Shown here: one piece after another, positions 1-64,000 of the stretch
Position numbering within the stretch: the first letter of the stretch is position 1
Layout: every line of letters begins with the position of its first letter
IMG/VR virus record: IMGVR_UViG_3300032038_006680
Coordinates: 17,264-81,263 of that record
Direction: 5' to 3' (one strand)
DNA length: 64,000 nucleotides
Source of the DNA: a virus
Lineage: Duplodnaviria > Caudoviricetes
The notes under the pieces: model-generated
What the model was told of the DNA's origin: nothing
The model's input: the letters and a program-made list of their open reading frames with translations, nothing else
The model's database searches: none
Position numbers and translations under genes: made by a program

Positions 1-1
1 T

Positions 2-691
2 CAGGACTCACTTGAAACGGGCGGTCAGAAAAAATCACGGCTCGTTTCTGCCAATCCAAGTGATAAATTTTCCGTCACTATGGCTTTTAATTGCGTTGAA
101 AAAGATGTGGACGGTGACGGCAAGTGGGTCGGAGACGGGCTTACCGAATACGAGCGTTTTATGGCCTGGTTTAAATACCAGCATTGTTATGGCACGAATC
201 CGTTTATGTTCCCCGCGATACTCATAAATTCAAATCGCCAGCAGGGAATGTCTCAGGAAGATGTCGAGCATGTCATCAACAGGATAGCCAACGGTGACAC
301 AACGGCGAAGCTCCCTGATTACGAGTATTACAGAATCACATCTGCGGCCGAGGGCAGTAAGAGCGGCCTGCATCAGCAGGTGACTATGACATGGGAGACT
401 TATGCCACGGGAGCTTTCACTATTCCCGATGACATCTCGGCGATCAATAACATCACGGCAGAAAACGGCTGTGTAGATGTCGTGCTTACCTCTGCCCCTT
501 CCACAGAACCAACGATAGACACTTGGACTCTTATGATAACGCCTCCCGGCGGAACGGAGGCTCAGGAACAGGTCTTGTTCTGTATCTTTGACGGAGACCT
601 GACCGCAAAACTTTACTTTGAAAAAAAAACAGGGACGGTTGGAACCTATATTGCCCGTATAGGTGATTTTACGGCGAGCTTTACGGTTTAG
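2..691 (+). CDS. Phage minor/distal tail protein (lambda gpM-like), 5'-truncated by the window edge
   Basis: Frame is open from nt 2 (QDSLETGGQKKSRLVSANPSDKFSVTM...) into the 80..691 ORF; directly upstream of gpL/gpK/gpJ-like genes. Confidence 0.6.
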   Translation, partial: QDSLETGGQKKSRLVSANPSDKFSVTMAFNCVEKDVDGDGKWVGDGLTEYERFMAWFKYQHCYGTNPFMFPAILINSNRQQGMSQEDVEHVINRIANGDTTAKLPDYEYYRITSAAEGSKSGLHQQVTMTWETYATGAFTIPDDISAINNITAENGCVDVVLTSAPSTEPTIDTWTLMITPPGGTEAQEQVLFCIFDGDLTAKLYFEKKTGTVGTYIARIGDFTASFTV

Positions 692-699
692 GAGATTTT

Positions 700-1239
700 A
701 TGAACGAGAAAAACATTCAGACGATAGCAATGGAAGAAATATGGGCAAGGACAACGGACGGGCATATTCCCGTCCTTCTTGAGATTTATAACCCTGACAT
801 AAAGTGGGACGATGGTTCCGTTGAGCAGGAGAATATGTATCTCAGGGTTATAGACGACTCAAATCCTGTCGTTTACAAAGGAAAGAAGTACCTGCCTGCC
901 AGCTTTGAGTTCACGCCTCCCGAAGAGGACGGAAAAACAGTCGGACAGGCATCGATAACCCTGTCCGCGATAGATTCCCGCGTGGTCCAGATGCTCCGTT
1001 CTATAGAGTTGCAATGTGAAGTCACTGTAATGGCGGCTTTCGCAAAGCTCGTCAATGAGAACGGAAAGACGACTTTCAGGTTCTATCCCCTTGACCAGAT
1101 AAAAACCCGTATGCCGTCAGCGACTTACAACCGCACGACGGCTCAGCTGAGCCTCGTCTATAAAGATGTTTTGAAGCTGAATGTCCCAAGAGACAAGGCA
1201 ACCAAAAATCAGCTTTCGTCGGTGAGTGAGAATGGCTGA
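700..1239 (+). CDS. Minor tail protein (gpL/DUF1833-like)
   Basis: LLEIYNP...LRVIDDSNPVVYKGKKYLPASFEFTPPEEDG...ASITLSAID pattern; synteny between gpM-like and NlpC/P60 genes. Confidence 0.7.
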   Translation: MNEKNIQTIAMEEIWARTTDGHIPVLLEIYNPDIKWDDGSVEQENMYLRVIDDSNPVVYKGKKYLPASFEFTPPEEDGKTVGQASITLSAIDSRVVQMLRSIELQCEVTVMAAFAKLVNENGKTTFRFYPLDQIKTRMPSATYNRTTAQLSLVYKDVLKLNVPRDKATKNQLSSVSENG

Positions 1240-1627
1240 TTTGCGGATAGATGACCTTATAGGAGTCAGGTTCACGAGCCATGGGCGGTCTGTTGTTGAG
1301 GGCTTTGATTGTTACGGGCTTGCGATTGAAGTGTCGAAAAGGCTCGGACATAAGCTTCCTGACCTATGGTACGAGAAAGCCTGTCCCGCGACCTTCTCAG
1401 AGAACGCGGAGATAATGCTGTTCGGTCTCGGAGACCTTTTGGAAGAGACGAAAGAGAGGGAACTGGGAAACCTTATCGTGTTCTCGGACGGAAACGGGAA
1501 TATGGTCCATATAGGGGTAATGCTTGACGAGGATGATTTCATTCATGCCGATACGGGCGGAGTGAGGGTCACTGGGCTTGACGGATATTACAGAAAAAGC
1601 TGGAAGGTGTATAAATGGCGACAGTAA
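1232..1627 (+). CDS. NlpC/P60-family tail tip protein (gpK-like)
   Basis: GFDCYGL (catalytic Cys), HIGV and FIHA (His residues); probable ATG at 1232. Confidence 0.85.
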   Translation: MADLRIDDLIGVRFTSHGRSVVEGFDCYGLAIEVSKRLGHKLPDLWYEKACPATFSENAEIMLFGLGDLLEETKERELGNLIVFSDGNGNMVHIGVMLDEDDFIHADTGGVRVTGLDGYYRKSWKVYKWRQ

Positions 1628-4600
1628 GGATTCTTAACAACATTCTTGAGGATAAAGTTGACACATTCACTGTGGAGAAAGGCATTACCATTGAGACCCT
1701 TATCAGGGAGCATACTGACGGGAACGCCTATGACGGACAGCTGGTGGAATGTTATGACCTTGATACGGGAGAGACATATTTTGCCCCTATCGAAGACGAT
1801 ACCGCGACAACGAATGCGATTGTCCAGGTAAACGGAAAGGACACATCTCTTGATTATGTAATAAAAGAAAATGACATTGTTTCTGTAATCATAACACCAG
1901 CAGGCGGCGGCGGAGGATGGAATTGGACAACGGCATTGCTTGGAGGAATTGAAGGTGCTCTAACAGGAGCTTTAATTGGTTTTCAAGTAGGCGGCCCTAT
2001 AGGTGCAGTTATAGGTGGGGTAATAGGTTTTGTTGTTGGTTTTGCTGTTTTTGGAAGTTTAGGGGGGATGGATTTAAATACTGACGACCAGACTTCTTCA
2101 TCTGGTTTAAATTCAGAGCAGCTTCCCGATGTCCGCGGCTCACAGAATCAGCCTCTTACAGATCAGCCCTACCCTATGGTTCTCGGAAAACATCTCGTCA
2201 CGCCTTTTATAATCGGAAGCCCGTGGAATGAGATTTCTGGCAATCACGGTGAGGATAACTGTATTCATATCCTATATGCCGTTGGTTACGCTCCGCTTCG
2301 TCTTACGGAATTCAAGCTCGGAGAGATGGACTTGGCTCACAATCAGCCTTGGAGCGGCAATAAAAATCTTAAAAACATTTTTCATGGCGAGCTAAGCGGA
2401 ATTGACAGTCAGACTGGCTCAGGAAGTGACACGGGCGATATTGTAAGCACATGGAAAAACAATGACATCTCCATAGAGATTCTTCAGCAGGGACAGAACA
2501 GACAGGCGGTTGATTGCGGAAATATCTACCCATACGCGAAAATCCAGGAAGACATAAAGGCTAATGTCCTTTACATTGCCGACGGTTCGATTGAGGAAAT
2601 TGACAGTGCGAACAATATTTCTTATAAAGGGCTGGGACTTGCCAACGGTCTCAGAAATAATCCGATAAGATTCTCCGAACAGTATGCAGACTCAGTAAAG
2701 GTTGAGCTTGATTTCCAGAACGGACTTTATAAGACGAGAAGCGAAACAAGCGGAAGCAATTCTTCTGTCAAATACTACCAGATTCCTATGTGGATTGCGG
2801 TTCAGTGGCGGGTGTATTCTGATGACAATGTAAAGACAGACGGAGATGAGCACGGAACGGGAGTTCCGCTTCCTGAATTTGATTATGATAAGGGCGTATA
2901 CAAGAAAGTCACCGTAAAGAATAAGGACGGGAATGATGTTACGGGAGATTTCCGAGGCTGGCACTCGTTTGAAAAGATAAATAATATCGTTGTTGCCGAG
3001 GAATTTACAGAAGAGAAACGCTATAATGATATTGCCGCTCATTCAGGAAATCATTTAAGAAACAATAAGATAGCGACATCCTCACATGAGGAAGAATATT
3101 GGGTAGATGATGGAATTGTTTGCGGGGAGCAAACCGGTCATTATGAAAAAGAACTTGTAATTGACAGCTGGGGGTATTCGGCTGACATAAACAATAATTG
3201 GTTAGGGGCAGATGTCTTTAATTTGCAGTCGCTTGGCGGAACGAATTCCAATCAGGACGGCATAAACGAATTCCGCTGCGTTACAGATGTTAACCTCGTT
3301 CAGTGGGCGAATGATAATCTGCTCACAGAGGAAGAGAAGTCGAGCCCGAATAAAGATGAGATACTGTCAAAAAAATTCAGGGCATACTTCTATGACGGAT
3401 TCAACACGGCAAAGTCTATTGAGGTTCGTGTAGTAAGGGTTTCTCCTTGCTATATAGATGAGACGGTCTCAAACAAGGACCATTCGGCGTTTAAGTTCAA
3501 TGATATTTTTACATGGACTACCCTCACATCGACAAAACTGGACGGCGACAAGCTTGTATACGAAAATACCATAGAGAGGCTGAGACCGATTTCAGAAGAC
3601 CGAATGAGGAAACTTTGCGTCATCGCGCTCAAGGCAAAGACTGACAATGTGGACCAACTTTCAAATACGCTCAAGAAATTCTCATGTATCGCACAGTCGT
3701 TCGCACCTTACTATAACGATGAGGAAAAGAAATGGCTGCCTGAAAAAGTCAGCACGACGACGAGATATTACAAGCCATCATACAAGGATGAGAGCGGTGT
3801 ATGGTATCAAGGCGAAGAAATTACAAAACAGCAGTTTGAAGAGGACAGACAGAAAGGCATTAAATCCTTGCGTATGCCTGCGGGGAATGACTATGTTCCG
3901 CAGATTGTCGAGAATGTGATACGGACAGCGGAGCATATTGACGACAGGGGAAGATATTATATCCCTGACCAGCTTGACGAGAACGGAGTCCATTACAGTC
4001 CTGACGGCACGCTTAAATACTGTAATAACAATGTCGCCTCTATGTTCCTCCTTGCGGGTATAGGACCTCATCTCGGAATCGACGCGCTGGGATATAACCA
4101 GAAATTCTATGACGAAAACGGAAATCTGATTGAGGACGGCGCGGGAGACTTCAATATGGTTTCTCTTGCCAAGTGGTACAAGTGGGCCGAGGATGTCACT
4201 GATAAATCGACTTATTCTTCGGACGGATCGCACTACGACCATGACGGAAGAAGCGTATTGCACGGCAAGGGTGAATTGGTTCACATGTATTTTGCGGCAA
4301 ACGCATATATCTATCAGGAGATAATGCTTGAGCAAATGCTCGCAAAGATTGCCGTCGCAGGCCGAGCCGTATATACGAGAGACAGCAAGAACAGGCTTAC
4401 GGTCGTTATAGATAAAGAAGAGAAATACCCTGTAGCCCTTATAAATCAGCAGAACACGCTCAAATCGACTTATACGATTTCTTTTGCCGACAATCCTTCG
4501 GGTATGCAGATTACCTTCCCTGATGAGAACGACGGTTACATTCAGAATCAGATTTACTGTATGGCTGACGGAGAAAGCGCGGACAAGCCGCGGGCGGCGA

Positions 4601-7600
4601 TTGAGCAGTATAAATTTGACTATGTGACGAACAATGTACAGCAGTGGTCTCTCGGACGGTACATGCTCGCGAACAGATTACTGAACAAAGAGGTGGTGAC
4701 TAAGCAAATCGGAGTCGAGGGAGCGTCTATCGGGCTTGGAAACCTCATACTTTTACAGGACGACACCATGCTTATCGGCACGGATAACGGAGGTCGGATT
4801 ACCAGACTTATTGAGAATGATACTTCGATATTTGGCTTCGTCATTGACAACGCTTATCATTACACGGGAGAGGAAGAGGCAGTAAAGGATGATGAGGGAA
4901 ACGCCATTCTTGATGAGAACGGAGAACCCGTCACGAGATGCAGGCAAGGCGTAATCGTAATGCAGCCCGTTGAGTATCAGGCTTCAAGGGTTATCACCCT
5001 CAGACTTGCGAAAAAAAACACGAAATTCATCGTTAACGGAGAAACTTGGCAGGCCGTAAAAGGAAACACGAATACTGTCTTGTTTGACACTCCTATTGCC
5101 AAAGATAAGAATTCAAGCGACGGAACGGATTATTATGTATACAAGCCGCAAGCCGGAAATATCGTCGGTTTCGGTATTATCGGTCAGATGACGGCCACCT
5201 ATCGTGTAATCAAGATTAAGCCTGACGCAAAAAGAACATTTGAGCTCACGCTGATGAAATATCAGGAAGACTTGTACAGTTATGGTGCTGAGCTTCCCTC
5301 ATTCCAAAACAACATGACCGTGCCTGATAGAAGCGATGAGGACGCTTTCGCGCTGTCAAACAATGTCACCGTGGCGGATTTGGTGCGAGCCCTTGCGGAG
5401 TCTGCGGAACTGGCACAGGGAAAAATTGACGACACATTCGGATATGCGCCTCCGTCCCCCAATAACCTTACGGCAGATGTCGAGCGGGATTGCATACAGT
5501 TCACTTGTACTGTCGATTCTGATAAGGTCAACAATATCGACCATATCACTTATGAGATAACGAAAGCTGACGGCACGATAACCACGATAGACGGCTCTTA
5601 TTCTACGGAATATTTCTTTGACAGGGCTATGGACGGATACCCGGAGAAAGATGACCTTGCGCTGTGGCAGTTCAGGGCAAAAGCGGTAAGTATTTATCTT
5701 GACGCGGAAGGAAACAGGTATGAGAGCGAATGGTCTGATTATATAGGTCTTTCGGCGGCATCACTCCGTAAATATGGGACATGGATTCCGCCAAAACCGA
5801 CTAATCTCAGTTTTATAGCCGATGAGAACGGGATAACGGCTGCATGGAGCTGTGACCTTACGAATGTTTATGGCTCGGTACAGTTTGAGGTTAAAACATA
5901 TTATGACGGAATAGCAAGGGTTACGCCATCAGGGCAGCAAGTTGTCCTTGTAAAAACAGCCACATACCAATTCTCAAGAGCCACTGACGGATTCCCGGAA
6001 AAACCAGGTACGGCTGGTATGAAAATCGGAACCCTTACCCTGGATAAATATTCTGTCGTTGTCAACGCTGTTAATATAACGAGCGGAAGCCAATCTGAGA
6101 GTGACGAAGAGTTTTGTGATTACTCCAAATACAGAACCTGGATTCCCGCTGCCCCAAGCATTTCGTCAAGGGTAAGCAACAGGAACATAACGCTTTATTT
6201 CTCTCAGTCAGCAAACTGTTACGGAGTCATACAGTATCTTGTCGGTGTCAGGCGATATGACGACCCCTCTGATATATTTTATGTTCCCGACCTTGAATCA
6301 AATCCTTATGCGAGGGAGTCCGCTTATAAATTACAGGTAGACGGAGTTTTTGTAATCGGAAAGGCTGAGAGTGAAAGTCAGTTTACGCAGACGATGCCGC
6401 TTGAGACTCAGAACGGTATACAGGGTATGCTTGATGTAGACGAATCCGAAGATGACAACAGGATTTTTGCGGCAAATCTTGATCCGTCTATAAAGGGCTG
6501 GTACGACGGAGCTAATTTTTATGAGGATGAAGAGCATACCGTAAGGATTATCCCCTCAGATTCCCGTATGTATTTTGATAACGCAGAGAAAAAATATTAC
6601 AAATGGAATGGCTCTGATTATATACTTAAAGAAAATTATGGTTCTTTGCTTATACTCGGACTCGGAGGCTATGCCCCTATAGACACGCAGTATCAGTTCG
6701 AGGCATATTCTTACAACAAGACCGTAGAAGATTTCTATGACTCATTACTTGATACAAACCACAATTATGACAAGGACACTTACCATAAGGTAAGCGTTGA
6801 GGGAACACGAAGGCAATCGACGGCCCTTGCCACAAGCGTTCAGGATGTCCTTAACGGCTCTATCGTGTCCGATAAGGTCGGTGTCGGAGCAATTACGGAG
6901 ACTAAGATTGAGGATGACGCGATTTCTTCCCCGAAGATTCAGGCAAACGCCGTCATCGCAAGAAACATATATGCGTACAATCTCCTTACGCTCACTGAGG
7001 GGGCCCATTCGATTTCAGGCTATGCCTATAACGCCGACACGGATGAAGAGGTCGGGAAAATCCTTGATAAGATAAAGTCAGGAATTGAGAAGTCCAGCCA
7101 GCAGCCTCTCATAAACAGGCTTGATGAGATTACGAAGGAAAAGTCTAATAACTATTGGATCGGACTCGATACAGACAGCCCTGAGTTCTATATGGGAAAT
7201 ATGAAGGTAGCTGATAAATGGAGAGACGACGCGAATTACTTTCATTATTACAAAGAAAACGGCGAGACGAACCTTGACATCAAACTCTCAAACTTCATCG
7301 TTACGGCCGTCACCTCCACAATCAAAGGCTTCTTCAATGTAAGGAACAAAAAAGGAGCCATAAAATACACTGGCGCGAACTCTTTCTTGCAGGTGAACCC
7401 GGAGAGCGAAAATTTCGAGGAAGATACCGTAAAGGGATATTATGACTCCTCTTCTGACAGCTTCTATGAGGACTCGGCTTTTACCAAGGAGATTGAGCCT
7501 GACGGCACGGTAGTGTTCATAGATAAAGCCACAGACAAGGCGTACCGATACAACACAAACTCCGAACAGTACATCGAGATTCAGGGCTATAAGGGCGTTA

Positions 7601-8250
7601 CGAATCCTGAGACTATGGTGCTGAGGGGCGACCTTCTCATTGACAGAAAAAACTCTGACGGAACAAACGGAACCCTTACGGTAAGGGGATTGTCAAAACT
7701 TTCTGGCGGGCTTCGGGTCGGGGAAGAGGGCGCGCTTGCGGAATCTCATTTCTACGGAAAACTTACGGCTCACGAGGGCTTGCAGGTCGGAAGCGCGGAC
7801 TCGCCGAAGACAGCCACCGTTTACGGCTCGCTCACAGTCTCCAAAGACCAGAACGGCAACAACGGGCACTTGATAGTAGAAGCTACCTCTACCCTTTTCG
7901 GAACTCTCACGGTGGGAACGAGTGACAAGAACAGCAACACCACCCTGAACGGCAAGCTCGCCGTCTCATCCATTGCCACCCTCAATGACGAACTGAAAGT
8001 CCCGAACAAGCTGACTACCCTGCACTCACTTGAAGTGACGAACGGAACGACGCTCAAAGGCACCCTCTCGGTCACGGGACTTGCCACGATGAGCGGCGGA
8101 ATAGAGACGAACACGATTTCGGCAATTAACGAGCAAGTTCTGACAATAGATTCCGCATGTGTAATTAAAGGAACATTAACTTCAACGGAGTTAAAAATTC
8201 CTTTAGAGCGTCCAAAAAATCCACAGCCAGGTCATATTTGGATGGAGTAG
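1615..8250 (+). CDS. Tail tip / host-specificity protein (gpI-gpJ-like fusion, 2211 aa) with Fn3-like domains and C-terminal fibre repeats
   Basis: N-terminal gpI-like domain and Gly-rich hydrophobic segment; PYPMVLGKHLVTP; three Fn3-like starts (PPSPNNL, PPKPTNL, PAAPSIS); GAITETKIEDDAISSPKIQANAV repeats; two KG(W/Y)YD..FYED modules; TLTV-G beta repeats; ends PKNPQPGHIWME. Confidence 0.85.
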   Translation: MATVRILNNILEDKVDTFTVEKGITIETLIREHTDGNAYDGQLVECYDLDTGETYFAPIEDDTATTNAIVQVNGKDTSLDYVIKENDIVSVIITPAGGGGGWNWTTALLGGIEGALTGALIGFQVGGPIGAVIGGVIGFVVGFAVFGSLGGMDLNTDDQTSSSGLNSEQLPDVRGSQNQPLTDQPYPMVLGKHLVTPFIIGSPWNEISGNHGEDNCIHILYAVGYAPLRLTEFKLGEMDLAHNQPWSGNKNLKNIFHGELSGIDSQTGSGSDTGDIVSTWKNNDISIEILQQGQNRQAVDCGNIYPYAKIQEDIKANVLYIADGSIEEIDSANNISYKGLGLANGLRNNPIRFSEQYADSVKVELDFQNGLYKTRSETSGSNSSVKYYQIPMWIAVQWRVYSDDNVKTDGDEHGTGVPLPEFDYDKGVYKKVTVKNKDGNDVTGDFRGWHSFEKINNIVVAEEFTEEKRYNDIAAHSGNHLRNNKIATSSHEEEYWVDDGIVCGEQTGHYEKELVIDSWGYSADINNNWLGADVFNLQSLGGTNSNQDGINEFRCVTDVNLVQWANDNLLTEEEKSSPNKDEILSKKFRAYFYDGFNTAKSIEVRVVRVSPCYIDETVSNKDHSAFKFNDIFTWTTLTSTKLDGDKLVYENTIERLRPISEDRMRKLCVIALKAKTDNVDQLSNTLKKFSCIAQSFAPYYNDEEKKWLPEKVSTTTRYYKPSYKDESGVWYQGEEITKQQFEEDRQKGIKSLRMPAGNDYVPQIVENVIRTAEHIDDRGRYYIPDQLDENGVHYSPDGTLKYCNNNVASMFLLAGIGPHLGIDALGYNQKFYDENGNLIEDGAGDFNMVSLAKWYKWAEDVTDKSTYSSDGSHYDHDGRSVLHGKGELVHMYFAANAYIYQEIMLEQMLAKIAVAGRAVYTRDSKNRLTVVIDKEEKYPVALINQQNTLKSTYTISFADNPSGMQITFPDENDGYIQNQIYCMADGESADKPRAAIEQYKFDYVTNNVQQWSLGRYMLANRLLNKEVVTKQIGVEGASIGLGNLILLQDDTMLIGTDNGGRITRLIENDTSIFGFVIDNAYHYTGEEEAVKDDEGNAILDENGEPVTRCRQGVIVMQPVEYQASRVITLRLAKKNTKFIVNGETWQAVKGNTNTVLFDTPIAKDKNSSDGTDYYVYKPQAGNIVGFGIIGQMTATYRVIKIKPDAKRTFELTLMKYQEDLYSYGAELPSFQNNMTVPDRSDEDAFALSNNVTVADLVRALAESAELAQGKIDDTFGYAPPSPNNLTADVERDCIQFTCTVDSDKVNNIDHITYEITKADGTITTIDGSYSTEYFFDRAMDGYPEKDDLALWQFRAKAVSIYLDAEGNRYESEWSDYIGLSAASLRKYGTWIPPKPTNLSFIADENGITAAWSCDLTNVYGSVQFEVKTYYDGIARVTPSGQQVVLVKTATYQFSRATDGFPEKPGTAGMKIGTLTLDKYSVVVNAVNITSGSQSESDEEFCDYSKYRTWIPAAPSISSRVSNRNITLYFSQSANCYGVIQYLVGVRRYDDPSDIFYVPDLESNPYARESAYKLQVDGVFVIGKAESESQFTQTMPLETQNGIQGMLDVDESEDDNRIFAANLDPSIKGWYDGANFYEDEEHTVRIIPSDSRMYFDNAEKKYYKWNGSDYILKENYGSLLILGLGGYAPIDTQYQFEAYSYNKTVEDFYDSLLDTNHNYDKDTYHKVSVEGTRRQSTALATSVQDVLNGSIVSDKVGVGAITETKIEDDAISSPKIQANAVIARNIYAYNLLTLTEGAHSISGYAYNADTDEEVGKILDKIKSGIEKSSQQPLINRLDEITKEKSNNYWIGLDTDSPEFYMGNMKVADKWRDDANYFHYYKENGETNLDIKLSNFIVTAVTSTIKGFFNVRNKKGAIKYTGANSFLQVNPESENFEEDTVKGYYDSSSDSFYEDSAFTKEIEPDGTVVFIDKATDKAYRYNTNSEQYIEIQGYKGVTNPETMVLRGDLLIDRKNSDGTNGTLTVRGLSKLSGGLRVGEEGALAESHFYGKLTAHEGLQVGSADSPKTATVYGSLTVSKDQNGNNGHLIVEATSTLFGTLTVGTSDKNSNTTLNGKLAVSSIATLNDELKVPNKLTTLHSLEVTNGTTLKGTLSVTGLATMSGGIETNTISAINEQVLTIDSACVIKGTLTSTELKIPLERPKNPQPGHIWME

Positions 8251-8254
8251 AATC

Positions 8255-9676
8255 ATGGATATAGAAACTTTAAATACTAATATCAATTCAGCAGATTTGG
8301 ATGATGTTATATATGCTTTTGGAAACGGAATGTTATTGGTTTTTCGTTATCCTAATAAATATAACTCAGACTACTTAGAGATGTGTAAAAGTACAGATCT
8401 TGGACAGACATGGGAATATATTTATATTAGTAAGGATTGGCATTATTCTTTTGTTGGATTTATTGATGACAATTCTGCTATTTTACATTTTAATTATGTA
8501 CATGGTTCTGGCCATGAGTCTTTAAGAAAAATATCGTCTGATGGCAGCTTATATGAAATAAGTGGATGGCCGCAATATGGCGAGCCTTTGTTATATATTG
8601 ATGGATATATTTTTGTAAAAAGAACAGGAAGATCTTTTGATTTGTATAAATATAACGATAAAACACTTAGCGTATCTTTTATTACAAAGATAGAGGATTA
8701 TGAAAATCTAAGATCATGGTCTTTCCTTGGAACAGAAAAAAATGAAATTACAGGACAAAAGTTTGTTTATTTTGTAAAACAAGGATATGGCGAACAATCT
8801 TACATATATCAAATAGGGATTCCTGATAATAATAACGATTATATTATTTATAAGCGGCGTATAATGGTTTATGATGGCACCTTTGAGTTTCCTTGTTTCT
8901 TTGTAAAAAAAGAGGACTATATTTATTTTTTTTCAAAAAGCTATAGTTGGAGAATACTAAGAGATTCCATGACAAATGAAGATTTGGAGTTTCTTGGAGG
9001 TTATGGGGGATGGTATGATTCTTCTGGTCATTTTCATCCTTCAATTATTCAAATACAGGCTATTATATATATTCCTTTTGAGAATCATAGTGGTTTAAAC
9101 TTTTATGCTATAGTAAATGGCGGTGGTTCCCTTTCTACATTATGCGAATTAACAAATTTTGAAAGAAAGAAGAATATGACATATCGAACAATCGGGAAGG
9201 TTGAGGGTACTTATGATACATATTTTTTTGAACATTTAAATAATGGGCACTATATCGTATCCGGCTGGCAGCGCGAACGCACTTTTAAAGACTACAAAAG
9301 TCCTCGTATCCTTGCAGGAACGACAGAGACAGATTGTGAAAGTTTTTCATGTTTAAATACTTCCGGCTATCTTCCTAAAATAATTGCAAATTCAAACAAA
9401 CTTTCGCAATTATTTTATGCCCTAACATCAAATATAACAATACCTTCAAAAATGGTTTTTCTTAATAAAGGAAAAACCGCTTGTTATCCATTAGCATTTA
9501 ATATAAATAATATATCATTTTTGGAGAATGTGAAAAAAGAATGGAAAGAAATCAGTAAAAATTTATTGTTTTTTTTTGATACAGAAGAAAGACTTCTTTT
9601 AACCTCTGATTATGGTGAGACAATTACTTATGATAAAAAACTTATTGTCTATAGCTCGAATCTTTATTATAAATAA
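8255..9676 (+). CDS. Low-GC putative receptor-binding protein / beta-propeller with Asp-box-like motifs
   Basis: STDLGQTW and TSDYGET Asp-box-like motifs; aromatic-rich; markedly AT-rich; starts 5 nt after the tail tip gene stop. Confidence 0.5.
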   Translation: MDIETLNTNINSADLDDVIYAFGNGMLLVFRYPNKYNSDYLEMCKSTDLGQTWEYIYISKDWHYSFVGFIDDNSAILHFNYVHGSGHESLRKISSDGSLYEISGWPQYGEPLLYIDGYIFVKRTGRSFDLYKYNDKTLSVSFITKIEDYENLRSWSFLGTEKNEITGQKFVYFVKQGYGEQSYIYQIGIPDNNNDYIIYKRRIMVYDGTFEFPCFFVKKEDYIYFFSKSYSWRILRDSMTNEDLEFLGGYGGWYDSSGHFHPSIIQIQAIIYIPFENHSGLNFYAIVNGGGSLSTLCELTNFERKKNMTYRTIGKVEGTYDTYFFEHLNNGHYIVSGWQRERTFKDYKSPRILAGTTETDCESFSCLNTSGYLPKIIANSNKLSQLFYALTSNITIPSKMVFLNKGKTACYPLAFNINNISFLENVKKEWKEISKNLLFFFDTEERLLLTSDYGETITYDKKLIVYSSNLYYK

Positions 9677-9679
9677 TTT

Positions 9680-9868
9680 CTAATTTATAATAGAAAGTGC
9701 AAGCATGTCATCAAAGGGCATGTAATTAAAAATTTTCTCAGTCTTCAACACCAAGTCATTTATAGTCAATTCTTCATAGTTATCTCCGTAAAAGGAAGCT
9801 TCTTTTTCAGTGTCAAAAAACATAAATTTTAAATATAAATTATTTGAGTTGGAATAAATTTCAAACAA
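9680..9868 (-). CDS. Small AT-rich hypothetical protein
   Basis: 62-aa ORF downstream of the lipoprotein gene, same low-GC island. Confidence 0.4.
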   Translation of the reverse strand: MFEIYSNSNNLYLKFMFFDTEKEASFYGDNYEELTINDLVLKTEKIFNYMPFDDMLALSIIN

Positions 9869-9927
9869 TGTAAAATAATATGAATTATAAACATTACCGA
9901 TATATCTTTGTAAGCTTATATTAGTAT

Positions 9928-10335
9928 CTACATATCCTTTGTCAGAGAAAAAAAATATAAATCCTCTGACAAATCAAAAAGCCTCTGGTCATCATATTGT
10001 TGCCACACATATCCAATTAAATCATAATATTCTAAATCCACGGCACACGAACAACAATCTCTTACACCGAATGAAATAAATTTACTATGCGAATCAAAGT
10101 ATTTGAAATAATCTTCATCTGAAAGGTTATCTATGTGTTTAGCCACATGTGTTCTTAAATTCTCTCTATCATAATCTTCATAGCATAAAGTTTTAACGCC
10201 ATTTATTGTTGTTAAATATACACCTTTATATTTAGGACTATATTCACGAGTAAGTGAACTTTCATTACTAATATCAGTGCAGGCAGTAAAAACAAATGAG
10301 AGTATAACTAAAGGTAACAGAAAATACCGTTTCAT
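9928..10335 (-). CDS. Lipoprotein (moron; superinfection-exclusion candidate)
   Basis: Signal peptide II MKRYFLLPLVILSFVFTA|C with lipobox FTAC; own promoter; antisense to tail genes. Confidence 0.7.
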   Translation of the reverse strand: MKRYFLLPLVILSFVFTACTDISNESSLTREYSPKYKGVYLTTINGVKTLCYEDYDRENLRTHVAKHIDNLSDEDYFKYFDSHSKFISFGVRDCCSCAVDLEYYDLIGYVWQQYDDQRLFDLSEDLYFFSLTKDM

Positions 10336-10341
10336 AACTGA

Positions 10342-10370
10342 ATTATACTACGCTTCCCGCCTTTTGTAAA
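10342..10370 (-). promoter_or_regulatory. Sigma70-type promoter TTTACA-N17-TATAAT, leaderless transcript of the lipoprotein gene
   Basis: -35 at 10370-10365, -10 at 10347-10342, ATG 6 nt after the -10 box. Confidence 0.75.
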
Positions 10371-10375
10371 ACGAT

Positions 10376-10404
10376 TTAAGCCTTATTTTTCCTTGCCGTA
10401 AAAT
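10376..10404 (+). promoter_or_regulatory. TTAAGC-N17-TAAAAT promoter candidate
   Basis: Matches the recurrent motif seen at five other intergenic sites. Confidence 0.55.
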
Positions 10405-10436
10405 CACCTGTATCCGACGAAAACGGAAAGGGAAAT

Positions 10437-10670
10437 TTGATTTTGAAATCAGTTAAATAGATAAACGCATATTTCAGGTCAGCAAACAAGGCTGACATCA
10501 GCCGTCTGCTCTCGCTCATAATACTCTCCGAGCGTCAGGAGAAAATCTTCGACATGTATTACATAAAGAAAAAAGACCTCGGCTTTATCGCTGACAAGCT
10601 TTGCACAAGCTATTCCGTGGCGAAATCAGAGCTTAATGCCATAAGAAAGAAGATAACTCCCTTTCTCTAG
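10437..10670 (+). pseudogene. Sigma-70 region-4-like HTH protein interrupted by an in-frame TAG (10458-10460)
   Basis: TTG start after AAAGGGA; MILKSVK*INAYF...LSERQEKIFDMYYIKKKDLGFIADKLCTSYSVAKSEL. Confidence 0.6.
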
Positions 10671-10676
10671 CCAAAT

Positions 10677-10727
10677 TCAAGCTTTTTTCAAGCCAAATTC
10701 AAGCCATTTGATTATCAGCTTTATGCT
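10677..10727 (+). promoter_or_regulatory. Three TCAAGC boxes at 11-bp period; the last is a TCAAGC-N17-TATGCT promoter candidate
   Basis: TCAAGC at 10677, 10688 and 10699; GCCAAATTCAAGC direct repeat occurs twice. Confidence 0.5.
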
Positions 10728-10755
10728 ACCCTATCTCTTGTAAGGAGATAAGGAA

Positions 10756-11259
10756 ATGCCACCATATCAGTACGGAAACCCGATGAATGACTTTTACATA
10801 AGGCAGGCCCAGCAGCTCGCGCAGAATCAGCCCCAGTTCCAGCAGGCTCCGCACCAGTATCAGCCGCCCTTGCAGTTTCCGCAACCCGCTCCGCAAGCAC
10901 AGCCTCAGATTGTCGCGAGTATCGTCACGAACATTGACGAGGCAAAGGCCACGAAGGTTGACCCGTATTCAAGGGAATTTAGGAAAGCACTCTTTATCGG
11001 GCAGCTGTACATGGCGGCAAAATGCCTCTGTGACGATGATGATGTCGAGGAAGAGCTTGAAGGTGCGAAGAAGTATATGAATGAGTATCTTGATAACGGA
11101 GAGTCCGCATACAAGGAAATGGCTCGTGACGAACTGAAACACGCGGGAATCCTTATCAAGGAGCATTACAAGCACGCTGACGCTGACATGAAAGCCACGC
11201 TTGAGGAGCACGAGAACGAGCGGCAGGAACTTCTGAAGCGTCTTGAAAAGGAGGAGTAG
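10756..11259 (+). CDS. Q/P-rich hypothetical protein with helical C-terminal part
   Basis: ORF track; RBS AAGGA upstream. Confidence 0.6.
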   Translation: MPPYQYGNPMNDFYIRQAQQLAQNQPQFQQAPHQYQPPLQFPQPAPQAQPQIVASIVTNIDEAKATKVDPYSREFRKALFIGQLYMAAKCLCDDDDVEEELEGAKKYMNEYLDNGESAYKEMARDELKHAGILIKEHYKHADADMKATLEEHENERQELLKRLEKEE

Positions 11260-11262
11260 CTT

Positions 11263-11640
11263 ATGACCGTGACAAAGAAACAGATTGTAAACGGCCTCGT
11301 CAAGTTCATTGAGGAAGACCTTATGGCAGATATCGGCGACAGGAACACCAAGTTCGTGCTCGCAATGGCAAAAGACAGCCTTAAGGAAAACCCCGCTTTC
11401 GTTGACATCTTCCTTCAGAGTCCGATGGTCTCATCGCTCGTCGTGGAGCAGGACGGAGAATATGACCTCACGCACTTTTCTTCTATATTAAAGAGCGTGT
11501 TGTCAGAGTATCAGTCATTCCCTGTGACTATTCCGAAGATACCGCTCTTCTCGCCGACTGAGAAAACGGTAAAGGTGACGGGAGAGGACATCGACAAATT
11601 GATGAAGTATATGATACCGACAGAAGTAACGGCTATGTGA
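11263..11640 (+). CDS. Hypothetical protein
   Basis: ORF track; GGAG RBS. Confidence 0.6.
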   Translation: MTVTKKQIVNGLVKFIEEDLMADIGDRNTKFVLAMAKDSLKENPAFVDIFLQSPMVSSLVVEQDGEYDLTHFSSILKSVLSEYQSFPVTIPKIPLFSPTEKTVKVTGEDIDKLMKYMIPTEVTAM

Positions 11641-11682
11641 AAAAAAGGCGGTTTCTGTTTTTCAGATTCCGCCGATTTTTTT
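11641..11682. terminator. Bidirectional intrinsic terminator
   Basis: A-run, GGCGG..TCTG-loop-CAGA..CCGCC stem, T-run; lies between convergent operons. Confidence 0.65.
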
Positions 11683-11685
11683 AGA

Positions 11686-11868
11686 TTATTGTTTTTCTTC
11701 TAAAAGGGTGTCTAACCACCATGAGGACTTCTCATCCTTAATAGGCTCACCCTTGTCAATTTTTGATTTGATTACGGACTGCTTGCAACGAAAATGCTCC
11801 GCCGCTGTAGTGAATGTGTTGAAAATCATCTGATGACCGAAAGTGTCATTTGCGATTATCTTTGTCAT
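11686..11868 (-). CDS. Small NUMOD1-like HTH protein
   Basis: IFNTFTTAAEHF resembles the NUMOD1 F.S..EAA pattern. Confidence 0.4.
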   Translation of the reverse strand: MTKIIANDTFGHQMIFNTFTTAAEHFRCKQSVIKSKIDKGEPIKDEKSSWWLDTLLEEKQ

Positions 11869-12521
11869 TTATTCTCCGAGGAGTCTTTGTCATTCAGGAA
11901 CTTAAAAGCCCCACCCTTCACAAGCCATGAGACGGCGAAAAATGTAAGCGCACCCATCTCAACCCACCAAGTTTTCGCTGGAAAATGAATAGGTAAAGGC
12001 ATAAGAATCATCACGGCAATCATACCTACCCCGCATACACAGTACACGATATTCCTTATTTTCTTTTTCTTCGTTTTCTCTCCGTCGTGCTTGGTAAACA
12101 GAAACAAGGCGTTAAAAGCGAGCAGAATAAAGAATACCACCGCGCTAGTACAGTGAATTGCGCTAGAAACTTTTGCGGGAACTTGAAAGAATCCTACATA
12201 ATCAGACGATAGGCTACAGTTGCACGGAAACAGGACTATAAGTATTCCGAATACGCCTGAAATCGTGGTCACATAATTGTCAATCTTCTCATAGCCGTCA
12301 TAGCACATAAGAACGATTGAAGCAGCCGTTAAAATACCAGCCAAAGCCGGTGAACAATAGTAAGTCGCTGAAATCGAAAGGTCTGACCAGAACCCTTCCG
12401 TAAGCCCGCCAGTCAGCTTTCCGTAAAGAAACGCACTGAAAAGACTGAGCCAGGGCAAAAGTCCGCCGAGCAGCCCTGCGTAATTCCTTATCCGTCTTTG
12501 CCATACCAACCTGTTATCCAT
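11865..12521 (-). CDS. Multi-pass membrane protein (DUF998-like)
   Basis: 5-6 hydrophobic helices; SISATYY and H...A..FF motifs. Confidence 0.5.
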   Translation of the reverse strand: MDNRLVWQRRIRNYAGLLGGLLPWLSLFSAFLYGKLTGGLTEGFWSDLSISATYYCSPALAGILTAASIVLMCYDGYEKIDNYVTTISGVFGILIVLFPCNCSLSSDYVGFFQVPAKVSSAIHCTSAVVFFILLAFNALFLFTKHDGEKTKKKKIRNIVYCVCGVGMIAVMILMPLPIHFPAKTWWVEMGALTFFAVSWLVKGGAFKFLNDKDSSENK

Positions 12522-12564
12522 ATTTTCCTCCTGTGAAAATATCTGTGATTTTTATTTCTTACGG

Positions 12565-13017
12565 TTAAACAACCGTGAAAAGATAATAATTTGTCAGTTC
12601 CCCGTTTCTCACGGTGTTGCTGTCAACCAAGGTGTCTCCCCACTGTCTGCGGAAATGCGTGTACCTTGTCTTTTGGTTGTACCACCGCTCCACGGTGTAC
12701 ACATTGTCTGAAACTGGCTCAGGCAGCTTCTCCACAATCTCACGCTTCCACTTCTGTCCCGTAAGGTACTCAAGCACCGCCGTGGAATCCTTAACGAAGA
12801 ATTCATCTCCGATATATCCCTTGCTTCTGCAAGCGAGGTAATCAGCGAGAATGTCAACACGGTATCTTGAGTGGTGTGATTCGTTGTACTCCTCGGCAAT
12901 CGAGCAGAGGCAAAGAAAAAGACATGAGTAATCGCCGAACTGTTTTATATCGTCAGCCGATTTCAGCATTTTTGTCTGCAAGCCGATGTATTTTTCCCGA
13001 AGTTTGTTTGCGTTCAT
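12565..13017 (-). CDS. Putative endolysin, papain-like Cys/His peptidase (DUF261-like)
   Basis: IKQFGDYSCLFLCL and YTHF; located right after the spanin pair; no other lysin candidate in the cassette. Confidence 0.5.
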   Translation of the reverse strand: MNANKLREKYIGLQTKMLKSADDIKQFGDYSCLFLCLCSIAEEYNESHHSRYRVDILADYLACRSKGYIGDEFFVKDSTAVLEYLTGQKWKREIVEKLPEPVSDNVYTVERWYNQKTRYTHFRRQWGDTLVDSNTVRNGELTNYYLFTVV

Positions 13018-13034
13018 TTCTCATTCTCCTTATC

Positions 13035-13310
13035 TTACTCGTAAAACTTCTCGTAGATTTCTCGTAATCCGTCATAAAAATCTTCCGTTGATTTGTACCT
13101 TATGCGGAATTCTTCAAGCCGCACAATCCATTCAGAAGGAACGGTTACGGTCCCGTCCTTGTTGTCCGTCATTTCCTCTGCAAGCGGGAAGACAGGGAAG
13201 GCAATATCGGGAACAGTAACCTTCTCAACCGTTACCACCTGAGTGCTTTGACAGGCCGTTAATAGCGTTAGCGACAGTATCGCCAGTATGCAAAGAATCA
13301 ATCTTCTCAT
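13035..13310 (-). CDS. o-spanin (Rz1-like lipoprotein)
   Basis: Lipobox LLTA|C; Pro-rich segment PDIAFPVFP; overlaps the 3' end of the i-spanin by 86 nt. Confidence 0.75.
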   Translation of the reverse strand: MRRLILCILAILSLTLLTACQSTQVVTVEKVTVPDIAFPVFPLAEEMTDNKDGTVTVPSEWIVRLEEFRIRYKSTEDFYDGLREIYEKFYE

Positions 13311-13515
13311 TCGTCTCTTTCTCCAGTTTTGCTTTAAGATTCAAACCGTCTCTGAGGGCGGAATTTTTCTTTTCCAGTTCCTTGATTGTGTATTCGTACT
13401 CTTCGTTTTTCATCTTTGCCAACGACAGCTTTTCAAGAGCCGTCCTCAAAGCAAAAAAAAGAATCATAACTAATAAGACAAGGATAATGATTGTAATTAG
13501 TATTGCGTTTCTCAT
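13225..13515 (-). CDS. i-spanin (Rz-like)
   Basis: Probable ATG at 13515; N-terminal TM (ILITIIILVLLVMILFFAL) followed by coiled coil. Confidence 0.7.
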   Translation of the reverse strand: MRNAILITIIILVLLVMILFFALRTALEKLSLAKMKNEEYEYTIKELEKKNSALRDGLNLKAKLEKETNEKIDSLHTGDTVANAINGLSKHSGGNG

Positions 13516-13523
13516 ATTTTCTC

Positions 13524-14051
13524 CTAGTGCGGAAGCTGATTCATAATTTCGGGTGGAGCGTTCAGCCATTTCAGCAGGACGACTATTACGGCAATTATGA
13601 CAATCCACATAATTTTATCTACGATTCGGTCATACCATTTTGCGAGCATTTTTTCTTTTTTCTGCTCCAATGCTGAAAGTCTGTCATTGACATCTGTTTT
13701 CCACTCAGAGATAGACTGCTCAAAGCCTTTTTTCCATTCCTCTGTAGATTCTTTTATTTCCTTTGTGAATTTTTCGATATTCGTGTTAAGGCTGCTGAGA
13801 TTATTGCTTACGGTGAGGATAAGCGTCTTGTTGTTGTCAATCTGATGCTGCAAATCGTCCCGGATATTGTCCTGGCGTGTCTTAGCATAGTCCATGGCTT
13901 TTGCATAGGCTTTTTCGAGTTTTTCGTCGGCCTCAACATCTTTCTGCTTCAGCTCGGCGATGTCCTCTTTTATGGCGGTGCTGGTAGCTTCAATTCTTCC
14001 GAGCTGGTTTTGCATTTCAAGCAACACTTCCTTGTTCTCCGTGATTTCCAT
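13524..14051 (-). CDS. Coiled-coil protein with C-terminal TM helix (lysis-associated)
   Basis: Heptad-rich; KIMWIVIIAVIVVLLKWL. Confidence 0.55.
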   Translation of the reverse strand: MEITENKEVLLEMQNQLGRIEATSTAIKEDIAELKQKDVEADEKLEKAYAKAMDYAKTRQDNIRDDLQHQIDNNKTLILTVSNNLSSLNTNIEKFTKEIKESTEEWKKGFEQSISEWKTDVNDRLSALEQKKEKMLAKWYDRIVDKIMWIVIIAVIVVLLKWLNAPPEIMNQLPH

Positions 14052-14054
14052 GAG

Positions 14055-14318
14055 CTAATCTCCTTTTTCTGAAATTTTTTCTATAAGCCGCTGGAATGTT
14101 TTGAAGATTGTGTCGTAAAAAAGCGTTGCACCCGTTACGGCAACCCAGACTTGCAAGGCCTTTAAGGGAAGGTACATGGCGGCTACCGCGACACCCGCCC
14201 CGATTACAAGGGTCGCAATCGTCCAGATTTTCTTTCCGCCTTTATTTATGAAATTTTTGATTACTCCGACGGTCCCGACTATCGCGATCATCGTCCAAAG
14301 AATAAGCTCTGTCTCCAT
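14055..14318 (-). CDS. Putative holin
   Basis: 87 aa, 2-3 TM segments, charged C-terminus, within the lysis cassette. Confidence 0.6.
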   Translation of the reverse strand: METELILWTMIAIVGTVGVIKNFINKGGKKIWTIATLVIGAGVAVAAMYLPLKALQVWVAVTGATLFYDTIFKTFQRLIEKISEKGD

Positions 14319-14516
14319 TTACTTTGCCTCCTCATGTTTGATTCTCTCTTCGAGCCAGTATCTGTAACTCTCCATTGCCTTGACCTGCTCGGCGAGCATA
14401 CGAAGCCCCTCCGCATCAGAGCCGTAAGGCGGGGCTTCAATGGCTTTGCGAGCCTTTTTGATTTTCCCGCACAGTTCATCTTTTTCTGTAATCATTCGTT
14501 TTACGAATTCTTTCAT
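14319..14516 (-). CDS. Small helical phage protein (crAss001_48-like)
   Basis: KRMITEKDEL...LAEQVKAMESY...LEERI pattern. Confidence 0.45.
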   Translation of the reverse strand: MKEFVKRMITEKDELCGKIKKARKAIEAPPYGSDAEGLRMLAEQVKAMESYRYWLEERIKHEEAK

Positions 14517-14695
14517 TTATAAAAATCCTCCCATTCCCGTTCCGTTGACGGAACTCCGTTTACATATTCCTTACACTCGGTCTCTGCCGTGTAAGTAAAT
14601 AAGTCGCGTACAAGGCAGAACCCATACGGTTTATTCTCTTTCTTTCCGCAATCAACCCAGCAAATACAGGTCTCGCAAAGCGTCTTTTTATCCAT
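14513..14695 (-). CDS. Small Cys-rich hypothetical protein
   Basis: CETCICWVDC...FC...EC. Confidence 0.5.
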   Translation of the reverse strand: MDKKTLCETCICWVDCGKKENKPYGFCLVRDLFTYTAETECKEYVNGVPSTEREWEDFYK

Positions 14696-14912
14696 CTGTC
14701 TTTTGCATGTACACCGTAAGCCCCGCCGCCTCGTAGTGTTTCATGCCCTCCTCTATCCGGGAGCGTTTCTCGTGCTCGTAAAGGACAACGAGCCAGCCGC
14801 CGGATTTCCCCTGCGTTATGCTCGGTGACGACGCTTTGCCGTCAAGTTCTTTGAGTGCCTTAACGGCTTCTTTCTCACTGTCATAAATTTTCTTGTAGAT
14901 AATTCTGAACAC
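14688..14912 (-). CDS. Stand-alone SPOR-like domain protein (tentative)
   Basis: Probable GTG start at 14912, 6 nt after a -10 box; GGWLVVL...KHYEAAGL resembles a SPOR beta-alpha unit. Confidence 0.35.
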   Translation of the reverse strand: MFRIIYKKIYDSEKEAVKALKELDGKASSPSITQGKSGGWLVVLYEHEKRSRIEEGMKHYEAAGLTVYMQKTDG

Positions 14913-14918
14913 GGTTTT

Positions 14919-14989
14919 ATGATATGAGAGATAAAAACAGAGCTTAAACAACTTCTTTATTTAAGCCTCATTTTTTGCCGTGCTACCCT
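14919..14989. promoter_or_regulatory. Divergent pair of TTAAGC-N17-TAnnnT promoters
   Basis: Minus strand: TTAAGC at 14947-14942, TATCAT at 14924-14919. Plus strand: TTAAGC at 14961-14966, TACCCT at 14984-14989. Each is followed by a start codon 6 nt later. Confidence 0.6.
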
Positions 14990-14995
14990 ATCGGC

Positions 14996-16516
14996 ATGAT
15001 GAACCCGATATGTGCGAAATGTATCTATCTCACAAGTGAAAAAGAAAAATTCAGAAGATGTCCCGCTATCCCGATTTTTCACCGCGATATGCTCTGCTCG
15101 AACAGCGAGAATGCGAGGAAAGACCATGTTGACGGGGTGGCGTATAAGCCGTTTTGCGAGGAAGTGAACCGCCACGGCGAGTGCCTTGTGTATATGCCAA
15201 AAGGTCTTGAATCTCCGAAAATCGTGTTTGATGATTTGGATAATGTCGTGCGTATCTGCGGGACAAAGCCTTTTGTGGTCACTTATGATGACGGAGAATT
15301 AAATGCAAACCTCCCTGAATCGGGAATATATGACGAGGAAACAAAGGTTTATTCAGAGGAATTCAGTCTTCCTCATACCTGCAAGGTAAACGCCGCTTGC
15401 GTTGAGGACGGCGTACTTTCAGAGACAGCTACCCTTTTCTGTGAGATACCCGATACTCCTGAAATCGAGTTTGATAAGGCTACTAACACCGTCATAATCA
15501 AGTCTTACAACAAGGTCTACTTCACTACTGACGGAAAGAATGTTACTGAGGATTCTCCTGTTTACACAGGGCCTTTTGTCATTGACCACAATACCACGGT
15601 CAAGTGCCGCTCATACGCGAGGGAAGATTTCTCCGAGCAGGTTTCAATGCTCTGCATTTCCATCGAGCCACCTGTTATTGACTTCAACGCTGACTTGAAC
15701 GAGGTCTCAATTTCCGCTGACGACAAGATTCTCTATTCTACTGACGGAAGCGATATTTACGATGACGCGGCTGAATACGACGGCCCGTTTGTAATTAATA
15801 AGAACACTGTCGTAAAGGCAGCCTGTATCGTAGACGGAGAGCTTTCTGAGCAGGTTGAGCTTGAGTGCAAGGTTCCTAATGTTCCTGTCATCACTTACGA
15901 CCAGACTACCCACAAGGTTACGATTGAAAGTGAGAACGAAGTACGCTACACGACTAACGGAGAAGATGTGAAGAAAAAAGATGTGCTCTACTCTGCCCCA
16001 TTTTCAATTACCGAGACCTGCACGGTCAAGGCTGTTTCCGTTGTGGGTGACAGGATGAGCGAGCAGGCAGAACTCCTCTGTGTATTCGTTTCTGCCCCAA
16101 AGATTACTTTTGACCCTGACACCAATACGGTCTCAATCACAGGCGAGGACAAAATTCTTTATTCAACTGACGGCTCAAAGATTTACGATGACGCTGAGGA
16201 ATATACGGAGCCGTTTGTCATTATGAAGAATACGACTGTAAAGGCCGCCTGCATTAAGGACGGAGTTCTCTCCGATGAAGTTACCCTCACCTGCAAGGTT
16301 CCGAGCGTACCAACCATCACATTTGATTCAAAGACAAAGACTGTCACGATTAAGGGAGAGAATACAATCCTCTACACCACGGACGGAAGCGATGTAAAGA
16401 AAAAGGACGCTGAGTATAAGACTGCGTTCAAAATTACTGCTACTACCACGGTCAAGGCAAGGACTATTGTTGATAACAGGTTGTCTGAGCAGGCTGAGTT
16501 GGAGTGCGTGATTTAA
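14996..16516 (+). CDS. Protein with a Cys-rich N-terminus and six tandem CHB_HEX_C/Fn3-associated-like domains
   Basis: Repeats of P.I.FD...V.I....I.Y(S/T)TDG.......Y..PF.I..(N/T)T.VKA; probable ATG at 14996. Confidence 0.7.
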   Translation: MMNPICAKCIYLTSEKEKFRRCPAIPIFHRDMLCSNSENARKDHVDGVAYKPFCEEVNRHGECLVYMPKGLESPKIVFDDLDNVVRICGTKPFVVTYDDGELNANLPESGIYDEETKVYSEEFSLPHTCKVNAACVEDGVLSETATLFCEIPDTPEIEFDKATNTVIIKSYNKVYFTTDGKNVTEDSPVYTGPFVIDHNTTVKCRSYAREDFSEQVSMLCISIEPPVIDFNADLNEVSISADDKILYSTDGSDIYDDAAEYDGPFVINKNTVVKAACIVDGELSEQVELECKVPNVPVITYDQTTHKVTIESENEVRYTTNGEDVKKKDVLYSAPFSITETCTVKAVSVVGDRMSEQAELLCVFVSAPKITFDPDTNTVSITGEDKILYSTDGSKIYDDAEEYTEPFVIMKNTTVKAACIKDGVLSDEVTLTCKVPSVPTITFDSKTKTVTIKGENTILYTTDGSDVKKKDAEYKTAFKITATTTVKARTIVDNRLSEQAELECVI

Positions 16517-16541
16517 GCTAATTTTTTTTCTGAACTACTCT
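16513..16541 (+). promoter_or_regulatory. TTAAGC-N17-TACTCT promoter candidate
   Basis: Same motif with T-tract spacer, upstream of the HNH/PAPS-reductase/MTase operon. Confidence 0.6.
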
Positions 16542-16707
16542 GAGTTTCAGCAGATGTAAGCAATCTGCTGAATAAAACATTGGAGTGATGAGAAGCTTTA
16601 TTAAATTCGGTTTGTAACGGTTCTTTTCCAATGGGGAACTGTGAAGGTGTGCTTGACCGCAAGCCGAATCCAATAAGGCTTTTTGTTTGCTCCGAACAGG
16701 AGTAGTT

Positions 16708-17346
16708 ATGACAGAAAATGATTTTTTGCTTCAGGACCGAATAGCAAAAATCAAATCAATCAACGAGCAGGAAAATGTAATAGGTGAAGTTTGGAAAAAA
16801 TGCGTTGACTATGAAGATTTGTATCTAATTTCAAATAAGGGGCGAATAAAAAGTGTCCCTAGAACCATTGAATTTATAAAATATGGGAAAAAATATAGTC
16901 GTAAAGTTTACGAAAGAATTTTGAAACTTAATAAACAATTTAATGGATATTTATCAGTTACAGTTTCTAGTTCTAACTTCCCCAAAGGAAAAAAAGAATT
17001 AGTTCATCGTTTAGTTGCAAAAACTTTTATTCCTAATCCAAGTAACTTACCGTGTATAAACCATAAAGATGAATGTAAGTCAAATAATAGTGTAGAAAAT
17101 TTAGAATGGTGTGATAAAAGTTACAATGCATTATATGGAACATGTCAAGAAAGAGTTAAAAAACACAAAATAAAACCTGTATACATGCTTGATAAATCCA
17201 CTGAAAAGATTATTAAAAAATTCACATCTATTTCAGACGCTGCTAAAGAAACTGGTGCTCAAATTGCAAATATAAGTGCAGTGGCTCGTGGGCGTGCAAA
17301 AACTGCTTGTGGTTATAAATGGAAATATGCAAATAAAGAGGAATAA
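16708..17346 (+). CDS. NUMOD4-HNH-NUMOD1 homing endonuclease
   Basis: EVWKKCVDYEDLYLISNKGRIKS (NUMOD4), VHRLVAKTF...INHKDECKSNNSVENLEW (HNH), KFTSISDAAKETG (NUMOD1); AT-rich; ATG at 16708 after CAGGAG. Confidence 0.9.
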   Translation: MTENDFLLQDRIAKIKSINEQENVIGEVWKKCVDYEDLYLISNKGRIKSVPRTIEFIKYGKKYSRKVYERILKLNKQFNGYLSVTVSSSNFPKGKKELVHRLVAKTFIPNPSNLPCINHKDECKSNNSVENLEWCDKSYNALYGTCQERVKKHKIKPVYMLDKSTEKIIKKFTSISDAAKETGAQIANISAVARGRAKTACGYKWKYANKEE

Positions 17347-17353
17347 AAAAGAA

Positions 17354-18268
17354 ATGACAGAAAATGAATTTATATTATCTGACAGAATAGCAAAAATACA
17401 AAGCATAAACGCCATATATGGCTTAGAGCATAATGCTTATGTTTCGTTTTCTGGCGGAAAGGATTCTACCGTGCTGCATTACCTTATTGATGAAGCTTTG
17501 CCTGGAAATAAAATACCAAGAGTATTTTTTAATACAGGCATTGAATATAAGGCAATTCTTTCTTTTGTAAGGGAAATGGCAGCAAAGGATGAACGCTTTG
17601 TCATTTATACTGTCGGTAAGAATATAAGGGAAACTTTACAGGCCGTAGGCTATCCATTTAAGTCAAAGGAACATTCTCAGAAACTCTATGAATGGAAAAG
17701 AGGAATACACAGTAAATCTCACCGCAAATATTTTAGGGAAGAAGCAGACGGTTTCTCTCCTTGTCCTAAAGCATTGATGTATCAGATACAGCCGGATTTC
17801 AATCTTAATATCTCTCACTTCTGTTGCTATGAGTTCAAAAAGAAGCCAGCGAAAGATTATTCTAAGGAAAGCGGCAGAAAAATCACTATTACGGGAATGA
17901 TGAAAGCAGAGGGAGGACAGAGAACTACCCTCAACTGCATTGTAACCGATTCAAAAAGCGGAAAAGTAAAAAAGTTTCACCCAATGGCAGTAGTTTCTCA
18001 GGAATGGGAAAACTGGTACATATCTCAGAAATCAATAAAGTTATGTGAATTGTATTACCCGCCTTATAGCTTTGAAAGGACAGGTTGTAAGGGCTGCCCT
18101 TACAACCTGCATTTACAGGAATACCTTGATACTCTTGAAAAAGCGCTGCCTGCTGAAAGAAAACAGTGTGAATTCATCTGGAAACCTGTTTATGACGAGT
18201 ACAGACGAATTGGCTACAGATTACGGAAAGAAGATAATCAGCCGTCTTTATTCGGAGGTCAGATATGA
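17354..18268 (+). CDS. PAPS-reductase-like (PP-loop) protein
   Basis: VSFSGGKDSTVL; FCC; RTGCKGCPY; probable ATG at 17354. Confidence 0.85.
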   Translation: MTENEFILSDRIAKIQSINAIYGLEHNAYVSFSGGKDSTVLHYLIDEALPGNKIPRVFFNTGIEYKAILSFVREMAAKDERFVIYTVGKNIRETLQAVGYPFKSKEHSQKLYEWKRGIHSKSHRKYFREEADGFSPCPKALMYQIQPDFNLNISHFCCYEFKKKPAKDYSKESGRKITITGMMKAEGGQRTTLNCIVTDSKSGKVKKFHPMAVVSQEWENWYISQKSIKLCELYYPPYSFERTGCKGCPYNLHLQEYLDTLEKALPAERKQCEFIWKPVYDEYRRIGYRLRKEDNQPSLFGGQI

Positions 18269-19011
18269 GTTACGACCTCAGACACGGCGACTGCTATGAG
18301 ATTATCCCTACGCTGCCCGACAATTCCATAGACCTTGTAATTTCAGACCCGCCTTATCAGTTCGGAACGATTCACGGCTCCGGTATGTTCAGCGAAAAGA
18401 ACTATGAGAAATACGGACGGACAAGGAACATCAATATGCTTCACAACTTGGAGAAACTTGATTCAATCGTATTCGAGCCTATAAAGCTCCTTGATATGCT
18501 TGAGCCTAAGATGAAGTCCTTCTACGGATATTTCTTCTGTAACAAAATGCTTGTCGCTGATTATATCAGTTGGGCGAAAAGCCGTGGATATACTTTTGAC
18601 ATTCTCACGATGATAAAGAAAAACCCCATACCCGCAAAATCAACACATCATCTTTCTGACATTGAGTACATCGTCCTTATACGCGGCAAAAAGACTTATT
18701 GGCAGGGGAAAGGCCTGGAAATGGACGATTACCGCAAGTGGTTTATGACGACCTGCCAGAAGCGTATTCACCCTGCTGAAAAGCCTGTCGAGCTTCTTGA
18801 AAGGTTCGTGCGTGTAAGCTGTCCTGAGAACGGTCTTATCTTTGATCCTTTTGCAGGAAGTGGTAGTACAGGAATTGCTTGCCTAAATAATAGGCGTAAT
18901 TTTATCGGCATTGAAAAGGATGACAATTATTTCGAGCTTGCAAGCAAAAGAATTAAGGACCGTCAGGACGAAATAAACGGAGTGGGAAGTTTGTTCGAGG
19001 GGATGTTATGA
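18265..19011 (+). CDS. DNA N6-adenine/N4-cytosine methyltransferase (beta class)
   Basis: ISDPPY, HPAEKP, FDPFAGSGST. Confidence 0.9.
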   Translation: MSYDLRHGDCYEIIPTLPDNSIDLVISDPPYQFGTIHGSGMFSEKNYEKYGRTRNINMLHNLEKLDSIVFEPIKLLDMLEPKMKSFYGYFFCNKMLVADYISWAKSRGYTFDILTMIKKNPIPAKSTHHLSDIEYIVLIRGKKTYWQGKGLEMDDYRKWFMTTCQKRIHPAEKPVELLERFVRVSCPENGLIFDPFAGSGSTGIACLNNRRNFIGIEKDDNYFELASKRIKDRQDEINGVGSLFEGML

Positions 19012-19382
19012 AAGGTTATAAGAAAGCATTTGATTTTTTAGGATTTTCTGTTGAGGTATGGCTCGTAGATTCCGTACCCAATGGTCACCGAGCTGAAGCA
19101 CTGGCAGGAGTTGAACCGCACAAACCGAACAGTCCTATCGTTCAGATATGGTTTAAGGGACTTGTAAATCCGACTATGGTAGTCCACGAGTGCTGGCATT
19201 TGTATATGGAAATGCTTTCTGCAATGGATAACAAGGCTCATTGGTTTGATGAGTTAAACTCGGAGATATACGCTTATTCATTTCACAGTCTATTCGTTGA
19301 AGTTTTGGAGAGTGTTACAGGAATGAAAGAATATCATCGTCTTTGGGACGAAAAAGATAAAATCAAGGAGAAAAAAGAATGA
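19008..19382 (+). CDS. HExxH-motif protein
   Basis: VVHECWHLY. Confidence 0.5.
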   Translation: MKGYKKAFDFLGFSVEVWLVDSVPNGHRAEALAGVEPHKPNSPIVQIWFKGLVNPTMVVHECWHLYMEMLSAMDNKAHWFDELNSEIYAYSFHSLFVEVLESVTGMKEYHRLWDEKDKIKEKKE

Positions 19383-19750
19383 CTGAAAAAGTGAAAATTG
19401 GTTACATTCGCTTTGGTCCGATTCCAAAAGATGAAAGAAGCCGAATAGGAAACGGAGTCATAGGTGATGAATATAAGTGCGTCGGGAAAGAAAAAGGTGT
19501 TTCTGTATGGAATGCAGTTTTGATTAAAGGAAAGTGGTGTCTTGTTGCACCTCATGGAAATTCTTGTACACACGGAGATTTTACTAGTTGTGCTTTTCCC
19601 GATGATTGTCTTGGTTGTTGCAAGGAAGACCTAATTTACATTGTTGATGGCGATGAAGTAGGAATCGGTTCAGATGGAGAACCGCTTCTAATAAATGTAA
19701 AAATAATTGAACAGCTACCATTTAATTATTTTTCATTCATACAAAAATAA
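19379..19750 (+). CDS. Hypothetical protein, paralog of 52078..52551
   Basis: YIRFGPIPKDERSRIGNG...EKGVSVW. Confidence 0.6.
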   Translation: MTEKVKIGYIRFGPIPKDERSRIGNGVIGDEYKCVGKEKGVSVWNAVLIKGKWCLVAPHGNSCTHGDFTSCAFPDDCLGCCKEDLIYIVDGDEVGIGSDGEPLLINVKIIEQLPFNYFSFIQK

Positions 19751-19765
19751 ATTACGGAGGATATA

Positions 19766-20134
19766 ATGACAATTAACGGACACAAACTTCCTGATTGCGC
19801 AAATGTTCTAGGTCAAGAATATAAGATAATTTACGAATGTGAAGATGAAAATATAAGACTTAAAGATGGGGACGGTTATCTTGAATCTTACGCAAAGGAA
19901 ATTCACATTGATAAATCTATATTTGAGCAAGATAACAATGACCCACTTCAAATGAAAAATCTTGATATTTATGGTCGTAAAGTTATTCGACATGAAATTA
20001 TACACGCATTTATTCTTGAAAGCGGGCTTTGGGAATGTTGCAAATGGGCGCAAGATGAAGAACTTACAGATTGGATTGCAAGACAATTTCCGAAGCTTTC
20101 GGAATGTTTTAGTAAATTAAAAATTAACCAATAG
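19766..20134 (+). CDS. HExxH zinc metallopeptidase-like phage protein
   Basis: VIRHEIIHAFILESGL. Confidence 0.6.
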   Translation: MTINGHKLPDCANVLGQEYKIIYECEDENIRLKDGDGYLESYAKEIHIDKSIFEQDNNDPLQMKNLDIYGRKVIRHEIIHAFILESGLWECCKWAQDEELTDWIARQFPKLSECFSKLKINQ

Positions 20135-20143
20135 GAGAAATAT

Positions 20144-20437
20144 ATGGTAATTAAAGCAAAAAAGAAGCCTGTTGTGATTGAGTGTATTCAGTTCAACGGA
20201 AACTCAAACAAAATGGAAATCGAAAAATGGATGGGGAAAGAATTGAAATGCGAGGTCTTTTCTGACAGTGCCTATGAAGTAGGAATGGGAGCACCAAGTT
20301 TTAGTCTTTTTATTCCTACGCTTGAAGGAGAAATGAGCGCAGACCCTTACGACTACATTATTAAAGGTGTAAACGGAGAGTTCTACCCTTGCAAGCCGGA
20401 CATTTTTGAAAAAACATACGAGGTAGTAAATGATTAA
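20144..20437 (+). CDS. PGDYG-like phage protein
   Basis: KKKPVVIEC...TLEGEM...DYIIKGVNGEFYPCKPDIFEKTYE. Confidence 0.7.
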   Translation: MVIKAKKKPVVIECIQFNGNSNKMEIEKWMGKELKCEVFSDSAYEVGMGAPSFSLFIPTLEGEMSADPYDYIIKGVNGEFYPCKPDIFEKTYEVVND

Positions 20438-20583
20438 GCAGATTATTCACGATTATATTCATTGCACACAGATGGAATTTCTTTTTAAACATCCATTTGT
20501 TGTATTAGGAATAACTGTTGGCATATTTGGAGCAGGTTGCATTGCTCTAATCGTACAAGAGAAAATACGAAACAAGAAAAAGA

Positions 20584-21216
20584 ATGACCCGACAACAGAT
20601 TGCTGAATCACTAGACCTTCACATCAATTACATCAACTCTGCGTTTGAGGCTGCTATTAAGGAGCACCCTGAGCTTGACATCTATGACTGTGCGAAAAAC
20701 AACAGAAAAGGAATGGGTGCGGATTATACCTTGGAGCAGGTGCTTCTTGCAATGTCCTATCTCCGTGACGGCAGGGGAATTTCTGAGATTGAGAAGATAA
20801 TGCTCTCTGAGGATTTCTCAATGCGTCCGCCTGAAAAGGTAAAGGCAATCGGTATAAAGGGCACTGAGGAGTTTATTCGCAAGGTGAAGAATTATCCCAA
20901 AAAGAAGTGCTGTTCTACCTGTTCATTCTGCACGAAATCCACGATGAAAAACAGAAAGCCTGTCTTAAAGCCTTACTGCCTCTTATGGGAGCGTTTTCTG
21001 CACAGGCTGAACGCAGACCCTTACAACGACTATTGCCGTCAGTGGGAGTATTCGGGCAAAGAGCCGCTTATCTTCTATACCCATAATTCCCCTACCAATG
21101 TTGATATTTACGGAAATGTAAAGAATGAAGTAATGGGCTTTGATGTAAGCGAGTTCGGGAAGAAGTCAGACGGTGAAATCCGACTTGTAACTGATGTGGG
21201 ATTGGGAGAGATTTAG
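20584..21216 (+). CDS. Hypothetical protein with Cys cluster
   Basis: CCSTCSFC...YC...YC. Confidence 0.6.
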   Translation: MTRQQIAESLDLHINYINSAFEAAIKEHPELDIYDCAKNNRKGMGADYTLEQVLLAMSYLRDGRGISEIEKIMLSEDFSMRPPEKVKAIGIKGTEEFIRKVKNYPKKKCCSTCSFCTKSTMKNRKPVLKPYCLLWERFLHRLNADPYNDYCRQWEYSGKEPLIFYTHNSPTNVDIYGNVKNEVMGFDVSEFGKKSDGEIRLVTDVGLGEI

Positions 21217-22325
21217 CCTTTTCTCCTAAGCAAATTCACAGGATAGAACTGATGTATTTCTGTTGCGTATTTGCAGTCTTTCACTTGTTTCAGGCTTGCG
21301 TACACATCAAGTGAATCAGTAAATCTTTTAAGCTGATAAGTTTCTTTCAATTTTCCCTTATAAAAAATCTGAATGGTAAAAGACTCCCTATTCCACACTA
21401 CTTCGTAAGATGTTCCTATTTGTTTTGATATTGTTCCGCCAGGCATACGGAGATGTTAGCGGAAGAAAAATTAAAGGCTAATCAGATTCTAGCTTTCCAG
21501 TAAAAACATCATTAAACACTTTCGTCAGTGCTTCCATTTGCTCCCTTAACTGTTTTTCCGTCAGTTTCTCTATCTGTTCTTTTGTCGGAAAATGTGATGT
21601 GTAAATCTTGTATTCATTTCGGATTTCCCAATATCTTTTCTCAGTCATAAAACCTCTCACTTCCCCTCAGTCCGTTCTTTCTTAGTGTTGCCTTGCAGGT
21701 TTCGTAATTTCTGTAATGGGTTAAATGCCAGCTTCCGCAATACTGACATCTGTAACTTCGCTGAGGTATGTTCTTCGGTCTGTGGGAGTTACGGGCTTTC
21801 TTTATCCTGCGGATAGTGTCGCTCGCTTCTTTTTGAGAAAAGCATATCTTGTTAGTTACGGAACAGTGTGGTTTATTGGTCATTTTTAATTTCTCTTTTA
21901 GTTCTGCATTTTCCTTTTCAAGTCTCATTACTTGTTTTACTTGATAGTCAAATTTATCTGATAAGTCTTGACAAACTTCTTTCAGTTTTGAAATACGCTT
22001 TTCTCTTGGCTTTGCTCCTGCAAGATAACCTTCTTTTGAAGCCTTAAAATCAACATCATCATAAAACCTGTTGCTTCCATCATAAGGTACTCTAAAAGCG
22101 TGTTTGTCTGCATAATCACCTGCTTCTTTTTCAAGTTCTTCTTTAGTCATTTTTTTCCTCCACAACACAATTTAGCTTCACATTCCTGCGAATGTATTTT
22201 CTTTGTTTTACTTTGGAATTTTTCTTGAAGTTGAGATAAAGGTAATGTGCATCTTCTCTAAAACATTCAACACCTCTTACCTCTTCTTGCTTTCCGTCTA
22301 TTCTATACTGAACTATTACTATCAT
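21213..22325 (-). CDS. Run of four small hypothetical genes (21213..21446, 21478..21660, 21641..22150, 22143..22325)
   Basis: Tightly packed, partly overlapping ORFs; 21641 shares LEKENAELKEKL with 51206..51664. Confidence 0.5.
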
Positions 22326-22486
22326 TTTCTTCCTCCTTTATCATCATACTGACAATCTTTAGCCGGATTATTGTCATTTGAGTTTTGACTTTGATAAAAC
22401 TTGCACTTGAACGGCGGATATTGAGGGAATATCAATTTACCACCCCCTGTCTTTAATACAACTCTGTATATTCTTTCCCTCTTGCC

Positions 22487-22782
22487 TCAATCATCTTCAT
22501 CCATATATTCGCCAGTATTGATAACGAATCCTTCCTGCTCACAATACGGACAAATCATTTTTTTTAGCAACAAACCTACGGGAGATACATTTATCCATCG
22601 GTTTTTACAGTTGATACAAATAAGCTCCTCTACTCTGTGAGGAATATTTTCTTCAAACGAAATTACTTCACTCAAAATCCACTCCCGGTGCTTTCGTACC
22701 ATGCACCACAATGTTTACACTGCCAGCCATGAGTAAACTGGACTAATTGATAGCCACAGACATTACATCTAAAAATCAGCAT
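22487..22782 (-). CDS. Two small zinc-ribbon proteins (22672..22782 MLIFRCNVC...CKHC; 22487..~22675 CINC...CPYC)
   Basis: CxxC pairs; the 36-aa ORF was translated by hand and is below the track cutoff. Confidence 0.5.
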
Positions 22783-22790
22783 ACTTTCTC

Positions 22791-22832
22791 CTATATCTCA
22801 ATGATTTGCTGTGCAATATCCTTGATTTCCTG
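22791..22832 (-). repeat. Orphan, synonymously diverged copy of the sbcDC 3' end (QEIKDIAQQIIEI*)
   Basis: 13 of 13 amino acids plus the TAG are identical to 25615..25656, with different synonymous codons. Confidence 0.85.
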
Positions 22833-22841
22833 ACAGATATT

Positions 22842-23567
22842 TCATCTCACAACTCCATCGTATTTAAAAGTTAGGTAGCGAGGAATTTTGAACCAAGCCT
22901 TAATCGGTCTGCTTGTACACCACCGTTTTTGCTCAAGATTAGCGTAAGCTGTACCGCCGTCGTCAGCCATTACAGTGATACTAAAGCCACAATGCTCTGG
23001 GTCTTCAGGCGGAAAGTCATCAGGATTTAGTTCCATATTATGCCACTCAATGCAATAATGCTCGGCAATATGTCTTAATTTTGCATTTTCGGCGACTAAC
23101 TTCGCATAAGCCTTTGTGTGTCGTTCATTATCAGCCATCATCGACTGTTTTAGTTCACGATACTGCTTTTTCATTGTCTGTCGATAAGACATCTTGTGAG
23201 CAAGTTCTTTTTTGAGAAAATTGATGATTATATCTTTCTCGTTCAACATCTGCTGAAGGTTATACACATCTGTCATATTCTTGCCGTCAATTTCAAGACA
23301 TATTCCTTTTTGTCCTCGTATAAGCTCCAGTTCGTGCAGAAGTCGTTTGTTTTCTTTTTCAAGCCTTTCAATCACCTTTGAATTGTCAGTATGACTACAG
23401 TTGCAGTGATTTTGTCCTGATATGAATGCTTTTCTTAGAAGCCATTCCAATTCATCGTAGCAAGTCCTTGTGTCTACACCTCTTTCGTAATTAAAAAAAA
23501 CTGTTGCTACATTTACTATTTCATCATCATATTTTGCTTTCCATTCTTCAAAAGTTTTAATTCCCAT
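22842..23567 (-). CDS. Coiled-coil hypothetical protein with DUF551-like C-terminus
   Basis: IEWHNMELNPDDFPP...IKAWFKIP. Confidence 0.5.
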   Translation of the reverse strand: MGIKTFEEWKAKYDDEIVNVATVFFNYERGVDTRTCYDELEWLLRKAFISGQNHCNCSHTDNSKVIERLEKENKRLLHELELIRGQKGICLEIDGKNMTDVYNLQQMLNEKDIIINFLKKELAHKMSYRQTMKKQYRELKQSMMADNERHTKAYAKLVAENAKLRHIAEHYCIEWHNMELNPDDFPPEDPEHCGFSITVMADDGGTAYANLEQKRWCTSRPIKAWFKIPRYLTFKYDGVVR

Positions 23568-24763
23568 TATTCTGCCGCCTTAAAATTGTAGATCGGTTTC
23601 ACAATGTTGATAATATCAACAGAGTTTTTTACATTCTCGATAATCTCAGAAGCTGACTTATATGCCATAGGAGCTTCATCAATGGTTGAGTTATTCACGC
23701 AAGTCGTATAAATTCCGTCCATACAATTTTTGAAGTCATCCAATTTAAGGGATTCTTTTGCAGCCTTACGCGACATCAATCGGCCAGCTCCATGAGGAGC
23801 GGAGAAGTTCCATTCAGGATTTCCTTTTCCTATACAGATAAGAGAACCGTCACGCATATTCATAGGAATGATAAGCTTTTCGCCTTTTTGGGCAGAAACA
23901 GAGCCTTTCCTGAGAATCATATTTTTAGTGTCAATATAGTTGTGAATTGACGAAAACGATTCAATGATTTCATTCTGAGTAATACCAAGACCTTTAATGA
24001 TAACATCGAGCATTGCTTTTCTGTTGAAAACTGCATATTTCTGGGCAAGCTCCATATCGTGAATGTAGTTGTTGAAATTTTCCCCTTCAACATAAGTAAG
24101 TTCGTCAGGACAGTTTTCACCTTTCAGTTTTGAAAGTGTACTTTCAATCTCTTTGTATTTACCCTCAGCCTTTAATTTTGCAATAATCTCTGCACGCTCT
24201 TTCGTATGATTGTGCATTTCTTTAATTGCAAGTTTCTGATAGAAATTGCAGATTTCAACGCCAAGGTGTCGAGAACCTGAGTGAACTACGACATAGAAGT
24301 TGCCAGACTCATCTTTATCAACTTCGATAAAATGATTTCCTCCGCCAAGAGAGCCTATTGATAAAGGTGCAATCGCTGATACAGGTGCAATGAAATCTTT
24401 GTAATTGATTTTGCTTGCAAAAGCGTGTGGTGTTTGTCTGTGATTTTTGCCTGACGGAATCTTTTCGTGAATAAGAGCGTCAAGTTTTGCAAGGTCAATC
24501 TTAGTGCAATCAGCTTTTACAACGACAACATCAACGCCGCAGCCAATATCTACTCCGACGAGATTTGGGCAGATTTTATCCTTAATTGTCATTGTCGTAC
24601 CTATTGTACAGCCTGCTCCTGCGTGAGCATCAGGCATGATGCGTACTTTCAAATCTTTGCACCAAATCTGATTCATCATCTGCAAAATCTGTTTGTAAGC
24701 CTCATTTTCCAAGTTGTCCGTATAAACAATAGCACTGTTATATTTTCCTTTTATTTCAATCAT
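23567..24763 (-). CDS. rtcB: RtcB-family RNA ligase
   Basis: IMPDAHAG.GCTIG, VGVDIGCG, GSLGGGNHFIE, HSGSR, HNY, SAPHGAGRLMSR, DEAPMAYK. Confidence 0.95.
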   Translation of the reverse strand: MIEIKGKYNSAIVYTDNLENEAYKQILQMMNQIWCKDLKVRIMPDAHAGAGCTIGTTMTIKDKICPNLVGVDIGCGVDVVVVKADCTKIDLAKLDALIHEKIPSGKNHRQTPHAFASKINYKDFIAPVSAIAPLSIGSLGGGNHFIEVDKDESGNFYVVVHSGSRHLGVEICNFYQKLAIKEMHNHTKERAEIIAKLKAEGKYKEIESTLSKLKGENCPDELTYVEGENFNNYIHDMELAQKYAVFNRKAMLDVIIKGLGITQNEIIESFSSIHNYIDTKNMILRKGSVSAQKGEKLIIPMNMRDGSLICIGKGNPEWNFSAPHGAGRLMSRKAAKESLKLDDFKNCMDGIYTTCVNNSTIDEAPMAYKSASEIIENVKNSVDIINIVKPIYNFKAAE

Positions 24764-25271
24764 AATTTCACCACCTTATATGAGTTCGGGAGCAATTTCT
24801 TAAAATGCTTCATTATTTCTGTATTATCTGTTTCCCTTGCCATTCTTCTTATTCTGTCAAGAACCTCTATAAGATTTTTCCATTCTGACATACAGTAGTT
24901 TTTCCACTCTTCTGAATCGAAATTTATGTCAAAACAGTCCATTGTTATAGGTGTTGTAAGAAGCAGTTTTCTCTCATATTCTATTTGAGTTTTTGTCATC
25001 TTTTTTTTATCACCTCCTCAAATTTTGAAGACCTGTCTGATAAGGGTTTGAAATCAAAATCTGGTAATCGTTCGAAATGAATTATCTTCCCTTCTGATTT
25101 TAATCTTATCATATCTTTTATGGCGTCATTGAAATCCATGAATTTGCACGGACAAATATGCCCTTTAGAAATGTTCACGAACTGAAATTCAAACGGGCTG
25201 TATTTATTCCTTATCAGCCACACCTCAACGGTGTCTTTTGGTCTTGTTACTGAAAATCTATATATCAGCAT
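24760..25271 (-). CDS. Two hypothetical genes (24760..24999; 24996..25271, paralog of 45162..45416)
   Basis: RPKDTVEVWL...FVNISKGHICPC. Confidence 0.55.
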
Positions 25272-25600
25272 ACGCTCTCCCTTACATCAGCAAGATGTAT
25301 CGCATACACAGGCTTGTCTATGTGCAAGTCTGTGTCCTTGCCGTCTACAACCTCAATTTTCTTAATGATTGCATTTAACCTAGTTTTTGGATTATATCCA
25401 AGTTGTAGCTTACAAATCATTGGAAATAGAAAAACATCTTTTGTCGCTTCATAATCGTATGAGATAGTGTTAAATGTTAGACTTCCTCCTTCATGCCACA
25501 ATCTTTTCGTCCAATACGGTTTTACTTCCCGATACTCAATCGTCTTTTCACCGCTCTTGATTTTCTCATACCATTCTTTTTTCAGTGGAAATATCAGCAT
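25265..25600 (-). CDS. ASCH/PUA-like domain protein
   Basis: LKKEWYEKIKSGEKTIEYRE. Confidence 0.8.
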   Translation of the reverse strand: MLIFPLKKEWYEKIKSGEKTIEYREVKPYWTKRLWHEGGSLTFNTISYDYEATKDVFLFPMICKLQLGYNPKTRLNAIIKKIEVVDGKDTDLHIDKPVYAIHLADVRESVC

Positions 25601-25614
25601 TGTTTCATTCTTCC

Positions 25615-28600
25615 CTATATCTCAATAATCTGCTGTGCGATGTCCTTAATCTCTTGACTATGCGTGATAAGCACTGTCAGTCTGGAATTCGCTGCATTGT
25701 GTGCCGAAGTTACCATGTTCAGATACTTTGGCCGTAACGCTCCGTCAAGGGAACCGTCTGATTCGTCAATAAGCCGTGTGCGGAAATTGAATCCTGTTCG
25801 GTTCATCTGTACGATTGAGAATGCATAGAAAAGGGCCTGCTTTATCCATATACGCTCGCCGGAAGAAACAAGGTCGATTGTCTTTTCGTCATCGTTGTCA
25901 GAATCGTACACGAGAATGTTGAAATCCTCGTTTGCTTTGCGGTTTGCCTTTAATTCTGATGTGCTTCCGAAACGGACGGTGAACTTGTTGCCGTAGCTTT
26001 CAGAGAGGATTTTGTTGGTAATCTCTGCAATCTCTGGAGCGGATTCACGGAGTTCTATTGCAGGAATGCCATTGTTTGAGAAAGCGTCCTCAATGAAGAG
26101 ATATGCTGTTATCTTCTCGCTCAGTTCCTTGAGTTCCTTTTTCTTTTCAGTAACAGATTTAAGTTCCTTCCTGTAACGCTCGTTTTCCTTTTCTGCTGAC
26201 TTTATTGTGGCTGCAAGATCGCTTTTTCTGTTGAGTTCCCTCTGCAACTTATCCTCAGTTTCTTTCAGCTTCTCGGAAACATCTTCTGCCATTTCGGAAT
26301 CAACGATTGAATCCATTTTGTCCTGCAAATCATCAAGCTCCTTTGAAAGTTTCTGATGTTCCTCAACGGCTTCGTCATAAGAGTATTCCTTATAGACTTC
26401 ATCAACGCTTTCGATAAAATCTGTACAGGATTGTGATTCAGATTGTAAATCCACAAGGCTGCCTTCAACCTTTGCCTTTTCATCTGCGAGACTGTCTCTT
26501 TCTGTTTCAAGTTCCTTTAAGTCTTTGCGTATCTCAATCAAAGCCTTGCTTTCTTTATCAAGTTCTTTTTCAAGGGCTGAAAGTTCATTCTGTGACTTTG
26601 TGATATGTGACAGAAGTTCCTGCTTCTTGTGCTCAGAAATAGGCTGTCCGCAAGTCGGGCATACTTCATCAACTTTGACAATCTGAGACTTGCAAAGTTT
26701 TATATCCGCTTCAATCTTGCTTATTGAGAGTTTTTTCTCAGATTCTTCTTTGCTTTTCTGCATTACCTTTTCGGTAAGATTGTTTATTCTGCCATTCAAG
26801 CCAGCCGACTTGTTCATTAGTTCTTCAATAAGCGGTGCATTTTCTGCTACGGTCTTATTTGCGGAATCAATCTTGTCATAAACGGACATATTGCTTACGG
26901 CTTCTTCCAGCTTCTCAAACAGAGGCTTTGTCTCGTCAAACTCTTTCTTGTACTGGTCGTACAGTGCGGAGTTCGCTTCCCTCACGGCTTTTACTTTCTG
27001 ATATTCAGCGTCCCTTGCTTTAAGCTCCGCAACTTCCTTTTCAAGTGCGGCTACTGAAAATTCCTGCCCTTTAAGTTCATTCTGCCATGAGGTTATGTCC
27101 TGCTCGTTCTGTCTGATTATGTCTTCGTAGCGTGAGTATGAATCAATCTCAGCTTCGATTTTTTCAGCAGATTTCTCCACTTCCTTTCTCTCTTCCCTTG
27201 CGATTACGGAAACTTCCTTGAGGTGGTCCGTTCCTGCAAGTTTTGAGAGCAGTTCCATACGCTCACCTTTTGTTGTTGAAGAAATATCGGGAGTTCCCTT
27301 TGTCTGTTCCTTTGCAAAGAAAGCCGTTCTGAGAAATACATCAATGCTTCCGAATGTGGAATCAACCCACTGCTTATAGGAATCAAGTGAGCCGTCAGTT
27401 TCTGGAAGTGAAGTCCAGGTCTCACGGTCTTTTGATGTCTCGACAAAGTAAACGGCTTTCCCTGTCTTTGTTTTTCCGTCTATAAGCATGGAGATTCTGT
27501 AGTACAGTCCGGTCTCATCTCTGTAGACAAGAATACGGTGGCTGTCCTTGAGATAAAAGTTCTCTTTAAGAGTTCCCTCGCGGGTAAGCATACAAGGATA
27601 TGGGTGACAGTTCTCTATAATTGTTGTCTTACCATGTCCGTTAGGACCTATTAGGCACACTACCCCGTCATCATATTTCTCAAAATTCAGCTCAAAATCT
27701 TCCTTGTGCTGACCGTCCCTGATTCCGATTGCACCTCTTAATGAGAGCGAGAGAAGTTCAAACGAGTGCTGGGGGTATGCGAGTTTAATGAGAGTGTTAT
27801 CCTGTATGTCTTGCAGGAGTTCCTTTGTATGCTTTGGAAGTTTAAGGCCTTTTTCCTTAGCGTACTCCGTCATTTTCTCAACGATAGACTTACGCTTTAC
27901 GACCTCGCTTTTCGGTGCGTTTTCCGTGTCGATTATAGTAGGCTCCAGCTTTACAGAAACGGCATTTGTCTTTGCCTTGATTTCATCCGCAAGCTGCTTG
28001 AGATTGAGCGTTTTCTTTTCTTCTTTTGTGCATTGAAAAAGAATCCGAAGATGATTTAATCCAAAGCTATATTTTCCAATAGACTTTAAAGCGTCACCAA
28101 GCTGTCCACTTTTATATGTTAAAACATTGTGCTTAATGAAATCTAATGTTTTAAAAGTCGGCAAACCGAAAGAAATTCTCTCAACTCTTGTTTCTCCGTT
28201 TTCAATAGCCACGAGGTTATAGCAGCCGTCATGTGTCTCTCCGAAGTCTTTAGGACAGGCGGAGCCGCTGTACCATGCGTTCTTGAATACTTCCTGTGGC
28301 TTATGAATATGACCAAGAGCATAGTAGTCAGCATTAAGAGATTGCAGAAGTCCTTTTGGAATAGCAGTCGGGGAAGAAGCTGACACTCCGTTCTGATAGA
28401 CGGCACCTTTTACTTCGCCGTGGTAGACGACAATAAGAGGAGTTTTTATATCCTGAAAAAGAGGGTCTGATGTCTCTTTCTCTCTATACCCTCTCAAGAA
28501 ATCTCTTAAACCTTCAATACTACCTTTTATGTTGTCGTTAATTGCTTTATTTGTTTCTTCAACAGAATTTCTTACATAATTGCTTCTTCTTGGTTCTGGA

Positions 28601-28992
28601 ATACAGTAAATCGTCACTTTATCACAAGCCGTTGCTCCTGTAAGTGGGTTTATATATTCTTTTCCAAATTCGGGCGATAAGATTTGTATTGAATCTATTA
28701 CGGTTGTTCTGTCAGACTGAAAAGCGTCTAATGAACCGTTTGGTTCGTGAGTCGGAGTGCCGTAAATAAAATAAAGATAGGTATGTTTCTCAAGCTCTCT
28801 TACAGCTGAGATAATATCAGAGAATCCACTTCCCTTTGTCGCAGTTATAGTTGAATCCCAGAAATCACCTGCAAAGAGAATAAAATCAATGTCACCCCGC
28901 TTGCAGCGTTCTATAAGAGTATTGAGAATATGAAGTGTCTGTGGTAAACGCTCTCTTGAAGCGTGAATGTCTGCAATATGAATAAAACGCAT
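25615..28992 (-). CDS. Single-chain SbcD-SbcC (Mre11-Rad50-like) nuclease-ATPase fusion
   Basis: Nuclease part: ADIH, AGD, GHIH, YSGS. ATPase part: GPNGHGKTT, coiled coil with CPTC zinc hook, SSGE, LIDESDGSLD, THS. Confidence 0.9.
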   Translation of the reverse strand: MRFIHIADIHASRERLPQTLHILNTLIERCKRGDIDFILFAGDFWDSTITATKGSGFSDIISAVRELEKHTYLYFIYGTPTHEPNGSLDAFQSDRTTVIDSIQILSPEFGKEYINPLTGATACDKVTIYCIPEPRRSNYVRNSVEETNKAINDNIKGSIEGLRDFLRGYREKETSDPLFQDIKTPLIVVYHGEVKGAVYQNGVSASSPTAIPKGLLQSLNADYYALGHIHKPQEVFKNAWYSGSACPKDFGETHDGCYNLVAIENGETRVERISFGLPTFKTLDFIKHNVLTYKSGQLGDALKSIGKYSFGLNHLRILFQCTKEEKKTLNLKQLADEIKAKTNAVSVKLEPTIIDTENAPKSEVVKRKSIVEKMTEYAKEKGLKLPKHTKELLQDIQDNTLIKLAYPQHSFELLSLSLRGAIGIRDGQHKEDFELNFEKYDDGVVCLIGPNGHGKTTIIENCHPYPCMLTREGTLKENFYLKDSHRILVYRDETGLYYRISMLIDGKTKTGKAVYFVETSKDRETWTSLPETDGSLDSYKQWVDSTFGSIDVFLRTAFFAKEQTKGTPDISSTTKGERMELLSKLAGTDHLKEVSVIAREERKEVEKSAEKIEAEIDSYSRYEDIIRQNEQDITSWQNELKGQEFSVAALEKEVAELKARDAEYQKVKAVREANSALYDQYKKEFDETKPLFEKLEEAVSNMSVYDKIDSANKTVAENAPLIEELMNKSAGLNGRINNLTEKVMQKSKEESEKKLSISKIEADIKLCKSQIVKVDEVCPTCGQPISEHKKQELLSHITKSQNELSALEKELDKESKALIEIRKDLKELETERDSLADEKAKVEGSLVDLQSESQSCTDFIESVDEVYKEYSYDEAVEEHQKLSKELDDLQDKMDSIVDSEMAEDVSEKLKETEDKLQRELNRKSDLAATIKSAEKENERYRKELKSVTEKKKELKELSEKITAYLFIEDAFSNNGIPAIELRESAPEIAEITNKILSESYGNKFTVRFGSTSELKANRKANEDFNILVYDSDNDDEKTIDLVSSGERIWIKQALFYAFSIVQMNRTGFNFRTRLIDESDGSLDGALRPKYLNMVTSAHNAANSRLTVLITHSQEIKDIAQQIIEI

Positions 28993-29533
28993 TATTTTTT
29001 CTCCTCTTTTGTTTTTAAGTCTTTAATATGCTCTTGTTGGTAAAGCATGAAGTTGATTTTCTGTAAGTCTGAAATACCGCCGTTACGAACAAAGCTTTTT
29101 AAGAAACCCATTATTGAATACAACTCGAAATCTTGTTCAAACTCCGGCTTATGTTCTTCCATATATTCAAACGCAACTTTCAATTTATCTTCACAGTCGT
29201 CTAACATTACGACTAATTTGTGTAAATTGAATCTTTCTTTGTTCATGCAATCTCCTCTCGTGCTCTTGCCCATTCAGCCTGTTTTAGCCAATAGTCGTTA
29301 TACCGTTCGTGCTCATCAGCTTTCTCTTCAAGCCAATAAATACGGTCACGAAGGATATTTATCTCATACGAAAACTGAGGGTCACAGATGTTTTCAAGTT
29401 CCCGAAGCCGGGAGTACAAAGGTTGCAACTGAGAATCACACTCACTCATCAATCTGTACTGCTCCGCTGCGTTTCTTTCTGCTTCTTCAACGGTGCAATC
29501 TATTGGCTCAAACAGCATTAGCGTACACTCCAT
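28992..29533 (-). CDS. Two hypothetical genes (28992..29273, 29243..29533)
   Basis: ORF track; first genes of the sbcDC operon. Confidence 0.5.
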
Positions 29534-29547
29534 GTATATTTTTCTTT

Positions 29548-29576
29548 AGTATAATATACTGTCTATATATTGTAAA
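29548..29576 (-). promoter_or_regulatory. Promoter TTTACA-N17-TATACT with ATATA(C/G) operator-like repeats
   Basis: -35 at 29576-29571, -10 at 29553-29548; AATATAC-N5-GTATATT inverted repeat upstream. Confidence 0.65.
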
Positions 29577-29624
29577 GGTGAAAAAATATACTATCTGTAT
29601 ATTCTGAGAGAAAAAAAAAATTTA

Positions 29625-30043
29625 TTATTCGAGACCGACATTCACGCTGTCTGACAGTTCTTCCTGAGCCTTATGTTTGGCCCATGCTGACTCAACTTTC
29701 TTTATCTGTGTTTTCGCGCCTTTGAGAGAAGTAACAAGCAGGTCACAGTAAGAGTTCAGTTTGTCGGTATCGACTTCGAACTCATCAACCATTTCCTGTA
29801 TTTTATCAAAAAGTTTGAGTATTCCGTTGTCATGGAAATAATTTCCGATTGGCGTTGATTCTTCTTGTCTGATTAGCACTGTTCTGCCTCTACTTTTTCT
29901 GAGATTTGGTAATCGTTTTCGGGATAAAAATATTTGCAAGATAAGCATTTTCTTTTCCGTGGTTTTCCAAAACGGTAAGCACACATCGTACAGTTTATTG
30001 ACAAATATTTTCTAAACCTGTTTCTTTTTTTATAAGCTTTCAT
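29625..30043 (-). CDS. Two hypothetical genes (29625..29879 with GTG start; 29873..30043, Cys-rich and basic)
   Basis: Hand translation: MKAYKKRNRF...CTMC...CLSC... overlaps the GTG of MLIRQEESTP... Confidence 0.5.
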
Positions 30044-30086
30044 ATTTTACCTTTGTCTACTTTAATGGTGGCGAAAAAGGACGCCT

Positions 30087-30260
30087 GGTAGCAATAGAAT
30101 TTTGGATTGAAGTACCCCCAGCTAAGCAAAGGGATTCCGACGGCTCTCACGAGACTCGTCTTTCTGTTTCAACGGACGCTCCGAAATGAACCAAAGCGAG
30201 TTCAGCCATTCCTTCCACGCCCTCCGCAGACCTAAATTCCTGTCCTTCCGACAGTATTTT
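30087..30260 (-). ncRNA. Predicted omegaRNA (scaffold overlapping the tnpB 3' end; guide about TCCAAAATTCTATTGCTACC)
   Basis: Inferred from standard TnpB locus geometry and the TCAA end; 5' boundary is approximate. Confidence 0.5.
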
Positions 30261-31400
30261 TATTGCGTTAAGTTTCAAGTTGATTGCCGCATTTACATCA
30301 CGGTTATGCTCTGTATGACATACAGGACAAACCCAGTGACGAGTAGAAAGCGTCAAATCCGTTTTCTTATATCCGCAAGTATGGCACAGTTTGGAACTCG
30401 GAAAGAACCTGTCGGACTTCACGACCGAACACTCAAATCTGTTTGATTTATCAATCAGTCTAGCTGTGAATGTTCCCCATGAAGTATCAACATAGTTTCT
30501 TGCGTTCCTGCTGGCTCTCAGAAGACCTTTGGTTGTCAAATCTTCGATTCCAATCACATTGAAGCTCCTGACAAGCCTGAGCGTTTCTTTCTCAATCCAG
30601 TCCTTTCGTGAAGAAGCAATGTGCTGTTCTAAGCGGGCAACTTTTATTCTTGCTTTTTCACGATTCTTAGAACCTTTCCGTTTCCTTTCAAGCCGTCTCT
30701 CCAGCTTTCTCAATTGTTTAAGATGAGCCTGCTTCTGCGGGATATATCCAAAATCCCTGCATGTCATGCCGCATGATGAAACATACAAATCAGCAGGAGA
30801 GAAGTCTAAACCTATCGCTTGGTTCTCGCTTTTAGATTTAGGCTGTTCTTCTACCTCAAAAAGTATGCTTGCGTAATACTGACCGCTAGGATTCCTGCTT
30901 ACGGTTATGTTGCGGACCTTATCATCAACATTGAGCCATTTGGGAAGCTCCCGGTTTCTGAACCTGACTTCACCGATTTTAGGAAGCGTTATCCTTCTTG
31001 CGTTCCAAAAGAACTTGCAGTTATTGTTGATGTTTATCTCCCTGTATGAGTTCTTCTGTTTCTTTGAATGAAACCTTGGAAACTTTGCAAGACCTTTGAA
31101 GAACCTCTGGAACGCTCCCTCTTGGTCTCTCCGTGACTGCTGCAAAGCAACGGAGCTTACCTCTTTCATATACTCATACCGTTGTTTCAATTCTTTTTCG
31201 GTAGGTGCCTTGTACGACTTGTATAAAGCGGCTTTCTCCTGTTTGGTAAGTTCCTTATCTTTTATGTTCTCATCATAGAAATCTAATCGTGAAGCAAGCA
31301 TGGTGTTGTATACCTGACGACAACAGCCAAGCGTCTTGTTTATTAAGACAGCCTGTTCTTGAGTCGGATATATTCTTACTTTTAATGACAAGTGTTTCAC
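30147..31400 (-). CDS. tnpB: TnpB RNA-guided endonuclease
   Basis: KVRIYPT.EQ...GCCR.VYN; RuvC D (IGLD), E (GIEDL), D (RDVNAA) all present; PSSKLCHTCG and CPVC zinc finger. Confidence 0.95.
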   Translation of the reverse strand: MKHLSLKVRIYPTQEQAVLINKTLGCCRQVYNTMLASRLDFYDENIKDKELTKQEKAALYKSYKAPTEKELKQRYEYMKEVSSVALQQSRRDQEGAFQRFFKGLAKFPRFHSKKQKNSYREININNNCKFFWNARRITLPKIGEVRFRNRELPKWLNVDDKVRNITVSRNPSGQYYASILFEVEEQPKSKSENQAIGLDFSPADLYVSSCGMTCRDFGYIPQKQAHLKQLRKLERRLERKRKGSKNREKARIKVARLEQHIASSRKDWIEKETLRLVRSFNVIGIEDLTTKGLLRASRNARNYVDTSWGTFTARLIDKSNRFECSVVKSDRFFPSSKLCHTCGYKKTDLTLSTRHWVCPVCHTEHNRDVNAAINLKLNAIKILSEGQEFRSAEGVEGMAELALVHFGASVETERRVS

Positions 31401-31423
31401 AGTTCTATCACCTATATATCACT

Positions 31424-31492
31424 ATTATATCTAATATCTTTTATATGTCAAGGTTATATCTACTTGAAATATCTAAGATATTGATTTATTAT
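31424..31492. promoter_or_regulatory. Divergent promoters: TTGACA-N16-TATAAT (tnpB) and TTGAAA-N17-TATTAT (RHH), with ATATCT repeats
   Basis: Boxes at 31451-31446/31429-31424 and 31464-31469/31487-31492; AATATCT-A-AGATATT palindrome. Confidence 0.7.
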
Positions 31493-31499
31493 TATTCCC

Positions 31500-31646
31500 A
31501 TGATTGGAAAAAACAGTACAAAACTCATATTCACATTGCCTAAAACTTTATATTCTCAGTTGAAACAGGAGGCTGAAGAACAGAACAGAAGCATGGCAAA
31601 TCTCATCGTTGTTATACTGACTGATTACTTCAAGAAGAAAAGGTGA
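31500..31646 (+). CDS. Ribbon-helix-helix (Arc/CopG-like) repressor, 48 aa
   Basis: Hand translation: MIGKNSTKLIFTLPKTLYSQLKQEAEEQNRSMANLIVVILTDYFKKKR. Confidence 0.75.
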   Translation: MIGKNSTKLIFTLPKTLYSQLKQEAEEQNRSMANLIVVILTDYFKKKR

Positions 31647-31658
31647 TTCATCTTCCTC

Positions 31659-32551
31659 CTAAAGGAAAGGGGTTTCTCGTCCTTTTTCTCCACCAATAAA
31701 TGTTGAAACTTCGATAGATGTAAGTCTTGTTTTCCCAAAACGACGACCTACAGACAAGGAAGATATAAGCTTCTCTCTATTTATTCTATTTATCTCGTTT
31801 GCACGATACCATGATTTCGGTTTTATATATGCTGTCCAATTCATATTATTTTCTTCTTTTACCTAATGTGAATTTTGCTCCACAGGCAACGCAAATACCA
31901 TTAAAAGACCCTTTTCTTGATTGTTTTAATGTTCCATTACATTTTACGCACTTCACTTGACTGATTCGATTTTTCATAAATTCATCAATTTGTGAGGAAT
32001 GATTTTTTCTAGGCTTGCGTTTTATCAATCCTAATTGCATTGCTATTTGTTTATATTCTTTCCCCACCCAGGCGTCACAATCTCCGTCACCTAGCATTTC
32101 GCCCAGACGGATAAATTGCGACCATAAGAACTCGTTATCATCAAATGATTTGTTCATAAATTTATTTGACCTTTTCATAAATATAACTTGGACATAATAT
32201 GTGATTACAAAGACCTTTTTCATCATATAAACAAAAACAATAGTTCTCCCAAGTAAGGTTCCCCTGTACCTCATAACTGCCATCATCATTCGTTACTTTT
32301 ATTAAATCACCTTCACAGCAAGGTGTTCCATTCTTATCCTGAATATATCCGCCTCTCGTAAGATGAGATTCTATTCCTGGCAGGGAATCAAGAAATGCCA
32401 TAGCTTTCTTATAATCATCGTTATAGGCTTCGTGCTGTCCGTTCCATGCAGGGTCAATATTGTTTGTCTTGGCGATGTTGATTTGTTTCTTGATCCAATC
32501 AACAAGTTCCTTAGTTTCCTGCTTCATTGTCTTGCCTCTCATAAGATTCAA
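31659..32551 (-). CDS. Three hypothetical genes (31659..31844; 31846..~32152; 32162..~32527, YopX-like C-terminus)
   Basis: DKNGTPCCEGDLI resembles YopX; track starts are probably too far upstream. Confidence 0.45.
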
Positions 32552-32873
32552 TCAATTTATTTATGTACCACACGGACTTTTTAAGCTCTTGTACGACTTC
32601 ATCTTTCTTACCTGCCCTGCAAAGGTATTTTATTGCGTTACAGTGGAGAAAACCCCTGTACTCTTCTTCCGATACCCATGCTTTAAGTACCTTCACACAT
32701 TCGTAAGTCGTGTCTCCGCCATATCGTGCAGGATGATTGATAACTTTCTTGTCATCTTCGAATTTAAGTTCATTTGTATATGCTTTCATCTCCTTGCCGA
32801 AAACCTCATCTGCGTAAAATGGTGCACACCCAATTTCTTTTAGTCTGTCGTCAATCAATTTCTTATTGTTCAT
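32511..32873 (-). CDS. DUF3310-like protein
   Basis: VINHPARYG...GFL..NAIKYL.RAGKK...ELKKS.WY. Confidence 0.8.
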   Translation of the reverse strand: MNNKKLIDDRLKEIGCAPFYADEVFGKEMKAYTNELKFEDDKKVINHPARYGGDTTYECVKVLKAWVSEEEYRGFLHCNAIKYLCRAGKKDEVVQELKKSVWYINKLIESYERQDNEAGN

Positions 32874-32897
32874 TTTTCTTGCTTCTCCTTATGCTCT

Positions 32898-33224
32898 TTA
32901 CTTCCCTATTTTTACGCTTCCACCTGCGTCAACATCACCACCAACAGTCCCGCAAACAACAGAACCGCCTGCATCGACTCTTCCTCCGACATTTCCACAG
33001 TGACACGAGCCACCACAATCTATATCTCCCTTAACATTGCCAGTAATATGAACGCTTCCCGCACATTTTATGTTTCTGACATCGCCCGTGATATAGACAT
33101 CTTTGAACTTTGTGTTTTCATCGCCGACTTTCACTTCTTCGCCGTCAACGAATACTTTTCCGTTTTTGACGGTGATGTTACCGCCCGTAATATTTTCAAA
33201 GCAAATACCGTTAATCTGTATCAT
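32898..33224 (-). CDS. Gly-rich beta-helix-like repeat protein
   Basis: GDV/GNV..(C/A)GGSV repeats. Confidence 0.55.
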   Translation of the reverse strand: MIQINGICFENITGGNITVKNGKVFVDGEEVKVGDENTKFKDVYITGDVRNIKCAGSVHITGNVKGDIDCGGSCHCGNVGGRVDAGGSVVCGTVGGDVDAGGSVKIGK

Positions 33225-33236
33225 TTATTCCTCCTT

Positions 33237-33515
33237 TTACCAATAGATCGAAATTGTCTTATCCATATTGACTTTGTATGAAAAATGCTTGTCGCTGAGT
33301 TCCTTGACGACAAGGTTTATCGGAGAGCTGAACCTCGACTCATCAATCTCAATGTCGACTTCCATAAGAATGTCGCTGACTGATATGGTCACTTTCGTGT
33401 AGCCACGGTCAGCACCTCTCGCAATTTTAGCTGCGACTCAGTTCATAATCGCCTTGAATCGCGGGGTGTTCTTGATTGTGAGTTTCCTGTAAGATTTTGC
33501 GTTTCTCAGTTTCAT
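33237..33515 (-). pseudogene. 93-codon ORF with an in-frame TGA at codon 26 (33440-33438)
   Basis: MKLRNAK...KAIMN*VAAKIARG...TISIYW. Confidence 0.6.
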
Positions 33516-33517
33516 TT

Positions 33518-34207
33518 TTACTGCTCCTTCCTGTTCGTTTTCCTCTGCTCGTATTCTTCTTTGGTTATTTCAACCATATTGCCGTCTTTCTCTCCGTAAT
33601 AGCGGTTGATTTCAACTTTCTTTCCATTGGGAGTAATGCAATACAAAATAGCTTCGGTATTGTAGTCACCGTTATCACCCTCAAACCCCTTTGCAATGAA
33701 TGATTCCGTGTACACCTTATCCCTGTCTTTTTCAGGATAGTAAGGAAAAGTAATCGGAAAAATCTCGTTTACGATTTTGGAAACAAGACCACTTGAATAT
33801 CCGTGACCTTTCTCATCAATTCCGACATAGCGGGAATTGTCACCGTATGACACAGAACCATTTTTATTCACAGTTTTGAACAGTGATGAAAGTCTGTTGC
33901 ACTGGTACACGGTTTCATCACTGTTATCTGAAAAACCCTTAATCTCATTCCAAACATCTTCAGTGTCCTCTATCGGTGTGAGAGGTCTTTCATTCAAAAG
34001 CCTTTCAAGAATGTTTCTTGTTATTGCAAAAGAAGCACCACTATGGTCATCTTCCATAAGCGACTTGTATGCTTTCAAGGCACTCTGATAACAGCTGCAT
34101 CCATAATCAAAATTCTCTCCGTTCCAGTTAGGATTTTCCTTCTTACAGGCAATCTTTACTTCATTCTCAGCCCATTTAGTCATTGACATTTTATTTCCTC
34201 CATTCAA
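33518..34207 (-). CDS. Conserved phage hypothetical protein
   Basis: WAENEV.IAC...L.RLL..RPLTPIED. Confidence 0.6.
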   Translation of the reverse strand: MNGGNKMSMTKWAENEVKIACKKENPNWNGENFDYGCSCYQSALKAYKSLMEDDHSGASFAITRNILERLLNERPLTPIEDTEDVWNEIKGFSDNSDETVYQCNRLSSLFKTVNKNGSVSYGDNSRYVGIDEKGHGYSSGLVSKIVNEIFPITFPYYPEKDRDKVYTESFIAKGFEGDNGDYNTEAILYCITPNGKKVEINRYYGEKDGNMVEITKEEYEQRKTNRKEQ

Positions 34208-34865
34208 TCTTTTTCTTTTCTGATAAACCGCAACATTTTGTCTCTGTGCAGTAACTGACTTTCATACATTTAGGAACAAATAGATTTTTAGCAACCTGTT
34301 TCCATTCATCGTCAATCTCAGAAAGCTGAACCGAAAGCAAAGTTGCAAACGCCCGCATTTCTTTATAAGCCCTCGTACAAAGTCGCTGGTTCATAAGGTT
34401 CTCAATCATTCTAAGGTTAGTCTTCATAACGACCTTAGACATCATTCCGAGAGGCAGTAAATTGGCAGCGTCCTCTTTCTTCATACCTTCCTCGATCAGA
34501 AGCTTGTAGTAATGAGCGGCAGATTCCATAGCCTCGTCATAAAGCTTCTTCAAGTCTTCGTTTTCAGTCGGCGTGTAATACGAAAAGTTGTCGTAATCAA
34601 TGTATCTTGTCGAAGCCTGTAAGCGTGTCGGCCCGCCTGCGATGTGCGTGTACAATTCTCGAACGGCTCTTGCTGACATATCCTCTACGACGAACTCCAC
34701 AGAGACATACTCAAGTACGCGACCGTGACCGCTCTTTATGCAGTCAATGGCACGCCTGACGTTCTTATCTTTGTCTGAAATGTCTCCGCCCCAACAGATT
34801 CCGGCTCTCTCGCCTATCGTCTGGAGCGGATTTTTAGTTGTTCCGTTCAGTATTGTTATTTTCAT
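34191..34865 (-). CDS. thyX: Flavin-dependent thymidylate synthase
   Basis: SGHGRVLEY, SARAVRELYTH, LQASTRY, DAANLLP. Confidence 0.85.
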   Translation of the reverse strand: MKITILNGTTKNPLQTIGERAGICWGGDISDKDKNVRRAIDCIKSGHGRVLEYVSVEFVVEDMSARAVRELYTHIAGGPTRLQASTRYIDYDNFSYYTPTENEDLKKLYDEAMESAAHYYKLLIEEGMKKEDAANLLPLGMMSKVVMKTNLRMIENLMNQRLCTRAYKEMRAFATLLSVQLSEIDDEWKQVAKNLFVPKCMKVSYCTETKCCGLSEKKKIEWRK

Positions 34866-35196
34866 TTAATCTCCTTTCTGTCTCCATAAATAACAAGGGC
34901 AGTCTGTAAATATAAAGCCAAGGCATATATAGCCATCGCACCCGCCATTACTGTGATAAAAGACACAATTTTCTTTTGATTTTTCTATCTTTAAGAAAAT
35001 TTGACAGCGTCTTTTACCCTTGTATCATTCTTCCATTCTTCAAACAACTTTTCTGCTTTTTCATAAGCACAGTTCGGAACATCCATTTTTGAATCTGGAT
35101 TTGCTTTGTAATATAAAGCGTGTGCAATTGCTTCTATCATATCAGTCCTGTTAAAGAGATAATAAGTTTTGTTATCTCGCTTAATCTCAAAGCCTT

Positions 35197-35372
35197 TCAC
35201 CATTCAATCTCCTTCTCCATAATTACAGCCAATTTATAAGCTAGTTTATAAATCTTTTTACACAATCTCTATGCTTTAGGATTCTTGAATCGCTTATAAT
35301 CTCCTTCCGCACCAATATCTAAAAAATTCACGAGATCAAATAAGGCTTTCTTTCTTCCTCGTTTTTATTCAT
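35197..35372 (-). pseudogene. Broken small gene (frameshift plus in-frame TAG at 35271-35269), paralog of the broken gene near 45870..46047
   Basis: ALFDLVNFLDIGAEGDY...KA*RLCKK..KLAVIMEKE versus TLFDKINFTTLGAESDY/...KLAVLMEKE. Confidence 0.55.
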
Positions 35373-35374
35373 AT

Positions 35375-35719
35375 TTATTTAATCTCCTTTGGCGGTATGA
35401 TTTCTTTCCAAGCATAAGGACAACAAACTTCTTTATGTTCTTGATTAGTCCAACTCAAAAATAATTCTTCATATTTAGCAACATAATAGATACCATTAGA
35501 AGAAATACACCACTTGTAATCTTCATCTTTCGGTAAATCTCCGTCTTTCACAAAATGCCATTCATTAGCCTTGTCATAGCCGAACTCTGCACCTTGCTGA
35601 AAGGCTTCCTGTATAGTCACATTTATTACGCTTTTTGCATATTCAGAACCATCATTCCTTTTAGCCGCTTCATAATGAGTGTGTAAAAGTTTATACTCTT
35701 CTGCTTCTTTCTCAAACAT
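35375..35719 (-). CDS. MFEKEAEE-family protein with DUF551-like C-terminus
   Basis: MFEKEAEE...GAEFGY.KANEWH.VKDGDLP...WKEI.PP. Confidence 0.6.
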   Translation of the reverse strand: MFEKEAEEYKLLHTHYEAAKRNDGSEYAKSVINVTIQEAFQQGAEFGYDKANEWHFVKDGDLPKDEDYKWCISSNGIYYVAKYEELFLSWTNQEHKEVCCPYAWKEIIPPKEIK

Positions 35720-36136
35720 AAATTTACTCCTTAAAAACAACCACCATAAATAGTTTCAAGAATATGTGGGATACTTCTTTTTTTTGTGTATTCTTCATAC
35801 ACTTCTAAAGCTTTTTGAAATTCAATATCCCTTGCTTCTTCTGTTGTAAAAATATCAGAAATATACACGACTTTCTTACCACTCATAACTATAATTTGTT
35901 TTCCGCTCATAATTTACTCCTTAATCAAACAGTGTCGGTGAATTATCAACAGATTTTTCTACCTTTACTCCATTCCCGTTCGATTTTTCGCACTACGGCT
36001 TCCATTCCTTGAAAAGAAACACTTCCGAGACAGTCAGCCATATATGCAAAAGCAACTATCTGCCCTTTCTCAAAGGCGGTTGCCTTGTCGGCAACTTCAC
36101 CTTTTATTTCCTCGTATTCGTCAAGGCTCATAAGTA

Positions 36137-36838
36137 TCATTCATACACTCCACAAAGGCTTCCGTCAAGAAATGTGTACATCTCAAACAATCGGTCAAAT
36201 GTTATCGGCTTTGCTTTAACACCGACCTCGACAAAATTATCACCGAAGCCGACAATCATTCTTCTTCTGCCGTCAACCTTGTGCTTCACCCAAATGTCAA
36301 CCATCTGCAACGGATTTACTGAATATCCGACTTTTTCATGTTCCCAATAATAAACAAGCTCATTACAACTTTTGAATGGTCGGAATGTTTTTTCTTTTGT
36401 TCCATTCCAATGCGAAAGAATCCTTTGAAAGACATTATCAGCAGTAAGGTTTCCCAATACAGAATCATCTTTTTCTTCTTTTTCTGTTAAAAGTCCTCGT
36501 ATTTCAAGAAGGTCGTTTTGACTTCCATAACTGAATAAATGTTCAATTACAGAACACACACACTTTTCGTCTTTTGGATAGCAAATCTGATAACCATTTC
36601 TAAAATCGTTATGCTCTATCCATTTAAACGGAATATGATTTTCTTCAAGCAGCGATTTCAGTTTGAATATTTCGTTATATTTTTCTGACGGTTTTACTCG
36701 ATACAATTTGGCATCAAAACCTGCAAAATTAGGGTCTGATAAATCACACCATTCATTACCAATTTTATGTTGAATAGTCTTTCCATTTGCATAAGCCTGT
36801 ATTATCGGCAGCAGTTCTTTTGCTCGTTCTTTAGTCAT
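36137..36838 (-). CDS. Mosaic hypothetical protein; C-terminal domain paralogous to 50358..50639
   Basis: (F/Y)RPFK...ELV/I...WVK...FLDG..CGV.E. Confidence 0.55.
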   Translation of the reverse strand: MTKERAKELLPIIQAYANGKTIQHKIGNEWCDLSDPNFAGFDAKLYRVKPSEKYNEIFKLKSLLEENHIPFKWIEHNDFRNGYQICYPKDEKCVCSVIEHLFSYGSQNDLLEIRGLLTEKEEKDDSVLGNLTADNVFQRILSHWNGTKEKTFRPFKSCNELVYYWEHEKVGYSVNPLQMVDIWVKHKVDGRRRMIVGFGDNFVEVGVKAKPITFDRLFEMYTFLDGSLCGVYE

Positions 36839-37456
36839 TCAGCTTTTACTCCTTACATACTTCTGCATATCAAGCACCTTTATCTTGGGGCTGTCCTCAT
36901 ATTCCCAATCCCAAATCATCCAGCAACTGACAATCATTCCCACAGAAACCTTGCCATTCACTTCCGGCTTATCAAAGGCTATCATGCGGTCAAAAGGTAA
37001 TACCCATTTCAAGTTCTCCCATAAGCCGCCCACATTGCGGTTATGAGCACCGAAGAAGTTCATCTTGCCGATAGAGTAAACATATTTCGCCTGCGATTTT
37101 GCTTTCTTCACGAACTCGTCAAAGAGTTTGAAAGGCGGGTTCATAATGATTACATCGTACTCCGTAAGGTCTGCGTACCTTCCGTCCTTATTCTTTTTGA
37201 GGAAATCATCGCCGTACATAATGTCCTTTTCAGTGATGTTCGTATAACCGTAACCTCTCAGCACATTGCCGATTGCGTAATATCCACAACAGGGGTCGAA
37301 TATCCTTAAATTGTCCTTGTCCGCAAACTGTGTGAACAGTCCGCTTTCAAGAAGTTCTTTAACCATACAAGAAGGAGTCGGATAAAAATCTCCCCGTGGT
37401 CTCTGAGACTCAGGCTTTCTGTTTGCGTATGCTTTACCTTTAAACATCAGATACAC
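36839..37456 (-). CDS. DNA adenine methyltransferase
   Basis: DFYPTP, FDPCCG, IMNPPF. Confidence 0.85.
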   Translation of the reverse strand: MYLMFKGKAYANRKPESQRPRGDFYPTPSCMVKELLESGLFTQFADKDNLRIFDPCCGYYAIGNVLRGYGYTNITEKDIMYGDDFLKKNKDGRYADLTEYDVIIMNPPFKLFDEFVKKAKSQAKYVYSIGKMNFFGAHNRNVGGLWENLKWVLPFDRMIAFDKPEVNGKVSVGMIVSCWMIWDWEYEDSPKIKVLDMQKYVRSKS

Positions 37457-38159
37457 CTCTTTTTATTTCTTCCAGAAGTTTTCTTGGAATGCGAGGGCCA
37501 CAGTGTAATCCCCAGCGGTAGATTTTCACCCTGTCTTTTCCAATGGCTTCGTACAGCATCTTCTTGTCAATATTTGTTGTCGGAGTTGCAGTAATGAATA
37601 TTTTCTTAACCTTCCAGTTCGGCTGATGATTGGCAAGATAATCATTCTGTGCAATAAGCTTCACAGGGTCGTCGCAGTCATCCGCAATCAGAATGCCAGG
37701 AATATCAGAACCAGGTAAGTAAGCCTTTGCAATATCAAAGGTTGGAAAAAATGTAATTCTGCTATTCTCGTTCTTGATTTGCAAATTCATAACTGAACGC
37801 TCTGTAACTCCAATCTGGTATCGAGATTTGTTATACATCCACATTGCCCTTATAGAATTGCCACACAAAACCCCTATTTCTTTATGATTTTCAAAGGCTT
37901 TTCTCATAAGTTGAAAGACCGTAAATGTCTTTCCGCTCCTTCTGCGTCCGTATACGATTACGATGGGCTTCCTGCAATGCAGGGCAAACCACTGACAGAG
38001 ATAGAACTTTGTTTTCTGTCTTTTCACCTTTAATGATTTAAGTCCACTTTCCTTTTTAAATCGTGATTCGATTTCTTTATTAGCTTTCGTTATGGAAATT
38101 AAGCAGACAATCTGAAAGAGTGCACAAATAATCTGTATTAAAGCTAGAACAATTCTCAT
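37440..38159 (-). CDS. P-loop NTPase-like protein
   Basis: YGRRRSGKTF (Walker A), LIADD (Walker B), FITATP. Confidence 0.55.
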   Translation of the reverse strand: MRIVLALIQIICALFQIVCLISITKANKEIESRFKKESGLKSLKVKRQKTKFYLCQWFALHCRKPIVIVYGRRRSGKTFTVFQLMRKAFENHKEIGVLCGNSIRAMWMYNKSRYQIGVTERSVMNLQIKNENSRITFFPTFDIAKAYLPGSDIPGILIADDCDDPVKLIAQNDYLANHQPNWKVKKIFITATPTTNIDKKMLYEAIGKDRVKIYRWGLHCGPRIPRKLLEEIKRGVSDV

Positions 38160-38713
38160 TTATTCCCCTTACAGTATTTTACCCAAATCTCAACGGCTAC
38201 TTCCCGCCCGTATTTTTCCTGAATGTATTTAAGAGCTTTTATGTCACCGACATCACTCTGCTCTGCCATAATCGCAAACCGCTCAAAGGCTTCGTACTCA
38301 AGTTCAGGCATCTGTGCTCCCGATTGTCAGAAGCTCGATGCACTTCACGAGAATGTCAGTCCTTTTCTTATAAAGCGTGTCGAATTCATCAATCTGTTCA
38401 TTCATTTTTTTTACAAGGAAGCCAGCGAATATGTCGTTTTCCAACTCTTTGTCATGTTCCCGTATCTCGCGAACTTTGCGAAGATTACCGTGAACCGTAT
38501 CACAGCAATCATTAAGCTTTTGCAAGTCGGCCCTGAGATAAGTGAGAATGAAATCTGCGTCTTTTTGAGTGAGAGTTATGTCCAATCTTATTTTCCCTCA
38601 GAAATATCCGTCTACTCACGGAAAACGAGATACCAGTCCTTTAGAAAAATTGCACGAATCCAAAGGCAAAAAAAATCGGTAAACCTTGCCATTTTACGCA
38701 TGACTGCGAAGTA

Positions 38714-38811
38714 TGTTCCCGAAGGGAATCGAACCCTTATGCCCTGAAAGGCAACTCGAAGAAAACAGTCAGTAAACTTCGCGCCCTGTCTTACCATTCC
38801 AGCACGGAAAC
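38714..38811 (-). ncRNA. tRNA-Leu-like RNA with an enlarged anticodon arm (98 nt)
   Basis: Acceptor GTTTCCG/CGGGAAC plus A73; D-arm CTG-GAATGGTAAGA-CAG; variable arm TGCCT/GGGCA; T-arm AAGGG-TTCGATT-CCCTT; anticodon arm 31 nt instead of 17. Confidence 0.7.
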
Positions 38812-38965
38812 AATAATCCGCATCGTTTCATTGGCAGAGCGATTTTCATTGACCAGTGCCGCATAGTCCCACCGTTTGACTTGTCAGGGGTCTACATTTG
38901 CAGGTTTTAGGTGATTATCCAATGCTTTCTCACCAGTTTTTTTTAACGAGGTTATCAATCCTCAA

Positions 38966-39038
38966 TGGGACATCTTGGACTTGAACCAAGGACCAAAGGA
39001 TTATGAGTCCTCTGCTCTGACCACTGAGCTAATGTCCC
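38966..39038 (-). tRNA. tRNA-Met/Ile2 (CAT), non-initiator
   Basis: GGGACAT/ATGTCCC acceptor; GAGGA-CTCATAA-TCCTT; CTTGG-TTCAAGT-CCAAG; CCA not encoded. Confidence 0.9.
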
Positions 39039-39149
39039 GTAACGCCCGAATCGTGCCACTTCAAGGCGGGGTTTATCGCACTCCTGCGGTCCAAAATTTT
39101 GCTTTTTAAAGAGGTGTTTCAATGGCAATCCTTCCGGCACGGGATTGTT

Positions 39150-39359
39150 TTATTCAAAATCAATATCAAGCTCTTTGTAGCCTTCTGATTCATAAGCATC
39201 TTTGTCAAAATCTCTTTCACTAAGGACAGCCGCTACGAGCCCGTCAAGATGCCAGAAATTTTGATTTCTGGCACACTGCTCCCTCGTTCCGAAAAACTTT
39301 ATGTACCTCTTCCTGAATACTGAGCCTTCGCTGAAAATGAAATACCAGTTCTGTTTCAT
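39150..39359 (-). CDS. Hypothetical protein
   Basis: ORF track; RBS GAGG. Confidence 0.5.
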   Translation of the reverse strand: MKQNWYFIFSEGSVFRKRYIKFFGTREQCARNQNFWHLDGLVAAVLSERDFDKDAYESEGYKELDIDFE

Positions 39360-39464
39360 TTTTCCTCGCAGGGATGTCCGCCCAAGTTTCCCTGAGCGGA
39401 CTGAAAAAATTCGCCTATAACGGGTGGGGCCATTATGGGTTGAAACGGCAACGCCGTTCTTTTG

Positions 39465-39523
39465 AGTAACTTCCGTTACTTTATGATATTAATATAAATC
39501 ATTTTTGTTACTTAATCAAGTAA
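39465..39523 (-). promoter_or_regulatory. Promoter TTGATT-N17-TATATT with AGTAAC-N4-GTTACT operator
   Basis: -35 at 39519-39514, -10 at 39496-39491; inverted repeats at 39465-39480 and 39508-39523; divergent from the XRE gene. Confidence 0.65.
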
Positions 39524-39593
39524 AAAATAGTAACATTTGTGATTTTTAAGAAATTTTAGTAATATTTGTGCCACAAATGCCGAAAAAATTAGT

Positions 39594-39962
39594 ATGAGAA
39601 CAGGAAAAGAGCTTATAGAGTATTTGGATTCAACATTAAAAAGTATGGGGAAGCACAGGAACTGGCTTTCAGAACAGGTTGGCATGAGTCATAATGTATG
39701 GTCTATGACAAAAACCCGGAACGGTTATCCTTCCGTCACGATACTGGCAAAAGTCGCGGAGCTGCTGGGAATTACCATTGAGGAGTTGCTTGGCATCGAG
39801 TGTCCTGAACCACAGAAAAAAGAATATGATGCGGATGTCAGGAAAATGGCGGACATGCTTATGGAAATTCCGCCTGAAATAAGGAAAGGTATCGAAGCAA
39901 ATATCCTGGTTCTTTATAACATGGAAATCGGAAAAAAAGATACGGATAGAGCAATCGGCTAA
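39594..39962 (+). CDS. XRE-family HTH repressor
   Basis: WLSEQVGMS...YPSVTILAKVAELLGITIEELLG. Confidence 0.85.
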   Translation: MRTGKELIEYLDSTLKSMGKHRNWLSEQVGMSHNVWSMTKTRNGYPSVTILAKVAELLGITIEELLGIECPEPQKKEYDADVRKMADMLMEIPPEIRKGIEANILVLYNMEIGKKDTDRAIG

Positions 39963-40059
39963 TACGACGATTTATCACTATCCATTCTGAATAAAAAAAT
40001 AACGGGCGGTAATGCCGCCCGCACCCCCCCTTTTTTCGCTATACAGGGAAAAAAGCAGA

Positions 40060-40401
40060 TTACTTTCCGCCCCTTCTCCGTGAGTCCAGAAACTTCTTAA
40101 TGTCACGGCGATAGTAGACATACCCAACCCCCATACGGATTTTAGGAATATCTTTGGGTATGCTCATTCTTGGGTCAATGGAATCAAGCTTGAGATATTC
40201 CCTTACTTCCTGCTCTGACATAACTTCGGCACCACCAGCAAGGGATTCGTCTATCTTTCGCTCCAAGTTCAAAAGGTACTGAATCTGGTCACGGATTTCA
40301 TTCTTCTTTTCAAGCAGGTCTTCTTCCGTGTAATGGAATCCGCCTGTAAAATCTCTCGGCTTCTGCGGCGTATCAAAAGGCTCTTTTACTTCGTCTGACA
40401 T
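40060..40401 (-). CDS. Excisionase-like HTH protein
   Basis: MSEQEVREYLKL...IPKIRMG..YVYYRRDI. Confidence 0.55.
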   Translation of the reverse strand: MSDEVKEPFDTPQKPRDFTGGFHYTEEDLLEKKNEIRDQIQYLLNLERKIDESLAGGAEVMSEQEVREYLKLDSIDPRMSIPKDIPKIRMGVGYVYYRRDIKKFLDSRRRGGK

Positions 40402-40415
40402 AAGTTTCCCCTATA

Positions 40416-40499
40416 CGGAAGTGGCGAGTCCCGACCTCGCATTACCCGAAGGTACCCAACTTAGCAGGCTGGTGGTTTTGCCAATTCACCCACACTTCC
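40416..40499 (-). tRNA. tRNA-Ser (GCT) with a non-canonical T-loop
   Basis: GGAAGTG/CACTTCC plus G73; CCAGC-CTGCTAA-GTTGG; variable arm TACC-TTCG-GGTA; T-arm GCGAG-GTCGGGA-CTCGC. Confidence 0.8.
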
Positions 40500-40509
40500 A
40501 AAAAAAAAC

Positions 40510-40581
40510 AGAGAACAGGGAGAATCGAACTCCCTCATAGCGATTTTGCAGACCGCCGCCTTTCCACTTGGCAATGTCCTC
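40510..40581 (-). tRNA. tRNA-Cys (GCA)
   Basis: GAGGACA/TGTTCTC plus U73; GCGGT-CTGCAAA-ATCGC; GGGAG-TTCGATT-CTCCC. Confidence 0.9.
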
Positions 40582-40697
40582 TAGGAGTGCCTGTTTTTAG
40601 TCGGTGCACACAGACGACATCTGACTTTTTCTAAGCCAGTGAAATAGGTTAATCAAGCTGACTACTTCCCATTCGGGATTTCGCGAGCCAAACCGTT

Positions 40698-41120
40698 TTA
40701 CACTGAGTACATCTTGATGAATTTATTGTCCTTCCACCTATTTGTAATCTCAATGATAATCTCCGTGTCAGAAGGTCTGTCCTCGTGCGGATTCAGTCTC
40801 CTCTCCTCAGTAACCACATTCGCAATCATCTTGAAGAGTTGCTTCGAGACCTTATCCTCGGCACGGAACAAATCTTCGTCTGACAAATCGACGGAGATAC
40901 AGTCAGCAAAGGTATCAGTTATCTTTGCCTCAGTCTCCGAGACCTCAGCCTGGTATTTTCTCAGGGCAATCTCAGCCGCCCTCTGAGCTGACATCTCAAG
41001 ATTATTCCACTTGATTACCACGCTTACCGGGACATTCCATTTCTCGGAGCATTGCTGCGGGGTGAGCCCGTAGCCAATATCTTTCTGAACATTTGCCTGA
41101 AGTTCTTTTGTATACCTCAA
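40698..41120 (-). CDS. Hypothetical protein with N-terminal HTH
   Basis: GLTPQQCSEKWNVPVSVVIKW. Confidence 0.55.
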   Translation of the reverse strand: MRYTKELQANVQKDIGYGLTPQQCSEKWNVPVSVVIKWNNLEMSAQRAAEIALRKYQAEVSETEAKITDTFADCISVDLSDEDLFRAEDKVSKQLFKMIANVVTEERRLNPHEDRPSDTEIIIEITNRWKDNKFIKMYSV

Positions 41121-41440
41121 TTTTCCCCTCTGAGATATGAAATGAATTCATCGTTTATACCAGCCAAAGCATCTTTCATTTTCCCGAACTCTTTCTGCAA
41201 GTGCTTCGTGTAAAACCACGCCACCCATTTTCCGTTGATATTATCAAGCCTTGCGAATACCAGCTCGGAATTCCGTATCACAAAAGATGTCTCAACGGAA
41301 GTGTCCTGAAAGATTCCTAGCCGATTATTTTGTCTCGTCATAGTGCTTGCGGCTTTCCTCTGTTCTACCAAATAGCTTCCCCTCTTATTTAGTAGTCTTA
41401 AATTTTTGTATCCTACTGATGCGCTTACTTTTGTTCCATA

Positions 41441-41466
41441 TAACCCCTGCGCAAACGCAGGGGTTA
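41441..41466. terminator. Perfect 11-bp hairpin right after ssb
   Basis: TAACCCCTGCG-CAAA-CGCAGGGGTTA. Confidence 0.55.
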
Positions 41467-41471
41467 GTGAG

Positions 41472-41909
41472 TTAGAACGGCATATCTTCGGGAAAACCGT
41501 CAGCGGGATTAAATGACTGCTGTGGCTGAGAGTAGCCCTGGGCGGCTCCCTGGTTCGGAGCTTGACCGTCACGTTTTCCACCGACAAGCTGAATATTCTC
41601 CGAAACGATTCCGACAGATGAACGGTTCTGTCCGTTCTGGTCTTTCCAGCGGTCTTGCTTGAGATACCCCTGCACGGCAACCTGAGTTCCTTTTCTAAGA
41701 TAAGTCTTAAGGTTCTCCGCCGTCTTTCCCCAAATTGTCACGTCAAAATATGAGGCCTCGTCCTGCCTCTGGTTATCTTTTTTTACGGAGCGGTTGACCG
41801 CTACGCTTATGCGTGCCCGTGCCGTTCCGTTTGCCGTGACCTGATAAGACTTGTCATCAAGGTCTTTTGTAAGCCGTCCGATAATTGTTACGCTGTTCAA
41901 GTCTGTCAT
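41472..41909 (-). CDS. ssb: Single-stranded DNA-binding protein
   Basis: LNSVTIIGRLTKD, WGKTAE, KGTQVAVQG, acidic tail DGFPEDMPF. Confidence 0.95.
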   Translation of the reverse strand: MTDLNSVTIIGRLTKDLDDKSYQVTANGTARARISVAVNRSVKKDNQRQDEASYFDVTIWGKTAENLKTYLRKGTQVAVQGYLKQDRWKDQNGQNRSSVGIVSENIQLVGGKRDGQAPNQGAAQGYSQPQQSFNPADGFPEDMPF

Positions 41910-42271
41910 TTATTCGTCCCTCATAAATTCAGGTTTAGACTCCGCCTCTGGTGCGGATTCATCGCGGATAGATTTTTTAGAGGCTTTTTTCTCCTCTTTA
42001 GGCTCTCCCTTTTGTTTTCCTGTCCGCATCACCGTGATTCCGAGCTTCTTGCTCGCTTCTTTGTCGATTTTCATATATCCTCCAATATTTTATTTGCCAT
42101 AAAAATATTCACACTTCGGATTCTTGTGTTTGCTTGCGCGGGCCATCAACCCCTTTGATTCGAATTCCAACACAAGCTCCCTAGCTTCCTGTTCTTCAAG
42201 ATTCACCGCCTTGACGATATATCCAACTTGTTTCTCGTCAAAGACCGAGACCTTCCAATAAGTCCTTGCCA

Positions 42272-42703
42272 TCAGTTTATGCCCGTTGAGCCAAAACCAT
42301 TTTGTCCGCGTTCTGTCTCGGAAAGTTCGTCAACTTGCATGAATTCAAATTGTTTAGCCTTCTGAATTTTCATCTGACAAATACGGTCAAGGTTCTTGAT
42401 ATCAAAGTCTCCATCAGAATCGTTGATAAACTGACACATAACCTCGTTACGGTAGTCCGAGTCGATTGTTCCGATGGCAACATCAACACCTTTTTTTGTC
42501 ATTCCGCTCCGTGGCCTGATTACAGCCTCATAACCTTGCGGAAGCTCAATACAGAAACCTAGAGCAATCAAAACTCTTGTTTTTTTTGGAATGGTAATAA
42601 ACGGTACCGCGAGCCTTGCATAACAATCACAACACGCAGCTCCCTCGGTTTTGTACTCAGGCATTTTCCCGCCGTCAATTAGTTTTACCTTAATCTTTTC
42701 CAT
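42272..42703 (-). CDS. dut: dUTPase (trimeric)
   Basis: GAACCD, IRPRSG, GTIDSDYR, RGQNGFGSTG. Confidence 0.95.
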   Translation of the reverse strand: MEKIKVKLIDGGKMPEYKTEGAACCDCYARLAVPFITIPKKTRVLIALGFCIELPQGYEAVIRPRSGMTKKGVDVAIGTIDSDYRNEVMCQFINDSDGDFDIKNLDRICQMKIQKAKQFEFMQVDELSETERGQNGFGSTGIN

Positions 42704-42911
42704 AAAGCCCCTCCGCGATTTTGCCGGTCATTCTGACTGAATCGTTTTTCTTGAGATCTTCAAAAACCTCATCCTTAAGGTAATAGCGGATGTTCCCCAT
42801 TCGGTGTTCCCTGAGAACTCCTCGCTTAACCCAGCGGCAGACCGTCTGTTTCGTGACTCGGAACAGTTTCATTATGTCCTTTCTTTTTAAAAGTTCTTCC
42901 TCTTTTTCCAT
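42690..42911 (-). CDS. xis: Excisionase (HTH_17-like)
   Basis: LLKRKDIMKLFRVTKQTVCRWVKRG; divergent from attP/int. Confidence 0.7.
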   Translation of the reverse strand: MEKEEELLKRKDIMKLFRVTKQTVCRWVKRGVLREHRMGNIRYYLKDEVFEDLKKNDSVRMTGKIAEGLYGKD

Positions 42912-42958
42912 GTGTTTTTCTTTTACCGATTTGATTTTAGATTACGCTTCTGACACTA

Positions 42959-43005
42959 ATTATAAGTTACTTTTGTTACTTTGTCTATAATTTCAAGTTA
43001 CTTTT
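42959..43005 (-). promoter_or_regulatory. Promoter TAGACA-N17-TATAAT with tandem AGTAAC boxes
   Basis: -35 at 42987-42982, -10 at 42964-42959; GTTACTTT appears three times on the plus strand. Confidence 0.65.
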
Positions 43006-43210
43006 GTGCACAAGAAGAGTAAAAAAGCGTGTTTCCAAATGTGTGACCAAATGAAAATTAACAAAAGTTACCTAAAGTATACGGTATTGAATAAAATAAA
43101 GATTGATGTTACAGTATTTATATGCTGTAAAAGCAGATAGTAAAACATTGACCTGCATAGATTTATGGATTTATGCGACGGAGCGAGGCGAAAGACAACG
43201 GCTCATTATC

Positions 43211-43256
43211 TCAGCCTTCCAAGCTGATGACGAGGGTTCGACTCCCTTCTGCCGCT
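43211..43256 (+). other. attP core: 3' half of tRNA-Gly (TCC)
   Basis: TCAGC-CTTCCAA-GCTGA, GAGGG-TTCGACT-CCCTT, CTGCCGC plus U73; the upstream 5' half cannot pair the acceptor stem; adjacent to the integrase. Confidence 0.8.
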
Positions 43257-43258
43257 GA

Positions 43259-43299
43259 AATCCTTGTATTATATAAGGTTGTAATACAAGGATTTTTTT
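43259..43299 (+). terminator. Intrinsic terminator downstream of the att core
   Basis: AATCCTTGTATTA-N10-TAATACAAGGATT followed by a T-run. Confidence 0.75.
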
Positions 43300-43320
43300 A
43301 TTGCACGAATCTAGGGGGCA

Positions 43321-44457
43321 ATGTGTTACCAAAATGTTACCACTATGCCCAGATACAAAGAACCTTTCACTATTTTTCCTCGAAAATTAAGGTCGGGGAA
43401 GACTGTCTATTATTACAGGACATACTCACCTGACGGGGAACGCACGGTCCCCCGCTCCACTGGCCTCACGAACAAAACTCAGGCAAGAAATTACTGCTCA
43501 GAGCTTTATGCCGCAGGAATGCTTTACTGTGGTATCGGAATGAGTTTTGGCGCATACGCAAATAAATTCTTCGACGACGGCGAGGAATGGATGTGCGACA
43601 AGATTCAGACAAGTAACGGAAAGGAACAGCCTGTGGCGAAAAGCACATTAAAGGCTTACCGACATAACACTAAAGATGTCCTTATTCCCTATTTCTCGAA
43701 AATAAAACTGGCGGATTTAAAACCACGGCACATAAAATCATTCAGGGATAAAATGATTAAGGACGGAAAATCCAACGCAACGATAAACCTTGCCTGTGCC
43801 TGCCTTAAAATCATCATCTCTTATGCGATTGCTAATAAACTTATGACTTTCAACCCATTTTCCTCTGTCTCGCAGATGTACACGGACGCAAGGAAAAGGA
43901 AGGCGTTCACGCTTGATGAGATGAAGGATATTTTGAAATCAGACTGGGATAGCGCGGAAAGAAGGGCTTTCGTTATTACAGCCGCCGTAACGGGAATGAG
44001 AATCAGCGAAATTTGCGCGATAAGGAAAGAGACCCTTCACGAGGATTACATAGATATTAAGGACCAATATCTTAACAACGAGTTCGTTCCCGTAAAAGAC
44101 GGTGAGCGACGGAAAGTAAGGATTTGCAAGGAGTTGCATACCCTTTTGGCGTGGTGTATCAAGAAGAATGATGGCATGGCGTTTTGTGAGGATAAGGATA
44201 CATACAGAACCGAATTCTATAGAAAAACAGGGCTTACGCATGAGCAGCGTGTACAGAAAGGGCTTTCATTTCATTCTATAAGACGCTTCGTGAACACATA
44301 TCTCCTCTCAAAAGGCTTGCCGGAAATAAAAGTAAAATGTGTCCTGGGACACTCTTCGGGAAAAGGCTCCATGACCGAGCGATACGCCAATTTCCAGCCG
44401 AGCGATTTTGATGATTTTGCAGAAATTCAGAGGAATTTGATGAGTGAGTTTTACTGA
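43321..44457 (+). CDS. int: Tyrosine integrase
   Basis: TGMRISE, FHSIRR, LGHSS, MTERY. Confidence 0.95.
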   Translation: MCYQNVTTMPRYKEPFTIFPRKLRSGKTVYYYRTYSPDGERTVPRSTGLTNKTQARNYCSELYAAGMLYCGIGMSFGAYANKFFDDGEEWMCDKIQTSNGKEQPVAKSTLKAYRHNTKDVLIPYFSKIKLADLKPRHIKSFRDKMIKDGKSNATINLACACLKIIISYAIANKLMTFNPFSSVSQMYTDARKRKAFTLDEMKDILKSDWDSAERRAFVITAAVTGMRISEICAIRKETLHEDYIDIKDQYLNNEFVPVKDGERRKVRICKELHTLLAWCIKKNDGMAFCEDKDTYRTEFYRKTGLTHEQRVQKGLSFHSIRRFVNTYLLSKGLPEIKVKCVLGHSSGKGSMTERYANFQPSDFDDFAEIQRNLMSEFY

Positions 44458-44467
44458 CATCACCATA

Positions 44468-44499
44468 TTGAAGTACCCACAGCTAAAGCAGGGGCTTTC
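44468..44499 (-). repeat. Isolated IS200/IS605-type right-end hairpin
   Basis: GAAAGCCCCTGCTTTAGCTGTGGGTACTTCAA closely matches the tnpB right end at 30107..30138. Confidence 0.7.
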
Positions 44500-44811
44500 T
44501 CGCCCATATTTCCATAAAAATCAAAGTATAATTCCTCATCGCTTCCAGCATATACTTCAATTCCGTCAAATGTTTTTGACATTTATTTTAGCTATCCTTT
44601 TTATCAAAAACCCTTACCTCTGGCTCATATTCTTCTTCCCATGCACAATGCCTGTTGTCTTTACGGCCTATTGATTTAACGAAATATAAACGGGTTGGAA
44701 CTTCTGAAAACCTTGATTTTGCTTCTTCCAATGTGTCAGCATAGATACAGCAGAAAGACCAGCCCCCGTCTATGTATTCATAAACGAAAGTGAACATGTA
44801 TCTAGGACAAC

Positions 44812-45162
44812 TCATATCTTCTTTACATCCTTTACCCAGATTACCGCTCCCTGATGTTTTTCGTAATCGAAAGGAGTGACTTCTCGAACATCTTCGAGAC
44901 ACCAGCCGTAAGGAGTTTTGTATCTTTTCAAAAGCTCCTTAAATATGATGTCTACCTTATGAGCAGCGCGTAAATCTTCCCAAGTCTGTTCATCAAACTT
45001 AATAACCTTGCTTATCACGGCTGTTGCCACAACCTTACCTTTTGATTCGATAAGGTAAATTTTCTCGCCAATCTTTTTAGTCTGAGAACCACGAACTTCA
45101 ATCCTTTTACCGTGAGAAAGTATTCGTTCAAGCCAGTAGGGTTTTATTATCAATCCGTCCAT
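44812..45162 (-). CDS. ASCH domain protein
   Basis: GLIIKPYWLERILSHGKRIEVR...YGWCL.DV. Confidence 0.8.
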   Translation of the reverse strand: MDGLIIKPYWLERILSHGKRIEVRGSQTKKIGEKIYLIESKGKVVATAVISKVIKFDEQTWEDLRAAHKVDIIFKELLKRYKTPYGWCLEDVREVTPFDYEKHQGAVIWVKDVKKI

Positions 45163-46654
45163 TATTCTGCCTTTTCAGTTTCCAGAGGTTCAGAAATCAA
45201 ATCTGGTAATCTTATATATTTCAGAATCTTACCTTCTTTTATTTGTTTATCCATATCTCCAATCGCCTGTTCGAAATTCTCAAATACACAAGGACAAACA
45301 TGACCTTTAGTTATATTTACAAAACGACAACCTGTAGCAAGCCCTTTATTGTTCATTAACCAAACTTCTACAGCGTCTTTTGGTCTGATAACATAGAATC
45401 GTATTATTTTCCCCACTTATTTAGTTCTCCTCTTTCGTCATATAAGTTTTCCTTGTTCTTCAAGCCATTTATAATCTCATTAAATTTTTCCCGTGGTGTA
45501 AATATACATAACGCCAAGAATAAGAACATAAAATCCTCCCCGTTTTCTTTTATGTTTTTATCTGATATATCCGTTGACAATTCTTTCTGCATTACAACCT
45601 CACTTTGGTGCTATATAGTTACCACAACAAGAACAAACACACCTTCCATTTGATGTGATTGTATAAGCGGCATCTTTGTTACAAAACTCACAGTATGTTG
45701 TCTGTTCAAACTCTTTCATTGCTAACTTATAACCTCGGCAAAAAGCAAAATACTCGTTTTGCCATATAGGGTTTCTCATTATAGTTTCATAATCGAAAGC
45801 ACAGTTATATTTGTTTTTAAGATACTCAAAAGCTTTTTGTTCAATTTCTTTTTCGTCCATATTTTAGTTCTCCTTAAACACTTCTTTCTCCATAAGAACC
45901 GCTAGTTTATGAAGCCTCTTGTCAATCTGCTTGTAAAGCCTGTATAAAAAGTGCCATATAATCACTTTCAGCACCTAATGTCGTGAAGTTGATTTTATCA
46001 AACAGGGTTCTTTTTCTTTCTTCGCCTATCATTTTTTCATCAGTCATTTGCTTTTATCCTCTTTCTCAACTTCAACTTTATAATCCTCTTCCAAATCTCC
46101 ACTCCAAGGATAAGATACGAATCTACAACCAATACCATAGCACTCGCCTATAGCACCTGCTTAACAATGGTAGCATGGATTGTCTATTTCCACGGTTTCT
46201 TTTGTCATTCTGTCTCCTTCAGGAATTGTTTTGCTTCTGCACAGATATTTTCATAAAGTAACATATTAACACTATGCCCAACGGCACAAGGTTTATTCTT
46301 TAATTCTATAAATCTTAATAACAAATCTTTCGCTTTGGTGAGTTGTTGCTTTTTTGCTTTCGACTGTTTTTCAAGTTCTGGTGTGAGCAAGTTAATAGCA
46401 TTAAGCCTTGCTTTCAGCCCTTCACATTGCTTTGCATAATATTTATCATCCCTCCCATTGATAATCGAAATCGCCTTGCTATAGAGATGTTCGGGAATTA
46501 TGTTTTCCTTTTTATAAATTTTTGATTCACATATCAAAATTTCGATTTCATTTAATTTGCTCTGCTTAGAAAAAGCTTTTTTCTTAAATTCTTCAGTATA
46601 AATATTAAACACGGTTTCCTCATTGCCGTTTTTATCGATAAAATTGATATACAT
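45162..46654 (-). CDS. Run of small hypothetical genes (45162..45416, 45404..45592, 45600..45860, a broken gene near 45870..46047, 46205..46654)
   Basis: ORF track plus hand translation. Confidence 0.5.
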
Positions 46655-46674
46655 TTTTTTTCAACCCCTTTTAT

Positions 46675-47580
46675 CTAAAAAATATCGTAATCCTGTTTTT
46701 CGTCAGTTAAAGCTAAATCAGCAAGCGATTCAGTTGTCAAATTATCCTTGACAGCTTCTTTTTCAGAGGAATCAATCTCTTCAAACTTTTTCTTTACCGT
46801 AAACGGATAAAGTTCTCCAGCCTTATCGTAAGCAGCCTTAACTCTTGGAATTAAATGTGGATAAATAGATAAGAGCCGTTCCCAACCGTGTCTATGCTGA
46901 ACCTCAATATGTTCGTAATGCGTCATACGAAGGAAATTCCAGACACAATTTCTTAAATCAGGTCTCTTAGATTTTGTTATTATATGACAAACTTCCAATG
47001 TACCGTCATTTATTCCGCTCGCCATTGATACATTGTTCCGTTCACACCATTCATCAATGGAAAGTAGATTTCCATCAGAATCGTAATCGCAGGGATTTCC
47101 TTCCCCTACAGAAGTCTCCCTTTTAAATTCTTGGAACAAATCTTTGACCTCAATTTGTTGTCTATCGTCTAAATCACAGTTTTCAATGATAAGAGCCATT
47201 ATGTTTGTAATAAACTGTGCGGCCTGCATTTTGCTCATTTTGGAAAGATGAACAGGTACTTCTCTTTCTGGGTGCAACAAGTCCGGCTCCCTATCCGCGT
47301 AATCCCACAAAAGAGACTCATACATTTTTTGATTTTCCTCACTGTTTGGTTTTCGGTCATAATTGCATTGAAAAAGAATTGAGCATAATGCAAAAACGGT
47401 CTTCACTTGGTCGTAAGTTTTGTTTCCCTTCGCTTTGTTTATCGTCACCGTTACGTACTGATTCTGAGCACCTTCACAAAAAGTGTTCAGAATAGACCGT
47501 TCAGAAGGAGTTGCAGGGAGTAAAAGAAAAGAGCCGTTTTCAAACTTGTGAGGTACAGCACGAATAACAATCTTACTCAT
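46675..47580 (-). CDS. Putative NinB/HNHc-like recombination nuclease
   Basis: KTYDQVK.VFAL; C-terminal LEVCHII...LRMTHYEHIEVQH. Confidence 0.5.
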   Translation of the reverse strand: MSKIVIRAVPHKFENGSFLLLPATPSERSILNTFCEGAQNQYVTVTINKAKGNKTYDQVKTVFALCSILFQCNYDRKPNSEENQKMYESLLWDYADREPDLLHPEREVPVHLSKMSKMQAAQFITNIMALIIENCDLDDRQQIEVKDLFQEFKRETSVGEGNPCDYDSDGNLLSIDEWCERNNVSMASGINDGTLEVCHIITKSKRPDLRNCVWNFLRMTHYEHIEVQHRHGWERLLSIYPHLIPRVKAAYDKAGELYPFTVKKKFEEIDSSEKEAVKDNLTTESLADLALTDEKQDYDIF

Positions 47581-48034
47581 TCACAACTCCTTCTGGTACA
47601 GTTATGTTTTTATATTTTAAGAAAGCATCCAGCTGCCAATCTTTAGAATGTTCATAAGTATAATCATAAATTAAATCTGGAGGGTAATTTAAAATTTCAC
47701 CCCATTTTATAGTTATTTTGCCAACACCTTTATAATATATTTTTCTTGAATTTCTTTTGTTATATCCTTGTTCTATCAATGTTATCCAGCAACAGTTTTT
47801 AGGCTCATAATTACCGTTTACATCAATCCTTTCTATGCTTAAATTATTTTTATAGCCATTTTCTAAAGCCCACTTTTTAAATGTTGGAAAATCGTTTTTC
47901 CATTCGTCGCACACCGAGATGCCTCTTTCACCATAATCCTTAAAACTTCTGTTCTTGGCACGATAACATCTATCTTTCATTCCGCACCAGATATTATATA
48001 ATTGCAACACTGCCCTTATAGATATTTTATTCAT
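47573..48034 (-). CDS. HNH homing endonuclease
   Basis: LYNIWCGMKDRC...YGERGISVCDEW...SIERIDVNGNYEPKNCCW...EQ..NKR. Confidence 0.85.
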   Translation of the reverse strand: MNKISIRAVLQLYNIWCGMKDRCYRAKNRSFKDYGERGISVCDEWKNDFPTFKKWALENGYKNNLSIERIDVNGNYEPKNCCWITLIEQGYNKRNSRKIYYKGVGKITIKWGEILNYPPDLIYDYTYEHSKDWQLDAFLKYKNITVPEGVVNE

Positions 48035-48042
48035 TTAACATG

Positions 48043-48130
48043 ATGATAATATATTTATTGTATATTGTAAATATCATTTGTATATTATTTTTATATTAAA
48101 TTGACAAAAACTATATAAATCCTGTATATT
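48043..48130. promoter_or_regulatory. Divergent promoters: TTTACA-N17-TATCAT (left) and TTGACA-N18-TATATT (right)
   Basis: Boxes at 48071-48066/48048-48043 and 48101-48106/48125-48130; repeated GTATAT/ATATAC. Confidence 0.6.
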
Positions 48131-48409
48131 ATGGGTATGGAAAAAAGACCAGTACAGCTTTATGTCGGAACTTATGACACGATTAACAAGCATAAGGGCG
48201 AGAAGAATATCGCGACATTCATTGATGATGCCGTGAATTATTATATTATGTCAGACGGAAATCAGAGCGAGCTGAAAAAGATAAACGAGCGTTTAGCTGT
48301 AATCAGCGAAAGGCAGGACACCATACTTGGCTTGAACTGCGAGGTTCTCCGTCAGGCCGGAATCCTAAACGGGAACGGTGAGATTGATTTTTTGAAGAAA
48401 AAAGGTTAA
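48131..48409 (+). CDS. RHH-like regulator
   Basis: KRPVQLYVGTYDTI....NIATFIDDAVNYY; isolated plus-strand gene. Confidence 0.5.
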   Translation: MGMEKRPVQLYVGTYDTINKHKGEKNIATFIDDAVNYYIMSDGNQSELKKINERLAVISERQDTILGLNCEVLRQAGILNGNGEIDFLKKKG

Positions 48410-48669
48410 CCAAGAACATCTTCCGGGAACAGCCGTTTGTAGCACTCAACACAGATGTGTTTTGTAATATGGCTTGACCCGGTAGACTTCAACCCTTTGA
48501 CGCATCCGGCAATATGCTTGCTCATAACGGTGAACTCCCTGTAAGCATAATTCCTGCACAAATCGCATTTCTTGCCGCGTTTGTTTTCCCTTACCTCGAA
48601 ATCCTCTGCTGGTGATTCTTGAATCTTTTTTATTGCTTCTTCTTTTGTCATTTTCCCTCCTAACCACGA

Positions 48670-49185
48670 CTAAAACCCCGCTGCTTTTAATCGTGGTTTC
48701 AATATTCGTACAGCAGCTACATGGCGTTGCTGTATACGAGCTTTGGAACACCCTTCTATATCTGCTATCTCTTGGAAAGACATATTTAACATGTAATACA
48801 TATACAATGTCCTTCGGAAAGCCCTCTTTAATTTCAATACATGCTTTCGTATCAGCATTTTATCTACCAACTCCTGCGATGTTTCACCAATGGACGGATT
48901 GAATTTGGCATCTCCGTCTTCATAGGTCACATCTAAAGATGTTGTATTGAAGTTAATTTTTCGCTTCTGCATACCGGCTGCTACTGCTACTGTATTTAAC
49001 TTAGAATAAACACGACGAAATGCGTATGACGACCACTTATATTTAGGATTATAAGTCTTCAAGGCTTCCCATATTCCTAGCAAACAGTATTGGTATATTT
49101 CCTCTTCCTCCGATACTTAGAGGAAGTACGGATATAACTTCTTACAGAAGAATTTAGCTAAAGGTATCTGCTCTTCAAATGTCAT
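48670..49185 (-). pseudogene. Phage sigma factor (regions 2 and 4) with an in-frame TAA at codon 23 (49119-49117)
   Basis: MTFEEQIPLAKFFCKKLYPYFL*VSEEEEIYQYCLLGIWEALKTYNPKYKWSSYA...MSFQEIADIEGCSKARIQQ. Confidence 0.65.
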
Positions 49186-49186
49186 C

Positions 49187-52075
49187 TTAATTCTCCCATT
49201 CATAGTCCGGTATATCATACCAAGCTATCGGATTTACTGTCTCATACGACAAATCAGATACCCACTCTCTATTAGTAAAGTCATAGTGCATCGGAGTTTT
49301 AGCTGTACCAAATACTTGGATTGAACACCGAGGTAACATAGGGTCAGCAGGGGGCAAGTCATTAGAATTTTTAGTCAGGTCATGCCATTTGATTGTCTCA
49401 TGCAGTTCCGAACATTTCATAAACCCCGCAACAAAAAGGTCTATAAAATCACTCAGGATACCTTCTGTAAGTATTACAAAACCTGCTCTTTTGGTGCAAC
49501 CATTTATGTACTCCCTTGCTAATTCTTTAATTTCTTCATCTGTCATCTTTAGCACTCCTTATCATGTTAAACTTTCCACACTTCGAACATCTCATGGATA
49601 CTCTCCTAAGTGTATTATTATAACTTATTGCACCACATTTAGTACACTTAAACGCAAACTTATTCATTCTCTCACCTCGCTATTTAAGAAATAGCTCTGC
49701 TTCTTCTACAAGCTTTTTAGACCATAAAAACTTGACTTTTCTTGTTTTGAACTTCATTTGTTACCTCCAAAATATATGTTAAAGTTTCTTAGAATTCTTG
49801 CTTTCTCTCGTTCAACTTCTCTTTCAAATTCTTTTGTTTCTCTTTCAAATTCTTCATCTTCAGCTTGTTTCTGTCTATAGTCATTTTCTTCCTCATCATC
49901 ATCTGAGTAATTATGTACACAATCACTGCATACTGTGAACTGATACCCATTCTTATTAACTGTGTAGTTGCCTGTTCTGCCACAGTCACAGCACGGCTTT
50001 AATCCGAAATAAGATGTAATTGTCATTTTCCTATCTCCTTCTCTTTCAATAAGTTCAATATCTTTTCTTTACAAGATAATTTCTTTTGTTCTTCAGTTTC
50101 ATTTGGAAAATTACATATACGAAGGTAACATGGACAGTAGCAACATGCATAGACATTAGTTGAGTCCGCAGTTCTCTCTGTTCTACCATGCCCTGTATAA
50201 AACTCAATGAGCTCTAACAAGTATTTATCATTTACTTCCATTATTCACTCCTCTGTTTTCGATTCTTTCTAAAAGTTCTGCTACTACATCAATCAGGACT
50301 TCATCATCAGTCCTGTCATATCTCGTATATTTCAATACGAGTTCTCTTGCTTCATCTTTAATCTGACTCTTTTCCAATTTCAACTCCGCAAGGTTTACCG
50401 TCCAAGAAGATATTATCATAAAACAATACATTCATAGTTTTCACATAACCGTTCACCATGACTGTATTGGCAGTAAAGTCAGTTATTAGTGAAGTCCACT
50501 CACCATCTTTTCTCTTTACCCATATTAAAGGCTCTTCGTAACTACGGTCTATTCTGTGTGAGTTGTAATTATCCAACCACCAGTCAATCAACTCTTCCGT
50601 ATCTTTGAAAGGACGATATTTTGAAACCTCAAACTCCATAGTCCTATTCCTCCTTTAAGAATTGCTCTGCTTCTGCACAAAGTTCATACCACAAGTCTGT
50701 ATATTCTTGGGGGTGTTCGGGGTCATACTCAGCCCTATTATTTACAAACTCCGAAAACTTTTTAATTATTTCTTTTGCTTTAGCAAGCTTATCCCTTGTA
50801 ACCTTGTGTTTATGCACTTCATCCGCAAGTAATCCCTGCAATCTTCCTATTTCATCTCTGCACCTCTGTAATTCAGATGCAAACTTTACATTTTCCTTGC
50901 AAATAATCTCAAAACCCTGCTGCGACACAGGGTCTTTAAGTGCCATGCTGATTCTGCTTTTCATTTCGTCTTTAGTCATTTTCTGTCTCCCTTTCTCTTG
51001 TCAAGGACTCTATAACAGATGCCTTACTGCAGGTTTCTGCAATTATTTCCTGAGGGCAGGTGCTGGGAGGGCAGAACATAGAAAGATAGGCTAAAGCCTC
51101 TTGCATTGTAGTGAACAATCTTGATTGCTTTCCTTCGAATTGTATCTCTGTTAAGTATCCGCCTTCGCACGAATGATAAATTATCTTAGGCATTTCTCCA
51201 CCTCGCTATTTTAAGAATTGCTCAGCTTGTTCTAAATCAGATACACGGTCATATTCTACAGAATACAGACAACTCAACAAGTCTCTGATTATCTCTTTTG
51301 CTTTGGTGAGTTGTTTCTGTGCTTTTACCGCAGCCTTAAAAGGCTTTCTACTTGTGCATTTATGTCGCCAATCAAAAGAACTATCTTTCCAATAATCTCT
51401 TGCCTTTTCTGCACCTTCTAATTTTTCTTTTAGTTCTGCATTTTCCTTTTCAAGGATTTCTACTCTATTTATCGCCTTATCGCACTCCTTTGATTGTTGC
51501 CGTAGTTTTCTATCTTGCGTTTTTATAAACCGTTCAAGTTCTGCAATCTTCTCAATCTTGCTATAGCCGAACTCTGCACCTTGTTGCCAAACCTTACTTA
51601 CATTGTCATACAATGACGGAGAGTATTCATTATACCACCATTCTTCTGCTTCTTTCTCAAACATAATTTACCTCTCTGATTCAGGCAAATCCTGAAGGTT
51701 ATGATTTCCGTCAAGAAAATCTTTCTTTTTTATCACAAAAAGATAAATCGTCATTTATTCACTCTCCTTTGGTGGTACAATTTCTTTCCAAGCACAAACT
51801 TGATTATTAAGATAATTTTCCCAACCTGTGTTACTGTGATAGCAGTCGATTACTATTTCATCTGATATAAGACAAACTAATACTTCATCTGTATCAAAAG
51901 GTAAATCTCCGTCTTTCACATAGTGTCATTCATTAGCCTTGTTATAGCCGAACTCTGCACCGTCTTTGAAAGCTTGTTCTCTTGCTTTTCTGTCTGTGTC
52001 CCACCCTTTCACATCGTCATACATACAAGATTCATAGTTTGTTATTCCGTATTCTTCTGCTTCTTTCTCAAACAT
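49187..52075 (-). CDS. Cluster of small AT-rich mosaic hypothetical genes (49187, 49754, 50023, 50228, 50358, 50644, 50972, 51206 and others)
   Basis: Overlapping ORFs sharing short modules (TKAKEII, EAEQFLK*, MFEKEAEE, GAEFGY). Confidence 0.55.
51755..52075 (-). pseudogene. MFEKEAEE-family gene with TGG>TGA at 51928-51926
   Basis: KANE*HYVKDGDLP versus KANEWHFVKDGDLP in paralog 35375..35719. Confidence 0.8.
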
Positions 52076-52077
52076 AG

Positions 52078-52551
52078 TTACTCCTTAATCTTTTTATCTG
52101 AAATTGCTTTCTGCTTGAAATAATCAAACGGAAGTTCCTTCACAGTTTTTACATCTTTAAGTAATGGCTCATTATCTGCACCATATCCAACTTCAATACC
52201 TGTTACAACATAAATCTTTTTATTAAGGTCACAACCACAACAATTGTCGGGGTCATAAGATTGTGAAAAATCTCCACTTGTATACCTTGTCGGATGTGGG
52301 GCAACAAGTTGGTATAAATTTGTATCAAAATTATAAACACAATCCCAGACAGATACACCTTTTTCATAGCCTACAACTTCATAACCATCACCGACACATC
52401 CATTTCCTATCTTACTTCTTTCATCCTTGGGTATCTCACCAAAACGAATGTACTCTTTCATTTGCTTATTACATAATTCATAGATACTTCTTAATTTATG
52501 CTGATAAGGTAAATCAGAATTAAGTAGCCTATCAATTACATCTAATGTCAT
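52078..52551 (-). CDS. Hypothetical protein, paralog of 19379..19750
   Basis: YIRFGEIPKDERSKIGNG...EKGVSVW. Confidence 0.6.
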   Translation of the reverse strand: MTLDVIDRLLNSDLPYQHKLRSIYELCNKQMKEYIRFGEIPKDERSKIGNGCVGDGYEVVGYEKGVSVWDCVYNFDTNLYQLVAPHPTRYTSGDFSQSYDPDNCCGCDLNKKIYVVTGIEVGYGADNEPLLKDVKTVKELPFDYFKQKAISDKKIKE

Positions 52552-52661
52552 TTACTTCTCCTTCGTTGAGGGTTACTGTTCCACCCACAAGCCAGCCTTT
52601 TAATTAAGGCTCAATATTTTCTCACCGCCAAAAGCGTTTTTCGTCAGCTCGATTAGTTCTT

Positions 52662-55198
52662 TCATTCCGCTGTCTCCATACAAATCTGTCTGATTCGTTC
52701 TTGGGAATATCCAAAAACTCTTGCGATAGATGCGTTTGTGAAAATCTTGCTAAGTTCTCTAATCATATCTTGTGCAAGACCGTTTCTTTTTATACTATGC
52801 TTGCACCCATTATCCTTGTACCCTACTTTTGGTTTTCTAGACAGATACTTGATATTGTTTTTCCTACAATAAAGAAGCACAGATGTATAAGCTATGTTAA
52901 AATATCTCGCTGTTTCACATAGCGAGTGTTCTTTTGCATATTCTTCAAATCCTTCTGGTATATCATATTTATTTTTGCGCTTAGGAATTGGTCGGATTCC
53001 AACTTTATGACAAAAATTGTTCAATGTATTATAATCAACATTGAACTTTTCCATGATTTCTTCTCTAGTGTGAGTTTTGATGTATTCATCGTTTCCGTAA
53101 AGAACATTCTGCTTTGAAGTTTTATAAGTTCTCATTTTCCCAAGTCCTCCGTGTCCATTTTTAGCGTTGCGTGCCAGTTATAAAAAGCATACGCCTGCAT
53201 TATTTCGTCATGCTTCTCAACTTTGGCTTCCAAGCTCTTTATCTGTGTTTTCAAATCATTATTCTGAGCAATGACCGAAAACATCATGACACAAAACAAG
53301 ATTGCTGAAGCACAGCAGCCACAAATTACTCCTCCCCAGTAACCCATGGCTTCTCACCTTTCAATAAGCGAACTATAATCTCCGCGGCTTCACGTCTTTC
53401 ATCGGCTTCAATCGCGTGAATTACCTGAATAAACAGATTTGTTTTGAACATAGATGCACAACCACACTTATCACCTGTGCAACGACCATATTTATAAATA
53501 GGACACTTCTGACAGCCGTTATACTTTGTAGAGATGTCTTCACGACTTGGTAAATCTTCTCTATAATCTTGTCGTACATACTGACAAAACCAACAGTCAT
53601 TCTTCCAATCCAAGTCATGCTTGCAACAGAAATCCTTCTTATAAAGATTTACAGAGTCGGGGTCTCGCTGTGCGATTTCCTCCCACATTTGAATGGCTAA
53701 TCTTCTTTCTTTTGTCATGTTTTACTCCTTAAATACTAAAATGAGCGAACTCTATATCGCCTTTTGAATAGGCAACCATGCTGGTCTCCAGCTTGTCGCA
53801 AAGCTGTGATATATACATATTATTTTCACAGGCTTTATTCTCTGCGCGTATTTCACATACAGCGGCTTCCCATTTTGCCAGGAAATGTCTAAGATTATCT
53901 GGCATGACTTAGTCCTCCAGTCTCTTAATGCTTTTCAAATCGTCGTCCCCAATCCAACCAGACCAATTGAGATAGATACGACAGTCTGTATTTCTTTTAC
54001 TGATAGCCGTTACAAGCTGTTCGATGTCAGCATATTCAACTTTATCTCCAAGCTTGAAGTCTCTCCAAGATATGCCTTCTTTTTTAGGTGCAATCTTAAC
54101 AGGTTTAGTGAGCGAGTAGTTTTCAGGGGAGCAACTGAATGTCAAATTACCAATGTCCTTATTACTTTTCCAATTTCCATCTATATCACTAAACCATACT
54201 TCCTTTCCCTCCGCCTGAGCTTTCTTGAACTCTTTGTAAGGGTCGTCGTGCTTGGCAATAAGATAAGCGAGCTCAAAACGCGGCATATCAGTAAATGGAG
54301 AGACGTTTAATTCAGAGTTTAATTCAAGGCTAAATCGATACTGAATAGATTCATCTAAGATACGCTCTATAGTCCAGGCAGTATGTGTCTGCTTAAGTTC
54401 TGCCAATGTATCTGCCACGAATACCACATCACCCGGTTCCAACTCATCTGCATTTAATGCAGTGTATACTTTTGACTTGTCGAATTCCATAATTACCTCA
54501 CAGGCATTTATTCTTATCAAGGAAAGCGTAAAGTGAGCCAGTCAGCTTCCGCTTCTCTTCTTCTGTCAGCTCGATTCTCAGTGACGAATCGTTGCCGTTA
54601 AGCTCTACCTCTATGTCACAGCCAGGCAGAATCTCCCTTATGTATTCCGCCGTCTTGACCACAACAAGCTCCTGCAAGCAACCGTACTCGTTGCCCTCAA
54701 TCATTACTTTCTCGTGCCTGAGAAGTTTCCGAATCTCAGGGCTTCGCTTTGCCGTGTGCTTGATGAAAGCATACCTGCCTGTGTCAAGAAATTTTTGTAT
54801 CAAATCTTCCGTTGTCATTGTGTTTCTCCGTGAAACTCTTGCACCATTGCCAGCCCTCGCAGATGTGATTGTATTTTTCGCAGGTTTTATTCTCTGCAAT
54901 CCATAAGCTGCAAGCCCTACAGTGTCCGTTCCTTATTGTGCAATCCTCTTTTTCCCTGTAAAAAGGGTTGATGTCATTAAATCCCATTTTTATCCTCTAA
55001 TTATTCTTTAACAAGCTGGTAATAACTGTCGGGAAATCCCTTTTTTAAGACTTGCCATGTATTATTAAAACCGATTCCATTCCAAATCCGCGTAAAAACC
55101 AGTCCGCACAATTTGAATGAATCATGTCCATCAGCTCTCGCTTTATGAATCAGCCTTTTTACGCATTTTTCCGGCAGTATATTTTTTTGTATCAGCAT
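52662..55198 (-). CDS. Run of hypothetical genes (52662..53135 multi-HTH, 53132, 53326, 53909, 54498..54818 paralog of 62236..62553, 54784, 55001)
   Basis: ORF track; overlapping starts and stops. Confidence 0.5.
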
Positions 55199-55364
55199 GT
55201 TCCCTCTCCAATAATCACGGCTTTTATCTTGTCATAAGCATATTTAACACCACGCTCAAACCATTCTTCCGCAATCTTTTTATTCTCATTTTTCTTCGCT
55301 ATCGGAATCTGTTTTCCGTCGTGCACTTTTTCCCAAAGCTCAGAAAAAGCCTGATGTTTTTCCG

Positions 55365-56693
55365 TCACCTCTTCACCTCCTTTGTCTCTTCTGTCGGCGG
55401 ATTCGGGTCAACCTCGAACATCGCGTAGCGCGGAAAAAAGTTAAGGTATACCGTTCCGCAGGCAAAGTTCCTGTTCTTCTCGACTTTCAGTTTTGTCGGA
55501 ATAAGGAACTCAGAAGCGTCTTTCTGTCTTTCCCTTTCAAGAATCATTACTATGTCAGCGTCCTGGGCCATAGCGTCAGCATTTGCGATAGTTCCTAATC
55601 CGCCGTCCTTACCTTCAGCCTCTCGGTTCTGCTGAACAAGGACTATGAATGGAATCTTCAATTCTTTCTGCAAGTTCTGAAGGCGCTTTGAAATCTCAGC
55701 GAGCATTTCCCATTTGGCACGGAATCCGTCAATGTAAAGGAAGCTCATCTGGTCTATGAATACAGCTCCAATTTGCTGAGAAATAACTTGACCACGGATC
55801 ATAGAAATAATGGTGTCAATATTTCTTTCAGTCGGAAACGCAAACTCCATGTTCTTGTTGTCGTAGAGACGAGCGAAACAGTTATTAAGTGAGCCATACT
55901 CAGATTCAGTCATAAATCCGCTCCTAAGCTTTCGTCCATCAAGTTTAGACTCATTCATAATCGTTCGTTCCATGATTGAGGTCTCAGTCATCTCAAATTC
56001 AATAAACAGAATCTTGCGCTTAAGTGAAAACTTGTTTGCAAGCTGCAATGCAAGAGCTGTTTTACCGAGTGAAGGACGAGCCGAGATAAACGCATATTCA
56101 TCAGGAAATCCGCCGCCAAAAAGCTCATCAAGAGTCTCAAGTCCCGTAGGAATTCCGAATGGTATGGTACGGTTGTTTATCCTCTCATTAAGTTTGTCGA
56201 GATATGCCGGAATCATGTCAGCATAAGCAAGGATATGTGGCTGAACATTGTTATTGAGCACTGCATTAAGCTCGGAGAGAGTTTCCTGTATCTTCTGATT
56301 TGCGTTCTCAGGACGAATCTCAGCCGATTTCGCGAGCACAATTTGATTATAGTTTCGTGCTATAAAAGTATTACGAATCTTGTCAGCGTAAAACTTCCAG
56401 TTACTTGCAGTCGCCGTAGCATTAAGAATCTCCCCCTTGTATTGAGCAGGAATCTCCTTGAACTCAGTCATAAGCAAGAGCTCGTCAACCTTCATGCCCT
56501 TTGCAAAAAACTCTGTAATCTGTGAGAAGCACTTCGCAGAGAGCGGATTGTAGAATGTTGTCGCCTTAAGAGCTGAATTTACTTCCGGGATAATCTTGTT
56601 GTTAAGTATCATCTGGCAGAGAAGGATCTTCTCGCTCTCGTTATCACAAAATGTTTGCATTGTCGCCTCTCCTGTCCCTTCCTTTAAGTTCAA
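55365..56693 (-). CDS. dnaB: Replicative helicase
   Basis: ISARPSLGKT, FIEFEM, VFIDQM, LVQQNRE, QDADIV. Confidence 0.9.
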   Translation of the reverse strand: MNLKEGTGEATMQTFCDNESEKILLCQMILNNKIIPEVNSALKATTFYNPLSAKCFSQITEFFAKGMKVDELLLMTEFKEIPAQYKGEILNATATASNWKFYADKIRNTFIARNYNQIVLAKSAEIRPENANQKIQETLSELNAVLNNNVQPHILAYADMIPAYLDKLNERINNRTIPFGIPTGLETLDELFGGGFPDEYAFISARPSLGKTALALQLANKFSLKRKILFIEFEMTETSIMERTIMNESKLDGRKLRSGFMTESEYGSLNNCFARLYDNKNMEFAFPTERNIDTIISMIRGQVISQQIGAVFIDQMSFLYIDGFRAKWEMLAEISKRLQNLQKELKIPFIVLVQQNREAEGKDGGLGTIANADAMAQDADIVMILERERQKDASEFLIPTKLKVEKNRNFACGTVYLNFFPRYAMFEVDPNPPTEETKEVKR

Positions 56694-57393
56694 TAATTTT
56701 TGTATCCTGTCTCAGCCTTGAGATAGCGTCGTTCGGAAGGTACATCTCAAAACTCTCTCCTCTTCGCTCTTCAGGAAGGTTTCTCGCTTTTTCCCTGTTG
56801 CTTATAAGCATCAAGGGAATCCCTCTTGAATGGGCCTTGTCTATGAGGTATGAGAGCCAGTTAAGCTCTGCCTCACTTCCCTTTGTCCGTCCTATCTCGT
56901 CAATCGCTATGAACGGATAAGAAAGTATATCATTAAGCACATCAAGCTCTGTTCCCTGCCTGTTATTGAACATGGCCCTTATTCTTGCCCCAAGTTCGAA
57001 CATCGTGATTCGGATTCCCTCAAGCTCCCTCGCAAGAGCACAGGCAATCATTGTCTTGCCCGTACCGAAGTTTCCGAGCAGGACGAGCTTCTTGATTTTC
57101 CCCTCAAGCAGTTCCTTCGCCGCCTGTAAAGCCTGTTTTTCGTCATCTCTCTCAGCCTTGTAGTCGTCAAGGGTTACATCAAGGAACTCCTCTTCGATAC
57201 CACGCTTTGAGAGCAGGTATCGTTCGTGAAGTGCGGTCTCTTGTGCAGCCCATTTTTTTTTCTGTTCGTCGGCAGCCTTATCTTTTGCAGTATGCTCGGC
57301 AAGGCATTTAGGACAGCCCAACGAGAAGTTTTTCCACAGGACTCCGACTTCTTTGTTTTCATAGTCGCCGTGTATCTTACAGTGATATATCAT
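56644..57393 (-). CDS. DnaC/IstB-like AAA+ helicase loader
   Basis: LLGNFGTGKT, IAIDEIG, LISN. Confidence 0.85.
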   Translation of the reverse strand: MIYHCKIHGDYENKEVGVLWKNFSLGCPKCLAEHTAKDKAADEQKKKWAAQETALHERYLLSKRGIEEEFLDVTLDDYKAERDDEKQALQAAKELLEGKIKKLVLLGNFGTGKTMIACALARELEGIRITMFELGARIRAMFNNRQGTELDVLNDILSYPFIAIDEIGRTKGSEAELNWLSYLIDKAHSRGIPLMLISNREKARNLPEERRGESFEMYLPNDAISRLRQDTKIIELKGRDRRGDNANIL

Positions 57394-58007
57394 ACTGCCT
57401 CCTTCGGGCCTATGAGCTGACTGAAAATCCCCATAAGAACCTGCTTGATAATTGCATTGCCCGCTTGTTTGTACAGTTGAGTTTGACTGACAATAGCAGA
57501 AGCTTTATCAAAATCAGAATCACAGTATCCCATAAGTCTCCAACACTCTCTTGCCGTAAGTTTTCGTATTCGGTACTGACAACCTCGTTCAAGAACGAGG
57601 TTGTCCTTCTGAACGGTTGTCAAAGTGTTCGTGCAGTTAGTATCGTTCAGCTCCAATCTCTGCTCATTATTCTCACCCCGACCTCTCATTGCTACTATCT
57701 GCTTGTCTTTTTCCAACTTTTCAACACCTCCGAATGAACCGCAATTCTTCCAGCCTAATCCGCCGTTGCGGTTAAGGTCTATCACTTTTAATCCCTCTCT
57801 CTCGGCTCTTATAGTCGGAGCGACTTCCTCGTAAACTCTTGCAGGTCTGTTAGCATAAAAGTCTTCAATGATTTTTGGCTGTATGTTTCCGCCACCACAA
57901 GTTGGGATTGTGGGACACAATCCCAACTTGTCATAAACACGGTTAGCACTCTCGAATGTATGGTCTATCGTGTTATCCATTTTTCCGATAATTTTTACTT
58001 CTGCCAT
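57390..58007 (-). CDS. C5 DNA methyltransferase, C-terminal subunit (TRD modules plus motifs IX-X)
   Basis: IRKLTARECWRLMG...LYKQAGNAI; own RBS (AAGGTGG) and ATG. Confidence 0.85.
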   Translation of the reverse strand: MAEVKIIGKMDNTIDHTFESANRVYDKLGLCPTIPTCGGGNIQPKIIEDFYANRPARVYEEVAPTIRAEREGLKVIDLNRNGGLGWKNCGSFGGVEKLEKDKQIVAMRGRGENNEQRLELNDTNCTNTLTTVQKDNLVLERGCQYRIRKLTARECWRLMGYCDSDFDKASAIVSQTQLYKQAGNAIIKQVLMGIFSQLIGPKEAV

Positions 58008-59032
58008 TTCTCAACCACCTTGAAAGGTTCTTTGTATAAACTTGCATATTCTGTAGGGCAAAGCCCGTTTTTGTCATACACCATATTGCTCTGATGCTTG
58101 CCAGTCCCTTTCTTAATGAAACCCAACGGTCTCACATACGCCGCTACCTTCTTTTTGCCTATTACTGATTCCCCTGTCTCTTGCGGAGATACAGTTTGCG
58201 ACCGAGATTTCTCTAGGTCTCTTGACACATAAGTCGATGGTGCGTATTGTTCTCTGTTCTCTGTTCTCTGTTCTCTGTTCTCTGTTGGTAATACTCCGCT
58301 CTCAATCAGCTCCCTAATCAGCTTGTCAGCCTTTTCCGACTTGATGTAATATTTCTCATCTATAGATTCTTCAAGATAATCTTTCATAACGGTCTTGAGT
58401 TCCTGTGGTTTCGGAAACTCATAGTCAACGAATCCATCAGACAGAATTGAAACCATAAAACATCTGTTTCTGCTCTGTGGAATTCCGTAGTCCTTCCCGT
58501 TAAGGTCTTTTATGAAATTCTTATAACCAAGAGACTTAAGGAAGTCACACCAAAGGTTGAAATCTTGAATAAATTTCTTTGCGTGGACTTGGGTGACATT
58601 CTCCATAAGCAGGACTTGCGGAAGGTCGTCTTTAGGCAACTCTTTAAGAATTCGCTCCACTTCCCATAAAAGCCCCGACCTTGTGGACTTACCTTCTTCC
58701 CAGTCTTTCCTGCTCATTCCGGCTTGTTTACCTGCCACGGAAAGCGACTGACAAGGGAATGAGTATGTGACCAGATATGTGTACTTGTCTTTCTCGGTTA
58801 TTCCCAAGTCAGAACCGTGCACGTCACGGATGTCAGTTACCTTGAAGTCAGTTCCGTGGATTGCGTTGTAGCTTGCCACTGCGTACTTGTCGAACTCCAC
58901 GAGCCTGTAATGCTCGAAATCAGCCCCGATGTCTCTCAGAGCCATTGCCTGACTGCCGATACCACCGAAAAGCTCTATGAGGCGGATTCTGTTCGTAATC
59001 TTGTATTTCGGGAACTCAAAAAGCTCGTTCAT
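57995..59032 (-). CDS. C5 DNA methyltransferase, N-terminal catalytic subunit (motifs I-VIII)
   Basis: ELFGGIG, SFPCQ, RSGL, MENV, IPQSRNR. Confidence 0.9.
   Translation of the reverse strand: MNELFEFPKYKITNRIRLIELFGGIGSQAMALRDIGADFEHYRLVEFDKYAVASYNAIHGTDFKVTDIRDVHGSDLGITEKDKYTYLVTYSFPCQSLSVAGKQAGMSRKDWEEGKSTRSGLLWEVERILKELPKDDLPQVLLMENVTQVHAKKFIQDFNLWCDFLKSLGYKNFIKDLNGKDYGIPQSRNRCFMVSILSDGFVDYEFPKPQELKTVMKDYLEESIDEKYYIKSEKADKLIRELIESGVLPTENREQRTENREQYAPSTYVSRDLEKSRSQTVSPQETGESVIGKKKVAAYVRPLGFIKKGTGKHQSNMVYDKNGLCPTEYASLYKEPFKVVEKWQK
58248..58286. repeat. Heptanucleotide simple-sequence repeat, (ACAGAGA)5 on the minus strand, inside the methyltransferase
   Basis: GTTCTCT units at 58249, 58256, 58263, 58270 and 58277, followed by a partial GTT; encodes TENREQRTENREQ. 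Confidence 0.95.
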
Positions 59033-59041
59033 AAATATCTC

Positions 59042-60061
59042 CTAGAAGAAAAGGTGGTTCTCGTCAAACTGCCGTGGTTGCTGGTAAGAACGAGGTGATA
59101 AAGATTGTTTGTTAAAACTGTTCGGATAATAATTCGGTGCAACCAAAAGTCTCGGAGCAATGTTTGTATGAAAAATGGTTGTTAGGATATATCCCGACCT
59201 TCGGCAGAAATCGTCATCAAAAGAGTTCGTGAGAATCTTCAAGACAGACTCAAGACCGTATTTCGCAATGTTTTGGTTAATCGTTGCACCGAAAGATTGC
59301 CATTGTTTCTGAGAGAATTTCTGTGCTGTGATAACCTTTTGTTCAACAAGTGTGTTGTAGTTTTTTAAATACAAGTCTTTTACTTGCTTAAATTCTGAGG
59401 TCTCTTTTTCTTCTGTGGCTCCGCCACAATGAGATTTAGAATTTCTTTTTCGTTTCGGAAGAGATTCTGAATCAGACGGAATTTTTTCGCTCGGTGAGAA
59501 AGGCTCGTAATGAGATTTAGAATTTTCTTCTTGCAGCAAGGAATCGTTGTCAGAGGATTCGCTTGGTTGCAGAGAAGAAGATTTGTTATTAGTACTTGGT
59601 AATAAGTCTTTAGTATTATCAGTATTTAGTAGTATCGGATTTTCCGTTAACGGATTTCCAGTAACGGTTTTCCGTTTATGGTTATCCGTTACTGGTTCTT
59701 TATCAGAACATTCTTTTTTACCTCTCTGTTTTCTGACAATTTTAGTCTCTCCCTGTGATACTTCATACACTTTATAAACCTTCTTACCGAACTGTCCTTT
59801 ATCACCTTTAATTTCTTCAACGACGATATAACCTTTCTCAACAAGCTCGTCAAAGGCTTTAAGAACGGCATCACGACCGTTTGAGAAATGAGATACAAGT
59901 TCTTCTTTGTGAATTTCCCAGTCATTAGGAAGGGTCATAAGATAAGCGAATAAGCCCATCGCCTGCATTGAGATTGTATTGTCCTTAAAGCAAGCGTTAT
60001 AAACGATTGTGAAGTCTTTGGTCTTGTCTTTAAGACGGATAATATATTCTTGGTTTTCCAT
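59042..60061 (-). CDS. Phage replication initiator
   Basis: DFTIVYN...ISMQAMGLFAYLMTLPNDWEI winged-HTH; low-complexity linker; upstream of dnaC-like and dnaB. Confidence 0.75.
   Translation of the reverse strand: MENQEYIIRLKDKTKDFTIVYNACFKDNTISMQAMGLFAYLMTLPNDWEIHKEELVSHFSNGRDAVLKAFDELVEKGYIVVEEIKGDKGQFGKKVYKVYEVSQGETKIVRKQRGKKECSDKEPVTDNHKRKTVTGNPLTENPILLNTDNTKDLLPSTNNKSSSLQPSESSDNDSLLQEENSKSHYEPFSPSEKIPSDSESLPKRKRNSKSHCGGATEEKETSEFKQVKDLYLKNYNTLVEQKVITAQKFSQKQWQSFGATINQNIAKYGLESVLKILTNSFDDDFCRRSGYILTTIFHTNIAPRLLVAPNYYPNSFNKQSLSPRSYQQPRQFDENHLFF
59632..59697. repeat. Putative ori iterons inside the initiator gene
   Basis: About 14-15-bp periodic A(A/T)CC-N3-(A/T)ACGGA units; AATGAGATTTAGAATTT direct repeat near 59428 and 59509. 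Confidence 0.5.
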
Positions 60062-60113
60062 GATTTTTTAACCTCGTCAACCTCGTCATTAGGTGACGAG
60101 GTTGTAATTTTTT

Positions 60114-60743
60114 TTATGCTACTGATTTCGTTTTCTTTTCAAGCCATACAAGACCTTTTGCTGTGACATAGATTCTTGTATAAGTGAACTCTTCACCATT
60201 TCGAGGATAATTCTCAGTCTTAACGAAGAAGTATCCAGAGTTTATATACTCTTGCTTTGGAAGATTTATTCCGTTGTCGTAGAAAAAGATTCCCATACCT
60301 CTCATAAGAGCGAAGAAGTTCTTTTCTCCGTAACCAAGAATCTTTGCGACTTCTTTTACAGTTTTTTCGCCTTTTGCGTCAGCAAGCCGTTGTAAAGATT
60401 CTTCCGCAAGTTCCGCTCGCTGTCTAAGCTCATCGTTCCTTCGTTGAAGAATCATCATTGCGTTTGCGATTGTTTGATTTTCTTCAAGTTCTGTTGTGAT
60501 GTTATCAATTTGTCTGTTCACAAGGTTATGATGTTTTTGCACTTCCTGTTTGATAAGCGTTGCTTGTTTTTCATTAAAAGCATAACCACCCTGGCGATTC
60601 GTTTTAACTTCGCCCAGTACCGGTCGGAGTTTAATCACGGTTCTTTTAATTGAGCTTTCACCAACATTTAATGTCTCCGAAAGCTCTTTTGTTGTTACTG
60701 TCTTTTCTGACTTATCAAATAAACTCAGTTCGTTTCCACCCAT
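60114..60743 (-). CDS. Antirepressor (KilAC/ANT C-terminal domain)
   Basis: TVKEVAKILG.GEK.FF..MR...NLPKQEYI..GYF...YVTAKG. Confidence 0.8.
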   Translation of the reverse strand: MGGNELSLFDKSEKTVTTKELSETLNVGESSIKRTVIKLRPVLGEVKTNRQGGYAFNEKQATLIKQEVQKHHNLVNRQIDNITTELEENQTIANAMMILQRRNDELRQRAELAEESLQRLADAKGEKTVKEVAKILGYGEKNFFALMRGMGIFFYDNGINLPKQEYINSGYFFVKTENYPRNGEEFTYTRIYVTAKGLVWLEKKTKSVA

Positions 60744-60882
60744 ATACGAAACTTCCTCCAAAAAGAAAAGCCGACTGGCTTTTCCGTAACAAAAAACCAA
60801 TCGGCTTTCACTCTTCCTCAAGAGGTGACTGCCCAATGCAATCAGAAAAGGTTACGGGCTTTTCTCATTACACTGTGTTCCA

Positions 60883-60911
60883 ACAATACATCTAAGAAAA
60901 AAGACGCTTAA
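60883..60911 (-). promoter_or_regulatory. TTAAGC-N17-TATTGT promoter candidate
   Basis: -35 at 60911-60906, -10 at 60888-60883; T-tract spacer. Confidence 0.55.
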
Positions 60912-61012
60912 ATCTTTCCCAAAAATGTCGTCGCTAAGCTCTCCGATAAAAGACTTCTACGACAAAATCTTTTATATGCAGGTTAAAGAACCTAGCGATA
61001 ACATTTCTAATT

Positions 61013-61087
61013 GGTAATGTAACCAACTTTATATTTATTATACGGTTATATTACCATTTAATCAATATAAATTTTAGTTAAGTTACC
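61013..61087. promoter_or_regulatory. Three operators GGT(A/T)A-N2-T(A/T)ACC around promoter TTGATT-N17-TATAAT
   Basis: Sites at 61013-61024, 61044-61055 and 61076-61087 (spacing 31-32 bp); promoter boxes at 61065-61060 and 61042-61037. Confidence 0.7.
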
Positions 61088-61112
61088 AATTTTTTATTCC
61101 GATAATGTTTAT

Positions 61113-61373
61113 ATGAACGATTTCTATGAGCGAGTTAAGACGCTTGCAAAATCACAGAATAAGAATCTCAGAGAGCTTATTGAATCGTGCGGTATGAATT
61201 ACGATTCTTACAACTCATATAAACGCTACGGCAATCTTCCAAGAGCGAATGAGGCCGTAGCCATTGCAGACGCTCTTGGAACCACCGTGGAGTATCTTGT
61301 CACAGGCAAAGACCCGCAGGACAAGAAAGAGGTGATAAAGGAATATCTCACGACGCTTCTGGAATCTCTCTGA
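61113..61373 (+). CDS. XRE-family HTH repressor (CI-like)
   Basis: LRELIESCGMN...LPRANEAVAIADALGTTVEYLVTG. Confidence 0.85.
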   Translation: MNDFYERVKTLAKSQNKNLRELIESCGMNYDSYNSYKRYGNLPRANEAVAIADALGTTVEYLVTGKDPQDKKEVIKEYLTTLLESL

Positions 61374-63035
61374 AACCGCACTCACAGTCGGGCTTATCAA
61401 TACCTGGAGCGGACAGAGCTATGAGATACTGAATAGCCTTGTCCTTATCCATGAAGTCACGCCAGTGTGTGATTTCTTTTATGTACTTGATGTGGATTCC
61501 AAGACGAGCGAAGAGAGAGTAAACACGCTCCTCGTAATCCTCGAAGTCAGCGAGCTCTTCTTCTGGAAGCTCGTCCTTCTCTCTCTCAAGGTTACGGATA
61601 TGCTCGTCTACAATATCCATTAACAAAGGCCAATCATTCTTTGTCATAAACACCCCCTTATACTTTCTTCCGAACAATCTTTACCACACGCTTCTTAGGC
61701 ATGAACCCACGGACAGTCTCAACTAAGTCCGTAACGGGAAAGTCCTTCGTCACTCCGTCAAAATCCTTCCCCACGCAGAAACAAGAGACCATACCTGTCT
61801 TGTAGTCGAACGAGAGCCTTAACCTGAATGTCTCGGTCTTGAGTATGCAGGTCGTAAGCTGTGACTTAATCTGCTCCTCGGTGAACTCGAAGACAACGCT
61901 TCGGAATTGCTTAAACTCCGTCACAACCTTTTTCAATTCGTCCGTAAACGGCTTCATAGGCCAGTTAATCCTTGCCCGTTTGATTTCCGGGTACTGAGCA
62001 AGGTTCGGGTCAGCTTTATCCAAAGCATGGCGTAAAGCCTCTTTCATTCTTTTGATTGACACACTCTTTACATCTTCACTCATATACTTTCCCTGGCCTC
62101 CATGACAGTCAGTTCTGACATAAGCTTTCTGTAAATGTCTCGCATGGTGACATTTCCCTCTGATTCGTACTTGTCTGCACAGAGCAGACAGAATTCATAT
62201 TTAGTCATAATTGGCATTAAAAACCTCCGTGTTTTTTATTTGCAATATTTGTCAATGAATGCGAATAGCTCGCCGGTAAGTTTCCGTTTTTCATCGTCAT
62301 TTAATGTTAAAATAAGAGTTGAATCATTCCCGTCAAGGATTACCTCTATGTCGCAATTCGGTAAAATTGTGCGGATATATTCAGCAGTTTTAACCACAAC
62401 CAATTCTTGCAAATAGGTGTATTCAGTACCTTCAATTATTACTGCCTCATGGCGCAGAAGTTTCCTTATTTCGGGACTTCTTTTTGCCGTATAAACCTTG
62501 AAAGCATGTCTACCCTCTGCAAAAAATCTTTCAATAATTTCTTCTGTTGTCATGCGACAACCTCTTGAGAATCTTCGATGTTAGCCAGATTTTCCCGAAG
62601 ATATTCAAAGAACTTTTCTATTGTGTTGTATGTGAAATCCGTAGGATTGTGGTTCTCTATGAGGTCAACCAAATCTTTGTAATCACCCATACCAAGAAGC
62701 TCGGCAGGTGTCTCTTCCCACTCGCTCTCATAGGTCTTCTTTCCGTCAGTCACGCTTCCCTTGCATATAACCTTGTAGCCCTTGTCTACATTGCACTCGG
62801 CAAGATGTTTGAACTGAATCGTGACATCAGCAATGGCCACCGTATTCTCGACTTCCTGTTTTACAGTAATTGTCCTTGAATACTCGCCGTAAGCTGAAAA
62901 AGAATCCTTATCGGTAGCGTCAAGAAGCAGTGACTTGCAGGCTTCAGTAACCATATCAATCACCCGCTTAGGGAAGTTCTCGAACTCCCACATCAGGTCT
63001 CTTTCTGGGTAAGGTTTTGTTCCTACCATAAACAC
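61348..63035 (-). CDS. Hypothetical genes (61348, 61658, 62236, 62550)
   Basis: ORF track; overlapping starts and stops. Confidence 0.55.
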
Positions 63036-63167
63036 CCCCTTATCAATAATTTCGATTTAATATGAGATTGTCTGAAAAATCAGACACTTAATAAAAAGCC
63101 CCCGTTAATACGACCTACAAAGGTTCAGATTTTTATTGCGGGCCGTACAAACGAGGGCTCTTATGTC

Positions 63168-63668
63168 CTAAATCATCTTCATCCCGCCCAAGTCCACATC
63201 GAAGTCCGGGATAGGATTCTCAGCCGAGTACCAAAGGTGCAGACAGTATTTTGCGAAGTTCACATAATGTTCCTCTGACGGAAACACCATTATTGATTTC
63301 TTGTCAGTACCGATAAAGTCCTTTCTTACGAGCTGAATGTCCTTGTAATCGGGAATCCTGCTCTTTCTGCTGAAAGACACATGAAGCCATTCCATGCCGT
63401 TATACTTTGTCGGAGAAACTATTACATGGAGTCCGTTGAAGTCGTATGAGCGGATATACTCGTCAGCGTCCTTGGCGAGAATGTTGTATATGCTCACCTT
63501 TGTCGACTTCCAGTAGCTCGGAAGTTTCGGGAAGAACTGGGCTTCTGAGATTTTTACCCGCTCCACATTACCGCCTTTTGCTCCGAGAGAAGCGTTGCCG
63601 TCAATTCCCATTTGCTTACGCATAAGCTCGATTCCTTTTTCTTCTTGCTCTTTAGTCAGTTGTTTCAT
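63168..63668 (-). CDS. Conserved phage hypothetical protein (WLHVSFS family)
   Basis: WLHVSFSRKSRIPDY...FPSEEHYVN..YCLHLW. Confidence 0.6.
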   Translation of the reverse strand: MKQLTKEQEEKGIELMRKQMGIDGNASLGAKGGNVERVKISEAQFFPKLPSYWKSTKVSIYNILAKDADEYIRSYDFNGLHVIVSPTKYNGMEWLHVSFSRKSRIPDYKDIQLVRKDFIGTDKKSIMVFPSEEHYVNFAKYCLHLWYSAENPIPDFDVDLGGMKMI

Positions 63669-64000
63669 ATAAACTCCTTTCCGAATGTATCAAAGTCGAT
63701 CCATTCTTCTTTCATCAGATTGCCGATAGCGGAAACACGGTCTCCTAATTTTGCGTTTTTAATTCTTATGTATTTGCCCTCAAGCTCTTCCCAGGTATCA
63801 ACACCTACAACTTCAAGAATCCGCATTATCAAATTCATTCCGTAAGCAGTGCCTACTCTTTTATTTTTCTCTTTGTCATACTGATCCATAGCCCAGCCAC
63901 CAAGAGCAATACCGCCTCCGCCTTGAATGTCGAGGACAAGCGTAAAATCAAATATGCCGTTGCTTATGAAGCCGAGTTTTGTTGATTTTATCTGTGCGTT
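63665..64000 (-). CDS. Hypothetical protein, 5'-truncated by the window edge
   Basis: Frame open to 64000 (NAQIKSTKLG...GIALGGWAMDQYD...). Confidence 0.6.
   Translation of the reverse strand, partial: NAQIKSTKLGFISNGIFDFTLVLDIQGGGGIALGGWAMDQYDKEKNKRVGTAYGMNLIMRILEVVGVDTWEELEGKYIRIKNAKLGDRVSAIGNLMKEEWIDFDTFGKEFI

Follow-up and report, generated by a model that had tools for sequence, protein, structure and literature searches.

The window analysed here is a stretch of 64 kb (64,000 nucleotides) from an 81-kb IMG/VR virus record, the completeness of which is estimated at 78%. Its genes have relatives in rumen and gut metagenomes and in Treponema MAGs. On the minus strand two ORFs lie head to tail, the first of 153 aa with the N-terminus MNKISIRAV and the second of 301 aa with the N-terminus MSKIVIRAV. 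The stop of the first, an endonuclease ORF, and the ATG of the second fall within an 8-base overlap. The features of the locus, named after the readings argued for below, are as follows.

48131..48409, plus strand: divergent gene of 92 aa, a left boundary of the locus that relatives conserve (homologs likewise placed in L003 and L033).
48043..48071, minus strand: promoter-like site consisting of TTTACA, a 17-base spacer and TATCAT (scan, 10 of 12 matches; aligns with relatives).
47573..48034, minus strand: fused ORF of 153 aa, made up of 9 remnant, 2 junction and 142 endonuclease codons.
48008..48034, minus strand: upstream copy, read as the remnant of the resident gene's first 9 codons (MNKISIRAV) and now the start of the endonuclease ORF.
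48003..48007, minus strand: junction bases TTGCA (5) between the remnant and the endonuclease homology, collinear also in the X3 contig.
47573..48002, minus strand: 3' part of an HNH-like free-standing homing endonuclease gene (PHROG 3377 and 374; comparison with P0206 and L033).
47587..47593, minus strand: ribosome-binding site GAAGGAG of the 301-aa gene, inside the last codons of the endonuclease and 6 bases before the ATG.
47554..47580, minus strand: downstream copy, the first 9 codons (MSKIVIRAV) of the functional gene, read as a 'spare start' linked to the endonuclease.
46675..47580, minus strand: target or host gene of 301 aa, the first gene of a leftward operon (85 homologs, alignment).

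A sequence-only reading of the window had pointed to this locus and had let the endonuclease ORF reach to 47555. The locus is the same, but that interval takes in the second copy of the start (47554..47580), and the endonuclease ORF itself occupies 47573..48034. The same reading had proposed that MNKISIRAV and MSKIVIRAV, identical at 7 of 9 residues, are duplicates, and this is borne out on both ORFs. The two starts also have 17 of 27 bases in common. When all pairs among the 229 window ORFs of at least 60 aa are compared (26,106 pairs), this adjacent pair is the only one with six of eight matches at residues 2-9, and the runner-up pair has five. The duplication of the gene start is real and chance is excluded as its source.

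Each of the six shared residues other than Met is spelled with a different codon in the two copies, as had been remarked from the sequence. This divergence nevertheless lies within the normal variation among natural alleles of the 301-aa gene start, where 30% of pairs have an identity of 17/27 or less and 5.6% of pairs have all shared codons different. Deliberate recoding of the spare start at the 48 kb locus was considered and rejected as unproven, the codon divergence being ordinary allele divergence.

The family of the 301-aa gene reveals where the nine codons come from. It has 85 homologs, the consensus start of which is the peptide found on the endonuclease ORF: MNKISIRAV stands exactly at the N-terminus of 8 family members and M.KI.IRAV in 19. 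The upstream copy and the gene start of a distant relative (L034) are equal at 25 of 27 bases, while the start MSKIVIRAV also occurs in the three closest homologs of the 301-aa protein (P0001, P0208 and P0209). On the endonuclease side, PHROG HNH profiles match the 153-aa protein only from residue 10-12 onward, and the motif is absent, at the start or anywhere, from all 120 endonuclease homologs. Two observations had been named beforehand as speaking against a duplication, namely that HNH homologs elsewhere also begin M.KI.IRAV and that a nine-residue match of this kind is common by chance; the counts are 0 of 120 homologs for the former and a single pair among 26,106 for the latter. These comparisons show that the first nine codons are a copy of the host gene start and not endonuclease family sequence. 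A staggered-cut origin of the repeat, of the type that produces a TSD, is unlikely, as the upstream copy is consensus-like and the two copies are as distant as alleles of different lineages. The host gene product carries an invariant H..N..EH..H motif near residues 199-229 in the homolog alignment, and sequence searches of Pfam, PHROG, NCBIfam and the PDB gave no match for it.

About 40 loci of the host gene were collected from viral, metagenome and genome collections. The endonuclease is sporadic at this gene, being present in the window, in the X3 contig and in L033 and absent from about 35 of the loci. A comparison with relatives that do not carry the endonuclease had been proposed as a check, and in these approximately 35 loci a single copy of the start lies directly behind an AT-rich promoter-like region. 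Because the host gene start stands directly behind the promoter in the endonuclease-free relatives, the endonuclease is an insertion after codon 9. Along the host gene, no step in identity at the 5' end is visible against the closest endonuclease-free relatives; these are about 70% identical and are too distant for a step to be seen at the 48 kb locus.

The endonuclease ORF had been placed directly behind a promoter at 48043-48071, and the scan score of 10 of 12 matches and the alignment with relatives agree with this. In the window, 8 bases separate the end of the -10 box from the ATG, and a ribosome-binding site is lacking. The closest endonuclease-free subfamily is similar, with the -10 box ending 6-8 bases before the ATG and mostly no ribosome-binding site. 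Because the -10 box is so near the ATG and a ribosome-binding site is missing, the transcript from 48043..48071 is probably leaderless, as judged from these spacings. The functional gene retains an entire start in another spelling, preceded by a ribosome-binding site of its own, the equivalent of which in L033 is GGAGGG.

The window endonuclease matches PHROG 3377 and 374 ('HNH endonuclease') at E about 1e-42, and neither Pfam nor NCBIfam gave a match for the window copy, P0206 or the L033 copy. Its own lineage was not returned by searches of IMG/VR, where the best match is 50% identical, or of annotated phages, where the best matches reach about 70% over short stretches. A profile of the endonuclease family aligns with I-HmuI (1u3e) across the motif at a marginal E of 0.045. 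In this marginal alignment an invariant Arg (R69 of the window protein) takes the position of the catalytic 'DH' His of I-HmuI, and an invariant Gln (Q89) that of the metal-binding Asn; N80 and N92 of the window protein are invariant in the family too. The canonical HNH catalytic His and the Asn/His metal ligand are absent at the aligned positions. The AlphaFold model of the 153-aa fused protein has a pLDDT of 94. Its best match among solved structures is the HNH restriction enzyme PacI (3m7k; Z 6.2, rmsd 2.9 A over 80 residues), and the Gme HNH nicking enzyme is matched at Z 3.2, both values lying below the safe level. Foldseek with the full-length model against the PDB returned nothing below E 0.09. 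We describe the enzyme as HNH-like, not canonical HNH, and as a putative nuclease on the basis of its sequence and predicted fold.

The history of the window copy becomes clear from a close relative. P0206, the second member of the window endonuclease's 90% cluster, is 265 aa long and is identical to the window endonuclease at 135 of 142 shared residues (95%). It is encoded on a 4433-base contig from a different cattle sample (run X3, contig 9), together with P0001, a host gene 96% identical to that of the window. In place of the 9 remnant and 2 junction codons of the window, P0206 has 123 additional residues. Aligned to the window, the X3 contig shows 64 differences over 46675..48002 and 9 differences with 3 gap letters over 48003..48074, and at 48002|48003 it has 403 extra letters, comprising 368 coding and about 35 spacer bases. 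The endonuclease part of the window corresponds to codons 124-265 of the full-length form, beginning with the last base of codon 123. A contig of a further sample (X5) likewise parts from the window at 48002, and the X2 contigs match the window at 99% or more, none of them bridging 47903..48146.

Since a 95%-identical relative encodes 265 aa from a start of its own and carries 403 additional bases, the fusion in the window is a secondary deletion. This deletion of 403 bases joined the ATG of the remnant in frame to codon 124, and the first 123 endonuclease codons are gone. The long N-terminal part is common, almost residue for residue, to P0206, L033 (313 aa) and P0087, so the long form is ancestral. 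In the X3 contig, a remnant of the old start appears to lie upstream of the full-length endonuclease, going by the alignment coordinates and about 85% identity, and the order there appears to be promoter, remnant, spacer, full-length endonuclease, and then the spare start with the gene. This implies that the duplicated start belongs to the insertion, and that the 'captured start' arose from the later deletion.

What was lost can be read from the model of P0206 (AlphaFold, pLDDT 93), which has a three-helix (helix-turn-helix) module at residues 1-40, a zinc ribbon at 55-92, a linker helix, a core at 123-204 and a C-terminal helical module. Without residues 1-123, the window copy has neither the helix-turn-helix, the zinc ribbon and the linker helix nor the conserved HG loop. 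Most endonuclease homologs have a zinc ribbon (about 75 aa) before the conserved core, which the window protein does not. The DNA-binding modules expected of a complete homing endonuclease are therefore missing from the window copy. The window copy is best read as a truncated and decaying element, which is probably no longer site-specific and is probably translated from the old start. Since some members of the family measure only 145-157 aa, the truncated protein may retain activity.

The sequence-only reading had taken the capture of a host start for a strategy of the endonuclease. Under this explanation the enzyme is built to use the host promoter and start codon, and the 153-aa fusion is its working form. 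The fusion is indeed in frame with an intact ORF, the probably leaderless start makes an in-frame insert an easy route to translation, and the family members of 145-157 aa show that short forms exist. In addition, a complete NUMOD4/HNH_3 endonuclease at 16.7 kb in the same window lacks its own start codon and relies on a captured start. Against this stand the 95%-identical relative, whose 265-aa gene has its own start and 403 more bases, and the long N-terminal modules common to L033 and P0087, which make the long form ancestral. The deletion also took away the helix-turn-helix, the zinc ribbon and the conserved HG loop, and an in-frame result has a one-in-three chance of arising at random. 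We consider it unlikely that start capture is an adaptation, and as a strategy it is not supported as the design of this element.

An artefact would be another explanation, whether as a chance match, as a wrong start call or as an assembly error that mimics the 403-base deletion. The record is a metagenome assembly estimated to be 78% complete, and the short form is seen in one lineage only. However, the pair is the sole one of its kind among 26,106, the remnant equals the gene start of a distant relative at 25 of 27 bases, and a protein identical to the 153-aa one has been recorded from two contigs and several sources. There is also no repeat at the deletion point that could cause a collapse, and the source run contains all sampled words. 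An artefact is thus very improbable.

The gene, the endonuclease and 40 bases 5' of the ATG are all that the X3 contig and the window have in common; on both sides of this stretch their sequences are unlike. Because the homology ends at the stop of the gene and 40 bases 5' of the ATG, the two phages share a mosaic module. Their divergence is 12.5% in the remnant and promoter and 4.8% in the module (p = 0.008), a difference for which the faster evolution of non-coding DNA may suffice.

The third carrier at this host gene has a different layout. The endonuclease of L033 (313 aa) is of the same lineage, 52% identical and colinear to the stop, and it has the same 8-base overlap of stop and start as the window. 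A remnant or coding duplication was sought in L033 and none was found; the cassette lies between the promoter and the ribosome-binding site. From its sequence, the L033 layout is the ordinary position of a free-standing gene in the 5'-UTR.

The duplicated start is not confined to the 48 kb locus. A second element in the window has the following features.

16708..17416, plus strand: 16.7 kb element, with a 21-codon remnant (16708..16770) and a NUMOD4/HNH_3 endonuclease reaching to 17346.
From 17354, plus strand: spare start of a PAPS-reductase-like gene in the 16.7 kb element.

The two copies start at 16708 and 17354, and 15 of their 19 first residues are identical. The endonuclease is a complete NUMOD4/HNH_3/NUMOD1 protein fused to the remnant of the PAPS-reductase-like gene, and it is absent from 15 of 15 relatives of the locus. 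Up to and including codon 21 the remnant resembles the consensus. Compared with the endonuclease-free relative L133, the functional gene shows 70-76% identity over the first 120 bases, and beyond these 90-100% over most of its length and 76-86% near the 3' end. This step in identity indicates a chimeric gene, the signature expected when a gene end is replaced.

A survey of 58 IMG/VR loci of the same HNH-like family as the 48 kb enzyme, set against a swapped-peptide null, gave one further case of a duplicated start, L060. The target gene of L060 has 61 distinct relatives that share the start peptide, and of these only L060 and L193 carry an endonuclease. L060 and L193 may share descent and hence may not be independent. 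In both, the upstream remnant ends after codon 7, and the 59 distinct endonuclease-free relatives have neither remnant nor endonuclease; the remnant of L193 has lost its ATG. Leu6 is CTY in 2 of 2 linked functional copies and in 2 of 59 endonuclease-free copies (Fisher p = 0.003), and the L060 and L193 remnants keep the consensus TTG. This bias in spelling lends indirect support to a cut that distinguishes a sensitive from a resistant host gene end. Every time, it is the remnant that resembles the consensus and the functional start that is the variant. The earlier statement that a different HNH subfamily lies at 16.7 kb and that the architecture recurs is upheld, and it extends to another gene in L060 and L193, which are rumen phages.

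These loci bear on a further explanation, in which the repeat is purely a scar of recombination. The leftover start would then come from one illegitimate repair or module swap, with no homology arm, no resistant allele and no ongoing homing. One-sided illegitimate repair at microhomology is known in T4 (PMC2988022), truncated HNH remnants are common in phages (PMC12724721), the upstream neighbours differ between relatives and so point to mosaicism, and the codon divergence is that of ordinary alleles. A single accident, however, fits poorly with the same junction in two phages, L060 and L193, whose endonucleases are only 58% identical. It fits poorly also with the common polarity of four cases, in which the remnant is consensus-like, the functional copy is the variant and the changes lie next to the junction. 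The chimeric gene at 16.7 kb and the greater divergence of window and X3 contig at the remnant likewise argue against it. A scar alone is improbable in our judgment, if somewhat less so than an adaptive capture of the start.

We favor a splice-free homing element that inserted after codon 9 with a WHO-like spare start and later underwent the 403-base deletion, and we regard this reading as reasonably probable. The element would consist of an HNH-like endonuclease gene together with an allelic 'spare' copy of the host gene start and its ribosome-binding site. Since the spare start is linked to the endonuclease, the host gene would stay whole without splicing. The first arrival would have made an illegitimate, one-sided left junction, because leaderless-type recipients have no match to the donor's left flank upstream of the ATG. 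Of the old resident start, 27 bases would have stayed behind the promoter as the remnant. If the WHO elements of yeasts are a guide, the enzyme would cut element-free alleles near codons 9-11, the left homology arm would be formed by the remnant and promoter and the right one by the gene body, and the spare start would be the uncut allele. The later 403-base deletion removed the spacer and the first 123 codons and brought the remnant ATG to codon 124. The 'target repair' suggested by the sequence-only reading finds support in this sense, as a WHO-like spare gene start, but not as deliberate recoding, the divergence of the two copies being allele variation.

More broadly, the four loci could represent a counterpart of the WHO element in rumen phages. 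HNH-type genes would invade the first 7-21 codons of a host gene and bring a resistant spare start, and the remnant would act as the left arm and mark the cleavage site, with two unrelated endonuclease families and at least three host genes involved. We offer this generalization tentatively, as plausible and somewhat short of probable. To our knowledge, homing elements within coding sequences are generally regarded as being either introns or inteins, and the WHO elements of yeasts have been described as a rare third way, or 'third category', beside these two. The loci studied here suggest that the same trick is used in phages, at the opposite end of the gene, with another type of enzyme and repeatedly. 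If this is true, some annotations of the type 'HNH next to a gene' hide short duplicated gene starts, and the duplicated starts provide a map of endonuclease cleavage sites from sequence alone. Mosaic borders and the chimeric 5' ends of phage genes would also be explained. The 48 kb locus itself is best read as a step of decay, in which a truncated enzyme is kept open by in-frame fusion to an abandoned start codon, and gene callers would read the fused ORF as an ordinary small HNH gene.

In the literature searched, the coverage of which was incomplete, we found no phage homing endonuclease described as being flanked by a duplicated gene start; several known systems share part of the layout. 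Truncated HNH remnants are familiar in phages, the count in lactococcal Skunavirus being 56 of 268 (PMC12724721). The window copy resembles these in being a partly deleted form of a complete endonuclease gene. It differs in its in-frame fusion to a leftover host start, with the ORF open and probably translated. HEG ORFs of fungal mitochondria (atp6, cob; PMC6279837) are often degenerate and are flanked by a partial duplicate of the host gene end, as here, but the duplication is at the 3' (C-terminal) end, the setting is an organelle and the enzymes are LAGLIDADG or GIY-YIG.

The free-standing endonucleases of T4-type phages (Seg, Mob; 'intronless homing', PMC2988022) are another such system. 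They too are sporadic genes between or beside conserved genes, and the likeness extends to the cutting of the neighbour gene that we infer for genomes without the element, to flanking co-conversion and to mosaic borders (compare PMC10448857). The L033 copy has exactly this ordinary layout. One-sided illegitimate junctions, of the kind proposed here for the first arrival, occur in intron homing of T4 (PMC2988022). The difference is that the T4-type genes lie between genes and a duplicated gene start is not described for them in the papers searched, whereas the insertion studied here lies inside coding sequence and has left a remnant start behind.

WHO elements are found at FBA1 in Torulaspora and Lachancea yeasts (Coughlan et al. 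2020, PMC7282813; Osborne et al. 2026 preprint, 10.64898/2026.08.13.744650). On insertion, such an element supplies its own variant of one host gene end, and the displaced original persists as a fragment and acts as a homology arm (PMC7282813). A layout of this type, with fragment, endonuclease and functional end, is present at the 48 kb and 16.7 kb loci and in L060 and L193. As in WHO, the endonuclease gene adjoins the host gene, one end of which is replaced by an allelic variant so that splicing is unneeded; the old end survives as a fragment beyond the endonuclease gene, and elements and fragments later decay. The host gene also turns chimeric, in our case at 16.7 kb. There are differences as well. 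The polarity is mirrored, as here the 5' end with the start codon is replaced and in WHO the 3' half, and the duplicated piece is only 7-21 codons long. A spare start must also bring its own ribosome-binding site, and cutting is in our case inferred from sequence. The host is a phage instead of a yeast nucleus, and the enzyme is HNH-like, whereas the WHO protein is LAGLIDADG/intein-derived with a zinc finger. Because its enzyme is HNH-like, the phage element would work like a WHO element without being a member of the WHO family. The closest known system is the yeast WHO element, which the phage layout mirrors.

Over the first 120 bases, the PAPS-reductase-like gene (window 17354..17473, + strand) shares 70-76% identity with its relative in L133, a locus without an endonuclease gene (2501..2620), whereas most of the remainder is 90-100% identical. 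This difference in identity marks the 5' end of the gene as a foreign allele. A repeated N-terminus is also found elsewhere in the window, in a group of three small ORFs:

51206..51664, - strand: 152-aa ORF, its N-terminus matched by the 49-aa ORF
51755..51919, - strand: 54-aa ORF lying between the other two
51926..52075, - strand: 49-aa ORF, its N-terminus repeating that of the 152-aa ORF

The 49-aa and 152-aa ORFs are identical at residues 1-8, and both contain a GAEFGY motif. They may represent a further partial gene-start duplication flanking a small insert, or they may be paralogs.

Candidate expression signals accompany the endonuclease genes in L033, a relative with a full-length endonuclease, and in L060 and L193, two other rumen phages with the MACEFL-type target:

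L033 2014..2053: terminator-like hairpin with a 12-bp stem and a T run after it
L060 2388..2416: predicted endonuclease promoter, consensus TTGACA-17-TATAAT
L193 about 822..850: predicted endonuclease promoter

The L033 hairpin, immediately 5' of the ribosome-binding site of the endonuclease gene, may limit its read-through expression. In L060 and L193, where the endonuclease genes have predicted promoters of their own, the native ribosome-binding site is retained beside the remnant of the old gene start. The functional copy begins 4 bases after the endonuclease stop with no obvious ribosome-binding site there, and so may require translational coupling.

The site upstream of the 301-aa host gene family seems to be an insertion hotspot, since two relatives hold other cargo there, just upstream of the gene:

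L018 1769..2872: integrase-like ORF, 367 aa
L017 2836..2970: helix-turn-helix-like fragment, 44 aa

In the window, the host gene is the first of its operon and adjoins a small divergent gene of 92 aa, which has a strong promoter-like site:

48101..48137, + strand: TTGACA, 18-base spacer, TATATT (11/12 matches)

The ATG of the divergent gene begins one base past the end of this site; a second ATG in the gene, at 48137, is a possible leaderless start. Though the family of the host gene (46675..47580, - strand) has no match in Pfam, PHROG, NCBIfam or PDB sequences, its invariant H199, N215, E223, H224 and H229, close to the C-terminus, form an HNH-looking motif.

Follow-up and report, generated by a model that had tools for sequence, protein, structure and literature searches.

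What does a heptanucleotide repeat do in a phage cytosine methyltransferase gene that is divided into two open reading frames? The locus lies in a 64-kb stretch of DNA, the whole of which was analysed and is called the window here, belonging to an 81,263-base IMG/VR virus record. That record bore out the placement of the locus in a phage by an earlier reading made without database searches (the sequence-only reading), and the virus contig with the split C5 methyltransferase is present in bovine gut metagenomes, i.e. it is that of a cattle-gut phage. In our judgement the repeat quite likely works as a heritable switch with three states, set within a phage C5 cytosine methyltransferase of the split, multispecific type; the observations on which this reading rests are the anatomy of the locus, its conservation, its pattern of selection and the change of repeat number between otherwise identical genomes.

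The first ORF (ORF1) aligned with Pfam profile PF00145 over profile positions 2–266 (E = 1.1e-43), equivalent to motifs I–VIII, and with residues 2–287 of M.Phi3TI (E = 3e-29; 2.9e-29, tblastn/blastp). Motifs I (FGGIGS), IV (FPCQ, with the catalytic Cys94), VI (ENV) and VIII (QSRNR) could be assigned in this N-half, as could a conserved DEKYYI helix directly ahead of the variable region; among 17 relatives, 90 of the 94 invariant columns fell within residues 1–247. The second ORF (ORF2) matched PF00145 at positions 233–322 (E = 5.5e-10), equivalent to motifs IX–X, with motif IX (RKLTARECWRLMGY) and then motif X (GNAI) at its end, after the recognition modules. Residues 19–199 of ORF2 were 32–33% identical to M.H2I and M.Phi3TI by tblastn/blastp (32% over 186 aa and E = 2.8e-24 for M.H2I; E = 4.7e-22 for M.Phi3TI). 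C5 motifs I, IV (P-C), VI (ENV), VIII, IX and X thus occur in canonical order in a fold divided over two ORFs, and motifs IX–X reside, as had been proposed, in an ORF of their own that has a separate ribosome-binding site (Table 1).

The sequence-only reading had placed an (ACAGAGA)5 tract directly after the catalytic motifs. Tandem Repeats Finder detected it there, following motifs I–VIII, as a perfect period-7 array of 5.6 copies (score 78), which reads (ACAGAGA)5 + ACAA on the minus strand; no other perfect non-triplet array with at least five copies was found by this program in the window. The unit is not a multiple of three and lies inside coding sequence, which is one of the criteria for a contingency locus. 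The tract is free of stops in all frames, and each of the three encodes the hydrophilic heptapeptide TENREQR cyclically. Surveys of phase-variable methylase genes have used a three-unit criterion where the unit is at least 4 nt long (PMC7383803), a number exceeded by the five heptamer units of the window.

Table 1. Positions of the features of the split methyltransferase locus in the window.
Feature	Position	Strand	Basis or remark
Shine-Dalgarno AGGAG of N-terminal subunit gene; 6 nt before ATG at 59032	59039..59043	minus	read from sequence
ORF1, N-terminal subunit, 345 aa in present frame	57995-59032	minus	
Catalytic N-half, motifs I–VIII	58287..59032	minus	Pfam PF00145, alignments
Simple-sequence repeat (ACAGAGA)x5.6	58248..58286	minus	TRF: period 7, 100% matches
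Module A, 44 codons + stop; core ANCISARDRGISN; 3, 6 or 9 units	58113..58247	minus	translation
Read-through frame, present state; 2, 5 or 8 units	57995..58246	minus	translation
Unconstrained spacer, 37 codons (module A out of frame)	58136-58246	minus	read-through frame
Module B, core QSNMVYDKNGLCPT	57998-58135	minus	read-through frame; stop TAA at 57997-57995
Third frame, 4 or 7 units: 10 codons then stop	58213..58245	minus	translation
Shine-Dalgarno AAGGTGG of C-terminal subunit gene; 7 nt before ATG at 58007	58015..58021	minus	read from sequence
C-terminal subunit ORF2, 205 aa	57390..58007	minus	Pfam PF00145, M.H2I/M.Phi3TI alignments
ORF2 constitutive recognition modules	about 57861-57998, 57774-57860, 57582-57698	minus	truncated remnant between them

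Translation downstream of the tract confirmed the three outcomes that had been predicted from the number of units. With 0 mod 3 units (3 or 6 in the prediction), the frame reads module A and ends at 58115–58113. With the present five, module A is out of frame and 83 codons are open through it into module B; with four or seven, a stop at 58215–58213 leaves the N-subunit without a switchable module. Both modules are conserved at the protein level, as the proposal required. A module A homologue was conserved in 10 lineages and module A was in frame in P0065, P0072, P0104 and 11 related loci, and module B was 62–76% identical in P0002, P0003, P0081 and P0106. The ratio pN/pS was 0.53 in the module-A frame vs 1.03 and 1.09 in the other two. 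The +1 frame was open across module A in 10/10 lineages, with 0.08–0.25 expected per lineage from synonymous shuffles. Judged from these substitution patterns, selection is acting on the module-A frame only, although the +1 frame is kept open.

Module B shares a VY..G..T.T core with the recognition domains of M.H2I, and the first ORF2 module also has this core of the M.Phi3TI/M.H2I-group recognition domains. Module A did not match the recognition domains of M.Phi3TI and M.H2I significantly; its role as a recognition module is inferred from its position in single-chain relatives, where A-type and B-type modules are both in frame, within tandem arrays. In an alignment of nine relatives the modules behaved as cassettes, being present or absent, and ORF2 itself holds at least two intact modules and one truncated remnant.

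Of 54 related viral loci, 33 had a non-triplet repeat at this junction, as did Treponema MAG loci, the units being of 4, 5 or 7 nt in 2–16 copies. Six different unit sequences occurred among the related viral loci, none with a stop in any frame. The order of the frames was constant in loci with downstream sequence, i.e. a module, a +1 read-through to a second module and a +2 immediate stop; the sole exception (L002) had one module only. The conserved recognition module spanned 40–51 codons in one frame, and wherever a related locus had downstream sequence, the equivalent of the third frame stopped within 0–11 codons. Among 26 resolvable loci, 11 were in the module A state, 7 in the read-through state and 8 in the stop state.

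An invariant repeat length would have counted against the sequence-only reading, and repeat length was not invariant. Seven contigs with identical flanks (upstream 600 nt 100% identical, downstream at least 99.5%) carried 3, 7, 8, 9, 9, 9 and 10 units and covered all three frame states. Heptamer lineages with flanks 98–99% identical differed likewise (16.4 vs 8.4 units; 10.3 vs 6.3 units). An exact-flank pattern scan of viral contigs gave no allele of the window's own lineage with another unit number. These unit counts come from short-read metagenome assemblies, in which mis-calling is possible. The interpretation as a specificity switch is supported by the repeat variation and the module conservation of the relatives, with any effect on methylation being inferred from the encoded proteins. 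The repeat was also considered as a neutral linker of variable length; this was ruled out, since no unit has a length divisible by three and the frame shifts with each change.

Conservation extended to the split itself, with two ORFs and separate ribosome-binding sites retained in relatives. Homologues with one continuous ORF were a further outcome that would have told against the sequence-only reading, and close homologues did not have this form. Of the best 120, 109 were N-half ORFs of 380 aa or fewer, and near residue 250 at least 52 of those had a periodic peptide of the kind that a repeat of 4, 5 or 7 nt encodes. A nucleotide search of GenBank phages returned only distant matches, and the best protein match, the methylase of Dulem virus 39, is a single-chain form encoded by one 1,584-nt CDS.

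The switch could be real across the family and a relic in the present lineage, nearly frozen in the module-B state with fixed specificities. The closest relative (L058, 94% aa identity) has 2 units vs the 5 (5.6 with the partial copy) of the window, and both are in the read-through state. The module A core of the window is also one residue shorter than in all nine other lineages, by which its function may be altered or weakened, and the truncated remnant in ORF2 points the same way. However, the module A ORF is still intact in the window and in L058 alike, and the 3-nt indel that separates them there leaves both frames preserved. The five units also stand above the survey criterion (PMC7383803), and in relatives heptamer tracts of 3 to 16 units change state between 98–99% identical genomes. 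We regard a relic as unlikely, although it keeps some standing; with only 5 and 2 units seen, both giving the same state, the modest five-unit tract of this lineage may switch slowly.

ORF1 and ORF2 share 13 nt, from the ORF2 ATG to the end of ORF1, and in relatives the final codons of the preceding module (GGAGT..) provide the Shine-Dalgarno signal of ORF2. Programmed ribosomal frameshifting at this overlap was considered and rejected, as there is no slippery heptamer and a conserved ATG and Shine-Dalgarno sequence are present. Only the read-through frame ends on the ORF2 start, and the repeat state could alter ORF2 translation. A plain ON/OFF or dosage device could be built on this, in which only one tail matters, the other frames are incidental and the main effect of the repeat is on how much active enzyme is made, for instance by translational coupling of ORF2, with specificity unchanged; most known repeat-controlled methylases are indeed ON/OFF switches (PMC7383803). 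Such a device is hard to reconcile with conserved recognition-type modules in both tails, with a +1 frame kept open over module A in every lineage, or with a catalytic half that is intact in all three states beside an ORF2 with its own Shine-Dalgarno sequence, and we hold it to be quite improbable.

These features also bear on the third state. The sequence-only reading had envisaged a choice between A, B and OFF, of which the early-stop state was found to exist. Because the catalytic half and the C-terminal half with its own modules stay intact, OFF more likely means basal specificities only, and the third state is probably one with no extra module rather than an inactive enzyme.

A model of the complex between the N-subunit and the ORF2 protein scored 0.90, against 0.01 for the best control; 58 of 80 solved complexes attained that mark, vs 2 of 110 mismatched pairs. 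Runs had at least 71% of contacts in common, with a partner pLDDT of at least 58, and the modelled interface used only N-subunit residues 9–250, all of which precede the repeat. Two halves of a single fold may attain such a score through their likeness to solved single-chain methylases. On this modelling the two halves are predicted to assemble, and may together form an active enzyme.

Decay or artefact, i.e. a pseudogene inactivated by frameshift or a repeat length that is an assembly error, is scarcely credible: the gene does look broken beside the single-chain Dulem virus 39 methylase, P0018, P0057 and P0064, and short-read assemblers do mis-size repeats, but dozens of independent contigs with different units show the same split, frame order and overlapping start, the module-A frame alone is under purifying selection, tracts of 16–115 nt across loci are mostly below read length, and 109 of the 120 closest homologues are N-half ORFs.

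In the three-state switch that we favour, the N-subunit, carrying motifs I–VIII, would end in the hydrophilic linker encoded by the repeat, and slipped-strand gain or loss of one unit would shift translation among the three downstream frames. Recognition module A would be attached at 0 mod 3 units; at 2 mod 3 units, as in the present allele, module A would be passed through as an out-of-frame spacer and module B attached; at 1 mod 3 units the immediate stop would leave no module attached. The split appears to exist so that three upstream frames can be used without losing motifs IX–X, the C-terminal part being a separate ORF with its own ribosome-binding site because no single frame could run to these motifs in all three states. 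The C-terminal subunit would join the N-subunit as in the naturally split M.AquI, and a phage population would then methylate a constant set of sites together with site A, site B or neither. Such variation could be a form of bet-hedging where hosts differ in their restriction systems or in methylation-dependent nucleases; like the assembly of the halves, this role and the separate specificity of each module are inferred. The layout, found in dozens of related phages, probably lets populations vary their DNA methylation pattern. With somewhat more reserve, we also lean towards a general form of the proposal, in which a large group of gut and rumen phages, and prophage-like contigs in Treponema and Lachnospiraceae MAGs, use non-triplet repeats as frame selectors between alternative recognition modules that lie in different frames of a single stretch of a split multispecific C5 methylase, giving a heritable, reversible three-state switch of a viral epigenetic mark that is combinatorial in multi-repeat relatives.

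Multispecific phage methylases are a textbook case of modular recognition. The Trautner-group multispecific C5 methylases of Bacillus phages (M.SPRI, M.Phi3TI, M.Rho11sI and M.H2I), as cited in PMC8936443 (refs 45, 57 and 58) and PMC12707154 (ref 31), resemble the window enzyme in having a phage-borne C5 core with short tandem recognition modules between motifs VIII and IX. They are, however, single polypeptides with a fixed module set, whereas in the window locus the gene is split, a non-triplet repeat parts the core from the first module, and two alternative modules follow one another in different frames. Naturally split enzymes are known in M.AquI and M.EcoHK31I, fragment complementation is known for M.BspRI, M.HhaI and M.SssI, and bisection is tolerated in the variable region of C5 methyltransferases (PMC3404938). 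In M.AquI, too, one chain carries motifs I–VIII with the proximal part of the variable region and the other its distal part with motifs IX–X (PMC3404938), but this enzyme is monospecific, bacterial and without a repeat, and the likeness drawn here is one of layout.

Repeat switching of Type I hsdS genes, as in the poly-G tract of NgoAV and the 'extended' three-domain hsdS of Mannheimia and Fusobacterium (PMC7383803), offers a parallel in that a repeat between recognition domains decides which are translated, and the enzyme stays active with changed specificity. In those bacterial N6-adenine systems HsdS comes out either full-length or truncated/extended, whereas here a phage C5 enzyme would have three outcomes in place of two, with two modules drawn from different frames of one stretch. 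The window protein is by Pfam a C5 methyltransferase and not the HsdS of a Type I system; it would work like the NgoAV type without being a member of it. With the phase-variable methylases of bacterial pathogens it shares a non-triplet repeat in an ORF and, through its relatives, a tract length differing between otherwise identical genomes, but those turn one specificity ON or OFF from a repeat at the 5' end, whereas the catalytic half in the window is never interrupted.

No description of a repeat-switched phage C5 methylase was found in a full-text literature search; if the general form of the proposal is true, this would be the first described repeat-driven specificity switch of a C5 methylase, and the first in a phage, and it would account for why the methylase gene is split. 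The locus would join phase-variable methylases, known as ON/OFF devices in bacterial pathogens, with the modular multispecific methylases of phages: slippage in a coding repeat would pick the fused module in place of silencing, and the gene split would keep the rest of the enzyme independent of frame. Methylation guards DNA from restriction enzymes and sensitises it to methyl-dependent nucleases. If confirmed, the switch would mean that phages hedge their methylation pattern in the conflict with their hosts. Many 'truncated' methylase ORFs in gut viromes would be explained, which calls for caution over pseudogene calls, and the family would be a natural source of interchangeable recognition modules, and of split points, from which targeted cytosine methylases could be engineered.

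Among Logan contigs from 4 (X1, X2, X3 and X23) of the 24 runs listed with at least part of the stretch, none bridged the repeat. Those of runs X1 and X2 match the window at about 99–100% but break off within the tract, at 58257 and 58277. Words over the tract had a very high depth (984 vs about 5.5), from which it follows only that this heptamer tract occurs commonly in the metagenome concerned. Contigs also stop in the repeat, or within 33 nt of it, in six cases from IMG/VR and in one from a MAG.

In the window, a split C5 cytosine methyltransferase is encoded by two overlapping ORFs, ORF1 (N-subunit, the catalytic half) and ORF2 (C-terminal subunit), and contains the only perfect non-triplet array of at least five copies found in the window. 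The start of ORF2 lies 13 nt ahead of the ORF1 stop, with AAGGTGG upstream of ORF2. Alternative recognition modules, A and B, follow the (ACAGAGA)n repeat, and the unit number sets the frame (module A at 0 mod 3 units, read-through to module B at 2 mod 3, a stop at 1 mod 3). Three-frame translation bore out each of the frames assigned in the sequence-only reading: the module A frame runs for 44 codons to a stop at 58115–58113, the present frame is open across the module A stretch and terminates in module B, and the third frame meets a stop after 10 codons. Relative to the present allele, one additional unit therefore selects the module A frame and one unit fewer leads to the early stop.

Features of the methyltransferase locus
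Feature	Position	Strand	Remarks
Split C5 cytosine methyltransferase, two overlapping ORFs	57390–59032	minus	
ORF1, 345 aa	57995–59032	minus	Pfam PF00145 positions 2–266 (motifs I–VIII)
ORF2, 205 aa	57390–58007	minus	Pfam PF00145 positions 233–322 (motifs IX–X)
Perfect heptanucleotide array, 5.6 copies	58248–58286	minus	Between conserved core and variable region

Judged by sequence, both halves are homologous to the multispecific Bacillus-phage methylases, with ORF1 matching M.Phi3TI (E = 3e-29) and ORF2 matching M.H2I (E = 3e-24, residues 19–199). The repeat falls exactly at the point that corresponds, in these enzymes, to the boundary between the conserved DEKYY-containing helix and the first recognition domain. 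Their recognition domains have a VY..G..T.T core that recurs in module B and in the first ORF2 module; module A gave no significant match to M.Phi3TI or M.H2I. Single-chain relatives (the homologues P0018, P0032 and P0058 among them) carry module A in frame, in the first slot of the variable region. Alignment of nine C-terminal subunits showed recognition modules to be present or absent as cassettes, and ORF2 of the window has at least two intact modules plus one truncated remnant. In that remnant (57699–57773, ORF2 residues 79–103), the third C-subunit module lacks 14 residues, including a T-L core that is kept in the related locus L058 (94% identical), and it looks like a degenerate cassette; relatives in metagenome runs X3 and X23 have a matching 42-nt extra stretch at the joint 57765/57774. 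ORF2 is also matched by an annotated "C5 methyltransferase alpha subunit" of Streptococcus phage MM1 1998 (GenBank DQ113772.1), a hint that cultured streptococcal phages have split C5 methylases too.

The same arrangement was found widely in relatives. Among the 120 closest homologues in public data, 109 are N-half ORFs of at most 380 aa, and at least 52 show a peptide periodicity of 4, 5 or 7 residues near residue 250, as a 4-, 5- or 7-nt repeat yields. A non-triplet repeat lies at exactly the same junction in 33 of 54 related viral loci, with six distinct unit sequences in 3 to 13.8 copies, all of them purine-rich, without a stop in any frame and encoding a hydrophilic linker. Apart from L002, which has one module only, the loci with downstream sequence all show one constant order of frames. 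In the first frame, a module of 40–51 codons, in most cases with ANCIKARYDAGISN as its core, ends at a stop; the +1 frame is open through this module and runs on into the second, which in the simplest loci ends over the start codon (ATG) of the C-terminal ORF; at every locus with downstream sequence, L002 included, the remaining frame reaches a stop after 0–11 codons. In some relatives the C-terminal ORF is preceded by a further repeat, (AGACA)n, coding for DKTRQ (L003:5140–5260, L040:4850–4880), which would gate another recognition module and give combinatorial states. At L010:4693–5000, the repeat is lost and module A is joined to the second-module frame via an internal shift; this locus looks like a fixed derivative of the switch.

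Repeat length was compared among near-identical contigs. Seven contigs that are 100% identical over 600 nt upstream and at least 99.5% identical over 220 nt downstream carry 3, 7, 8, 9, 9, 9 and 10 units, so that all three states are represented. Heptamer lineages with flanks 98–99% identical have 16.4 versus 8.4 and 10.3 versus 6.3 units, and the states differ within each pair. Across 26 resolvable loci, 11 are in the module A state, 7 in read-through and 8 in the stop state. Contig ends fall in the repeat, or no more than 33 nt from it, in six viral cases and one MAG case, the behaviour expected of an assembler at a heterogeneous site. These contig data point to a hypermutable repeat whose states are used; they include no read-level counts, since contigs of the metagenome runs break within the repeat. 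In the window's own lineage only one state was seen: the closest relative (94% aa) has 2 units versus 5 in the window, and a 3-nt indel within module A keeps both frames, module A being intact in both. Word depth on the window's heptamer tract was 984 in run X1 and 104 in run X2, with flanks at about 3–7; many further genomes in these bovine gut metagenomes must accordingly carry the same (ACAGAGA)n tract.

Over the same nucleotides in ten lineages, pN/pS was 0.53 in the module A frame versus 1.03 and 1.09 in the other two, which marks module A as the constrained coding frame and the read-through peptide as an unconstrained spacer. In the window, the core of module A has one residue fewer than in the other lineages. 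The +1 frame is stop-free over module A in 10 of 10 lineages, whereas synonymous-codon shuffles left it open in just 8–25% of cases per lineage. Because independence among the lineages is incomplete, the resulting product (3e-9) overstates significance; the direction is nevertheless clear: the open +1 frame is kept beyond shuffle expectation. Module B is 62–76% identical in four relatives with an overall identity of 57–66%; the spacer is recognizable only in the nearest relative, plus two weak (42%) matches.

Modeling of the ORF1–ORF2 complex gave a score of 0.90, against 0.01 for the best control; 58 of 80 solved complexes attain this mark, as do 2 of 110 mismatched pairs, counts that hold only roughly because our own alignments were used. 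At least 71% of contacts were common to the runs, with partner pLDDT of at least 58. In the predicted complex, ORF2 motifs IX–X pack against the motif I region and residues 177–250 of ORF1, and no ORF1 residue beyond the repeat is needed. Because a known fold is reconstituted here as expected, the high score may reflect likeness alone, and the model supports, but does not show, assembly of the two halves. Splits in the variable region, natural (M.AquI) and artificial, are active (PMC3404938).

We propose that slippage at the repeat would determine whether the N-subunit receives module A, module B or neither, and that the separately translated C-subunit would provide constant modules and motifs IX–X. 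The gene split would be the feature allowing a three-frame selector, and the third state is accordingly read as "basal specificities only"; the three-state switch of the sequence-only reading is thus retained in its frames but not in its OFF state. Because no frame but the read-through one ends at the ORF2 start, the repeat state might also modulate ORF2 translation, which is speculative. A plausible role, inferred and without methylation data behind it, is bet-hedging: phages would vary their methylation pattern against hosts that carry restriction enzymes or methyl-dependent nucleases. Three known systems come closest. The multispecific Bacillus-phage methylases are single-chain, a feature that the window locus fails; M.AquI is a split enzyme; and in Type I hsdS genes of the repeat-switched kind, NgoAV for one, specificity rather than on/off state changes with a tract lying between the recognition domains (PMC7383803). 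The window locus is not a Type I system but would work like the last of these. No account of a repeat-switched C5 methylase in phage, nor of alternative modules in different frames of one stretch, came up in a literature search.

The window locus is a heptamer-repeat, single-switch form in a rumen-type phage; its source is an 81-kb IMG/VR virus record, best represented in two bovine gut metagenomes. Treponema MAG contigs from rumen and gut also have this heptamer, at 8 to 16 copies. The closest genome-binned relatives, L062–L066 (66–73% aa over most of the query) and L069 (a short fragment, 81%), lie in such MAGs, some contigs spanning 157–253 kb; the label on one of them, L064, is Cyanobacteria UBA1221. 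These locations point to a spirochaete host lineage for the heptamer-repeat group, with the relatives there as prophages. Further relatives are in Lachnospiraceae and Eubacterium MAGs.

The genes adjoining the methylase form a replication module (HTH initiator, IstB/DnaC-like loader and DnaB helicase). A nine-A run at 57253–57261, in the IstB/DnaC-like helicase-loader ORF (56644–57393, minus), is a possible slippage site of unknown significance. At 59631–59697, inside the HTH_36 replication-protein ORF (59042–60061, minus), are 14/28-nt tandem repeats (unit TTTTCCGTTAACGG, 3–4 copies, with a palindrome within) that resemble iterons; the initiator gene may therefore contain the phage origin.
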